A program made the translations under genes and the position numbers. This document shows, piece by piece, positions 1-64,000 of a stretch of 64,000 bases of DNA. The stretch spans positions 16,308,001 through 16,372,000 of the forward strand of contig NC_087250.1 of assembly GCF_037042905.1 (NCBI RefSeq), written 5' to 3'. Source of the DNA: Lytechinus pictus. Its lineage: Eukaryota. Under the pieces are notes generated by a model, which made no database searches, had not been told where the DNA came from, and saw nothing but the letters and a program-made list of their open reading frames with translations. The first letter of the stretch is position 1. Each line of letters opens with the position of its first letter.

Positions 1-345
1 CTACGCAATCCGATGTCGTTTTTTTCGCATTTTGCATCAAATGTGAAGATTCCAAGAAGTAAATTTGAAGTTTGGCAGTATGTTAGGAATGATTAAATCA
101 CAGTTTTGCTTTGCGGCAAGCCCTGTGGTCGGAGTAAAGTCCAAATCGGCTTTAAGTCGCAGCTTATGATGACGTCACTGCGATTTGAAATTGAATTTGC
201 TTTTATTCCTACAGGGAGGATCGAACTAAACTGAATTTCGATGTCAGAAGTCCTTACCACTATTCTGAACTCTGATCGCTAAGGTTTTATCGGCCGGAAT
301 GTTCATCTCAAATGTTATTATATCTTTGAAATTCTGATCGCTACG
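1..345. repeat. Interspersed repeat fragment shared with ~29640-29950
   Basis: Colinear TTTGAAGTTTGGCA..TTTTGCTTTGCGG..GCCCTGTGGTCGG..GTAAAGTCCAAAT..ATGATGACGTCA in both places. Confidence 0.75.
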
Positions 346-652
346 AATCGTATAGGATTTAGCTTACTGTTTGCATGATTTTTTGGGGGGAAGGACATTA
401 AAGGAAGCAGTTATTAACGGTGTTTAATGAGAACATTAACGACCTGATGATATGATAATTTAAAAGTCAGCCTATAATTTTTCTCCGTTTCAATAATGCA
501 GATTTGATCACGACTTTTTTTCTGAACGTTGAGGACTTTATGGATTTTCTTCGAACATCTCCAACATGGCATTCTATGAACGTCACACAGCAAGGAACGC
601 CACTGCTAACATGAACTCCGCCATGTGACGCCATGACGCTATTATTCATCTA

Positions 653-948
653 CACTCTTAGAAAAGGATTGGTCAAAATGACCATTCTCCTGGATATTAA
701 GGTGTCCGACCAATAAAATGGGTAAAAATCAACCAATTTCTGGTATATTGTAACCATTGGTTGGTTGATTTTGACCATTTCTTTCTCGATCGGATATAAT
801 ATCAACCAAGAGATTCGTCATTTTGACCCAAATCAACCAATTTTTGGTATATTTTAACCATTGATTTGGTTGATTTTGCCATTTGTTTTTCTCGGTCGGA
901 CATATAAACCTAGAGAATCTTCGGTTTGACCAGTCTTTTTTAAGAGTG
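653..948. mobile_element. Small MITE with internal repeats
   Basis: TIR CACTCTTA(G)AAAAGGATTGGTCAAA / TTTGACCAGTCTTTTTTAAGAGTG; TA on the left flank. Confidence 0.7.
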
Positions 949-2578
949 TTATAGTTAATCCATTGTTGCGGCTTTCGTCTTTGGATAAACGGAATAGAAC
1001 AACAAGAAGATTAGTTAGTACGATAATTCGAGAAGAAAATAAAAAGTATCGCCAATAACAATTACAGACAGAGAGATAAAGTCTAAGCTCTTCTCAAGTC
1101 AAGTAGAAGATTATGTGCAAGTCGACATACTAAAAGAGAAAGACACGCAGTTTGTAGGGTCCTCACTTCTTCTAGAAGTCGGCTTGACGGCATCCTGGTT
1201 CCAACAGCCTAGGGAGAGTTTCATCATCACTTTTGTTCGACAAGTTGTTGGATATGATTTTGATTGGGCGAGTTCTGAGCACTGTTACTTTGGGAACTCT
1301 CAGATAAAACAGGATTTATTGGATAGAACGTCCAACGAGTCCTTCCATGAAACGTTCCACTCAAGAAGTCAAATTGATGAGTATCACGAGATAGAGGATC
1401 TTTCGTTCTTATCTGCTCTTATTCATCAAGTCAATTTCTATTGGCATGATTGGGATCAGGGTCTTCTCGCCCTGTCTTGTCATGCTTGTAGGGAGTTTCC
1501 AAAACTTGCGCTTGATTGAAAAACATTAATTAGGACCAAAAGTGAAGTAAAAGTCATGTTTTAAATTGGAAATTTACAATTGATTGTCTGCTCATTATAT
1601 CAGCAAGTATGCATAGATTTGCTCGAGTTATAATTAATATATCACTTGTAAATTTGCATGAAATTTGCGATTGATTGCAATTGTTTTCTTGCAACTCCCC
1701 CTCATTCCGAATATTGTTTATATCAAGTTGAATTGATGAGTTGATGGTTTGCCCGTGTAACTCGACCCAATGAAACTCAATACAGAGTCTTCTAGTATTC
1801 TTAAAGTAATTGATTTCTGGCCCTCCTTAATACAATGATCTCGTTGTATTTGTCCCGTGCAGTGGATGTCTCTTCATCAATATCAAAGAGAGACCTCAAC
1901 GGGCAAATATGGCGCAACGGTTGTATATTCACGAACAAGTGCCTTGTAAATACAGTATTATAAATAGCCGGTAATTAACTGTAAGGGGAATTTTCAAAGG
2001 CTTTATAGTCCAAGGGCAATTTATAGTGCAATGCTGTGAGTTACCTTTCAGTGTAAATAGCTAAAAGATGGAGAAAATATATAAGATATTATCAAATAAA
2101 ATAATTTTGTGCAATATGTTATCTATGTATCATTATAATATTATCACAAACATGGCTGAGAGAATGATTATGTTACCTTAAGCAAATTATTCGAATACTA
2201 TTACATATTAAAATTAGAATTTGAGCTTCTGCATGTGTTTGTATGTTATGTATAGTCATTCAACACTACCTACACTCAAGTTACGTAATGTGCGATTATG
2301 AATCATGTCATGTGTGTATAGGCAATGTAAAATATTGATGCGATAATTTGCCATTCTATTAACGTGCTCGTATTTTAAAATGTATATCTTAATCCACTTC
2401 CATTGATGGTGCGACTGCTTATACCCAGTATCCACTGTGACGAATTACGCTACGATTCAAACGGCGTGCTTGATCGTAGAGCAATCGTAGTCAGATCGCA
2501 TCAGATCAGTCGTGGCAATCGTATTGATCGTATAAAAAAATTTGAATGGTTCAAATTTTTTTTTTTGCGATCAGTAAA

Positions 2579-2819
2579 GGGGCTTTCACAATTGCTAGTG
2601 CGATCGTTTACGATCATTCGGTCACAATATATGTTGCACAAAATCGCAACGGTTGTAAGCAGTCGCACCACCAATTGTTAAAGGGGGTTTTACGAAAGGC
2701 CAATCGTGGCTTTCGTAAAAGGATCGTACGACAATGGGAAGGAGGTATCACAACCGTTGCGACTGTTTGCAATATATATTGTGACCAAATGATCACACGA
2801 GCAGTATTGAGAAAGCCCC
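2579..2819. mobile_element. PIF/Harbinger-like MITE
   Basis: GGGGCTTTCACAATTGCTAGTG ... CACGAGCAGTATTGAGAAAGCCCC inverted termini; a related fragment lies at ~2407-2575. Confidence 0.6.
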
Positions 2820-4054
2820 ATTAATTACAGGGAATATAGATCCGTATTGTAATATTATAACACAAAATAAACAAAGAAGAACATTTGCAAGTACCGGTAT
2901 ATTGCCATCTTTGGTTAGCAAATTCCAGAACTCCTATCAAAGTATCGAATGATTGTAGCCCTATAATATTCTCCACCTGACGAACTATAAACAACTTTAT
3001 GATGCGGGTAGAAATATACTTGCTATGAAAGGGCGACATAATACACAGCTTACCAATGATGAAATGAATGTGATAAAATTCATGGTTTTTTCTTTTCAAT
3101 AAGATTTATATGCTTAGTTCTCCTCTGTTTAACTAACCGTCAAGAAAATCAATATTTTGTTTTTGCTGGTTCGCTTAAAGTCCATTCAAGCACAAGACTG
3201 TAAATTCAGAGTTCTTCGAAATTGATATTATGCATGATTATTATATTCGTCCACGCTGCTTTGAATCAACTCGTGTAAGTGCTTAGGATATTGTTAAGAT
3301 TCTGTAATGTATTCTAGTAAAGTAAATATTTCAGTGTATAAGAGCATTCTTTTGTAAATAAACATATTGATATGAATCTATCAAATTGTATAAAACGTTA
3401 TGAATCGATCTAATTTCGTTTTATGTTTTTGATTTTTATCCGATTCCTCACAAAAGATGCGAAAGAGAATGAGAAAGGGAGAGAGAGGGAGAGAGGTCCA
3501 GGGAAGAATATGACACAGAGTGAGAAGCAGGAAATTTGAAAGTTTAAAACACGTCAAAATTTATGAAAAATACAGCCGGCTTTTATAACAAAGTACATTT
3601 CTAATCACTTCAAATCATTTTTGCCATAAACGTGCTTTCAAAAGAAAACCACATGCATACTATTAAATACATAATTTAAAAATATGAATAATTGATAAAA
3701 CGGATCCCCCTGAAAGCATGTTTTAGTATAATTGAAATATGAAAACACATGCGGAATGAGTTGTTAGCAGTGTGGACTGCAGTGAAACAATGATTATCAG
3801 GCACCAGTTTATAGCTCTATAGTAAAAGAATCATTGTGAATTCCAATTGGAATCAACTGATATTTTAACACAAAAGTAGAGACCGCCTTCCCCCCCCCCC
3901 GCCTATTGCTTCTTTCGGGAAATATTAAGCATCGGGATCGACGAACAAAAACTACGCACATCCAGACATCCAACTAATTGAATTCTTTTATAAGAAGATG
4001 CACGAAAGTCGAACAATACGTGAAGTATGATATTGACCAATAGGCAGAAATATG

Positions 4055-4349
4055 ATAATTGGCATTTATAAAGCGCTTTATCAATCTACGACTGTTCAAA
4101 GCGCTTCACAATTATTATTACCCGGTCACTGGATTCAGATCATAGCATTCCAGGCAGCCTGTCAGGTGCAAACTTGCTAAACTAACCACAATGACGGTTG
4201 TTTCCTACCGGTACCCAATTAGCACCTGGGTGAGAGTGGCAAAGTGTGAATTGACGCCTTGCCAAAGGGCGCTAGGCCATGATGGGATTCGAACACACGA
4301 CCCTCTGATTACAAGGCGAGAGTCAGAACCGCTACACCACGGCGCTTCC
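4055..4349 (-). mobile_element. tRNA-derived SINE
   Basis: Minus strand: A box TGGTGTAGCGG, B box GTTCGAATCC, central CACCCAGGTG..TGGGTACCGGTAGG and 3' AAGCGCTTT..AAGCGCTTTATAAAT. Shares its core with the 15463 element. Confidence 0.85.
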
Positions 4350-5158
4350 AAATATGATGATATAATATAAAAGGCATGTACAACAATGACTTTAATGAAA
4401 ATCTTACATCAGTTAGAGGCACACACGTAATCGAAAAAATATAAATTTAATATACCCCCATGTATATGAGCAATATGCTTGTTTGTATATATGCAATATA
4501 GGAAAAGTCGTGTGGCTATCTGCTTGAGATGTAAATTAGTATTGAAATATATAAAGGTGATAAAGTATATGCAATTGTTACAGTAAATATAAGCCCCTCA
4601 GACCAAATCAGATAAAGTAGAATGATCCTTCAAATTACGATGGGCGAGTCCATTTTAAATGGTGATGCACAATTTTACTCTTACACATTTTGTCGACTGT
4701 ATTGATAAAGAATTTGAAATGTATTATTATTTATTTATTTATTTGTTTATATGCACATAACAAATGACCAGCAGCACATGTTGAAAGGGTCAATTTACAA
4801 AAACTCATGAAGTACGATATAACACAGCAAGTGAACAGAAACGTAATTACAGTATTAAATCAAAACTTAGATCAAATTAAAAGATGTATCTCATACATAG
4901 AAGATTGAGGAAGAGAGAAATAAGCAAGGGGAAAGAGGGAGAGAGAGAGAGAAGAAAAATGAGAGTAATGGAAACAAAGAGAGGGAGAGGGGGTATGACC
5001 TCCAAATAGAAAGAGAAAATTGAGTGAGGTAGAGAGAGAAACAGAAAGTGGTGAAGAAGAGGTGACATGAAGAACATAGAAGACAAAATATTGTCAATTA
5101 TGATTGACACTACATAAAGATATGAATATCCTTCTGCTATATGAGATACAAAATGAAC

Positions 5159-5199
<41 letters not shown>

Positions 5200-5946
5200 T
5201 CAACATGATAACAATTAGTATAATACATTTTAGCAAGACAATAACTGTGATCATTTCAAATACGTAGGCCTATACTGCAAAAACCGATAGAAAGCTAAAG
5301 AAAGGTTGTAAAGAAAGAAAGGACAGAGAAGGAAATAAAATTATAAAAGTGTAATGAATAGGACTCAAATAGGTAAAGAGAATAGTACTATCATCATAGA
5401 AAAGGGAATAGAGAGAGGAAAGAGGGAGAACGAAGCCAAGACAGGGAGAAAGAAAATAAGAAAAAAAAAGTAAGTTTACATAGTATATAACAACACTAAC
5501 TATAGAAAGGAGACAGATTTATAATAAAAGAATACAATCTAACTCTTATTTTAGCAATCTAGAAAATAGGAATGTTACTTGCCATTTTTTTTTATATAGG
5601 CGCCCGAATTCAATTCAAATCAATTAAACATTTATTTTTTTCTGATTGACATTTCATCCATTTTCACACGAAATATACTACAAAATAAAGATTGTAAATA
5701 CAGTGTGCACTGTATATGAAATAAGGCGTATAGAAAGCAGATGCCTGAGTCGGGATACGCATGTAGCATGACTTAACAACAATTAACGAAATAAAGCGCT
5801 AGAGAAAAACAGAAAGGAAGGACAGGAAAAGAAAAATGTTGTGATATAACATATAATTTAAACTGAAATAAACACTTGACACAGGTAAAGGCACTACATA
5901 GAAATGCATAAGAAAAGACAAATGGGAATATGGGTAAGCCGCCATA

Positions 5947-6268
5947 CGCTGTTAAAAAAAATTACTTAAAAAACTGAAAATAATGCAGCAGAGTCTCGAG
6001 AACACCTGTAATCTTTAATACTGCACTGTGTAAACTTACATACATTTGTGTAAAATTACAGAAAATAGATGTTTGGTGTATGTAACCTTAAAAATTTATT
6101 GTAAAAAACTGTTTTCCCCCTTTATAAAACAGATCTGTAAAATTATATACAAATTGTAAAAAATCTTTCCTATTTTAACAATGTACAGAATGATTTGGTA
6201 ACTTCTTTCTGTAAAATCTGTTTTTTAATTTTTCTTCTGTAAAATCTTCTGTTTTTTTTCTAACAGTG
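5947..6268. mobile_element. TA-flanked MITE
   Basis: TA|CGCTGTTAAAAAA ... TTTTTCTAACAGTG|TA with internal TGTAAA repeats. Confidence 0.7.
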
Positions 6269-8399
6269 TAGGCCAATGGCGTTGCAAAGGCTGATCGCGC
6301 TCCCACAACCTGAAAATAATCAATATATAACAGATAGAGAGAGAGGGAGCTAATACAAATACTGTACATGGGTTGGTAAGGAATTTTTTCTTCCTTGATT
6401 TTCTTTCAAATCTCAGTGTACACCCACAGCACAAATATATGCATTAAATATACATATGTGCTATGTAATGATCGATTTCAATGCTACTCATTCATCCACT
6501 TTTGTCAATCAATTCTGTCAAAGTAAAAAAAAAAGAGAATGGATTGGCTCAAATGAATATATTTTGCCTTCCAGTTGTAAACTGGCTCGTGCGACGGGGA
6601 AGATTTACATGAAGCATATTATATTTAGATTATCTCTCTATATATATAACTTTTATGACATCATAGAACAGTGGTTAAGAAGGTGTAAAGCTATTTTCTG
6701 TAAATTAACAACTCTATTCAAATTTGTTTGAACGCAGTTTACCAAAAGTCACCGCGCTATATTAAAAATACATGTGGTCAAATTATGGTAGCATTATGGA
6801 TATATATCGAATATTGACGTGTTATAAAGTGTCTATAAATCCTGAATAGAACACTGATAGCACCGTGGGTTTTTTTAAGTATCATAACAATTTTTCGTCA
6901 AGAGTGATTCCAAGAAATTTGATAGCAGAAACATGTTAGATACTATTGTTATTCAAGTTAATATCGCATAAATTGTCAACGATTTTTCTTTTACTTTCGC
7001 TATGAATATAGTGGACTCGGGTATTTGTACATTTATAATATGTTTGTATATTATGTTTAATTATATATATATAGACATACATAATACATTATATAAAACA
7101 AAATAATTCAGAAAGTTATTGCGTTTTTTTAGGGGGGGGGGGGCAATTAAGTGTCTATGGTAAGAAAATACTTGATTCGGGGGAAAACGCATTAACTTTC
7201 GGAATTATTTCGCTATCACTGAAACCAATACATTAAAATGTATATGAACATACACACTGTAACGTATAGATTATACACACACACAAATATAAAATAATAT
7301 ATGTGAGAGGGTGTGTATGTATATTTCTCACATTTATATATGGATATATATAGATATATATATATACATATCTATATATACACACACACTTATATATGTG
7401 TGTGGGCCGGTGTGTGCGTGAGTACGCCTGTGTATAAAGGGGGGATTACATCTTGTGCATTTATTATTAGAGGTTGTCTATACAAGGGTAAAAAGGGTGG
7501 TGTTTCGGTTTCCGTAGGGCGCCTGCTTATTTCATGCGGTGTCATTCCATGAGCGTTTCTGATGCATTCACAATTTTGGACCGATTTTAATGAATTAGTG
7601 GGATGCTCGGGGGAACGCCCTGCTTCGTTTAAGCTGGTACCCTGGGAAAACAGAAACATCACCTATTTTATAACCTACCCCAACTATTATATTGTTACAT
7701 CATTTGTTTTTAATGTATACCCATTGCAAATATGTTACTTTTTGTGATATACCACTATGTAGAGGGGCCCCGTCAACAAACTGTGCTTCACTTGGGTCCC
7801 AAACCTATCATTCTGACGTATATGATGTTGTGCTTTGTACAACTATTTGTGCTTGATTTGGTTTGAATAAATATTATACTACTATTATAATACTAAACAA
7901 ACTGACAATCATAAGGTACCATTAATTTTCATTAAATCATATATAATATCTTCAAATAAATCCTCATCATAGTATTTAGAATGTTCATGTTGCATATATA
8001 CCGCACCAATTATAAAATCAATGCCATGTGCACGTTCTTCTCTTTGAGCATGTTGGGCCAAAAGACAGATTCACTTCTGAAAACATTTACATCTAGTTGT
8101 CCAACATAATTTCTCAGACATTGTTTGAAAATGATACATAAGCCATGGTGTCCACCAAGGTGTGGGGAGGATCTGTCATTATTCTCTTTACAAATCATCG
8201 TATAGTCAATCAGCGGCAGGTCAATATATTGACTTTTAGTTTCAAATAAACATATAAAATCAAAATATAGCATTCTTGTATATCAATTCATTTTTTTTTC
8301 AGACCACATATATTTAGCCCTAATATCTTAGTTATTATTCAAACCCAAATCCAAATCATCAGATTAAATGGTACCTGCTAATAAAGTCCTATTTTAAAA

Positions 8400-9750
8400 G
8401 TGAAAAGTTCTTTAAAGTGATCTTCAGTCCATCCAAGGCGGAAGAGGTCATCACTTGTCTCCATTATGTATTTCTCACCCTTCCCATTCTTTGCAACAAT
8501 GCAATGAATGCGGCCATAGACAGTCCAAACTTTATTGGTGCCCTCTGCTCTTCGGATTGCGTGGAAAAGCTTGACTCGTTGGACAGGTTTTCCTCAATGT
8601 AGATCTCTGTGAGTTGGTCGTTCTCTCTTAAAGGGATAGTCCGGGCTGAAAATATTTATATCTAAATAAATAGAGTAAGATTTACAGAGCAAAATGCTGA
8701 AAATTTCATCAACATTGGATAACAAATAACAAAGTTATTGAATTTTAAAGTGTATCAATATTTTGTGAAAACAGTTATATGCACATCGTCATGAATATTC
8801 ATTAGGTGGGCTTGTGATGTCACATCTCCACTTTCCTTTGTCTTATGTTATTACATGAAATCACAAATGTTTCATTTTTTCATACATGTGTAAATGATGT
8901 GTCTCCATTATAATGAAATAAACTGCGGCAATGAATAACTAATGCACTTAATCAGTTGTCAATCCAACTGTTTTAGTTCTTGGTAGAAAATTTTTGAATA
9001 AACCTAATTTCATATAATGAAATACATAAAGACATGCCTAGACCTGTTTCACCGGAATAATGCAAATCTTTAAAATTCAATGACTTTGTTATTTGTTATC
9101 CGATTTTGATCAAATTTTTAGCATTTGCTTTGTGAATTTTACTCTATTTATTGAGCTATATACATTTCCAGCCTGGACCATCCCTTTTAGCGTCGCTTAC
9201 TCCTCAGTAGCTCAATTTTCCGCTCTCGTCTTACAAACTTTACGATGATGGGCCTATGTCGTTCTTGCTTGTTGGAGATGGGAGTAGAGGGTCCTCGCCG
9301 CTTCGTTGTGGGCAGACGATGCTCACGCTGATGTCGTCTGTGGATATATTAACATTAATCTTCTTAGCCAGAGCTACTATCTTGTCGGTGGTACTCTCCC
9401 CATCTGTTTCCGGTAAACCGTAAACCCGTACATTTTCCCGCCGACCGTGCTGCTCTAAGCGTTTTTTATAGCTCCGTGGTTCGATGTCAATTTCGAGCTT
9501 CACTTGTAGAGGTGTGTGAGATGGCAAGGGCGTTGGTTTCATCTGTTCCATCGCACTTGTCACGGCCACATTGACAGTCTGCGTCACTGTCTGTATGATG
9601 ACCGGTTGTATGGCCATCAAAACCTTCTTGATGATTTTTTGAATATCACCATCAGAAGGATCATAGCATTTCACCGTTGGCCTCTTCTTTCCACCAGTGG
9701 CGGAAGCTACTGAGTAAGTGACGGGCTTCTCGTCTTCATCATCAAGCATG
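8400..9750 (-). mobile_element. Degenerate CR1/L2-group LINE ORF1 fragment, split by a MITE
   Basis: LEQHGRRENVRVYGLPETDGESTTDKIVALAKKINVNISTDDISVS is typical of LINE ORF1 RNA-binding regions. It continues after a frameshift and across the MITE as ..LRENDQLTEIYIEENL. Confidence 0.75.
8632..9185. mobile_element. TTAA-site (Kolobok-like) MITE, family A
   Basis: TTAA|AGGGATAGTCCGGGCTGAAA ... TTCCAGCCTGGACCATCCCT; largely palindromic. Related copies at 12719-13312, 37991-~38510, ~41935-42461 and the split copy from ~49290. Confidence 0.8.
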
Positions 9751-10574
9751 TTGATATATATAAGAATAGCTGTAAGATAAATTACATTCATCCAGTAAGT
9801 TTTTTTCCTCTAAGGAAGTTCATTGCATGATAAAATATTCCAGAATGACCCATTTAAGCTTTGGTATGTAGGCATGAGGCAGAGTAATGATTGGTATTTG
9901 TATCATTCACAATGACTCTTGGCAGACAATCATGACAATAGGGCCTGCTGCCGGTAGGGAAAAAGACAATATAGGATTAGCTATGTTGTTTCCATTGTTA
10001 ATTTTACTGAGGTCATTCTAGAGTCTTCTAGCTTTGGACTGTTCTAGAAAGAAGTAGTATATTCCTTTTAAAGACAATACTAGAAGCTTCCAGTGTAGTG
10101 AAAATTTACGTACACTGTATACATGTATAAGCTCACAGTTTCTTCGAGATCATCCTCAGATCAGAACTCACAGTTTCAGTCTACACTTCATGAAGGAGTA
10201 TATTTTATACAACATATAACTTTTGTGGAATTATTTGCACACCATCAATGAACTGTTTGCAGTTATTTTGAGAGGGGCATTCTCATAGAGATCATCAAAC
10301 CGACTTTTAAGAACATTTGTCACCCAGTGGATTACGGAAATCGACTGTTTGTCATCATCAACATCGTCTTCACGGACATTTTAACTCGTTACAGTGACTC
10401 TTGTTATTCATCGTGTTTCAACGTCAGTTTCATCATCGCCAGCATTGTGGACTTTAATTTAAGGAATCTTTGCCACCCAACTTGCATGTATATATTATTT
10501 GGAATAACTCAGAACTGAATTTTCAAGACATGTGATTATTATTTTATTTTGTTTTTATTACCCTTTTTTCAAAT

Positions 10575-12300
10575 TGTACATTCAATTCAATTCACTTTAT
10601 TCACATCCATGAAAAATATACATCATAAAATATTATATGAACGATAAGAAACAATCAATACATAAACAAATCAATATAAAGACAAATAGAAAGAGTAGAA
10701 CCAACATGCAGTGGATGTAGGGGATTGGCAAGGCCAAAGACCTATCGAGGCCAATCCCCCTTGGTTCCGCGCATTGGTTAAAATAAAACAAATTAATGGT
10801 GATTAAACAGTTATAACATCAACATAAACAAACAAAAGAAAAACATTTTGAAAAAAAAAACAAAGAAAAAACCACAAGGCTCCATTTCATTTAAAAACTG
10901 ATGGTGAATTGGCAAGATATTATTTATATTTATGTTTAAAAGTCAATAGTGAGGGGCAAGTTTTAATTCAGATGGCAAATAATTCCAGATGACAGGTCCT
11001 TCGTATCCAATAACAGTTCCAGAAAAATTATATGTTTATTTTGGCAGATAAAAGTCATTGATATTTCTTGTTGAATACATATTTATACTACTATTAAGGG
11101 TGAAAAAATCATTAAAAATATCAGGTAAATACATACATAAGAATACATAAAACAAGCAACAAAATAGCGATGTAAATCATATATATTCAAAATTATAAGC
11201 TTCCGAAACAATGGGTCTGCATGGGCAAGAAATGTTGAATTGGTGATTATTCTTATTGCACGTTTTTGCATTAAAAAAAATGTAATAAATAAGATGCGGT
11301 GCTTTCTCATATTATATTGCAATAGGTTATATGAGGCAAAATCATTGTATCATATAAATTAGTGAGAATAAAAGATGGCAATGTGAACTTTAGTCTACTC
11401 ATAACACCAACAGCACATGACATTTTATATGATATTTCATTAATATGATCTTTCCACGTAAGGTTATTATCAATCTTAACACCAAGAAATTTTAATGAAG
11501 TTACCTTATTTATTTCTTTGTTATTGATATGCAATTTAATCAAGTCTTCGTTAATTTTCCTGTTTTATAATTTTTTCAAGATTTATCAATAATTTATTGG
11601 CAAGAAACCAGGAATGCACTTTACTTAGTTCAGAGTTGATTAAAACTCCTACGTTTGAAGGGTCATTACTGGCAAGAAAAAGGCTTGTATCGTCAGCAAA
11701 TAAGATAAAAGATAAGATATTGCTAAAGTTTGGCAAGTCATTTTTATATATAAAAGAAACAATAAGGGTTCTAGTACTGATCCTTGAGGAAATATGTCTA
11801 AAGAAGAAGAATTAAAATTATCAATATTTACAAACTGTTTTCAATTATTTAGGTAATCTGTAATTAATTCTAAAGCAATACCCCTTATACCGTAAAAATA
11901 CATTTTTTAATTATTAAAAATATCGTGGTCAATGCAATCAAATGCCTTAAAAAGGTCTTAAACTATATACCAGTTAAAAAATTCTTCCTTTCAAAAGATT
12001 GAGCAATTTTTTCAGTAAAATCAATAAGTGCATGGAAAGTATTATAACCTTGCCTAAAACCATATTGCCGACGATATAATATGTCATTTGGATCAATAAA
12101 AGATATCAAATTATTGTAAATTATTTTTTCAAATATTTTGCTAGAAACTGATAAAACTAATATTGGATGATAATTAGTTAAAAGTAATCTGTTTCCTTTC
12201 TTAAAAATAGGTATCACCTTTTGCAATCTTTAACGAGTCAGGAAAGACGCCTTTCTCATTGGCAAGATTGATAATATTGCTCAAAGGTTTAACAATTGCA
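10575..12300 (-). mobile_element. Degenerate CR1/L2/Crack-group LINE 3' portion (RT)
   Basis: KVIPIFKKG, QYGFRQG, ILFADDTSLF, KFLGVKIDNNLTWKDHI and QKRAIRII in broken frames; (TGAAT)n tail at ~10580-10592. Confidence 0.9.
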
Positions 12301-12718
12301 TAGCCTGATCACCTTGTGATCTATTTCATGTAATAAAAAAAGAATCAAATTTAGAACAACATTTTCTCTGTTATTTAAAATGGAAATAAAAATGAAAGAA
12401 AACATTGAAATGGAGAAAGTGGACTGTCAACAACAACCGGATTGAAGGAAGTAAGTATTCTGCACGAATCATATATCATCGTTTAATCGTTTCAGTTTCG
12501 ATTCTAAATTCAAGTTTTTTCGAATTCGTACATATCACTTGTTTTTGCACTAAACGACATGTGTGGGCCTAAGAATTTATGAGGTGTGTCTTTTACGGAT
12601 ACTATTCTCGTCATGATTGTATCACCAAGGAAAAAGGGAACACTGGTATGCGCACTACCACTTTTATAGATAAACTACGACATTTGGAAGGCTTCAGAGT
12701 GAGACCCATAGACATTAA

Positions 12719-13312
12719 TGGGATGCTCCGGGCTGAAAATGATTATATTTAAATGAACAGAGTGAAATTCACTGAGCAAGATGCTGAAAATTTCGTCAAA
12801 ATCGGATAACAAGTAACGAAGTTAAAGAATTTCAAAGTTTAGCAATATTTTGGGAAAATAGTTATATGCACGTCATCATGAATATTCGTGGGGGGGGGGG
12901 GGGCTGATGATGTCACATCCCAACTTTACCCTTTCTTATGTTATTACATGAAATCATATTTGTTTCATTTTTTAATAAATGTGTAAAAGATGTGTCTCCA
13001 TTACGATGAAATAAGTTGCAGCAAGAAATAAGTAATGAATTTATTTCACTTGCCAATCCAATTGTTTTAGGTTTTGGTAGAAAAGTCTTTAACAAACCTA
13101 ATTTTGTATTATTACAATACAAAAGAACAAGTGTGGATATGGCATCATTAGCCCATCTAATGAATATTCATGGCATGCCGAGACCTGTTTCAACGGAATA
13201 ATGCAAATCTTTAAAATTCAATAACTGCATTATTTGTTATCCGATTTTGATCAAATTTTCAGCATTTTTGCTCTTTGAGTTTCACTCTATTTATTGAGCC
13301 CTGAGTTTCCAT
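12719..13312. mobile_element. TTAA-site MITE, family A
   Basis: TTAA on both sides; colinear with 8632-9185. Confidence 0.8.
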
Positions 13313-13757
13313 TTAAAGACGTACATTTACAAAAAAATAACAAACAAATACTTACAATTCCGATAACGTTAAACGGATGTGAATACAATACTACTGCAGT
13401 TTTACGCAGCTTCAAGTTTTTGTCGAAATTTTAAAGTCAGTCTCTGTCTCCCTTTGTCTCTCTGTTTCGATCTGTCTCTCTAACAATCATGAAGTACACT
13501 CTATATAATTAGTTTTGGGTACCGGATCTATCTTACACATATGCTCTAATTGGTCTACAGTAACTGCCTATCATGATCGTTCTGGCGTAAGAGGCGTGGT
13601 GATGCTCAATCCACATAGGGCAGGTAGCATTTTTGTTCTTTTAACTTCTATCCCTGGAAAGTGAGAGAAGTGACAGTGCAAAATAAAACAAAAACAAAAC
13701 AAAACACAATAAAAAACCAAGAACATCTATGGTGTGAGCATAAATACGGAGTTATGA

Positions 13758-14025
13758 ATAGAGTACCGAAGCGATGACGTCATTTGCCATAGTGTCCATG
13801 GCGGCCTGGTTCTAAGCAAATGAACCAGGAATGAAAGCGTGCATGTGTTTCTCAAAAGGAGAAAATGGCTGCTATTGGAAATTGATCGCTTGCAACCTAT
13901 TTTTCAGACGAGCCAAAGTCATTCGCAAATACAAATGTGTTCAGACGATCGTCATCAGCTGCGACTCTGTTTAGAACCAGTCCGCCGTGACACCATGGTA
14001 ACTGACGTCACACTTCGGTACTCTA
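13758..14025. mobile_element. MITE with ATAGAGTACCGAAG termini
   Basis: ATAGAGTACCGAAGCGATGACGTCA versus TGACGTCACACTTCGGTACTCTAT; inner inverted CCATG..GGCG..CTGGTTCTAA. Confidence 0.75.
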
Positions 14026-14579
14026 TACAGCATAAAGCATATTGCACTTAGAAGAACAGTGTTTATCAGCGCGCCCTGATTGGATAATGGAGTATGAGGG
14101 GCGTTTTTATTTTCCGTATGCGTTTACGGCTGGCCAGGGAAGGGCACGCCAAAGCGTCACAGTTCTGAGAACGCTTGTTTCCAGAAACAGGAAGATACAT
14201 GGCGTGAGCATATTCTCGGAACTGTTTTTTTTATCAGCGGACTGTGTCGTTCTCTTTTATTGTATTTATTTATCTTTAATATTATTTTTAGCACGAGCGC
14301 ATATTGGATTAAAAAATGCATAGGAAAAGGGCGATGGAGATTTAAAAAAAAAATCTTCAGCGGCATGCCAAGAACCGAACTCTGGACTTGCACGGTGTCA
14401 TGCGGCTAAGAACACTCGGCCACAGCATCACAACATCTAGGCTTTGTTACCAGCAAAGTTTAGGAGGGATCGGTTGCGTTGTTTACAATTTTTTTAGGTT
14501 GAGAGAACCCTTTAAAAATATACATTCAAAAGGAATGATTCTCCTAGTTGCTGCTAATGGTAAACCGGATGAAATAAAC

Positions 14580-14790
14580 CACAATATTAATAATGATAAT
14601 AATAACAAAAAATAGTAATGAACGTAATAATAATAACAATAATAATAATATTTATAATCTAATAATAATAATAACATTTATAATAATAATAATGATAATA
14701 ATTATAATAGTCATTACAATAAAAATAATAGCAATAATTATGATAATGACAATAATTACAGTATTAGCTATAATAATACTGATAAGAAGA
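14580..14790. repeat. Imperfect (AAT)n microsatellite
   Basis: Direct inspection. Confidence 0.9.
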
Positions 14791-15462
14791 GTTGAATTTA
14801 TAACGTGCTTATCAATTATTTGTTTATACGCGCTTTACATTGCAATCATCCACATAGTTTGTGAATATGAAAAGGTGGCCTGGTTTGACAGACTTCCTTA
14901 CTAGTATTTCCTAGAATTTGTTTGATGTTATCACTACAAACTATTGGAAAAACATGATGTATTCTGGATAAGGTTGTTTCATTCCGTGGAATAGACCTAT
15001 CGTTTCCCCCACCTCATGGCATTCAATAATCTTTTTAGCAGGCAGATTGAAAGGAAATTGAAAATAATTTAGCAACAAGAAAAATGAAAAAAAAAAAACG
15101 AAATCCTCACTTTAAAAAATAGTCATGAACCATTAAAAAATATTGAAATTTAGGCATTAAATATATACTTAAAAGTACAAGCCATAACGGGGCAGCGGCT
15201 CGTATTTGAAAAATCATCTGGACATCCTAGCTTGATACATTGGGTTTCTTAGCAATACAAAGTTAAAAGTTTAGTCCAGGTCGAAAATCTTATGATTTGA
15301 ACAGATAAAGAATAATTAAACAAACAAAGTTTTGTTATAAAGATTTGCATTATTTCGGTGAAAGAAAAGTTATATGCATGTCTGTATGAATATTCAATGA
15401 GCAATTTGATGCCACATTCCCATTTATTGTATTTTATTATCAAAATATGTTTATTCAAATTT

Positions 15463-15735
15463 ATTAATAATAATAATATAGGGTATTTATATTGCGCACA
15501 TATCCACCTTGTTAGGTGCTCAAGGCGCTCCTATATTACCCGGCTAAGCTAGGCGTTCATAGCGCACACAGCTTTTTAAGGAATTACTTCCTACCGGTAC
15601 CCATTTACCTCACCTGGGTTGAGTGCAGCACATTGTGGATCCGTTTCTTGCCGAAGGAAATTACGCCATGGCTGGGATTCGAACCCACGACCCTCTGTTT
15701 CAAAGTCCGAAGACTAATCCACTGGGCCACAACGT
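15463..15735 (-). mobile_element. tRNA-derived SINE (related subfamily)
   Basis: Minus strand: TGGCCCAGTGG A box, GGTTCGAATCC B box, ACCCAGGTGAGGTAAATGGGTACCGGTAGG core and (TTA)n tail. Confidence 0.88.
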
Positions 15736-15917
15736 TCATTGCTACTAACATCTTATTTTGATTTAAGGGAGACATATCATAGACACATGCAAAGTATGAA
15801 AGTAAGAAATAATCGATTTCATGTAATAACATTAGAAAAGGGAAAATGGGGACATGATAAAACCCGCTGGTGAATATTCATGATAATATGCATATTACTA
15901 TTTTCACAGAATACATG

Positions 15918-16960
15918 TATTTTATTTATTTATTTATTTATTTTTTCTGATATTTTGACAGGGTAGCCCATTCACCAATAAGTAGTGGTCTTCCATGGGG
16001 CCCTGAATAACAATAAACATATTTACAAAATGCATAACGTATGTACAGAATGTTACAGCATTAAGATTCACATTAGGATTTGAATGTAAAACGAAACATT
16101 AACAAACTTTGCAGCAAACAAAACGCAGACGGGCACTCGTTTGACGTATAATAAAATATCAATAAATCAAATTAATTAAGAAGGACATCTTGAAAATACT
16201 GATAATATACACCAAATCATCAAGGTCATGCTAACACAAAATAAGCACAACAGTGGATGTTCCGCAAGTTATTTATAAATTACAAGTTCTTTTAAACATT
16301 CTCTTAAATGAAATGACAGAAGGAGCTGTTCTAATTGAATTATCAAGCTTATTCCATTCAAATATTGAAGATACGATTGGACTACACTTATAACAATCAG
16401 TGCGAAACTTGGGCACGCGTAAATATCCACTGTCTCTCTGTCTGGTATGATGTTCATGTACATCATTTGGATTGGTTAAGTTTACCTGAAGGTAAGAAGG
16501 TGCTAAATTATGAACACATTTAAATATCATCAAAACGCGACTGAGCTCAAATCGTTTGTCTAGTGTCATCCATTTAAGACTTGTGAACAAATCAGCCGAC
16601 GGTGTGTCGTATGTCTTGTTCAATATAATTCTTGCAGCCCTCTTCTGAATTTTTTGCAGCTTAATTGTATGGGATTGAAATCTATTCGACCATACAGCAG
16701 AACAGTAATCAAATCTTGGCAACACTAAACTGTTATAAAGCAACTTTAAGGACAGCACAGGCAAAGAACTTTTCGCTCTCTTTATTATGCCAATGCTTTT
16801 CTGAGTAAGTTTACATACATTTTCAATTTGTTTTGACCATTTCAGTTCTTCATCTATCAAAACTCCTAAGCGTTTGGTGAATTGAACTCTATTTATCAAA
16901 TTTATTGCTTAACTTTCAAATTCAGGAACCTCGTATCTTTTGGTCAGATTCAGTGAAGAA
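15918..16960 (-). mobile_element. 5'-truncated L2/Crack-group LINE 3' end
   Basis: LGVLIDEELKWSKQI, LYNSLVLPRFDYCSAVW, LQKIQKRAARII, EWNKL; 3' UTR ending in (AAAT)n. Confidence 0.88.
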
Positions 16961-18477
16961 GTTTAATCATTTTACTAAGTGAATATACGTATTAATTAAA
17001 AAAACAATATATATATATATTATATTTTCAGCCCGGATTATATCTTTAAGACATATAGTCTGCTCCGATAAGAAGTGGATCACGGTTGTGACCTGATTAT
17101 GAGGCCTCTACTTTCGGATAAAAAAGGAAAATAGGATATACCTGACTGTATAGCATGCAACTAAACGAACGAAATGTAAAATAATGGCAAATGACATGAA
17201 TGGTATAACAGATAAACCTGAGTCATAGAAATACATGCAGTTAATTGATTAAAAAAGTAAAACAAAAGAAGGTAACTTTGATAAAGGTTCTTCACAAACT
17301 GACGGAATGAGACAAAAATAGCTTTTCATATTTTCAGGTCACTACTTTTAATAATAATTGTTCGACTCTCCAAATGTAAATGTGTAATCAAATTTGATTT
17401 TTTGAATTAATATAATTGTGCTTCAACCTACGGGCTGCCATATGTTGTTTTAATAAATATCATCCAGGACAAATGCATGAAATTATAAATAAATCATAAT
17501 GGTTAGTTTCGGTCATGTTCGCTCATTCGGTTTACGTAGCAGACGATACTAGCCTGCTAGTATATAGTATACTTCCACAAACCCTATTGCAAATCAAAAT
17601 CAGTTCCGGACTCGATATTTGCTTCCTCAAACTGTAGCTATATTATAAATATTAGTAGGCAAAGCTTTATAGTACAAGAACATTGTTACTTTCAACATTA
17701 AATGCGTTAATTAAGTTTGTTTGCATGGACTATGTATTAATTGTTTCAAATGATCAAGGGTCTAGGAACAAAAACTATCTTACATTAGTCACGTGACGTT
17801 GTACACAGAAATATGACATGTTCTGCCTGCTCGATCTCGAAGTTTGGGAGAAAAATGAGATGTAACCATTATACCAGTCATATATGCACTATACATCAAA
17901 CTGTACGTAATTTATTTAGCATCAGAGATGACAATCAATCTCGACCTTTCTGACCCTTAGGGATACTCCAGCTAGTGGGAAAAAAAAGGTGCCGCGGTGT
18001 CTCGAAAATATGGGCGCTTTCAGACCGTTTGCCATAGTATAGCAAGAGATGTGAACATGGACACTTTCAAATGAACAGCGAGACGTAACTGAATAGTAAA
18101 TTAATTGTAATAATACTTGTACATCAAATTAATGGAATTGGATAACATTTTCATACTATATCAATCTGGTGTGAGATTAGTTATAAAGATATATCCAGAT
18201 TTCTGCAATATTACGTTCATGAAAACCACTGTTCCCTTTGCCAAGTGAAGCTGTGTGTGTGGACTTTCGGACACTCAAATACACGCGACTAACCATTATG
18301 GATAAATAGCCCGCGCTTCGCGCACTCGCACGTTCTAAATAGGGGATAGGGCTGATTATATATAGCACATGTATGTAGTTTTATTCGAATAAAAAAATAT
18401 AAACATCGTTTATAGCCACAATGGTTGTGAATAGTGAGTTGTACAGGCCTACTATGTATGTGTGGGCCGGGAGGGGG

Positions 18478-18701
18478 CACAGCAAAAACTGTGGTGTTGG
18501 CCGGTGTATCTAGAGGACCACGTCAGTTATTTTACACCGGTGTTGAATTGGTGGTGTCATTACAACACCTTTGGTTGTTAAATTTACACGCTTTGGTGTT
18601 ATTTTTAACCTCTAGGGTGTAATTTTTACACCTCGGGGTGTGGTCCTCTGAGTCTATTAACACCAACTGGTGTCAGTTTTAACACCGCAGTTTTTACAGT
18701 G
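18478..18701. mobile_element. MITE ~340 bp upstream of the PCYOX start codon
   Basis: CACAGCAAAAACTGTGGTGTT / AACACCGCAGTTTTTACAGTG inverted termini; internal ACACC/GGTGT repeats. Confidence 0.7.
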
Positions 18702-19037
18702 GGTGTGCGTGATTTTTTATTTTATTTATTTATTTTTTTTTTATTTTTTTTTTTTGGGGGGGGGGGGGTCAAGGCGCCTAGCTGCATATCATTACATGGA
18801 AAGTCCGGGGTGCGATCCCTGGCCCCGGCACCTATGCCCGTGAGCAAGGCATTTAATCCACAATGCTATTTTATCCTACATTCAGATAAATGAAAATGCT
18901 ATGCGGCATTGTTTAAAAAAAAAGAATCTCCTTGACGTGACGTGAGCGGATAGCGTCTGGAATTGAGAATAATATTTGTGGGCGTGTTCTCTAACTCTCG
19001 CGATCAATCCTTATTTGTTTTCCGATTTTCAGTCAAA

Positions 19038-22000
19038 ATGTCACCAATACCATATTGGTCTATTTTAGCGTTCATTTTCTGTACCTATGTGGGCTCATTG
19101 TCGTACTCTTTACAGACACTTGAAAGTGTTGAAAATCTTAGGGAACAACGAAGTCCCGTGAAAATTGGTGAGTTTATGATTTGAGTTATTTGGCCTTTTG
19201 CTGTTTCATTGCATTTGCACTGTACCGTAGCAGGTGCGGATTCCTGTCGTCGGGAGGCAGGTTGGCGCTGGCCGGCCGGCCATTCGCCGCGCCGATTCGG
19301 GGTACCAAAGGCAAAGCTCGAGCCGCGTCTCTCCGGTGATTCTTTCCAATTTCCTTAGTCATAGAGTTACATTTATTTTTAAATGCGATGTGCCATGTGG
19401 GCAGCGTGTGTGTGTGTTTTGAGAGTCAGTGAGTGCATAGTTGCCAACTCTACCTCTTTTTGGCGGAACTGAGCAGAAGTTAACAATTAATTTTTTGTTG
19501 TTGTAATTTTTATGTACAGTACCGTAAGGGCACTACTAGGCTACTAGTATTCAACCCGTTTGGAGAATTTCCTCAAATTGATAGAAATATGGAATTTACT
19601 TTAATTTCAGACCTGCCTTATTTCCAAGAGCAAATGTTGGTTATTCTTTTTGCATTATTTTTTTCTTCAACCCGTCGACTTTGTACGCGGGCGATCGAAT
19701 TATACAGCGATGGTTTTTGGCACTAGTATTCAACCTAGCGATAAAAGATGGCCCTGTCTCTCGATCTGCCCTTGTTCCATCCGACTATGGACTGGACCAT
19801 TTGAGATGAGACCAAACAGGGAATTAGTCAAAGCCAGAGACTTATATAGACCTAGATCTGATTTAGCATTTTAAACCATTTTGAGATTCGCTATCTATCA
19901 TCACTAGACTAGGTTGAATTACTATTACTAGTACCATTCAGTGCAAAAGGTCATCGCCACATAATTCGATCCTCCGCGCATACAGTCGACAGATTGATAA
20001 AGAAAATACCGACAACAGATTACCCTTGAAATCAGTGGCGTAGACAGGTTCGTACACCTGGGGGTGATGACTGGGCTGCCAACGCTAGTGAGGGCGCAAA
20101 GCGCCCGAGCGAGGGAGCGAAGCGACCGAGCGGGGGGAGGGTGTGGGAGGGGGGTGTGCCCCCTCCCACAGTAGGGAGCTTTTGCAATTTTGAACTTGAA
20201 ATCGTGCAATCTGATGCATACTTAATGAGGTAAAATAACACACACAAGCGCGCACGCACCCTCACACATACACACACACACACACGGGGCGCGCACCACA
20301 CACATACTACGCCTTGAATGGACAGACATACATCGACAAGATCTACACACCGTGGCATACGAATACAGAATGGACTGACACATAGTATTGCATATTGAAC
20401 CACACTACGTATTTATTTATCTCTGTGAATTTTGCTGTTACACCTCTTCAGAAAAAAAACCAATGTCAACTGTGTACACGCAGGTATAGTCTTTGTTGTC
20501 TTGATATGGGTATGTGGTTATGAATGAAAACAGCCTCTGTGGCCATTTGTGAATAGAACACATAAACAACAAAGAAATAACAATATGTCTGTTCATTATA
20601 AAGCATAATGAATACGTACATACTATGCTTTTTTTTTACCTCAAAGAAACAGGCATAGTATCCATAGATGGATATTGGCTGGCGGCTCATTAACATACAG
20701 ATACAAAAAACATAAACAGAATCACTATGATCCATGGAGTAACAATACTGCTTTGTAAGTTTGTGAATAAATCGGAACCATAACGGCTAATAACAATAAA
20801 CACAATTACAATAATGATGAGGATTATTATTATCATCATCATAATTATTATTATTATTAATATTATAATTGTTATCATTATTATTATTACTATTATTATC
20901 ATCATTATGACTTATTAAGTAACCAAATATCATTCCCCAAAACCTGGGGGGGGGGGGGATGATTGTACATGCCATCCCCCCCACCTTGTGAGGTGGGGGG
21001 GGATGCATCCCCCTCATCCCCCCCGTTGTCTACGCCCCTGCTTGAAATAACAAAGGTATGAAATTAAGATAAATTCCCTATTTCTAAATATTTGGGGGAA
21101 TTTGGCAAAATCTTTGAATTATGCCGGGTTGAATACTAGTGCCCATACGGTACAACGTTGTCATTTGAAAAACTTAGAGTAAAAATCCTTTACTTTTGCC
21201 TACAGTAATTCGTAAATGTTATTGCACATATGCCAAATTGTTAACAATGCAGTGACTCAGTTTTCAGTTTTGTTAAAAACAGTGGGTAGTTAGACTTTTT
21301 TTAGAGCATAATGGGTAGAAACAGAAACTCGGTTCTTAATTGGTATTGTTAAAAATAATGGGGAGTTAGGCACTCACACGTATTGCGAGGTTAGTATTAG
21401 TATACTAACCTCGCACCACGAACCGCGTTTGGCAGTGGATTTCTAACTAGTGGATCGCGCGTGCTGGGATCTCACTTCTTGGGTCCACAACACACGACTT
21501 CTATGGCTTGATTTTTCTGTGCGCGGTGGCATGTAATGAACCCTTGGGTGGGAGTTAGGAGCGTAGGTTATAAAAAATCAAAACTTTCTCAGTATTGTTA
21601 AAGATAGTGGGGAGATACTGTAGTAACATAGCGGGTAGAAACAGAAACTTAGTTCTCGGTAACAATTGTTAAAAAACTAGTGGGGAGTTAGCAACATTTA
21701 ACCATTAGGAACAGAAAGTCAGTTTCGGTGCTGTTAAAAATAGTGGGGAGTTATAGCAGAATAAGCGAAACGAACAAACTTTTCTCGGAATGATTTAAAT
21801 ATGCAGGCGAACCGCATTCGATAGTTTTGGGATTTGATAAATAATTCTATGTTACTGTTTGCCATAAAGCTCAGAAAACATTGATAGGCATGCATGTACA
21901 AAGAAACTGAAATAAAAATTATTTTTGCATACAGGTTTTGTAATCTTTGATCTTATACCATTCTATATTGCACTTTGCCCTCATATTATGTTACAATTTA

Positions 22001-25000
22001 ATAATGTTCTTTAAAATATGATTATTATGTATCATTAAATAAATCTCGCTTGGGTTTTACAACTCATTACAAAAATTAGAAATAAAAAAATTAGAATTAA
22101 AATTTCCAAGTTTATTGGCAACTATCAAACCAATATATTAAAACTAATTATTTTGTTTAATTGATTCGTGTTCATTTTTCCATTATTCAGTTTTTGATGA
22201 GTTACAGAAAGTAAATCAGCAAAGGTTTTTCTGTATTTAAGGTTAATACAATAATTTTATTGTCAAATCCATTTTACAAACTTTTATTCCACATTGAAAC
22301 TCTTTGTGAACTAATGAAACCCTTCTTTGTGACAAAATATTAATGCAGCATTGTCGCCATAATGCATAATTTAAACTGACTACCAAATTTGATATTAAAA
22401 GCATCATACTCCCCTGGGGAAGTGGTTAGATCATAAACTGGGTCAGAAAAACTTGGTCACCTGAGCATTTTGAATATTGCATTCAACAAAATACTTTTCA
22501 TCAATATAAACACTATACTTGTTAAATGTAGTGGACAGGGACTCAATAGAAAGTTGACTGTAAGAAATTGTTAAATGTCAAGTCCACCCCAGAGAAATGT
22601 TGATTTGAATCAATAGAGAAATTTCAAAGAACCATAGCTCTGAAAAAATTCATCACAATCGGATGTAAAATAAGAAAGTTTTGACATTCCAAAGTTTCGC
22701 TTTTTTTCACAAAACAATTATATGTATAAACACACTCAGTGATATGCAAATGAGAGAGTCGATTATGTCCCTCACTCACTTTTTCTTTTTTTCATTGTAT
22801 GAAGTACGGTATCTAAATTTTTTATAGATTTGACAATAATGAACAACTTAATTGAACCACAAAATATTAAAGCAATGGCAATTCCACATTCTCAGGAGGA
22901 ATAAAACTTTGTTTCAAATGACAATGAGGATAACTAAACCATATATGAAATAAAAAAGAAATAGTGAGTTGGTGATGTAATCAGTCCCTTCTTTTGCACA
23001 CTGAACAGGGAAAGCATGTTTTGAGTTAATACAAAAAACAAAAACATTTTTACCTAAATTATGTAATCGCAAACAAATCGTATATATTCGGAGATTTTTC
23101 TCATGGACGGCATGTAGCGCAAGCTGACAATTTTCTTGATAGAGTTTTACAATACGGCAACCAAGAGCTGAAGAGCTGAAATTTGATTTGATATGTGACA
23201 TAAATATAGGGTATAATTATTTAGCCATTAAATCAAGAACTAAAAGCGCTGTGAGATAGATTTCGAAATTTCCAATGTCTCTAGCCTTGGGCGGGCCGCT
23301 TTCCCAGACCCTCCCCTGCTCCCTCGCAAAGTCTACTGCTTTTGCAGTCTTTGTTGGTAAGTATGCATGTGAGTCGGTGTAGTCAAGAGGTGATTACAGA
23401 ATACAAAAGCAAATTACCAAATGTTTTGGCAAGTTCTTTTTCGACTGCTTCTATCTGATATGTGATTATTCTTCTTTTGTCAGCAATTGTTGGAGGAGGC
23501 ATTGGTGGTACATCTAATGCGTTCTTCCTTCGAGATCTATTCGGTGAAGATGCTGCCATCACTCTCTTCGAGAAGGGTACAATCGGGGGTCGCCTAGCAA
23601 CCGTCTCCATTGCCGGTGCCCAGTACGAGATGGGCGGATCAATCGTCCATCCGCGCAATCTCTACATGAAACAATTTTTGCAAGATTTTGGTAAGACTCA
23701 TATAATTATTTATTTTGCCGCATACATATAGCAGCACAAGAAAAATTGTTGGCTTATAAAAACAGATGAAAATAACAGATAAAGATATGTCTTCAAAATG
23801 ATACAAAACTATGAATATTTTAAAGGGGAATCCAACCCAAATAAAAACTTTTTTTTTAAGGAAAAGAAAAATCGGACAAGTTGATAGGTAAAAGTTTGAA
23901 CAATATTGGACAAACAACAAGAAAGATATGAATTTTTAAAAGTTGTAAAAATTGGTAATCACTATACCAATGGAGACTTCAAATTGGCCGCATATGGGAT
24001 GTCATAGTGATGTAAGGCAAGGACTACTCTTCCATGTACTCCAATACATATTATGGCTAAAATGTCATTTTTCCCAAAAGTTTTATTTCAAATTATATTT
24101 TTCTTTCATGAGGACATAAAACAATATACTACCCGGGTTATATTTAGATTACAGCCCCAGGGGAATGTGTACTTGGGGAAAAACCACAAATCCCTGATAA
24201 TAAAGTACATGGCCTATGGGAAAGTTGTCCTTGCCCCTTGTCATAATTTACTTACCCAGTTGCCAATTTGAAATCTACATAGTATTAGTGATCTCAATTT
24301 TAAAGCAGCTATAACTTTCTTATTGCTTGACCGATTTCTTTCAAACTTTCACTATTCTGTTTAATTCATTTTTACCTTCCCAACACAACATTTTATGGCC
24401 AAGGCGGGATTCCCCTTTAAGTTTTTATTATAGATGTGGATGATATTGACTTTGATTAAAAAACTTGGAAGAGGAGTAACTACTTTTACTCAGTACTCGT
24501 GTTGTTAAAAAAGTTCACCCACCTAGTAAGTTTTATTCCAAAGAAACACACAGTTCCTAGCCATATGAGGAGGAAATCATATTCTACATTCATATGAATA
24601 AGAGTGAGCAAAATCCATCTGTTGAATTGAATTGAATTTATTTTCATACTTCAAAAGATAGCAAAATAATAAGTCAAAAAATACATATGATTACATACAA
24701 AATACAAAAGATAATGGCAGTAGATAAAGTGAAATATGAAGGAACCTGCATAAAAAGCAGAGCTTGTAATGTCTGCAGGTTCCTGTTGGCTATGTTGACT
24801 TGAATAATATGGGGAATTGTTGCTTATATTCAAACCCACCCTGAAATTCTGCCTACAAATGTCTGGTATAAATGAAAAAGAAAATTGTGGTTGACCAACA
24901 CAATTTTTGATTTTCTTGATTTACTTGAAATGAACTAACACGAACCTTGGTCATCATCATTTACTCTCTCCCTCAACCTCTCTCCCACATCTTTATTCCC

Positions 25001-28000
25001 CCTCTGTCTCTCTTTACCTCTTTCTGTGTTTGTCTGTCTCTCTCTACATGTATATATCTCTCTCTTTGTTTCTTTCCCTGTCTCTCTTGTAATAAGTGCA
25101 GGACTGAAAGAGAGAGAAACCAAAGGAACGGATGGTACACTGGGCATCTTCAATGGAGAGGAATTCATATTTAAATCCAGCCGATATTCCATATTAACAC
25201 TTATAAAGATGCTATGGCGATATGGATTTGATATCTTTCGGCTGAATTGGACCATCGATAAAGTACTTGACAAATTTGCAAGGTATCGAATTAGCGTCTT
25301 GCTGAACAGTTATTAGAGACTAATTGCATTTTATGATTAAAGGGAACTGTCATTGTAATGTAATGATCATTAAGCCTGTCTAGCTTATTTTATCATTTGG
25401 ACAATAATTGAGGATTGCCTTGAGCATCTAGGTTGAAATTGATTTGTGACCTTAAAAATTATTATTATCAGTAGCAGCAGTAGTAGTAGCAGTAGTAGTA
25501 ATAATGCGCTTTTAATTTCATACAACATGCAAATTTTAAGTCTTGAAGTAGCTTTTCAATATTTTTTTTCTTCTTTCAATCAGATTTTCTCTGATAATTC
25601 AAATGTTCAAATCTAGCGGCCTCTATCGGCAATGTTTTTGTTTTTTCATGAAAAGTTCTCTGAGCATATTGTATGTTTCAAATTTTGGATAGGGATATCA
25701 AGAAGTTATATATAAGATTATATCCTGAAGATTTCAGTCCAATTCTTGCCTTGGAATAGGTTTTTGTATCACATACAGAATCATGCAGATAAGGGTAGGT
25801 GTTTCATAAAGCTGTTCGTAAGTTAAGAGCGACTTTAAGAACGACTGGTGATCCTTTCTTGTGGTAAATGGTAGATTCATTGGCAATGGTTTAGAGCGTA
25901 AAAATGATCACCAGTCTTTCTTAAAGTCGCTCTTAACTTACGAACAGCTTTATGAAACGGACCCCAGGTGTATTTCTATTTTAATTGGACACCTGATCAA
26001 AATACATTTTAATGTAAAATTGTTCAATTTATCCTGTATACGTTTTCGTTTGATACAGTCCACATTATAACAGGGGGCCGTTTCGTAAAGCTGTTTGTAA
26101 GTTAAGAGCGACTTTAAGAACGACTGGTGATCCTTTATTGTGGTAAATGTTGTATTCATTGGCGATGGTTACGCGCGTAATAAAGGTTAACCACTCATTC
26201 TTAAAGTCGGTCGTAACTTACGAACAGTTTATGAAACACCTACCTGTTTTAAACAGGGTATTTATATAATCTACATGTAGTAATGAATTGGATAGTCATA
26301 GCCACATTTTGGGGGACTGAGCGTTGAAGTTACAGACATGCTTTGATATAAATCATCATTGTAATTTTTCAGGATATATGATTTCCAAGATGGCGGACAA
26401 TCTTTCACTGACATCGAGGGCATCATGAATGCTATGGGAGGGGAGGAGTTCATAGGATGGCTTCGTAAGCCCCTTGGTGTTGTCCTCAGAGAAGAAGGCT
26501 TCTCAGAAAGATTTATCCAAGAGCTGGCTGCCATAGCGACGAGAGCGAACTATGGTCAGAACCTGGATATGATGGGGTTTGCAGGTAAACATTTTAAGTA
26601 CATATTGTACACATGACGAAAAACCTCCATTTGAGAACACTATACCCCAGTTTCCCTTGCAATAAATTCTCTTCTCCAAGTACGACAAACCCTACTGCCC
26701 CAAGCATGCAATTTAAGTATCAAAACACCTGTTTCTTGACCTCGGTCCGAAGATAACACAACAGCCCGGCATATACAGTCACAGCAGGGGGCCACACACG
26801 ATGGGATGCATGCGCAGTGCTGAGTGCGGACCCGGTAAGCAAGCCGTCATTTCTTTTCGCTTACTTTCCTTATTTCGAGGTCGATTTTCTTCGTTCGAAA
26901 TTAAAAAAGGACTAACATTGAATTTCTGAATACAATATGCCTTTGAAAACGTGATTAAATATCGAATACAATAATTTCATTCAGAAGGTCCTACTACAGG
27001 CAGAGAAGTCTTACGTAATAGCACAGCTGTTGTTTATCATTTCGTCCTTGGCTCAACGCTCATAATCTGGCCTGTGGAGGTGAAATTGAGACAGCGGGGA
27101 TTACCTGGGCAAGCAGGGTTGATCAGGCGGGTGTTTCATAAAGCTGTTCGTAAGTTGAGAGCGACTGGTGATCCTGTCTTGCGGTAAATGGTACACACCA
27201 TTGGCGATAATCACCAGTCGCTCTTTAAGTCGCTCTTAACTTATGAACAGCTTTATGAAACGGCCCCCTGGGCTTGGAAATGATGTTTTAGATTTTCAAA
27301 TGCAAAATGGGGTGAAATACCGCAGTTTGCAATCTGAACTGCGGTAAATTCTCAAACGGGGGTTTGACGTAATGCATTCCCGGGATTCAAGAGGGCGCTG
27401 TTGGATGGTCATGTCACATGCTGTACTCGCTGCCATCTTCATGACGAAGATCATTAACATAAATTGCATGACGCTATCAATCATCAGCCAGTCGTGCAGC
27501 ACATGCACAGTACTGTACAGTGCGTCCCAAAAAATGTCCCTCTGATATGAGGCTAAATTACTTCCAAAAAATAAAAATTATTCTCAATGAAATGTATGGA
27601 AACATTGCCCTACTTCTATAAAAATTTAAATTTTCATTGGTCTCGCTTCAGTGGTTTTGAATACACAGTCTATTATGTAACAGTGGTGCTTTTCAGCCCA
27701 TTCCAGGTTTGCATGCATGCAGCACTACTGAGTGTTCTGCACTTTCTAGCATGTCAACCCCTTTTGACCATTCTGACCAAGGAATTCCCTGATCTGACCA
27801 GGGAAATCTCCTTGATCTAACCAGGTTCATCAAATCACAACCTTGAGCATGTTCAGAAGGGCAAAAACAATATTTGACAGTTCATTTCATGTTTGAAAAC
27901 GGGAGATGCACAATGATCAAGACCACAGGTCATGCCTGTTTCAAACCTAATTCATGCCTAATACTGCATTTTTGTTTTTATTGTCTCATCTGCATAGCAG

Positions 28001-30980
28001 AGTGAGACTATAGGGGCCGCTTTTCTGACGGCGGCAGCGGCGTCAACACCAAATCTTTACCTGAGGTTAAGTTTTTAAAATGACAGCATAACTTAGAATG
28101 TATATGGACCTAGTTCATGAAACTTGGCCATAAGGTTAATCAAGTATTACTAAACATCCTGCCTGAGTTTCAGGTCACATGACCAAGGTCAAAGGTCATT
28201 TAGGGTCAATGAACTTTGGCCAAATTGGGGGTATCTGTTGAATTACCATCATAACTTTGAAAGTTTATGGACCTTATTCATGAAACTTGGACATAAGAGT
28301 AATCAAGTATCACTGAACATCCTGTGCGCATTTCAGGTCACATGACCAAGGTCAAAGGTCAATGAACTTTGACCATTATGGGGGTATCTGTTGAATTACC
28401 ATCATAACTTTGAAAGTTTATGGATCTGATTCAAGAAACTTGGACATAAGAGTAATCAAGTATCACTGAACATCCTGTGCAAGTTTTGCGTCACATGATC
28501 AAGGTCAAAGGTCATTGAACTTTGGCCATTTTAGAGGTAATTATTAGATTGCTGTGATTACTTTCAAATTTTATAGATATAGTGTATAAAATGTGGATAT
28601 AGGGGTAATCAAGTTTCACTGACAAGTTTTAGGTCACATGTTCAAGGTCAAATGTCAATGAACGTAGTATTGTTTCATTATATGAATGGTGTTTTTTGTG
28701 AATAATTATTTGATAGTAGTTTTCAAAGTCAGCACTGCTGCTATATTCAATCGCGTGATGCAGGTGAGACCGCCAGAGGCATTCAACTTTTTTTTTTTTT
28801 TTAGTTAAGGTACTGTGGTCAAGTTAATTCAATGTAACTTTTTAAAAGAAAAAAGGTCAAATTTTTCTCTGGAAATGTTCCTTTTTCGCAAAGGGTGATT
28901 AATTTGTGGATTCTCTTTTATTTTTCAGCTTATTTTACTCATCCATCTTTCACATTTTCTTTCAAGTTGGTGTACTGATTCCCCTGATCAATCATCAAAC
29001 AAACTTAATTTCCTATGTTTCTTGTCCTTCTGAACATGCCCAAGTTTATGATTTGATGAGACTGGATATGATTAGGGAAATGTCCCTGCTCAGATGCTGG
29101 ATGTAAAAATGGGGGTCAACCTGTAATAGACAATGCACATATGCATCAATGCTGCAAACTTGGAATGGGCTAAAATGCACCACTGTTACGTAACAGAGGG
29201 TGTATTCAAAACCACTGAAGCGCGATCAATGAAATTTTCATAGAAGTTAGATCATGAAGTAAGCATTTTACTCATGAAAATTTATTTGAGAATACTACCA
29301 CATTTTAGAATTAATTCAGTCCTTTGTCAGAGGGACATTTTTTTGGGGGACGCGCGGTCTAATGTGTACTTTGTCTGCATGCTGTATCTAATTTGCCAAA
29401 TGAAAATTTTGTTCATAAACCGTTTCATTTATAACAAATGGTGTTAGACCAAGTGAATATTATACAAAATGGGTGTAACCTATTACTGGATATCAGACAA
29501 ATTGATAAATGGGCTAATGACATTTGCACCAAATAGTAAGGACGTGTAGTCAAACTTATTTAAAGGCCAGCGCACACTCTGTGAACCGATACAATACATT
29601 GAAAAAAAAAAAATCACATTTTGCATTGATTGTGAAAGTTTAAAAAAGTAAAATGACTTTATTTGAAGTTTGGCATATTGCTTTAGAATATAATAAAATC
29701 ATGATTTTGCTTTGCGGTGAGCCCTGTGGTCGGCGTAAAGTCCAAATTGACTTCAAGTTGCAGCCGATGATGACGTCATGACGAGTTGAATTGGATTTTG
29801 CTTTCATTCCTACCGGAAGGCCCAAACTAGACTGAATTTGATTTCATCATACCTACCCCTATTCTGATCACTAAGACTTTATTGATTGGAATGATGATGT
29901 CAAATGCTGTTACAATTTCTTGAAATTTGGATCGCAATGAATTGTAGGTTGTGCTCCGGGATGGAGACAAAGTAGGATTATACCATGTGGGATGAGACAA
30001 AATGACAAGCAGACGTCGACCATTCAGCAGTTTCCCAACTTTAAGGAGAATGATACTTCTTTCATTTCCCTTCATATTCTTGGTCCCCAATCATATTCGA
30101 TAATTCCAGTAGCTATAAACTGTTATTGCAAATTTGTTATACAAGTTTTCTAAAATAAGCTCCTGGTATTTTTGTTTGTTTGCCAGGTATGGTGTCCCTG
30201 GCTGGTGCTATGCCTGGTTTATGGTCTATCGAGGGTGGTAATAAGCGTGTTCCTCAACAACTCCTTCAAAGATCTGGCGCAACGCTAATGCAGTCTCAGG
30301 TACAATCTGTTGAGCGTGTAACTGGTAAGTCTGCAGAAAAGCCAATCTTCAGAGTCACATGGAACGAGCCTGCCAAAGGTGACCAGAGCATTGTCTTTGA
30401 CATTGTCATGATTGCTTCACCCATTGAGGACAATCTCTCAGGTATCGCTTTCAGTGGCTTTGATCATCCAATCACTGCCAACTTCACAGGAGATTACCGT
30501 CACACAGTTGCCTCTTTTATCGAGGGGCATCAGCGACCATCAACCTTTGGAGTCTCGCCCAAAGGCCAACTCCCGGGCTCGATTTTCACGAACGCAGAAG
30601 TGCCTCTGAACATCCGGACCCTTGCCAAGAACTACCCTGTTGACTACAACCCAGAGACGTTCAACGCATCAAGACAAGTCTACAAGATCTTCTCCACTGG
30701 TGTCCTCAACGATACGCAAATGGATTCGTTGTTCGAGTCATATTCGGAAGCAACCCACCATGATTGGTTAGCGTATCCCTACTACCATGAGCGTAATACA
30801 TTCCCTGGCTTTGTCTTATCAGAAGGGTTGTTTTACCCCAATGCTATTGAATGGGCCGCTAGTGCCATGGAGATGGCAGTTATAGGAAGCCGGAACAGTG
30901 CCATATTGGCTTACCATTATTGGCATGGGGAATCCCCCAAAGGGAAAGTGGGAACCTCTAGAATTAGGCAAGAATTATGA
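19038..30980 (+). CDS. PCYOX1: Prenylcysteine oxidase 1-like FAD oxidoreductase, 5 coding exons: 19038-19167, 23484-23690, 25102-25282, 26373-26584, 30187-30980 (1524 nt, 507 aa)
   Basis: All four introns are GT..AG with compatible phases (1,1,2,1). The spliced protein has a hydrophobic signal-like N-terminus, the Rossmann motif KIAIVGGGIGGTS, then GGRLATV..YEMGGSIVHPRNLYM, LGIFNGEEF, RANYGQ, LWSIEGGNK, WLAYPYY and NAIEWAASAMEM, all characteristic of PCYOX1/PCYOX1L. It ends in RQEL. PCYOX1 versus PCYOX1L orthology cannot be resolved. Confidence 0.95.
19522..21150. mobile_element. TA-flanked MITE (CCGTA termini, Tc1/mariner-pogo type) in PCYOX intron 1
   Basis: TA|CCGTAAGGGCACTA ... TAGTGCCCATACGG|TA; internal inverted segments ~19675-19735 and ~19912-19990. 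Confidence 0.75.
20033..21040. mobile_element. hAT-type non-autonomous element nested in the previous MITE
   Basis: TIR CAGTGGCGTAGACA / TGTCTACGCCCCTG; exact 8-bp TSD CTTGAAAT (20025-32, 21041-48). Confidence 0.88.
21270..21790. repeat. Diverged minisatellite (GTTAAAAATAGTGGGGAGTTAG..AGAAACAGAAACT), ~5 units with an interruption
   Basis: Motif recurs near 21272, 21348, 21597, 21668 and 21733. Confidence 0.65.
23824..24416. mobile_element. TTAA-site (Kolobok-like) MITE in PCYOX intron 2
   Basis: TTAA|AGGGGAATCC ... GGATTCCCCT|TTAA. Confidence 0.85.
25795..26245. mobile_element. Two adjacent ~170-bp palindromic MITEs (25795-25965, 26073-26245)
   Basis: GTTTCATAAAGCTGTTCGTAAGTT ... AACTTACGAACAGCTTTATGAAAC; further copies at ~27128-27270 and the split copy at ~40171-41568. 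Confidence 0.8.
27518..29358. mobile_element. Older CAGTG-type MITE in PCYOX intron 4, hosting the Helentron-like insertion
   Basis: TACAGTGCGTCCCAAAAAATGTCCCTCTGA versus TCAGAGGGACATTTTTTTGGGGGACGCG; long imperfect inverted arms. Confidence 0.7.
27981..28790 (+). mobile_element. Helentron/HINE-like non-autonomous element with internal ~150-165-bp tandem repeats
   Basis: Subterminal inverted repeat GTCTCA(T/C)CTGCAT ... ATGCAGGTGAGAC, a short 3' stem-loop (GCCAGAGGC), T-run flanks without a TSD, and repeats containing GGTCACATGACCAAGGTCAAAGGTCA. Confidence 0.7.
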
Positions 30981-31078
30981 CTCTAGAGTTAGGCAAAAAC
31001 GTCACTTGTCGATATTTAGTTCAATTGCTCTTGAATATCAAAGTGTAGATTGTGTAATAGCTGACCTTTATAAAAATT

Positions 31079-31388
31079 GGCCCTTACTCTGAAGTCAGGT
31101 TTAACTTTAATAGACCATGGTCTAACTCTGTGCTAAAATTATAGGAAGACAAAAGTGTCAAAATATTTATTAAGTTGTATGTTTCTAATGTTTACTGTGC
31201 TCTTTCCTGATTCTTCAAGACAATCCATCTATTCATACTTCCTAGACAATTATGAATGATTTGAGAGTTAAATGAGCTGAAATATGATATCTCCACTGTT
31301 AGTGATGTATGTTACAATAATTGGTCTCCATACTTAAACGACAACTTTAAACCTGAGTTTAAGTTAAACCCGACTTCAGAATACGGCC
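31079..31388. mobile_element. MITE ~100 bp after the PCYOX stop codon
   Basis: GGCCCTTACTCTGAAGTCAGGTTTAACTT ... AAGTTAAACCCGACTTCAGAATACGGCC; partial copy at ~39140-39235. Confidence 0.75.
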
Positions 31389-31528
31389 TTTGCATCCTGG
31401 CTGATTCAGCAGGATGATTTTTTATATTTTTTTAGGTCTCAAGTACAAAATTGTGTGCACTTTGCATGTATACTTTGACATACCATACTATAAGGTTTTG
31501 CCATAAACCTTCAATCATAGCAACTGAA

Positions 31529-31736
31529 ATATAAACATTTAATGGAAATAATTAAGAATTTGTAACTCAGGGATGATTATAACTGAAAAAGGTTTAATAT
31601 AAACATTTAATGGAAATAATTAAGAATTTGTAACTCAGGGATGATTATTACTGAAAAAGGTTTGATATAAACATTTAATGGAAATAATTAAGAATTTGTA
31701 ACTCAGGGATGATTATTACTGAAAAAGGTTTAATAT
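31529..31736. repeat. 68-bp tandem repeat x3, nearly identical
   Basis: ATATAAACATTTAATGGAAATAATTAAGAATTTGTAACTCAGGGATG.. starts at 31529, 31597 and 31665. Confidence 0.95.
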
Positions 31737-32609
31737 TAAAGTATAATGTCATGCTTTGATATTAAGCTGAATATTACATGTAGGCATGTGATATTTGGGG
31801 AACATTAGTAATGAGGGGGGGGGGGGATGCCTTCTTTATTCATGTCTTGATCTATGCATGTATGTGATGTACCTGTACATAATGCATGAGACTGTGTCTC
31901 AAACCAACTAGCAATTTACATGTATATCATCTGTAGCTGTTCCGAATGGCCAAGTGGTCTATGTTATTGATCAATACATTCTTTGGGAGAATGTCTAAAT
32001 AAGCCTGTTCACTCTTAGATAAAGAAATTTTCTGAGAGAGTTCTATGCTTTTCCCATATTTGGGACATTTAAAAGATTTCCTAAGAGGTTCTAAATTATA
32101 ATAAACAACCACGTTGGAGTCTTTTAGGTTCTTCATAAAACCATTTCAGATTCTTGAGCATGTTTGGGAACGGTTTTTTTTTTTTTTTGAGGAATCAAAA
32201 TACAGGAAAATGGGTTCCAATTCACACCTTATTCGTAAGAGTACATTGTTGATATTACTGTAGGATACAATCCGCAATGATTTATGATATATAGAAAATT
32301 GTTTTATGTACATGATATGATTTTTCTATGATACCTTTGTGTGTGTACCCTGTACATGTATGGAAACTTGATCACTTGAAATTTTGATTTAACTTTCTAT
32401 ATATACCCTCTTTGTAATTAAGCCATTCACTTTGGAATCATGCCCAAAGGACGATACACTATGTGTGATAACCTCGGAAGTTTGTTTAATCCCATGCATT
32501 TTCATTGGTTTTTCTTAAATTGCCATTTGGTGACTTTGGATCTTGAAACCAGTTGATATGAGGGGCTATAATAGCTTTCTGTGATTCAACAACCACTCTA
32601 TTTGATTAT

Positions 32610-35600
32610 TAGTCCAGTAGATATGTGAAAAAGATGCTCGAATCTGGCAGAAAGTGTGAAATTTGGCATACAGGGGTATTTTTGGGCGCTGATTTCAAAA
32701 ATTGCCGGCCCCAAGCGTTTTGACCATCGGATCGGCCGCCATTTTGAAATCCAAGATGGCCGCCATGAAAAATCATTAAATGTCATTTTCTTGAGTTTTT
32801 CATGTCATGTGACACTGAAATTTTGCATAAAGGGGTATTTTGAGGCACTGATTTCAAATATTGCTGGCCCCCAGCAATTTGACAATTTGGCCAGCGGCAA
32901 AATGGCCGCCATCTTGAAATCCAAGATGGCCGCCATGATATAATATAGCAATCATTTTCTCGAGTTTTATATGAACTGCTGTATTGAAATTTGGCATATA
33001 GGCTTAATTTGGGGTGCTGATTTCAAAAATTGCCGGCCCCAAGCGATTTAACCATGGGGTCGGCCGCCATTTTGAAATCCAAGATGGCCGCCATGAAAAA
33101 TCATTAAATGTCATTTTCTTGAATTTTTTATGTCATGTGACACTGAAATTTGGCATATAGGGGTATTTTGAGACACTGATTTCAAATATTGCCGGCCCCC
33201 AGCAATTTGACCATTTGGCCGGCGGCAAAATGGCCGCCATCTTGAAATCCAAGATGGCCGCCATGATATATTATTGCAATCATTTTCTCGAGTTTTATAT
33301 GAACTGCGGTATTGAAATTTGGCATATAGGCTTAATTTGGGGTGCTGATTTCAAATATTGCTGGCCCCAAGTGATTTGACCATCGCGTCGGCCGCCATTT
33401 TGAAATCCAAGATGGCCGCCATGAGAAATCATTAATGTCATTTTCTTGAGTTTTACATGACGTGTGACACTGCAATTTGGCATATAGGGGTATTTTTAGG
33501 CACTGATTTCGAATATTGCCGGCCCCCAGCAATTTGACAATTTGGTCGGCGGCAAAATATCCGCCATTTTGAAATCCAAGATGGCCGCCATGAAAAATCA
33601 TGAAATGTCATTTTCTTGAGTTTTACATGATATGTGACACTGAAATTTGGTATATAGGGGTATTTTGAGGCACTGATGTCAAATATTGCCGGCCCCCAGC
33701 AACTTGACCTCCAGGTCAGCGGCAAACCGGCCGCCATCTTAAAATCCAAGATGGCCGCCATGAAAGATAATTTTCTCAAGTCTTACAAATGGCCTGTAAC
33801 ACTTTAAATTTGGAGAAAAACTTGATCTTTGCATCCTTGATCAATGAAAAGAACCTACTAAATAGATGCTATTTTGAATTTCAATATGGTTACCAAGTTT
33901 GAATGATGTACAACATTATAATGGTGAGTAAAACCCATTGTATAGGCACTGAAAACAAATCCAACACAACCACATATTTGTCCATTGCAAGGATTACAAT
34001 ACTTTGGCACCTTTAATTGCTGATATAGATGTTACGTAAGTATGAAGTACCATACATACACAAACCAGCTAGCTTCTTCTGCAGTTACACATTTGAAGTG
34101 GCTTTGGTTGAATAATAACCATCCGGAACAATCACTTTCTGTTGAGAGGCTGTAAATTATTTCTTCATATGATCTGCAGTATTGCACTTTGACATATCGA
34201 CGGAGTGTGGGGTGCTTATTTCAAATATTGCTGGCCCTCATTGATCTGATCCCGAGTCAGAAGCAAAATGTCAGCCATCTTGAAATCCAAGATGGCTGCC
34301 ATGAAAAAAGATCATTGAAAAAAAATCACTTTATCTAATATCACGTAACATACTATTTTAAAGTTTGGCATCTAGGGAAATTGAAAATGCCCCCAGTAAT
34401 CTGTCCAATAGATATGCTGCAAAATGGCCACCATCTTGAAATCTAGAGAGAATCGACTGTCATGAAAATTAATAAAAATAATTTTCTTGGTTTTAAATAA
34501 TTTGAGGCACTGCATTTTAGACATACAGGCAGGTTTTTGGCCTGCTGGTTTTAGAATATTGCTCCAATAATTGCAATATCTTATTACAAATCAACATGAA
34601 GAAAACTGCTCCAGACTTGAAGTACTGATGGTAATAGTGGTATGAGGATGATGATGATGATGATGATGATGAAATTAATATTAATGATGGATGATAATAA
34701 TACACATTTTATTGTTCAAAATAGAATTCAGTAACAGAAATGCTCCAAAAATTTATTTTGCCCATACCCTGTAGATCGTGAGACCGGCAGCAACTTAGCA
34801 GCGCCACATCGGACTTTGCTCTATCCCTTAAAAAGGGGAGTTCACCCCGGAGAAAAGTTTGTTGTGAAAACAAAAGAAAATATGATATAAAAAAGATATT
34901 GGTGGATCCATCAAAGATATTAGAATTTTTAGTTTTTTTATTTGTGACGTCATATAGACTACTGTACGAGCAGCTGCCCCATTATGTTGTGTGATATAAA
35001 ATGCATAAATGGTTCATCATGGGTATTTTTTTCTTTCTGGAGCGGGTGTGAAATAATTTGTTTGTTGATATACTAAGGCTTCAATAAAAAACATTTTCAT
35101 TTTTTTTTAGGAGGCTACATTTTATTGATTTTTTACTATAAGAAACATGGGGGAACTGCTTGCATCTGACGTCACAAATACACCAAATGAAATTCCAATA
35201 GTTTTTTAAATATTGGATGGAATTTCCTCAAACCTTCAATATTTTTTCATTATTTATTATGTTATTGTTTCAATAAACCTCTTGTCAGGTTGAACTTCCC
35301 TTTAATTCGTTGACCGCCAAAAAGGTTAGAAGCAACTCCCCTCTTTTAACATCTTTTGGTCTGATGCTGTCAGATCTTGAACTCCCGATCTCCCGACTGA
35401 GAGGCGAACATGCTCCCATTGTCAGATTGTCGAACACACGATGGTTATCCAAAAATGCCAAATTTCAAAATAATAACTACGTTATAATTATGATACTTAT
35501 TTTTTTAATGATTTTTTTTAATGGCAGCCATCTTGGATTTCAAGATGGCTGCCATAAATTAGATGAACATTACTGAATTCGAGAGAAGTCTATGGAGATC

Positions 35601-37306
35601 ACAGGGAAATCCCAGTTGTGTGCGATGCCGTCAACACACGTGTAGAAAGCAACTCAGACGCCAAAATAAAGCTTATTTTCTTCTCTTTCGACTGATGATA
35701 CATATATTTTGATTGCTTGAAAACACTTGGTTATTTACCATCTAATCAAAAGACATATAACATAATTTCACCCAAGACCACAATAATATATGCACGTGCG
35801 TAAGCCCGTTTTTATACAGTATTCAATGGGGCTTCCGCAATGGGGCTTCCGCAATGTGCCCGTACCGCACGTTCCAGGCACGAATTTTGTGTTTCATTTT
35901 TAGCCATCGAACCCATGACTATATACATTATTTAGCTCAAAATTTTACATTTTCTTGTCAAAAAATTATGAATTCCACGATATATAATTTGCAAGAGAAG
36001 TTCAGTTGTTGAAATATCATATCATATGCGATTTTGCCTGTAAAACGGGAAATCTACACAGTTTCAGACTCGTAGCAAGAAGGGTTGGCGATAGTACCAT
36101 GACAAATCTGTGTGGTGGAATAGTGTATTTCATGGTGGGTAAAATCAAGCTCATACAACAATGGTCACCCTTCGCACCCATTGTTCACCCAACATGTATA
36201 TCTACCGACATGTATATCTACCAAGCCTATCGACGTGTCTTTATGTATTGGTGATACGCTTAAGTGCACCCGAATGTTTGCAGTGAAAGGGAGAAGAAAT
36301 TTGGGGTCTTATTTTTCGATATGCATGGCGGCCATCTTGGATTTAAAAATAGCGGCCGACCCGATGGTCAAATCACTTGGGGCCAGCAATATTTGAAATC
36401 AGCACCCCAAATTAAGCCTATATGCCAAATTTCAGTGTCACATGACATGGAAAACTCAAGAAAATTACATTTAATGATTTTTCATGGCGGCCATCTTGGA
36501 TTTCAAAATGGCGGCCGACGCGATGTTCAAATCACTTGGGGTCAGCAATATTTGAAATCAGCACCCCAAATTAAGCCTATATGCCAAATTTCAATACCGC
36601 AGTTCATATAAAACTCGAGAAAATGATTGCAATAATATATCATGGCGGCCATCTTGGATTTCAAGATGGCGGCCATTTTGCCGCCGGCCAAATGGTCAAA
36701 TTGCTGGGGGCCGGCAATATTTGAAATCAGTGCCTCAAAATACCCCTATATGCCAAATTTCAGTGTCACATGACATGAAAAACTCAAGAAAATGACATTT
36801 AATGATTTTTCATGGCGGCCATCTTGGATTTCAAAATGGCGGCCGACCCGATGGTTGAATCGCTTGGGGCCGGCAATTTTTTAAATCAGCACCCCAAATT
36901 AAGCCTATATGCCGAATTTCAATACCACAGTTCATATAAAACTCGAGAAAATGATTGCAATAATATATCATGGCGGCCATCTTGGATTTCAAGATGGCGG
37001 CCATTTTGCCGCCGGCCAAATGGTCAAATTGCTCGGGGCCGGCAATATTTGAAATCAGTGCCTCAAAATACCACTTTATGCCAAATTTCAGTGTCACATG
37101 CTATGTAAAACTCAAGAAAATGACATTTAATGATTTTTCATGGCGGCCATCTTGGATTTCAAAATGGCGGCCGACCCGATGGTCAAATCGCTTGGGGCCG
37201 GCAATTTTTGAAATCAGCGCCCCAAAATACCCCTGTATACCAAATTTCACACTTTCTGCCAGATCCGAGCATCTTGGCCATTTTTTGTCACATAACCGCT
37301 CCACTA
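32610..37306. mobile_element. 4.7-kb non-autonomous TIR element with ~1-kb inverted arms of 328-bp tandem repeats (Academ-like termini)
   Basis: Termini TAGT...ACTA, 3-bp TSD TAT (32607-09, 37307-09). Arms ~32610-33780 and ~36300-37306 are inverted copies of a CAAGATGGCCGCCAT-rich repeat with 328-bp period. Confidence 0.8.
34832..35301. mobile_element. TTAA-site MITE nested in the 32610-37306 element
   Basis: TTAA..AGGGGAGTTCACCC ... GGTTGAACTTCCCT|TTAA with internal inverted TTTGTGACGTCA / TGACGTCACAAA. Confidence 0.75.
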
Positions 37307-37426
37307 TATTGACATATGTGCTTAGTAAAGTTATTGTAGCTACACATGTATCCTGTGTAAAAATATTGTTCATTTTGACTGAGTGGATATTGTTCAGTGC
37401 CCTGGTAAAGTTAGGTCAGTTTCTTT

Positions 37427-37806
37427 CGCATACATTCGTAATTCCGAAGCTTCGTTATTCCAAAGGTTCGGATATTCCGAAAGTTCGTTATTCCGAAGGT
37501 TCGTATTTCACAAGGTTCGTAATTCCGAAGGTTCGTTAACTAGTCCGAAAACAAAATGAAGTTCGTAATTCCAAAGGTTCGTTAGTCCGAAAACGAAGTG
37601 AGGTTCGTAATTCCGAAGGTTCGTTAAACCGAAAATGAAAATAGGTTTGTTATTCCGAACCTCATTTCGTTTTCGGATTATCGAACCTTCGGAATAACGC
37701 CACAAATGTTCGGATTAACAAACCCTTTTTCGGAATAATGAACATCGAGGTATAGGCAATTTACGTGTTTCGGAATAACGAACCTTCGGAATTACGAAGT
37801 GTAACT
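37427..37806. mobile_element. Second, shorter copy of the TTCCGAAGGTTCG foldback MITE, opposite orientation
   Basis: Termini CGCATACATTCGTAATTCCGAAG and CTTCGGAATTACGAAGTGTAAC match the 49914-50438 copy; TSD not clean. Confidence 0.8.
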
Positions 37807-37990
37807 GTTCCTTTTGGAACCCAGTTTTTTATTTCTTTAACGACACAATCTAGATGATTTTTATAATTTTTAATCAATTGAATGTGCCATTCTCTTTCAC
37901 ATGTTTGCAATATCATTGAGCAGTACTACTTGAATCACTCTATCTCGTTAGTAACGGCTTGTTATAAAAGGCTGTGTGAGTTGCACTTAA

Positions 37991-38510
37991 AGGGATACTC
38001 CGGGTTGAAGATATTTATATGTAATTAAATATAGTAAAATTCACAGAGCAACATGCTGAAAATATCCATCAAAATTGGATAACAAATAACACAATTATTG
38101 AATTTCAAAGATTTGCATTATTCCAGTTGTATGCATGTCTTCATTAATATTCATTTGGTGGGCTGATGGTGTCACCTCCCCCTTTCTGTTTTCTTATGTT
38201 ATATGATTTTATTTTTTTATTTTTTTTCATGTGTAAATGATGCGTCCCTATTATGATGGAGTGTGTTGCAGCAATACAATCCCATTGTTCTAGTTTTTGG
38301 TAGAAATTTATTTTGAATAAACCTTAATTTCATACAATAAAATACAACAGAGTAAGTGGGGATATGACATCATCAGCCCACCTAATGAATATTCATGAAC
38401 ACATGCTTAGAACAGTTTCACCAGAATAATCCAAATCTTTTAAGTACGTAACTTTGTTATCTGATTTTGATCAAATTTTCAGCATTTTGCCTTGTGAATT
38501 TTTTCTTTTT
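37991..38510. mobile_element. TTAA-site MITE, family A (right end eroded)
   Basis: TTAA|AGGGATACTCCGGGTTGAAG start; colinear with the 8632 copy. Confidence 0.75.
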
Positions 38511-39238
38511 TTAAGGTTTCGGGTAAATTTCTATTGGTGGCCGCAACGGCCAAAATTAAATGCCTGGGTATATAAAGTGAAGTGTGTGTTTCGTGTTAAT
38601 TCCCGAAGCTAGTTGCGATAAGTCAGCCAGTCAATTGATCCTATGGTGTCTTTCAAGGAAAAGCTACTTGCATTATTAGACGAAAAAGACTGAATATTTG
38701 ATATCACATTCTATCTAGAACTTTGGTGGCATCGTCTCTTGATTTGAAGAATTTCTAGACCCTTGTCAGAACTTTTGAAGGTCCATTTTTTTGCAGAAAC
38801 CTAATGAACCAACTTTGCTAATTTCCATTAATAGTTTTTAAAACTCCCTCTCAATTTTCAAGTAGAGAGTTCCTACCTTTACTAAGATACTAATTTTAGT
38901 TTGCTGTTTTTCCGACATGATGCTATCAGATCTTCACATTCTCTATGAGTTTTTGATATATTACCCTCATTAGTTTCTTGGTGGCTTTGTCTTTTAAAGA
39001 CACCATGTGAGAAATTGGGTTACTGGCAAGCTTATAAGCTACTGAAATCATAAAGTTTGATTGGCTGTTGTAAAATTGTTATAGAAACTTTCCATAATTA
39101 TGCAGAAGGACCCTGATCCCTCCTATTGCAGTGGGGCAAGGGCCTGTATTCTGAATTCAGGTTTGACTTTATAGATCATGGTCTAACCCTGTGTTAAAAT
39201 TATGGGAAGCCAACAATTTCAAAATATTGCTTACATTT

Positions 39239-40000
39239 TTGTCTCACCTGCATAGCAGAGTGACACTATAGGCGCCGCTTTTCCGACGGCGGCGGCGGCG
39301 TCAACACCAAATCTTAACCTGAGGTTAAGTTTTTGAAATGACAGCATAACTTAGAAAGTATATGAACCTAGTTCATGAAACTTGGCCATAAGGTTAATCA
39401 AGTATTACTGAACATCCTGCCTGAGTTTCATGTCACATGACCAAGGTCAAAGGTCATTTAGGGTCAATGAACTTAGACCATGTTGGGGGGAATCAACATC
39501 AAAATCTTAACCTAAGGTTAAGTTTTTGAAATGTCGTCATAACTTAGAAAATATATGGACCTAGTTCATGAAACTTGGACATAAGGTTAATCAAGTATCA
39601 CTGAACATCCTGCATGAGTTTCACGTCACATGACCAAGGTCAAAGGTCATTTAGGGTCAATGATCTTTGGCCGAATTGGGGGTATCTGTTGAATTACCAT
39701 CATAACTTTGAAAGTGTGTTGGTCTAGTTCATAAAACTTGGACATAAGAGCAATCAAGTATTACTGAACATCCTGTGCACATTTTAGGTCACATGACCAA
39801 GGTCAAAGGTCAATGAACTTTGGCCGTAATGGGGGTATCTGTCGAATTACCATCATAGCTTTGAAAGTTTATGGATCTGACTCTTGAAACTTGGACATAA
39901 GAGTAATCGAGTATCACTGAACATCCTGTGCGAGTTTCAGGTCACATGATCAAGGTCAAAGATCATGTAAGGTCAGTGAACTTTGGCCACGTTGGGGGTA
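39239..40000 (+). mobile_element. Second copy of the Helentron-like element, 3' end missing
   Basis: Starts TTTTTGTCTCACCTGCATAGCAGAGTG and carries the same tandem units as 27981. Confidence 0.75.
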
Positions 40001-40239
40001 AACTCTTCATATACAGTTCACTCCAAAGGGATTGGTCCCTTGCATCACTAAAAGAAAGGATTATTCTTTGCATTCAGACAAGTCGTGCAATAACCAGACT
40101 TATGCAGGTTTATGAATAGGCCTATGGTCCCCATTGCATAAAAGTTACTATGTTGGTAACTTTTCCATCTTGGTGGGTGTTTCATGAAGTTGTTCGTAAA
40201 GTTACTAACGACTTTACGCACGACTGGAACACGTTCTTA

Positions 40240-41459
40240 ATAATGTTTCCACTACAAGATTCTTGGGTGTCCTTATTGACGACAAATTATCCTGGAAGCC
40301 TCATATCGATAGTATATGTAAAACAATTTCTAGAAACATTGGAATTATTAATAAACTCAAACATTTTCTCCCTTCCCGCACTTTGTTAACATTATATTAC
40401 ACCCTTATTCTACCATATATTAATTATGGAATTATTGCCTGGGGATGTGCAATACAAACACAACTAAATAGAATATTACTTCTCCAGAAAAAAGCTCTAA
40501 GAATAATTTTTCAAACACACTTTAGATCACATACTGATATCTTATTTTTTGAAAATAACATTCTTAAAGTAAGTGACATATATCTTTTCGAACTTAGTCA
40601 ATTTATGTTCAAATTAAGCAAGGACGACCTCCCCGCCATTTTCTCTAATATGTTCCGTAAAAATGCATCCGTACACTGCTACCCAACAAGGCAACGACAA
40701 TATTATCATCTTCCTTTAACAAGAACTCTATTTGCAAAGAATTCATTTGTCTTCTCCGGGCCTGCCTACTGGAACTCTCTGCCTCAAGATTTCAAAGAAT
40801 CCCCCAACGTAAATATTTTTAAACGCAAACTGAAAAAAATGTTAATTCTGCAATACTCGCTGCAAACAGGTCAAGCTGTGAACAACTAATTTAATTATAC
40901 TCGACTTTTGTGTACATGCGCCCATATTATGTACACAAGTCATGTATATTATTTGTTTTATTTTTTCTTCTTAAAATTGCAATTAGCCAAATTACCTGCT
41001 CCTGCTGCCCGCCTTCTTCTTTCTTTCTACTTACTGTACTGCACCCCTCTTTCCCTCCTGTCTTCTCCCCCTCTCTTATAATATTGTAAAACTTAATATT
41101 CTCTCACACAATCCATCAGTTACGTTTTTGTCAAGTGCATAAAATTGTTTGTATTTATTTTTAAACAAAGTTATTATTTAGACCCAATATTTATTTGTTG
41201 TAATTTTGTAATGGAACTAAGAAAGGGGCTTGCCTCTTGTACAAGCTTTGCTTTTTTCGGCAAGTCCCTCCGTTTTACTTTAAATACAAATGTCATTTGA
41301 GATATCTTTATTTACTGAATTATGTTCCTTAAATTTATGAATATGTTATATAAATTATATTTTGTCTGGTAGTATTTTTGACCTTGCTATGTTATGTTCA
41401 TCATATTATGTACAATTGTAAAACGGAAATAAATAAATCAAAATCAAATCAAATCAAAT
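40240..41459 (+). mobile_element. 5'-truncated L2/Crack-group LINE 3' end
   Basis: LGVLIDDKLSWKPHI, LYYTLILPYINYGIIAWG, LQKKALRII, WNSLP; AATAAA then (AATCA)n tail; GTTCTTA duplicated at 40233-39 and 41460-66. Confidence 0.9.
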
Positions 41460-42465
41460 GTTCTTAGGTCATAACTCAATTACATAGGGATGTCACATAG
41501 TAAAAGGATCTCCAGTCGTGTGTAAAGTCAATCGTATCTTACAAGCAGCTTTATGAAACACCCACCAGTGGTAAGTATCATGGTAACACTGATCAGCAGC
41601 CAATCAGAATCAAGGATTCCATGCAAGCTACCATTATGGTAACTTTTATGCAACAGGGCCCAGGTCATAGCATTTTGAAAGGTAAACGGATATCTTCCTC
41701 GTGTATATTCCTCATGGAATATTTTTAGATGGCAATTGTGCGTGACAATGAAACTTTCAGCACACAATTGGTTTTCTTTTTCACCATATTTAATGAATAA
41801 TGAATGTCAATGTCCCCCAAAATTTTTTACATAAAAAATAGATATTGGTAGTAATTATAAATATGCCAACATGTGTTCCTGTTGTGGTTGGTTTTGATAT
41901 TGTGCTACACTGTACAAATCAATATTGAATTGGCACTCTGGGCTGAAAAAAACAAATCAGAAAAATCAAACAAACAGAAAACAAAAAAATTGATCAAAAT
42001 CGGACAACGAATATCAAAGTTATGGCATTTTAAAGATTTGCATTATTTCGGTAAAACAGTTCTTGGCATGTCTTTTTTAATATTCAAATGAGAAAATTGA
42101 TGTCATATCCTCACTTGTTCTTTGTAATTTTATTATACTAAATTATCGATTTTTTTCCTCCAAGATCTAAAAAAATGGATTGACATCAAATTCATTGCTG
42201 CAACTGACTTCATTATAATGGCGACATGTCATTCACACACGTATGAAAAAATGAAGCAATTATGATTTAAAGAAAATGGAAAGTGGGGATGTGAGTTATA
42301 ATTCATGACAACATGCATAAACATGTATAACTATGTTCACAATTGCTAAACTTTAAGATTAAATAACATCGCTATTTGTTACCAGATTTTGATGAAATGT
42401 TCAGCGTGATGCTCTACTAATTTTACCTTAAGATATAAATAATTCAACCCAGAGTACCCCTTTAA

Positions 42466-43068
42466 AGGTCAAGTCCACTTCATAAAAATGTTGATTTAAA
42501 TCAATAGAGAAAAATCCAAAAAGCATAATGCTGAAAATTTCATCAAAATCGGATGTAAAATAAGAAAGTTATGGCATTTTGAAGTTTCGCTTATTTTTCA
42601 CAACAAAGTTATATGCACAAATTAGTCACATGCAAATGAGAGAATCAATGATGTCCCTCACTCACTATTTCTTTTGTTTTTTATTGTTTGAATTACACAA
42701 TATTTCAATTTTTACGGATTTGAAAATAAGGACCAACTTGACTAAACCATAAAATGTTAAACAATGGTAGTTCCACATGTTCAGTGAGAAATAAAACTTT
42801 GTTTCAAAGGACAATGAGGAGAAAATTAGAATATTTCATTTTTCATACAATAAAATACAAAAGAAATAGTGAGTGAGTGATGTCATCAGTTCCCTCATTT
42901 GCATACCGACCGGGATGTGCATACAACTGTTTTGTGAAATTAATCAAAACTTAAAAATGTCATAACTTTCTTATTTTACATCCGATTTTGATGAAATTTT
43001 CAGTGTTGTGTTTGTTGGATTTTTCTCTTTTTATTCAAATCAACTTTTTGTTGGGGTGGACTTGCCCT
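42466..43068. mobile_element. TTAA-site (Kolobok-like) MITE, family B
   Basis: TTAA|AGGTCAAGTCCAC ... GTGGACTTGCCCT|TTAA; a partial copy lies at ~22575-22990. Confidence 0.85.
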
Positions 43069-44164
43069 TTAATGACCGGGGGAGGGGAGATGGCTGAAAG
43101 AGAGAATGCGAACCAGGCTGAAGGCAGAGAGAAATAGAGAGTGAGGAAAAAAGGGCAAAATGAGTGAGGGATAAGAGAAAGGTGAAGATAAATAAGAGGG
43201 AAAGAGAGTAATATGAAGGTCAGGGTTAAGGAAAAGGAAAAAATAAAGTGAGAGGGAAAGAGGAGAGAAATAAGAAAATAGGAGAGAAAATTAAATAAGA
43301 GTTGGAGATAGAAAAAAATAGAACACTGATGTAAAGAGAGGGGGGGAGGGGGTTACGGATATAAAGAAGAGAACAATGGGTAGAAGAAATGGGAGAGATG
43401 GTGAGGAGGGCAAATAAAACAGATCAATAACTGTCAATTACTTTTACAGCATAGAACCACATCCACCTACTTGCCTAGTTTCTGGGAGGGAGAAGGGGGC
43501 AATATCACAATTTTTAAATATGACCCGTGGAAATTGAGGGTGAAGCACCCCCCCCCCCTCCTCGATTTTTCTGAGAATGCTACATTACATCATAGGCAGC
43601 AGCCCTAAGAATCAGGATGGTATGCCATCAATGCGAAAATGTAAAAAAATGTACAACATCTGTTTGTTTCTATTTTTCACCATCCACAGCCAAACAGAAG
43701 TTCACAGAATATCATTAAGCGTAATATTGAAAATGAAAATACACAATAGAAACTAAGCATAAACAAAACATGTTTGAAATAACTTGTTAAACTAAAACAT
43801 GGCTTTGAATAAGCATTCATTAAAATGCAGTACAAAAAAAGAAGTCTTAACCATGACCAGGGGCATTGCAAATACCAGTAAAACTCTATTACAAATGGAA
43901 TAAAACAAGTACAAGAAAGCAACACATTTTACATCATAATTGCAACGTTTGAGCCATCATGAGACAACTGATTATTTCTTCTTTTATATCATTTTAAAGC
44001 TTAGGATTTGCTTTTCAAAACTCAGTAAAAATCTCAGAGGTCAATTCAGGTAACTTATTGTTAATTTCGGGGTGCTGGCCACATTTCACCAGCTTCTCGC
44101 AAGAAAAACGGACAAGGAGAAATAACCAGTCTAGAATATAACAAGATTAAAATCCTTTCTTAAG

Positions 44165-45087
44165 GACGTTCCACAGTTATGTTTGTGCGCATTATGATCT
44201 GCGCATAGTTTACACTCTGCGCGCTGACGTCACAATGGATGAACATGTGATTAATTAGCTGCGGGTATGAGCTGATTTTTCTCATCTTCTGCACTTTAAC
44301 TGCAGATCCGATGCGTTATGTCATGAAGCTAAAAAATTGAATTATTCCATGGACCATTCAAAAAAAATTCTCTACAGTTTCCAAATACTTTACTCTGCAG
44401 TGCAGCCAAGAATCACGAATATTACCCCGAGTTTGAATAAATGGTAGAGTGGTTTAGATTTTTTCTTCACATAGATACAAGGCATTCGGCGCATTTTTGG
44501 TGTTTAAAAAGCACATTTGCTCTAATAAAAATGCTGATAGTTTAAAAACAAGCACATGAACCCCTATTTTTTAATGTTTGTACCTCTTAGGTATACCCTC
44601 CTCTACAACTCTGCAAATTTTGGTGAAAATGACATGGATTTTGAATAAAGTGCAGCATTTATTGTACGTTTATAGTTTGTGGCTGAAATTTTACATTTTT
44701 AGATCTGGAATTTGTTATCTTTTACGACATTTTCAAGAACTGAAAGTGCTGTTAAACTTAAAATTGCAAACAAATAGCACTATAAATAGATTCTCCATTC
44801 TAACGATATAATTATTAACTCTCTCGCGAAATTTGATGACTTTTTCATGTATTTTGACTGAGTAATACAGGTTTAAACTCATTGTAGTAATCTTGGGCGG
44901 TCTAAAAATGCCAAATTCTTTTGAATGCGCAATTCTTAAGAACATCAATTTGGGTGAACTTTGAAGCTCTATAGCAAAAAATCAAGCACATGGACCAATG
45001 TTAATTTTTGCATATTTCGAATATTAAGGTTCTTAAGTATCTATGTGCAAAGTTTGGTGAAAATGACGTGGATTTCACTTTAACTGT
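44165..45087. mobile_element. TTAA-site element, family C (right tip lost)
   Basis: Colinear, same-orientation match to 58139-59025. Confidence 0.8.
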
Positions 45088-45739
45088 GCAACAATTCACA
45101 CACAACAGGAACAACAAACTTTAACCCTTGATTTAACATCGATTTATCCCAAACATAACCTATAAAACCTAGCATAAAACTGCAACTCTAACACTATACA
45201 TGTACTGTTTCTTAGACGAAATAAAAGCCTGGAGCAATTGTCGCAAAGTACTGCTACCCCCTATGTTCCTTTATATTTTGGTCAGTACGCTGGTATGGAA
45301 ATGGGGAGTTGATAAAACCAATTTTTAGTTTTTTTTTATCATTTAGTTAAAAGAAATATAAACTTTAATTGTAAGAAGGATGAATTATTCCGTCTTTCCC
45401 TCATTATAAAATTAACAAGATTTCCTTACTCTTGAACATGTGAAACTGCATGCCTTTGTTGCATCCTGTACAGATGCTTGTTTGAGAATGGGGGGGGGGG
45501 GGGGTTCTATACATGCAAGTGTGACATATTCAGTATCTACTTTGTATAACACCCGAGTTTTGTGAAAATGGGCAAACCTTTCAAATGTTGTATCGTTCTT
45601 AGTTTACACTTCACAGTGCATTCAACTTTGATAAAATTTGAAATGGCATGCCTCTTCTGACTTACATTGTACACAGTAGGCCTACACTGTATGTTTATTA
45701 ATGTAGAAATCAGCTTTTAGCTGAGGTGATCTTTGACCA

Positions 45740-47728
45740 TTAACTATAAGTACCCAGACGCATGAAATACAAACGGCATCCATTGGCAAAGGCAATGAGA
45801 TTCGGGGTTACACTGACTAAGTAACACCAATTGTTTGCGCGATCAATTATATGGGGCAACCTGAGGGACTCATAAGTTTTTGACTCAAAGGTCGCATTCC
45901 CTTTGATGATGTATCGCGTCAACTGGAAGGAATCAGAATCGTCGTGTACGCTGGCTATCAGCAACCTATCTCTACTGTCAACGGCAGTGTATAAGTGTTC
46001 GTTGTCATCACTGGCCACTCTCGCTACCATAAACTTTGATGACCCAGCCTGACCTATTTCTTCATATGCTACAACCCTCTTGGAAGTACAATTACTGCTA
46101 CACGTAGAGCAGATTACTATACCCCTTTTTGTTACGCATACCTGTTCGGCGCCTGCAACAAGTTGCATACATGTAACTAGACGAGGGGTGTTCCGCTCCA
46201 TTTCAGACTTGTCTCCGAAATCAAACAAATCGAGGCGGGACGAATGGACAGCGTATACCTTATCCTTTTGATCTGTACATAACATGTACTCCTTCTTACA
46301 AGAACGGCCACACTTAAAAGTCGCATCAGGTCCGTTGAAGTGCCCGGATTGAAAGGTGTATAGCCGACATTCCTCTTTCACCGATGTGGCCACTCTGCCA
46401 TCGGAAAGGAAGGCAATGTCACTGACAGGGCCAAGCAGATGTCTTTGCCCGAGCAATTCACTCCTTCCATCAGCATAAAAAAAGTCAACACCATCTCGTT
46501 TCTGGCCGTAACTTACCATGACAGCATCAACATAAGGTACCGCTGCTAAGCCACTAATGCTAACTGGCAGAACAATCTCATTTGAAATGGCCAAAGACAC
46601 TGTCTGTCCTTGTGTAGGAGGGTTTTGGATCCCACTAGTTCGTGGTATATCATCTTCCTGCATATTTCGATTACTGCCGTCACATCCAGTGATTTCTTGT
46701 GGATGGTCCCTCCCTCTTTCATCTCCAGTCCTATCCCTTGCACCATCATGATCATGATCAGTCGATCCTTGCTGAAGCCTGCTCTTGGTGATATCCTCAT
46801 CAACATATCCTATTTCAAGAATCGTATCAGAAGCTTCACGAAACTTGATATCATTAATTCTCTCTTTGGCAAGAAGCACCAGAACGTCACTTGGGTCTCT
46901 CTCTAATTCTTTTTCGAAATTTTGGAAATCCATGTAACGGGCTGCATTAGAGTATGTAATGTTAGAAGGACCTGATGAAGCTTCTAGTGACATAAAGTCA
47001 GACTTCTCCCGAATAGTCTGCAAAAGATTTGCCTGTTGTGCGATAAACTCTTCACATACTATGCTACTCTGGTCCTCAATGGAACATAATTTTTGCAACA
47101 GACTACGATATTTCTCGGCAAGATCTTGGACCATCTTATGGTGAGAGTTCTTTATTTTGGTAGCGATATCTTCGAGAAGAATTTGCATATCCTCCATGTG
47201 TAGCTCAACATCAGAAATAGACCGCTTTATTTCCGCTTGCTTTTCCTTCGATTTACCTAGAAGAGATTCTCTTTTCTTTGTCAACTCTGAGTCCAGCTCT
47301 TCCTGCTTCTTAAACCTGTGCCCTTGGTGTTTATCAAAGAAACAAGCCAGACAGGTGAATTCCTTACAATCTTCACACAGAATGTCAGTGTAGACCTGGC
47401 TGTGGAGCGAGCAGTACTCTATTTTCCCTTTGCTAGGCGATTCCTGTGGGTTCGACGCTTTCGAGGGCGATTCGTCACAGAGGCCTATCATCGAGAAATT
47501 GGGCACGAGTCCATCAATTCTTTTACTCCCCAGCTTGGTTCGTTTCTTACAGACCGGGCATTCCATGTACTTCTGGTCAAGAAGCTGGCAGTCGTACTTG
47601 TTCAGGCAAACCTTGCAGAATGTATGACCACAAGAGAGCAGGGTGGGAGACTTGAGATTGTCAAGACACAGCGGACATCGCAGACTTTCAGACAGAGACA
47701 GTCCTGCCTTTTCAGCCTTCCTCTTCAT
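45740..47728 (-). CDS. TRIM-family E3 ubiquitin ligase (RING, B-box2, coiled coil, degenerate NHL/beta-propeller-like C-terminus), 662 aa, single coding exon
   Basis: C3HC4 RING CPLC..CGHTFCKVC..CPVC; B-box CSLH..CEDC..CLAC..HQGH; helical K/E/Q-rich segment; beta-rich C-terminus (GPVSDIAFLSDGRVA, TAVDSRDRLLIA). The first ATG is at 47728. A pyrimidine-rich AG acceptor at 47751-47752 (minus strand) implies an upstream 5' exon that I could not locate. Confidence 0.9.
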   Translation of the reverse strand: MKRKAEKAGLSLSESLRCPLCLDNLKSPTLLSCGHTFCKVCLNKYDCQLLDQKYMECPVCKKRTKLGSKRIDGLVPNFSMIGLCDESPSKASNPQESPSKGKIEYCSLHSQVYTDILCEDCKEFTCLACFFDKHQGHRFKKQEELDSELTKKRESLLGKSKEKQAEIKRSISDVELHMEDMQILLEDIATKIKNSHHKMVQDLAEKYRSLLQKLCSIEDQSSIVCEEFIAQQANLLQTIREKSDFMSLEASSGPSNITYSNAARYMDFQNFEKELERDPSDVLVLLAKERINDIKFREASDTILEIGYVDEDITKSRLQQGSTDHDHDGARDRTGDERGRDHPQEITGCDGSNRNMQEDDIPRTSGIQNPPTQGQTVSLAISNEIVLPVSISGLAAVPYVDAVMVSYGQKRDGVDFFYADGRSELLGQRHLLGPVSDIAFLSDGRVATSVKEECRLYTFQSGHFNGPDATFKCGRSCKKEYMLCTDQKDKVYAVHSSRLDLFDFGDKSEMERNTPRLVTCMQLVAGAEQVCVTKRGIVICSTCSSNCTSKRVVAYEEIGQAGSSKFMVARVASDDNEHLYTAVDSRDRLLIASVHDDSDSFQLTRYIIKGNATFESKTYESLRLPHIIDRANNWCYLVSVTPNLIAFANGCRLYFMRLGTYS

Positions 47729-47786
47729 GATGCTTGCAAGCAAAAACAACCTAAAGAATGAAACAAGGTGTAAGTTTTGAAATTAA

Positions 47787-48171
47787 AGATAAATTCCAGT
47801 TCTGGTAACGATCTCAAAATGACTTTTTACAGAATCTAATATAATGACCACCCAAGTGTATGTTTGTATGAATAAAAAATATGTGCCAAAGGATTCTGAG
47901 AGAAATTGTGTAATTGCTGAGAAATAAGCGCGGATTCGGTCATTTCCGTCGGGTCTTTATTCCCGCAATAATAATACACTGTCCCACGTGTGCCTATCTG
48001 TGTTGGTGATCTTCAGTGTCAACATTTTTCAGCGTAGATTTCAAGATTTCACAAAGTTCAGTTTATGTTACTGTACCAGATCTAGATCCTCGATGATATA
48101 CTGACAATTAAGCCTGGTTTTACAGACTTTCTCATGAAATCAGTGTTTACTGCAACTACTGGCATTTCTCT
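47787..48171. mobile_element. TTAA-site MITE just upstream of the TRIM splice acceptor
   Basis: TTAA|AGATAAATTCCAGTT ... TACTGGCATTTCTCT|TTAA (imperfect TIR). Confidence 0.7.
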
Positions 48172-48239
48172 TTAAACTTTTAATCTAAAATCTAACAAAA
48201 TCAATGAGGAAATTAAAATGAAAATAATTTAACATATAT

Positions 48240-49135
48240 GTAGCAGCAGTGCTGATTTCGAAAACTACTATAAAATAATTGTTCACAAAAAACACCATTC
48301 ATATAATGATACAATACTACGCTCATTGACACTAAATGATATTTGACCTTGATCATGTGACCTAAGACTTGCCAGCGAACTACTATCATTTCATAAACTT
48401 TGAAAGTTATGACAGCAATTTTTATAATGATTTGACTTTAGTCATGTCACCTGGAACTTGCACGAGATGTTCAGTGATACTTGATTACTCTTTATATGTC
48501 TAAGCTTTATGAACTAGATCCATACACTTTCAGAGTTATGATGGTTATTCAAAAAATACCCCCACAAGGCCAAAGTTAACTGACCTTTGACCTTGGTCAT
48601 GTGACCTGGAACTGGCACAAGATGTTCAGCGATACTTGATTACTCTTATGTTTACGTTTTATGAACTACAACAATACACTTTCAGAGTTATGATGCTAAT
48701 TCAACAAATACCCCCAAACAAGGTCAAAGTTCATTGACCTTAAATGACCTTTCACCTTCGTCATGTGACCTAAGACTCGCACAGGATGTTCAGTGATACT
48801 TAATTAGATTATGTCCAAGTTTTATGAATGAGATCCATAAACTTTCGAAGTTATGATGGTACATGTAATTCACCAAATACCCACAACTTGGTCAAAGATC
48901 ATTGATCCTAAATGACCTTTGACATTGGTCATGTGACCTAAAACACAGGAAGGATCTCCAGTAATACTTCAGTAACCTTATGTCCAATTTTCATGAACTA
49001 CGTTCATATACTTTCTAAGTTATGCTGTCATTTCAAACACTTATCCTTCGGTTAATATTTGATGTGGATGCAGCTGCCGCCGTTCGGATAAGTGGCGCTT
49101 ATTTTTAGTCTCACTCTACTTTGCAGGTGAGAAAA
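48240..49135 (-). mobile_element. Third, more diverged copy of the Helentron-like element
   Basis: Reverse-complement match including TGACCTTTGACCTTGGTCATGTGACC units and the GCAGGTGAGA terminus. Confidence 0.75.
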
Positions 49136-49913
49136 AAATTCAGCTCATGCTTCACGCTTGCATAATCTTTATAGACCCTAATTGTCCAATTACAGATGTG
49201 GAATCTGAGTTTGTGTTGAAACGTTTAGTTTTCACCTCAAAATATCAAAAAAATTATGCTCAAACTTTGATTACATAACTGCACAAATACAGTAAAATTC
49301 ACAAAGCAAAATGCTGAAAATTTGATCAAAATCGGATAACAAATAACAAAGTTATTGCATTTTAAAGATTTGCATTATTACGGTGAAACAGTTCTAGGCA
49401 TGTCTTTATGAATATTCATTAGGTGGGCTTATGATGTGCTTCATCTATGAAGTGTTTCAGTAACATCTTGGCCAAATACAAGTTTCCTACCATTGAAGAC
49501 CTCATTACGAATCCCATTCCCTACAACTCATGGAAACGGAAGGTGAAGAATACAATCTCTCTATCTGCTGAGCAAACTACACTAGATGGTGCATCTGTTA
49601 AGTCCTCTCTCAAACTCTAGCTGGCATGGGAAAACTATCAACCCTAAGAATCTCTACCCCAAGGATCCTCCATCAACTATCATCAGACAGGCATTAATCA
49701 TCAGAGCACAACATGTGACAACATATCTCACCCGAACTCGGCTCACCAAACTCAAGAAAGAAACTGATTCGAAATGTCCACTCTGCCATGATGATGATAC
49801 AGTGACTCATGTTATTGCTGCTTGTCCGTCAACCCTCCATCTCCGCACTGATCTTCTGGCCAAAGTGAGTAAACTTTTACGAGATGCTCTTCAACCCTCT
49901 CCAAGAATTACTC

Positions 49914-50438
49914 GGTTACACTTCGTAATTCCGAAGGTTCGTAATTCCGAAGGTTCTTTATTTCGAAGGTTCGTAATTCCGAAATACGCAAATTGCCTAT
50001 ACCTCGATGTTCGTTAATCCGAAAACGTAAAAGGGTTCGTTAATCCGAACATTTGTGGCGTTATTCCGAAGGTTCGATAATCCGAAAACGAAATAAGGTT
50101 CGATGTTCCGAAGGTTCGTTAATCCGAAAACGAAATAAGGTTCGTTGTTCCGAAGGTTCGTTAATCCGAAAACGAAATAAGGTTCGTTGTTCCGAAGGTT
50201 CGTCAGTCCGAAACGAAATAAGGTTAGTTAATCATTTAGTTTTCGGACTAACGAACCTTCGGAATTACGAACCTCATTTCTTTTTCGGATTAACGAACCT
50301 TCGGAATTACGAACCTCACTTCGTTTTCGGACTAACGAACCTTCGGAATTACGAACCTCATTTCGTTTTCGGACTAACGAACCTTCGGAATTACGAGCCT
50401 TCGGAATAACCAAACCTTCGGAATTACGAATGTATGCG
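49914..50438. mobile_element. Foldback-type MITE built of short CGAACCTTCGGAAT(T/A)A repeats
   Basis: Left half has TTCCGAAGGTTCG repeats and right half their reverse complement. 9-bp TSD GAATTACTC (49905-13, 50439-47), which is Mutator/Foldback-like. Confidence 0.85.
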
Positions 50439-50558
50439 GAATTACTCTACTCAACACCCAGGATCCCTTCGAAATGACTTGCGCCATTCTCTTGCCGCAT
50501 GACCCTTCCCTTCCTCATTCTGTTAACGATTCCATCCTGAAGATGACTCTTCATTATA

Positions 50559-52454
50559 CACTACTCAAAAAAAGTTAAGGACCACTTTTTAATGTGTGTA
50601 TACAATTTTCAAACCGGGTGTTGTATTTCTAGAAATACCCGAATATGGCTGTCTTGAATATCCTCAAACACCCTGTAACAATTTCACACATGGGTGGTTT
50701 CAGTTGTTGCATGATGTCTCTCGCATTATTGCATATCCTGAAAAGTGGGCCCATTGTGAAGTGGTACAAATGTGGATTCAAATGCATTTTCTGTCTTTAG
50801 TCTCTACAATCAACAAATTGCTGACAACAGCAATGCCAATATACAGCTGTCCAGGATGCCATCAAACACAATGAAATCAATTTCACACATGCAGTTCTTT
50901 CATGTCTCTTGCATCATTGCAATGTGCCCGTACAAAAGTGGCTTCCAAAGCATTTTCTGTCTTTAGTCTCTACAATCAACAACTTGCTGACAATAGCAAT
51001 GCCAAGATACAGCTGTCCAGAATGCCATCAAACACAATGACATCAATTTCACACATGCAGTTCTTTCATGATGTCTCTGGCATCATTGCAGTGGGCCATA
51101 AGACAAGTGTCTTCCAAAGCATTTTCCGTCTTTAGTCTGTACAATCAACAACTTGCCTACAACAGCAATGCCAAGACACCACCTAAGTGAAACAGATGTA
51201 GCCAGAGCCCTAGGGATGCTGGAAGCTGGCCTCAGTCAGCGAAGAGTAGCCAGAATGATGGGCGTGTCACACAGTGTCATTAGCAGAGCAAATCAAAGAC
51301 ACCGAGAGACAGGGCTATACTCCGAGAGACCCCGCAGTGGCCGACCAGTTTCGACAACCCCTAGAGATGATCGCTACTTGACGAATCTCAGCCTCCGCAA
51401 CCGCTTTCACAGTGCACGCCGCCTCAACAATGACTTCGCTGCAGCAACTGGAGTGATTTTTTCCACTCAAACAATCCGTAACCGACTTCACAGAGCCAAT
51501 ATGCATGCCAGACGGCCAGCTCAGTGTGTCCCACTCACCCCTGCTCACAGAAGAATTCGTCTCAACTGGGCCCGGGAGCATGTCAGATGGACCAGACAGC
51601 AATGGCGTAGAGTTCTGTTCACAGATGAGAGCAGATTTTCCCTTGACCACAATGATGGACGTTCGAGAGTCTGGAGGCGACCAGGAGAGAGATTTGCAGA
51701 CCCCTGTATTGCAGAACATGACCGTTATGGGGGAGGCAGCGTCATGGTGTGGGGAGGCATCACCTACGCCAACCGTACTCGTCTCTACGTGGTCCCAGGG
51801 GGAGCAATGACAGGAGTGAGGTACAGGGATGAGGTCCTTGAACCTATAGTGGTGCCATTTGCAGAAAATGTGGGACAAAACATCATTTTCATGGATGACA
51901 ATGCCCGTGCCCACCGAGCTAGGGTGGTGACCGAGTTCCTTGAGGGCCAGGGGATTGAGCGTATGGAGTGGCCAGCGAGGTCCCCGGACTTAAACCCGAT
52001 AGAGCACGTCTGGGACATGATGGGGAGGAGTCTCGAGCAGCTCGAAGCCCATCCACTTGGACTGCAGCAGCTGGGTGTGGCTCTGGAGGCTGCATGTGAT
52101 GCACTGGACGTCAGAGACATCAATCGCCTCATCAGCTCCATGAGACAGCGCTGTGAAGCCGTTATTGCTGCAGGAGGTGGTCACACTCGTTACTGAACTG
52201 CCTGAAAGACACTCAGACATTCGTTTTTACCACTTCATGTCGGTAGCTGATACCCCTCGGGGCCCACTTTTCAGGATGTGCAGTGATGCGAGAGACATTG
52301 TGCAACAACTGAAACCACCCATGCGTGAAATTGATTACAGCGTGTTTAAGGACATTTAGGACAGTTGTACTGAGGTATTTCCAGAAATAAAACACCTTGT
52401 ATAAAATCTTTATGTACGTTTTAAAAAGTGGTCCTTAACTTTTTTTGAGTAGTG
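50559..52454 (+). mobile_element. Full-length Tc1-family DNA transposon (DD34E), 1896 bp
   Basis: TA on both flanks (50557-58, 52455-56). TIRs begin CACTACTCAAAAAAAGTTAAGGACCACTTTTTAA (outer 34 bp perfect) and stay imperfectly complementary to about 190 bp. Contains an intact transposase ORF. Confidence 0.97.
51168..52196 (+). CDS. Tc1 transposase, 342 aa
   Basis: ATG at 51168; paired-like HTH, GRP linker (RSGRP) and second HTH; catalytic FTDESRF, MDDNARAH and SPDLNPIE with 34 residues between the second D and E; C-terminal GGHTRY. No stops or frameshifts. Confidence 0.97.
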   Translation: MPRHHLSETDVARALGMLEAGLSQRRVARMMGVSHSVISRANQRHRETGLYSERPRSGRPVSTTPRDDRYLTNLSLRNRFHSARRLNNDFAAATGVIFSTQTIRNRLHRANMHARRPAQCVPLTPAHRRIRLNWAREHVRWTRQQWRRVLFTDESRFSLDHNDGRSRVWRRPGERFADPCIAEHDRYGGGSVMVWGGITYANRTRLYVVPGGAMTGVRYRDEVLEPIVVPFAENVGQNIIFMDDNARAHRARVVTEFLEGQGIERMEWPARSPDLNPIEHVWDMMGRSLEQLEAHPLGLQQLGVALEAACDALDVRDINRLISSMRQRCEAVIAAGGGHTRY

Positions 52455-52816
52455 TATATATACAATTCATGCCCATCGCCTGTACTCTTCACATGCTAAC
52501 TAATGAGCTAGATTGCATCCCAGTGCATGATCATCTCATCTATGCTACTGACCGCGATTTATCGCTAATCTCCGAAGAGCGGAGGATCAAAACACAGAGA
52601 GAGAGATGTCACATCCCCACTTGTTCTTTTATATTTTATTATATGAAATTAGGTTTATTCAAAAATGTTCTACCAAGAACTAAAACAATTAGATTGACAA
52701 CTGAATAAATGCATTTATAGTTATTTATTGCTGCAATTTATTTCATCATAATGCACATGTTTTCTGTTTATACATGAACATGTACGAAAAAATGTAACAT
52801 CCATGATTTCATGTAA

Positions 52817-55800
52817 TAGTAGACCGGCCAAAACGATTTTTTATACTTTGGACGGCAAAATTTGTTAATGCTTGCTAATGCTTGGCATCCCAGCTAATAG
52901 TCTTGCAAAATACCCAGGAATAGCGTACGGCCGGATGCCAAGCGCAATTTTGCGTGAAAAAGTCATTTTTAGCGTAAAAACTGAAAGAATGTCGAAAATC
53001 ACGCATTTTGATATTTTGACGGATTATTTTAATATTTTTTATTATCTTTGATATGCATTTATTTTTATTCAAAGTTTCAAATTATAAGTTTCATAAATAT
53101 GCATTTCAAATTTGAATATTACACACACATATATGGCACAGGGAAACATAATACCGCAATTTCCTCAACATAAAAGTTTGTGAAAACTATCAATAGTTTT
53201 TTACGCAACTTAAATTCTTCGATTTAACTGCGTTTATCCATCAAATGTATAGTAAATGTCCTAATGTCACAGATATTACAATAATTTTCAAGTAAGATGG
53301 AATATATCTCATTTTATATTATCCGAAAGGAGACAATGTGCATTTTACCAGGTGCGCATTTTGAAAGAAAAATTGAAAATACCGTACATTATGTACATAA
53401 TTACATGTATAAGTACATACTAAAGCGAGTTTTTAATTACATATATAAGTACACACTAAAGCGAGTTTTTAATTGAATAGCACAATTTGTCAATTCTTTG
53501 CATCCCAGCTCAAATTCTTGCGGAAATACTGAGGAATAACGTACGGGCGGATGCCAAGTGCACTTTTGCGTGAAAGTATCATTTTTAGCGTGAAATCTGA
53601 AAGACTGTCGAAAATCACGCATTTTGATATTTTGACGGATTATCATCATATTTTTGGTTATCTTTGATATGGAATTATTTTTATTCAGAGTTTCTAATTA
53701 TAAGTCTACTAAATATGTATTTCAATTTGGAATATTACACACACATATATGGCAATATGACATTAAAAAATCGTGATTTACTCAAAATAGAAGTTTGTGA
53801 ACACTATCAATAGTTCTAAATTTGTTTACAACTTAAATTCTTCGATTTAAATTGGTTCACCTATTGAATATCTTTGAGCTTTGATTCAAAGCTCACTCAG
53901 AGGCTACCGCATAATTTTTTTGAACCACTATTTAAAACAGTGTGGAGTAAAAAGCAAATTCCAGATGACTGGTCACAAGGTATTATTGTCAAAATTCCAA
54001 AGAAAGGGAACCTGAGAAATTGCAATAACTGGCGTGGAATCACCCTCTTATCGATTGCTAGTAAGATTTTTTCGAAGATAATTGTGAACCGTATAACAAG
54101 TGCAGTAGACCGGCATCTCAGAGAAGAGCAAGCAGGATTCCGCAGAGGAAGAGGATGCCAAGATAGACCAAATATTTGCACTGCGTAACATCATAGAACA
54201 GTGCACAGAATGGCAGAGACAAATGTATATCAACTTTGTCGATTTTGAGAAAGCATTTGACAGCATCCATAGAGAAAGCTTGTGGCGAATACTTTGTTCG
54301 TACGGGATACCAAAGGACATTGTCCAAATTATTAAGAGCTTTTACTCTAACTTTACATGCAACGTTGGAAATAGTGACATAAAATTTGAAGTAAAATCAG
54401 GAGTTAGACAGGGATGTGTCATGTCTGCAATCCTCTTCATTATCACCATTGACTGGGTAATGAGGAAAACTACCGAAGATCACCCGAGAGGTATCAGATG
54501 GTCCATATTTTCCACCCTGGAAGACCTCGACTATGCCGATGATCTTGCCTTATTTTCACATACACACCAGCATATGCAAACAAAGACGACACGGTTGAGT
54601 TAATATGCCCAACAAGTTGGCCTTAAAATTAACGAAAACAAAACAGAGATAATGACATTGAATAACACAAATCCGTTACCAGTACAAGTGAATGGGAAAG
54701 ATGTTTCTACAGCAGAGGAGTTCAAGTACCTTGGTAGCGTTGTCACAAGTGATGGTGGGGCAGAAAATGACATCAGAAACCGTCTGAATAAAGCATATAT
54801 ATCATTTAGAATGCTGAACAAAAGTTGGAGATCACAGCAGTATAGCACAAGAACAAAGCTGAGACTATATCAAAGTTGTGCTCTCTCCACCCTACTATAT
54901 GGATCTGAGTGCTGGAGAATGACGGAGAAAGACCTCCATAAACTGTCAGTCTTTCATTCAAAAAGCCTCAGAAAGACCCTTCAAATTTTATGGCCAAATA
55001 CAATCACAAACGAAGAATTACTTACGCGATGTAAACAAGAGAACATGGGAACCATAATCCTCAGAAGACGATGGAAATGGATTGGACATATCCTTAGAAT
55101 GGATGCCCAGAACATCACCCGTTTAGCTCTCCATGGCCACTGGACCCCCGAAGGGAGAAGAAAGAGGGGGCGGCCCAAGATCACATGGCGCAGAACAGTA
55201 GAGGGAGAACTAAAACACTTAAGGCACACATGGACAACTATACAGATCTTGGCCCAGGACCGACAGAAGTGGAGGACATTCGTTGCTGCCCTACATGCCA
55301 ATGGAGGCATAGCAGGCAGTAATTAAGTAACCTATTGAATATCGATCGTTTCTAATGTCACAAATATTAAAAGAATTTTCAAGTAAGATGGAAGAAATAT
55401 TTTCCGAAAGGGGGCATGCAAAATTTAGCGGGGAGGGGGGGGGGGCATTTTGAATGTAAAATTGAAGATACTGTAAATTATTAACATAATTACATGAATA
55501 AGTACATACTTAAAACGAGTTACAAAATTTCTGGCCACAACTGCCTCTCCCCCCCCCCCTCCCCCGCTGCCTAAAGTCATGTGTAGTGTCCGAAAGGGTT
55601 ACATGGAGCTGAAAGTATCCCGTTTTCAAGATAATATACCACTAGCGTAAAGGGGGGGGGGGGGCAGACTCCCCCCCCCCCGACGAACTTGAAGACCTTT
55701 TTTGCCCCCCCCCCCCATTAACGAGCTTGAAGACCTTTTTTTTGCTTGTCAATTTTTTTGGCCGACGGTTTTGCCCCCCCCCCCCTGAGGAAAATCCTAG

Positions 55801-57061
55801 GTACGCTACTGTTTCTATGATTTTGGATATAGATATTCCTACAAAATTAATGTTACCATGGTAACGGCAAATTAAATATCAGACCTATTTATGAATATCG
55901 CCACAGGTAGATTTACGTTCAGCACCAATTAATTCGCGGAAATAGCAAGAAGATCGAACTCTACAAAAGTAAACATAATCCTACATAATATCATGACGAG
56001 TATCGCACTGATTAATATTAGTATGTGCAATATAGATGTAGTATTGTGATCTGTTTGTATTTTATCAGAAATGCGCATCCGATAAATTTACATTGTTATC
56101 TTTCGCATATATAACATAAAAGGATATATCTTGCATCTTATTTCAACATTTGTTTTCACTATATGTGCCATGACAACAATTATTGTGTATTTATTCGGTT
56201 AGCGCTAAAATTGACGAAATTGAGATGCGGAACACAAACATTATACTATTGATAGTTTTCACAAACTATTATTTTTAGTAAATCACGATTTTATAATTCT
56301 TATTGCCATATATGTGTGTGTATTATTCCAAATTGAAATGCATATTTACTAGACTTATAATTTAATGCAAAGAATTGACAAATTGTGCTATCCAATTAAA
56401 AACTCGCTTTAGAATGCACTTATACATGTAATTAAAAACTCGCTTTAGTATGTACTTTATACATGTAATTACGTACATAATGTACGGTATTTTCAATTTT
56501 TCTTTCAAAATGCGCACCTGGTAAAATGCACATTGTCTCCTTTCGGATAACATAAAGTGAAATTTCTTCCATCTTACTTGAAAATTCTTTTAATATTTGT
56601 GACATTAGGACATTTACTATACATTTGATGGATAAACGCAGTTAAACCGAAGAATTTAAGCTGCGTAAAAAAACATAAAACTATTGATAGTTTTCACCAA
56701 CTTTTATTTTGAGGAAATCGCGGTTTAATGTTTCCCTGTGCCATATGTGTGTGTGTAATATTCAAATTTGAAATGCATATTTATGAGACTTATAATTTGA
56801 AACTATGAATGAAAATAATTGCATATCAAAGATAATCAAAAGTATGATGATAATCCGTCAAAATATCAAAATGCGTGATTTTCGACATTCTTTCAGTTTT
56901 TACGCTAAAAATGACATTTTCACGCAAAATTGCGCTTGGCATCCGGCCGTACGCTATTTCTGGGTATTTTTGCAAGACTTTTAGCTGGGATGCCAAGCAT
57001 TAACAAATTTTGCCGTCGAATCCTTATCTAAAGCACTTTTTGACTTTTGGCCGGTCTACTA
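52817..57061. mobile_element. 4.2-kb non-autonomous TIR element with long inverted arms (Academ-like termini), carrying the RTE insertion
   Basis: TIR TAGTAGACCGGCCAAAA / TTTTGGCCGGTCTACTA; TAA on both flanks (52814-16, 57062-64). A ~615-bp unit occurs twice in the left arm and is inverted at ~56240-57020. Confidence 0.8.
53873..55329 (+). mobile_element. 5'-truncated RTE-clade LINE (RT domain and C-terminus), disrupted
   Basis: IPKKGNL..CNNWRGITLL, EQAGFRRGR, FVDFEKAFDSI, GVRQGC, YADD, RRRWKWIGH, GRRKRGRPK.TWRR. 14-bp TSD ACCTATTGAATATC (53859-72, 55330-43). Frameshift near 54165 and stop at 54601. Confidence 0.93.
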
Positions 57062-57287
57062 TAAGAGGAAACCCAAAAAATAATAAATAATAACCTTCAC
57101 ACAGGGCCTTCACACCTCCATTGCTTCAATGCAAACAAAAATGAATGCGAATAAAGCAGAAATTCGACATGACCTTAAGAAGTAAGAAGTCAAACATCAT
57201 TTCATTTTTCTGATAAAACATATTGCCCTGCATTAGAAGACAGTAGGAACATATCTCATTTTCTGAACGCTTAAATGCATTCCTATA

Positions 57288-58101
57288 CAGTGCGTCCCAG
57301 AAAAAACGAAACCGAGATTTAGCGAAAATTTATCATAACTTAATCATAAATAAAATAGACAAATGACCTACCAATGTAAAGCTTAGAATCTCCTCTTTCA
57401 TCTGGTATTACCTAGATTATTCCTCATTCACGCATGAGTGAGCAAAAACAATTCGAAGAAAGAATGCCAAAAACTCATTTGGCGGGGGTATCTGAATTTC
57501 AAAAAGAAAATCATATGTCTAAAAAGTTCAATATCTGCTCTTTTATTTGATACCTTAATCACAGAAAATGGTCAAGAAGTAAAAAAGTTATGATCCCTCG
57601 AAAGAATGCTTGTTTTTCCATAATTTCATTAAATAAACGTGTTTTCACCGGTTTCCCACCGAAGCTATCGCACGGTAACAAAAGACTTAATGCATGGTTG
57701 ATCGTCAACAAAACGGAGTGTCAAGTGAGTTTGGACGCTTGCCTGTAAAACCTTTTCATTTTATGAAATTATTGAAATTCAAGCCTTATTTCAAATAACC
57801 AGAACTTTGTTATTTCTTGACCATTTTCTGTAATTGAGGTATCAAATTAAAGAGCAGATATTGAACTTTTTAGAAATGTGTTTTTCTTTTGAAAACCCAG
57901 ATACGGCCCGCCAAGTGACTTTTTGGTATCCCCTTTTCAAATTGTTTTTGCTCACTTATGCGTGAATGAGAAATAAACTAATTTCAGATGAAAGAGGAGA
58001 TTCTAAGCTTTAAAATGGTATGTTATCTGTCTATTGTACTTGTGATTAAGTTATGATAAATCATCGATCAATCTCGGTTTCGTTTTTTCTGGGACGCACT
58101 G
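57288..58101. mobile_element. Palindromic TA-flanked MITE (CAGTG termini, Tc1/mariner type)
   Basis: TA|CAGTGCGTCCCAGAAAAAACGAAACCGAGATT ... AATCTCGGTTTCGTTTTTTCTGGGACGCACTG|TA; arms complementary for >300 bp. Confidence 0.9.
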
Positions 58102-58138
58102 TATACATATCAAAACATGTTACGTAGATACAATTTAA

Positions 58139-59025
58139 GGACGTTCCACAGTTATGTTTGTGCGTATCTTGATTTGCGCACAATGGATGGACAGGTGATT
58201 AATCAGCTGTAGGTATGAACCGATTTTACTCATTATACACTCTAACTGCAGATCCAATGTTTTATTTTATGAAGCTAATAAACTGGAATTATTCCATAGA
58301 CCAATTCCTAAAAATACTTCTACAAAGTAGTGCTGTAAAGTATAACGAACATTACCCCGAGTTTGAATAAATGGTAGACTGGTTTCAAATTTTTACTGAC
58401 ACAGATACAAAGCATTTGGCGCATTTTTGTAGTTTTAAAAAGCACATTTGCTCTGATAAAAGTGCTGACAGTTTGAAACCAAGCACATGAACCCCTATTT
58501 TTAATGTTTGCACCCCTTAGGTATGAATTCCTCTACAAATGCAAAGTTTGGTGAAAATGACACGGGGGTTTGAATAAAGTTCAGCATTTATTGTACTTCT
58601 CAAGTTTGTTATTGAAATCTCAGTCTCACAGACTGGGTTTTTGTTATCTTTCACCGAGTTTTAAGAACTGACAGTGCTGTTTAGATTTAAATGAGCAAAC
58701 AAATAGCAATATAAATAGATTCTTCATCTTGAGCATACAATTATTAACTATATTTCAAAATTTGATGAAATTTTCATGGATTTTGACTGAGTAATAGAGG
58801 TTTAAACTGATTGTATTGATCGCGTGTGGTCTAAAAATGCCAATTTCTTTTAAATGCGCAATTCTTAAAAACATTAATTTGGGTGAAGTTTGAAGCTCTA
58901 TAGCAGAAAATCAAGCGCCTGGACCCACTTTATATGTTGCATATTTGGAATATTCATGTGCTAAATTATCTCTGTGGAAAGTGTGGTAAAAATGACATGG
59001 ATTTCACTTTAACTGTGGAACATCC
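58139..59025. mobile_element. TTAA-site non-autonomous element, family C
   Basis: TTAA|GGACGTTCCACAGTTA ... TAACTGTGGAACATCC|TTAA; second copy at 44165-~45087. Confidence 0.85.
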
Positions 59026-61021
59026 TTAAAATGTTAACTCAACAATTCGACAAAAAACCCAATCATTTTAGTCAGCCTCATATGGTAGACAAAAAATCAT
59101 TTTCAACAATACTTTGCCTGAGAATGTTGAAGTATCATTAGGGTTAACATAAATTATTTACCAATAACCTGTGAATACCAGTTTGAATCATCTTATTACC
59201 ACGATTACAAAATTTTCAGGTGTATACTCGCTATCATTAATTGTTGTATTGGCACCAGTGATTTTTTTCTCTCTCTCCGTAAAATGCCCTGAACGTATTG
59301 GTGATCATAACCAAAATGTTATGGTATATGTATATTGTGGATGAGGTTCAGCTCTTTTTGTATGCACTACTGTACATTTATAATTAATATTAGATAAGAG
59401 AAGTGGCTGAAAACGGAAAGGCAGAAGAGATACCTTTTTCACTTATGACTTACATAAAAGTCGTAAGTAATATAATTAAAAAATGATACAATTATGAAAC
59501 GATGAAACGAGAAGAGGAAGGGGAGAGGGAAAGCAAGAACATACAAAAGGGAAAACGAAAGGAAATAGGGAAAAGGAAAGAAAAACTCTTGAGAAAAAAC
59601 AAATTATCGTGAAATACTAATAGGCTACTGTTGTGAAAGTTGATTGAAGAAATACATGATTTCTCATTTGATATTGATATGAACTATTGCAGAAACATTA
59701 TTTAATATATTTCATATTTCCATGATGATATAACATATCTCTCTGGTTATGTTTTATAAAAACCTCTGGTCAAATGATTGTATATATAGCACAGTGCATA
59801 TATGTCATTACCAATATTGCTTGTGCAAGGCATTTATTGACATAGCGCCAGCTAGTGTTCTCTCTAGGACAGTGTTTTCCATTGCACCAATCACTGTATA
59901 TAAACATGGAAGAACTGACAGGTTTGAGGTGACACAATCATCCAAGTTCCAGTGAATCCGGGATACCTGGTTATTAATTGTGATACAATAAGGAGGCAAA
60001 GAGGTTAGTGTCTCATAGGAAGTCTTTATTTTATGAAATGATAAATGCTAAAGATGAAAATTAGTTGAATTATTTTAGGTTCTAAATCCAGCTACTGTGC
60101 ATGTAGATTACATAACATTCACACATGTGTTACAAGATTGTCTGTAAGCAAGAAATAAGGTCAAGTCTATAGCTTATACATTGGATCCTCACATTTGAAG
60201 ATGAAATTAAATGATATTGTGATGAATAGGAGCTTCATGTATGTTCACTGAATTTGATATAATTAGTTTACTGAAATAAGATAATTTAGGTTTGTTTTGT
60301 GGAATTAATGACCAGAAAGGTTACAAGGTCAACTGAAAGTCAAGATATGGTAGCTTTATATTTAAAACAGATACACTTGAAGTTATTGATAGTATAGTGG
60401 CAACTCTAATTGTTGTGTAAATCAACGTGTCAATATACATATATTTTATTTATCAGATTATAAGCACATTCCACAATAATTGTTTAGTTTGTTGCTTAAA
60501 GAAAGAGTGAATTATCAGATGATCACCCATAAGTGTGTACAATGTATTTATGATGCTTTTTTGTATGTTTCATTGATACAGTTTTCACGGAGCTTTTGGA
60601 GCTTTTGGAGCTATATCAAAGTTCGAAGATGATTAATCGAAATGAGATAAATCAAGAATAAAGTCTCGAAGCTCCCGTAGAAGCCTTTGTCTGTCTTTCA
60701 TTCATGTGCCTCGAATGCTGTCACAGCTACACTAGCATTTTTGGTAAAAAAGTCAAATAAATGACAAAATTGAACATAAAAGGAAAAGAAAGAGGCAAAA
60801 ATAAGCGGAAAATGAAGGTTAAATGGAATGAGTCAAAAGCTAAATTTGCAAATGAAGAAAAGGGACAAGAAAAAAAAGAGAACTTAAAAACACGACCGGT
60901 CTGCATAGGATTAAAAACGGGAAGAAAAATGTATGCCATATAACACTGTGTATGAAGTCTATTTTAAACTTGATCAATTTAATGCAGTAATGGTCGCAAC
61001 CAGGACAAACAAAGTCCTAGG

Positions 61022-61449
61022 CCCGGGGGGGGGGGGGGGCACACGGGGGCCTTGGAGTGGGCTTATTGTAAAAAGGAGGTTCCTCGGAACGGGCTTCGGA
61101 ACTACAAATGTTTGTGAAAACGGGGGTCCTTGGAACGGGTCGCCTGCATGCGAGTGCGTATATGCATCCCTATGGAACGTGCATGCAGCTAGCCCGGCGG
61201 CACGACTGCCTTGCACGCTAGCGCAGAGGCGATGGTCGGACAGTGAGCTGCTGCCGCTTTTCACCAAAATTGCGACCGGAACAGCGTAACGGAAAATATG
61301 CGAAGCTTTGGAGTAGATTTCTTTGTTCTTTTTCTCAATAAGACAAAAATGCTATGCCTTGGAACGGAAATTTGAGTGTAAAAATGGGGCTCCCCTCTGT
61401 GGCACATTGCATTGTATGCATTATATACTGAGTGTGCCCCCCCCCCGGG
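61022..61449. mobile_element. Unclassified TIR element with CCCGGG(G)n termini
   Basis: CCCGGGGGGGGGGCACAC ... GTGTGCCCCCCCCCCGGG; TCCTAGG duplicated at 61015-21 and 61450-56 (7 bp). Confidence 0.75.
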
Positions 61450-61799
61450 TCCTAGGCCAAGGTCTACACACATCCTCCTATATATGTTATATATCCTACC
61501 TATTAAGTAAGCTTTACGCTGGCAAGAGTTACCGTAAATAGCTTCTTAATGTCTACAATCTCAAAAGCTACCGGGGACTTTGCCCCAGACCTCATGCAGC
61601 AGGGGCGCTTCATCTGTAACCTCCAAAGGGCCCTATATAACGGGGCACCTGTATGGACCTTCCTGCATTGAGCTTTATGTTGAAGCACTGGCGTATATGG
61701 GGTGGGGGGCTTGGTTCCACAGCCAGGGGGGGGGGGGGAGAAAATAATGATGACAAGGACAGGGAATGAATTGGGGGGGAATGAAATAATTATGATATA

Positions 61800-63863
61800 C
61801 ACTACTCAAAAAAAGTTAAGGACCACTTTTTAAAACGTACATAAAGATTTTATACAAGGTGTTTTATTTCTGGAAATACCTCAGTACAACTGTCCTAAAT
61901 GTCCTTAAACACGCTGTAATCAATTTCACGCATGGGTGGTTTCAGTTGTTGCACAATGTCTCTCGCATCACTGCACATCCTGAAAAGTGGGCCCCGAGGG
62001 GTATCAGCTACCGACATGAAGTGGTAAAAACGAATGTCTGAGTGTCTTTCAGGCAGTTCAGTAACGAGTGTGACCACCTCCTGCAGCAATAACGGCTTCA
62101 CAGCGCTGTCTCATGGAGCTGATGAGGCGATTGATGTCTCTGACGTCCAGTGCATCCCATGCAGCCTCCAGAGCCACACCCAGCTGCTGCAGTCCAAGTG
62201 GATGGGCTTCGAGCTGCTCGAGACTCCTCCCCATCATGTCCCAGACGTGCTCTATCGGGTTTAAGTCCGGGGACCTCGCTGGCCACTCCATACGCTCAAT
62301 CCCCTGGCCCTCAAGGAACTCGGTCACCACCCTAGCTCGGTGGGCACGGGCATTGTCATCCATGAAAATGATGTTTTGTCCCACATTTTCTGCAAATGGC
62401 ACCACTATAGGTTCAAGGACCTCATCCCTGTACCTCACTCCTGTCATTGCTCCCCCTGGGACCACGTAGAGACGAGTACGGTTGGCGTAGGTGATGCCTC
62501 CCCACACCATGACGCTGCCTCCCCCATAACGGTCATGTTCTGCAATACAGGGGTCTGCAAATCTCTCTCCTGGTCGCCTCCAGACTCTCGAACGTCCATC
62601 ATTGTGGTCAAGGGAAAATCTGCTCTCATCTGTGAACAGAACTCTACGCCATTGCTGTCTGGTCCATCTGACATGCTCCCGGGCCCAGTTGAGACGAATT
62701 CTTCTGTGAGCAGGGGTGAGTGGGACACACTGAGCTGGCCGTCTGGCATGCATATTGGCTCTGTGAAGTCGGTTACGGATTGTTTGAGTGGAAACAATCA
62801 CTCCAGTTGCTGCAGCGAAGTCATTGTTGAGGCGGCGTGCACTGTGAAAGCGGTTGCGGAGGCTGAGATTCGTCAAGTAGCGATCATCTCTAGGGGTTGT
62901 CGAAACTGGTCGGCCACTGCGGGGTCTCTCGTGTGTGTCCCACTCACCCCTGCTCACAGAAGAATTCGTCTCAACTGGGCCCGGGAGCATGTCAGATGGA
63001 CCAGACAGCAATGGCGTAGAGTTCTGTTCACAGATGAGAGCAGATTTTCCCTTGACCACAATGATGGACGTTCGAGAGTCTGGAGGCGACCAGGAGAGAG
63101 ATTTGCAGACCCCTGTATTGCAGAACATGACCGTTATGGGGGAGGCAGCGTCATGGTGTGGGGAGGCATCACCTACGCCAACCGTACTCGCCTCTACGTG
63201 GTCCCAGGGGGAGCAATGACAGGAGTGAGGTACAGGGATGAGGTCCTTGAACCTATAGTGGTGCCATTTGCAGAAAATGTGGGACAAAACATCATTTTCA
63301 TGGATGACAATGCCCGTGCCCACCGAGCTAGGGTGGTGACCGAGTTCCTTGAGGGCCAGGGGATTGAGCGTATGGAGTGGCCAGCGAGGTCCCCGGACTT
63401 AAACCCGATAGAGCACGTCTGGGACATGATGGGGAGGAGTCTCGAGCAGCTCGAAGCCCATCCACTTGGACTGCAGCAGCTGGGTGTGGCTCTGGAGGCT
63501 GCATGGGATGCACTGGACGTCAGAGACATCAATCGCCTCATCAGCTCCATGAGACAGCGCTGTGAAGCCGTTATTGCTGCAGGAGGTGGTCACACTCGTT
63601 ACTGAACTGCCTGAAAGACACTCAGACATTCGTTTTTACCACTTCATGTCGGTAGCTGATACCCCTCGGGGCCCACTTTTCAGGATGTGCAGTGATGCGA
63701 GAGACATTGTGCAACAACTGAAACCACCCATGCGTGAAATTGATTACAGCGTGTTTAAGGACATTTAGGACAGTTGTACTGAGGTATTTCCAGAAATAAA
63801 ACACCTTGTATAAAATCTTTATGTACGTTTTAAAAAGTGGTCCTTAACTTTTTTTGAGTAGTG
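61800..63863. mobile_element. Palindromic (fold-back) non-autonomous derivative of the same Tc1 family: two right halves head to head
   Basis: 61800-62931 is the reverse complement of 51323-52454 (1132 bp). 62933-63863 equals 51524-52454 (931 bp). TA at 61798-99 and 63864-65. Both termini are the right TIR. Confidence 0.95.
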
Positions 63864-64000
63864 TATAATAAATAATTATGATATATAATGTAAAAAACTA
63901 TCACATAATTAGAATTTCATTTCAATTGGCCATTTTTTTCTGGCTCGCTTTTCTCGCTGGCAACAATATCCCACATTTTCTATATGTGCCACCTCAAAAT

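Follow-up and report, generated by a model that had tools for sequence, protein, structure and literature searches.

A palindromic transposon derivative with two right ends and no left end lies in the genome of Lytechinus pictus, within a stretch of 64,000 nucleotides (contig NC_087250.1, positions 16,308,001 to 16,372,000, forward strand; the whole stretch is hereafter called the window) of an 812-Mb assembly. It raises the question of how such an element came into being, and what has kept it beside the Tc1 transposon from whose halves it is built. The initial annotation regarded it as a candidate mobile silencer, whose hairpin RNA would repress the transposase that spreads it.

The palindromic element and its parent family

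The features of the element and of its canonical relative are given below; window-type copies are those with the junction of the window element, and right-right (R-R) loci are elements with a right end at both tips.

50559..52454, plus strand: canonical left-right Tc1 copy, 1896 bp, TA-flanked
51168..52196, plus strand: open transposase ORF of 342 aa, with Pfam HTH_38, HTH_Tnp_Tc3_2 and DDE_3
61798..61799, no strand: left TA target-site duplication; TA lies beside CACTACTC in 5/5 window-type copies and 46/46 R-R loci
61800..62730, minus strand: left stem arm, the right part of Tc1 (element 966-1896 antisense), complementary to 62933-63863 with one mismatch
61800-61995, minus strand: right TIR (~195 bp), part of the left stem arm
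62731..62931, minus strand: loop, in which the left copy continues (element 765-965 antisense, missing from the right copy), from comparison with 51323-52459
62932..62932, no strand: filler base T at the head-to-head junction; the surrounding junction string occurs at exactly 5 genomic places
62933..63863, plus strand: right stem arm (element 966-1896 sense), with transposase residues ~120-342, 3' UTR and right TIR, from arm comparison
63864..63865, no strand: right TA target-site duplication, with TA likewise in window-type copies and R-R loci
62058..63128, minus strand: 356-aa open frame over the junction, with 66 antisense-frame residues followed by transposase residues 53-342 (second HTH and DDE)
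62535-63605, plus strand: mirror 356-aa open frame, from an antisense-frame start in one arm into the in-frame transposase of the other

A repeat search of positions 61000-64000 returned one inverted repeat, with arms at 61796-62730 and 62933-63867 and 202 nt between them. Each arm measures 935 nt with the TA and two further flank bases, and 931 nt from CACTACTC to its inner end. The 931-bp stem begins with CACTACTC at 61800 and closes with GAGTAGTG ending at 63863, its sole mismatch being 62472 A / 63191 C. In reverse complement, the left copy (61795-62931) matches canonical 51323-52459 with 2 differences in 1137 positions, and the right copy (62933-63867) corresponds to canonical 51524-52458 with 2 in 935; the element is composed of the reverse complement of 765-1896, a single T and 966-1896 of the 1896-bp Tc1. 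These arm starts correspond to transposase residues ~53 and ~120, and both lie downstream of the ATG (element position 610), leaving no complete transposase gene. A chance origin is ruled out by the match of the arms to a 1.9-kb canonical element 9.3 kb away. At 2064 bp the element exceeds the miniature size of well under 1 kb, so that the term fold-back derivative suits it better than MITE.

The arm alignments bear out the anatomy first proposed, namely two 3' halves joined head to head, a 931-bp stem mismatched at 63191, a 202-nt loop, and the absence of the left TIR, the 5' leader and the first HTH. The description of both tips as intact right TIRs of the Tc1 family with TA beside them also stands, whereas the outer sequence is not wholly unrelated, as had been stated: the 16-nt AAATAATTATGATATA occurs in both flanks, because the target was already a 20-bp tandem duplication. 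This duplication (AAATAATTATGATATATAAT, twice) occupies 61780-61799 and 63864-63890.

In the canonical copy, the TIRs are ~195 bp long and imperfect (84% alike, with the terminal 34 nt identical), and the leader contains three ~166-bp repeats at 50736-51179. The transposase matches HTH_38 (2.7e-7), HTH_Tnp_Tc3_2 (4.3e-18) and DDE_3 (3.2e-19), and its catalytic residues D153, D244 and E279, the last two with a spacing of 34, define it as DD34E; two substitutions, at 51459 and 52097, are private to this ORF when compared with the family majority. TA also flanks the canonical copies, and the TA duplications, the paired HTH and DDE domains of the parent copy and the family TIRs are those of Tc1/mariner elements. 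With a divergence below 0.4%, the family is very young, and it has many intact genes.

The closest public proteins to the 342-aa transposase are 99% identical and unnamed, followed by two at 87-89%, the remainder being below 60%. A hypothetical protein from a sea-spider assembly is 91% identical over ~44 aligned residues of a 110-residue query, most named relatives lying at ~50-58%. Among 19 public sequencing runs from 7 studies, 0.83-0.92 of the sampled words were present, with the full set in none, and none of these runs is recorded as RNA. The runs are small (15-147 million letters). In four of them, Logan contigs covered the ORF and the right end with an identity of at least 99%, but a joint with a change of strand at 51323/51524 was not found. 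Contigs at this level of identity came from small runs under eight organism labels (four were aligned), and either close relatives or the horizontal spread of a very young element would account for them.

Within the assembly, the ~280 copies of the family are spaced more closely than expected, with two within 9.3 kb in the window (50559-52454 and 61800-63863) and four within 760 kb on C2 (11.08-11.83 Mb), and further groups on C3 (4.94-4.97 Mb) and C6 (20.05-20.13 Mb); this tight spacing looks like local hopping. The window also contains, at 53868-55326 on the plus strand, reverse-transcriptase frames with a YADD motif, a non-LTR retrotransposon fragment located between inverted repeats of ~0.3-0.8 kb (52907-53754 and 56457-57013).

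Copies of the window type and census of right-right elements

A genome search with a 111-bp junction probe recovered 5 loci at 100%, along with head-to-head pairs of other spacings, and a 25-mer junction string was present at exactly 5 places genome-wide with at most one mismatch (0 for the reversed-pattern control). The five window-type copies are distributed over 5 contigs, are full length (2064-2066 bp), and have TA on either side with unrelated sequence beyond; relative to the window copy they show 1-6 differences (99.7-99.9% identity). The same junction at five TA-flanked sites with different flanks settles the mobility of the element, as had been predicted from the window alone, and excludes an assembly artefact. 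Multiple copies at unrelated TA sites, none with a complete transposase gene, characterise the window type as non-autonomous. Only the window copy has C at 63191; in the remaining four the base is T and the stem is perfect at this position, which indicates that the founder was a perfect 931-bp palindrome. One window-type copy (L002:375-420; C14, ~1.5790 Mb) has another family member beside it, whose right tip is 10 bp away (…TTTTTTTGAGTAGTG TATATATTATATA CACTAC…). Neither the window junction nor the 282/606 junction described below had any match in metagenome scans.

The family was further surveyed with end-specific 26-mers, at most one mismatch being allowed. The right-end 26-mer had 425 matches genome-wide and the left-end 26-mer 131, with 0 for the control of each, a difference which implies ~150 elements with two right ends. 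The census, based on these probes in one assembly, considered the first 100 of the 425 right-end matches and is complete for C1, C2 and C3 up to 63 Mb (~178 Mb, 22% of the genome). These 100 matches were assigned as follows.

Convergent R-R pairs: 37
Left-right copies: 22
Single right-end matches without a left end: 4, comprising 3 R-R elements with a probe mismatch and 1 truncated R-R element

The single right-end matches are thus 26 (22 left-right plus the 4 without a left end), and the ~178 Mb hold 40 R-R elements and one truncated, 22 canonical left-right copies and no left-left (L-L) element. No L-L element was found among the 100 listed of the 131 left-end matches, and scoring of 40 left-end matches gave none either; among the matches examined, L-L forms are thus very rare if they occur at all.

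In total, 46 R-R loci were analysed. All of them end at right-TIR tips with TA, and they fall into 25 junction types, written here as element positions (765/966 being that of the window).

282/606: 12 loci analysed, 27 genomic places
765/966 (window type): 5 loci
243/1107: 4 loci
566/695: 3 loci, plus one truncated copy
213/642: 2 loci
Singleton types: 20 loci, two of them complex

The whole ORF is kept on the long arm in 17 of the 23 simple types, and on both arms in 282/606; across the analysed loci, 36 of 54 ORF starts are open to 342 aa. The loops are 66 to 1299 nt long. The window type is thus among the minority of R-R types that are truly non-autonomous. It had originally been paired with the neighbouring Tc1 as a two-component system, a view that does not hold at the scale of the genome, where the element is one of ~150 R-R copies; these represent at least 25 junction types, the majority with an intact transposase gene. 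Counted by junction, the loci analysed record at least 25 separate origins of R-R derivatives.

The most abundant R-R type, 282/606, is ~2.9 kb long and has two complete transposase ORFs running outward from its centre. Both ORFs are open in 7 of the 11 full-length copies scored (L014, L015, L029, L044, L053, L055 and L056), and, read from its sequence, this palindrome may be autonomous twice over.

Junction scars, formation and end preference

The junctions carry scars of the repair type. Microhomology of 1-8 nt is present at 16 of the 23 simple types (at least 3 nt in 8, in comparison to ~5% expected for random joins) and fillers at 7 of the 23, four of these being 1-5 nt long, although some microhomology and filler values depend on polymorphisms in the reference copy. 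Two fillers are same-strand element sequence from 19-31 nt upstream of the arm start, in which case the arm in effect starts earlier and contains a short deletion. Another filler, at L017:3400-3440 (C5, ~4.5814 Mb), consists of CACGT(CCCTAA)4C, i.e. telomere repeats between the arms. To judge from this sequence, the right arm first acquired the repeats at its inner end (element 672) and was only then fused to the other arm, leaving an interstitial record of telomerase healing within a transposon; the position of the repeats on an inner end indicates a free broken end that was reached by telomerase.

Head-to-head joins with a short asymmetric spacer and microhomology or small insertions are known from fold-back inversions, which arise through break repair, sister-end fusion or breakage-fusion-bridge cycles. 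Such inversions are chromosomal rearrangements, whereas the R-R products described here terminate in transposon ends on both sides and were carried to new TA sites. The scars fit an inverted joining of broken ends, which could have proceeded through fold-back priming, sister-end fusion or gap-repair template switching. The last of these has been proposed as the origin of the Aedes MITE Goblin, whose inversely duplicated 3' subterminal sequence has a microhomology junction with a 1-nt insertion, according to the text available (PMC3814204). Goblin and the PALTA, CeleTc2 and Tc7-type elements of C. elegans resemble the present elements in being non-autonomous and TA-inserting, with long inverted arms that go beyond simple internal deletion; as portrayed in the sections available, they are short (tens to hundreds of bp), old and usually of single origin (PMC3814204). 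Here, in contrast, the arms are 0.1-1.3 kb long and include the transposase ORF, only one end is used, and at least 25 independent junctions are found beside a parent of at least 99% identity. Tc4 is reportedly grouped with the fold-back Tc1/mariner derivatives as well.

Break points are concentrated at element positions 549-716 (window 51107-51274), with 18 of 46 observed and ~4.5 expected in an interval that was picked after seeing the data. The cluster extends from the last part of the leader repeats ~100 nt into the ORF. A hairpin or cruciform was rejected as its cause, the region having two weak inverted repeats of 9-12 nt only and folding no better than shuffled sequences (z +1.87). Similarly, nested insertion at a TA followed by central deletion is not favoured as a general origin: the three types with a long arm in the left TIR stop at 3, 19 and 57, with filler or microhomology there and no exact tip plus TA. 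The short arm never starts upstream of 606 (23/23 types), which is not significant (~0.05 on a simple uniform model).

With moderate confidence, we consider the window element to be a non-autonomous same-end fold-back derivative of a very young DD34E Tc1 family, kept by a transposase that prefers right ends. The window type would have had a single origin, in which a break, followed by fold-back or sister-end fusion through microhomology-mediated joining, brought two right parts together head to head at internal breaks 765 and 966 with one filler base, after which the family transposase would have cut and pasted the product into at least 5 TA sites. The right TIR would be the end that is best bound and cleaved, and, among the same-end palindromes generated by repair accidents, only R-R forms would be efficiently excised and reinserted, surviving and amplifying as favoured substrates.

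The mobilisation of R-R elements follows from their ends: clean TIR tips with TA (46/46), together with unrelated flanks in the window-type copies compared (5/5), mean that they were excised and then reinserted. A repair accident should yield L-L elements too, and products formed in place should have inverted flanks; the observed asymmetry between R-R and L-L therefore points to a filter at mobilisation, of which right-end preference is the simplest form. In Mboumar-9, the left IR is the preferred end. For Mos1 in vitro, the available text reports that two right IRs gave 26-fold more transposition than the natural left-right arrangement and two left IRs 50-fold less, and that the RR construct was excised 15-fold better than LL (PMC4505599). 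These engineered 3'-3' pseudo-transposons (Auge-Gouillou 2001, cited there) are alike in being Tc1/mariner elements with two right ends, and the activity pattern reported in that text matches the R-R excess and L-L absence of the Lytechinus pictus family. They differ, on the same partial source, in being laboratory constructs with 28-bp IRs, whereas the elements described here are natural and recurrent, with ~195-bp TIRs, kb-long arms and a preference that is deduced. Argued from the census and from Mos1, right-end preference of the transposase is the most likely explanation. As the terminal 34 nt are identical in both TIRs, any such preference must sit in the inner TIR. Furthermore, canonical left-right copies are still numerous (131 left ends), and an R-R advantage, if real, is not overwhelming.

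The same asymmetry could be obtained from a one-sided formation mechanism, in which the left end is cut alone, or breaks fall near the leader or the ORF start, and the right fragment folds back or fuses with its sister, the two ends being treated alike by the transposase. Several of the scars are in keeping with this. In six junction types the long arm stops only 3-131 nt short of the left tip, resembling a cut left end that was trimmed before joining, the break points cluster at 549-716, and the telomere repeats show that free broken ends existed. Moreover, differences per 590 nt are slightly fewer between the two arms of an element (1.58) than between arms taken from separate elements (2.64); as a test of whether both arms came from one copy, this contrast is weak because the family is so young. 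An internal break, however, leaves a left fragment too, and yet no L-L element occurs among the 100 left-end matches listed; formation in place predicts inverted flanks, against which stand the clean tips and the unrelated flanks mentioned above. Since R-R elements were mobilised after their formation, selection at mobilisation is needed even if formation was one-sided, and one-sided formation without an end preference is regarded as rather unlikely.

Silencing and protein-level readings, and significance

Right-end preference and silencing can coexist. In the silencing scenario, read-through transcription of the window element would yield ~0.9 kb of dsRNA, and the resulting siRNAs would repress the transposase by which the element itself is spread, making the system self-limiting. 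Snap-back RNA of Tc1 is known to feed RNAi in C. elegans. The foldability anticipated for a read-through RNA was reproduced in the model, the predicted transcript forming 930 in-register pairs at -2092 kcal/mol, in comparison to -758 for a control of the same length. The stem includes the DDE region and is ~99.8% identical to the canonical copies, and the element is mobile. A precedent exists in the Mu killer (Muk) locus of maize, where an inverted transposon duplication silences its family via hairpin RNA; in the text available, this one locus silences MuDR dominantly and heritably, with a 2.4-kb hairpin transcript and siRNAs demonstrated (PMC2563033). The two are alike, as far as that text goes, in that part of an autonomous DNA transposon has been duplicated naturally in inverted orientation and could give rise to a long perfect hairpin RNA (PMC2563033), and the window element is indeed an inverted duplication of transposon coding sequence. 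Muk, however, is a single locus, whereas the element described here is known from DNA alone, is mobile and multi-copy, and belongs to a family that stayed active beside such copies.

Beside the window copy no promoter or host gene is seen, its neighbours being a reverse-transcriptase fragment and repeats, and the window type has lost the leader; the R-R types that keep it would transcribe outward and produce sense RNA only. The ages of the lineages are also informative. Divergence per 930 nt amounts to 2.8 for canonical copies, 3.4 for the 282/606 lineage and 1.5 for the window type. As 282/606, the oldest R-R lineage, is as diverged as the canonical copies, hairpin-capable R-R copies are as old as the present diversity of the family, and the younger window type was born and spread beside them. 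Hairpin-capable copies thus did not stop transposition or the formation of new R-R elements, an argument against a strong, immediate shut-off of the Mu-killer kind, as is the persistence of open frames in 36 of the 54 ORFs examined. A strong shut-off of the Tc1 family is probably not to be expected from these sequences, although partial or late-acting repression would be compatible with them. The silencer interpretation as a whole is doubtful.

A wider version, which we consider still less probable, combines the two ideas. Strong right-end preference would have led to a takeover by R-R elements, including coding palindromes with two intact divergent transposase genes (27 copies), and the ~150 hairpin-capable copies spread by the transposase would be the dsRNA source that ends the burst, the present genome being caught midway through a self-limiting cycle.

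Regulation at the protein level is very improbable. It would require that the 356-aa junction frame, a transposase without its first HTH, be expressed and poison transposase complexes. The frame is open on both strands and continues in frame into HTH2 and DDE, but no promoter is evident, open antisense frames are common in GC-rich coding DNA, and conservation at 99.8% identity is uninformative on selection; moreover, no protein with the chimeric N-terminus was found in the public collection, either by exact look-up or by homology search. Finally, that the palindrome is an assembly or read-chimera artefact of fold-back long reads can be dismissed almost entirely: palindromes are a known artefact of long-read libraries and the junction words are complete in no public run (best share 0.92), but five loci on five contigs have the junction in common together with private substitutions, TA duplications and different flanks, 46/46 R-R elements stop exactly at TIR tips, and runs of 15-147 million letters are too small for a 5-copy junction to be expected in their contigs.

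Fold-back derivatives and same-end hyperactivity are already known; what is notable here is the recurrent, one-sided and amplifying nature of the R-R palindromes, some of which are coding. In open-access text, our search found no account of a natural Tc1/mariner family in which kb-long same-end palindromes predominate. The same-end preference of mariner transposases is known in vitro, and its outcome in evolution seems to be visible here in a natural genome: the left end has been replaced time and again by an inverted right half, to the point that R-R elements outnumber canonical ones (40 vs 22) in the surveyed 22% of the genome. As a young family with intact genes, whose junctions keep repair scars including a telomerase-healed end, it offers a tractable system for studying the origin of fold-back transposons. 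It also lends itself to asking whether end asymmetry drives the rise of non-canonical elements, and whether long transposon palindromes trigger RNA silencing in the animal germline.
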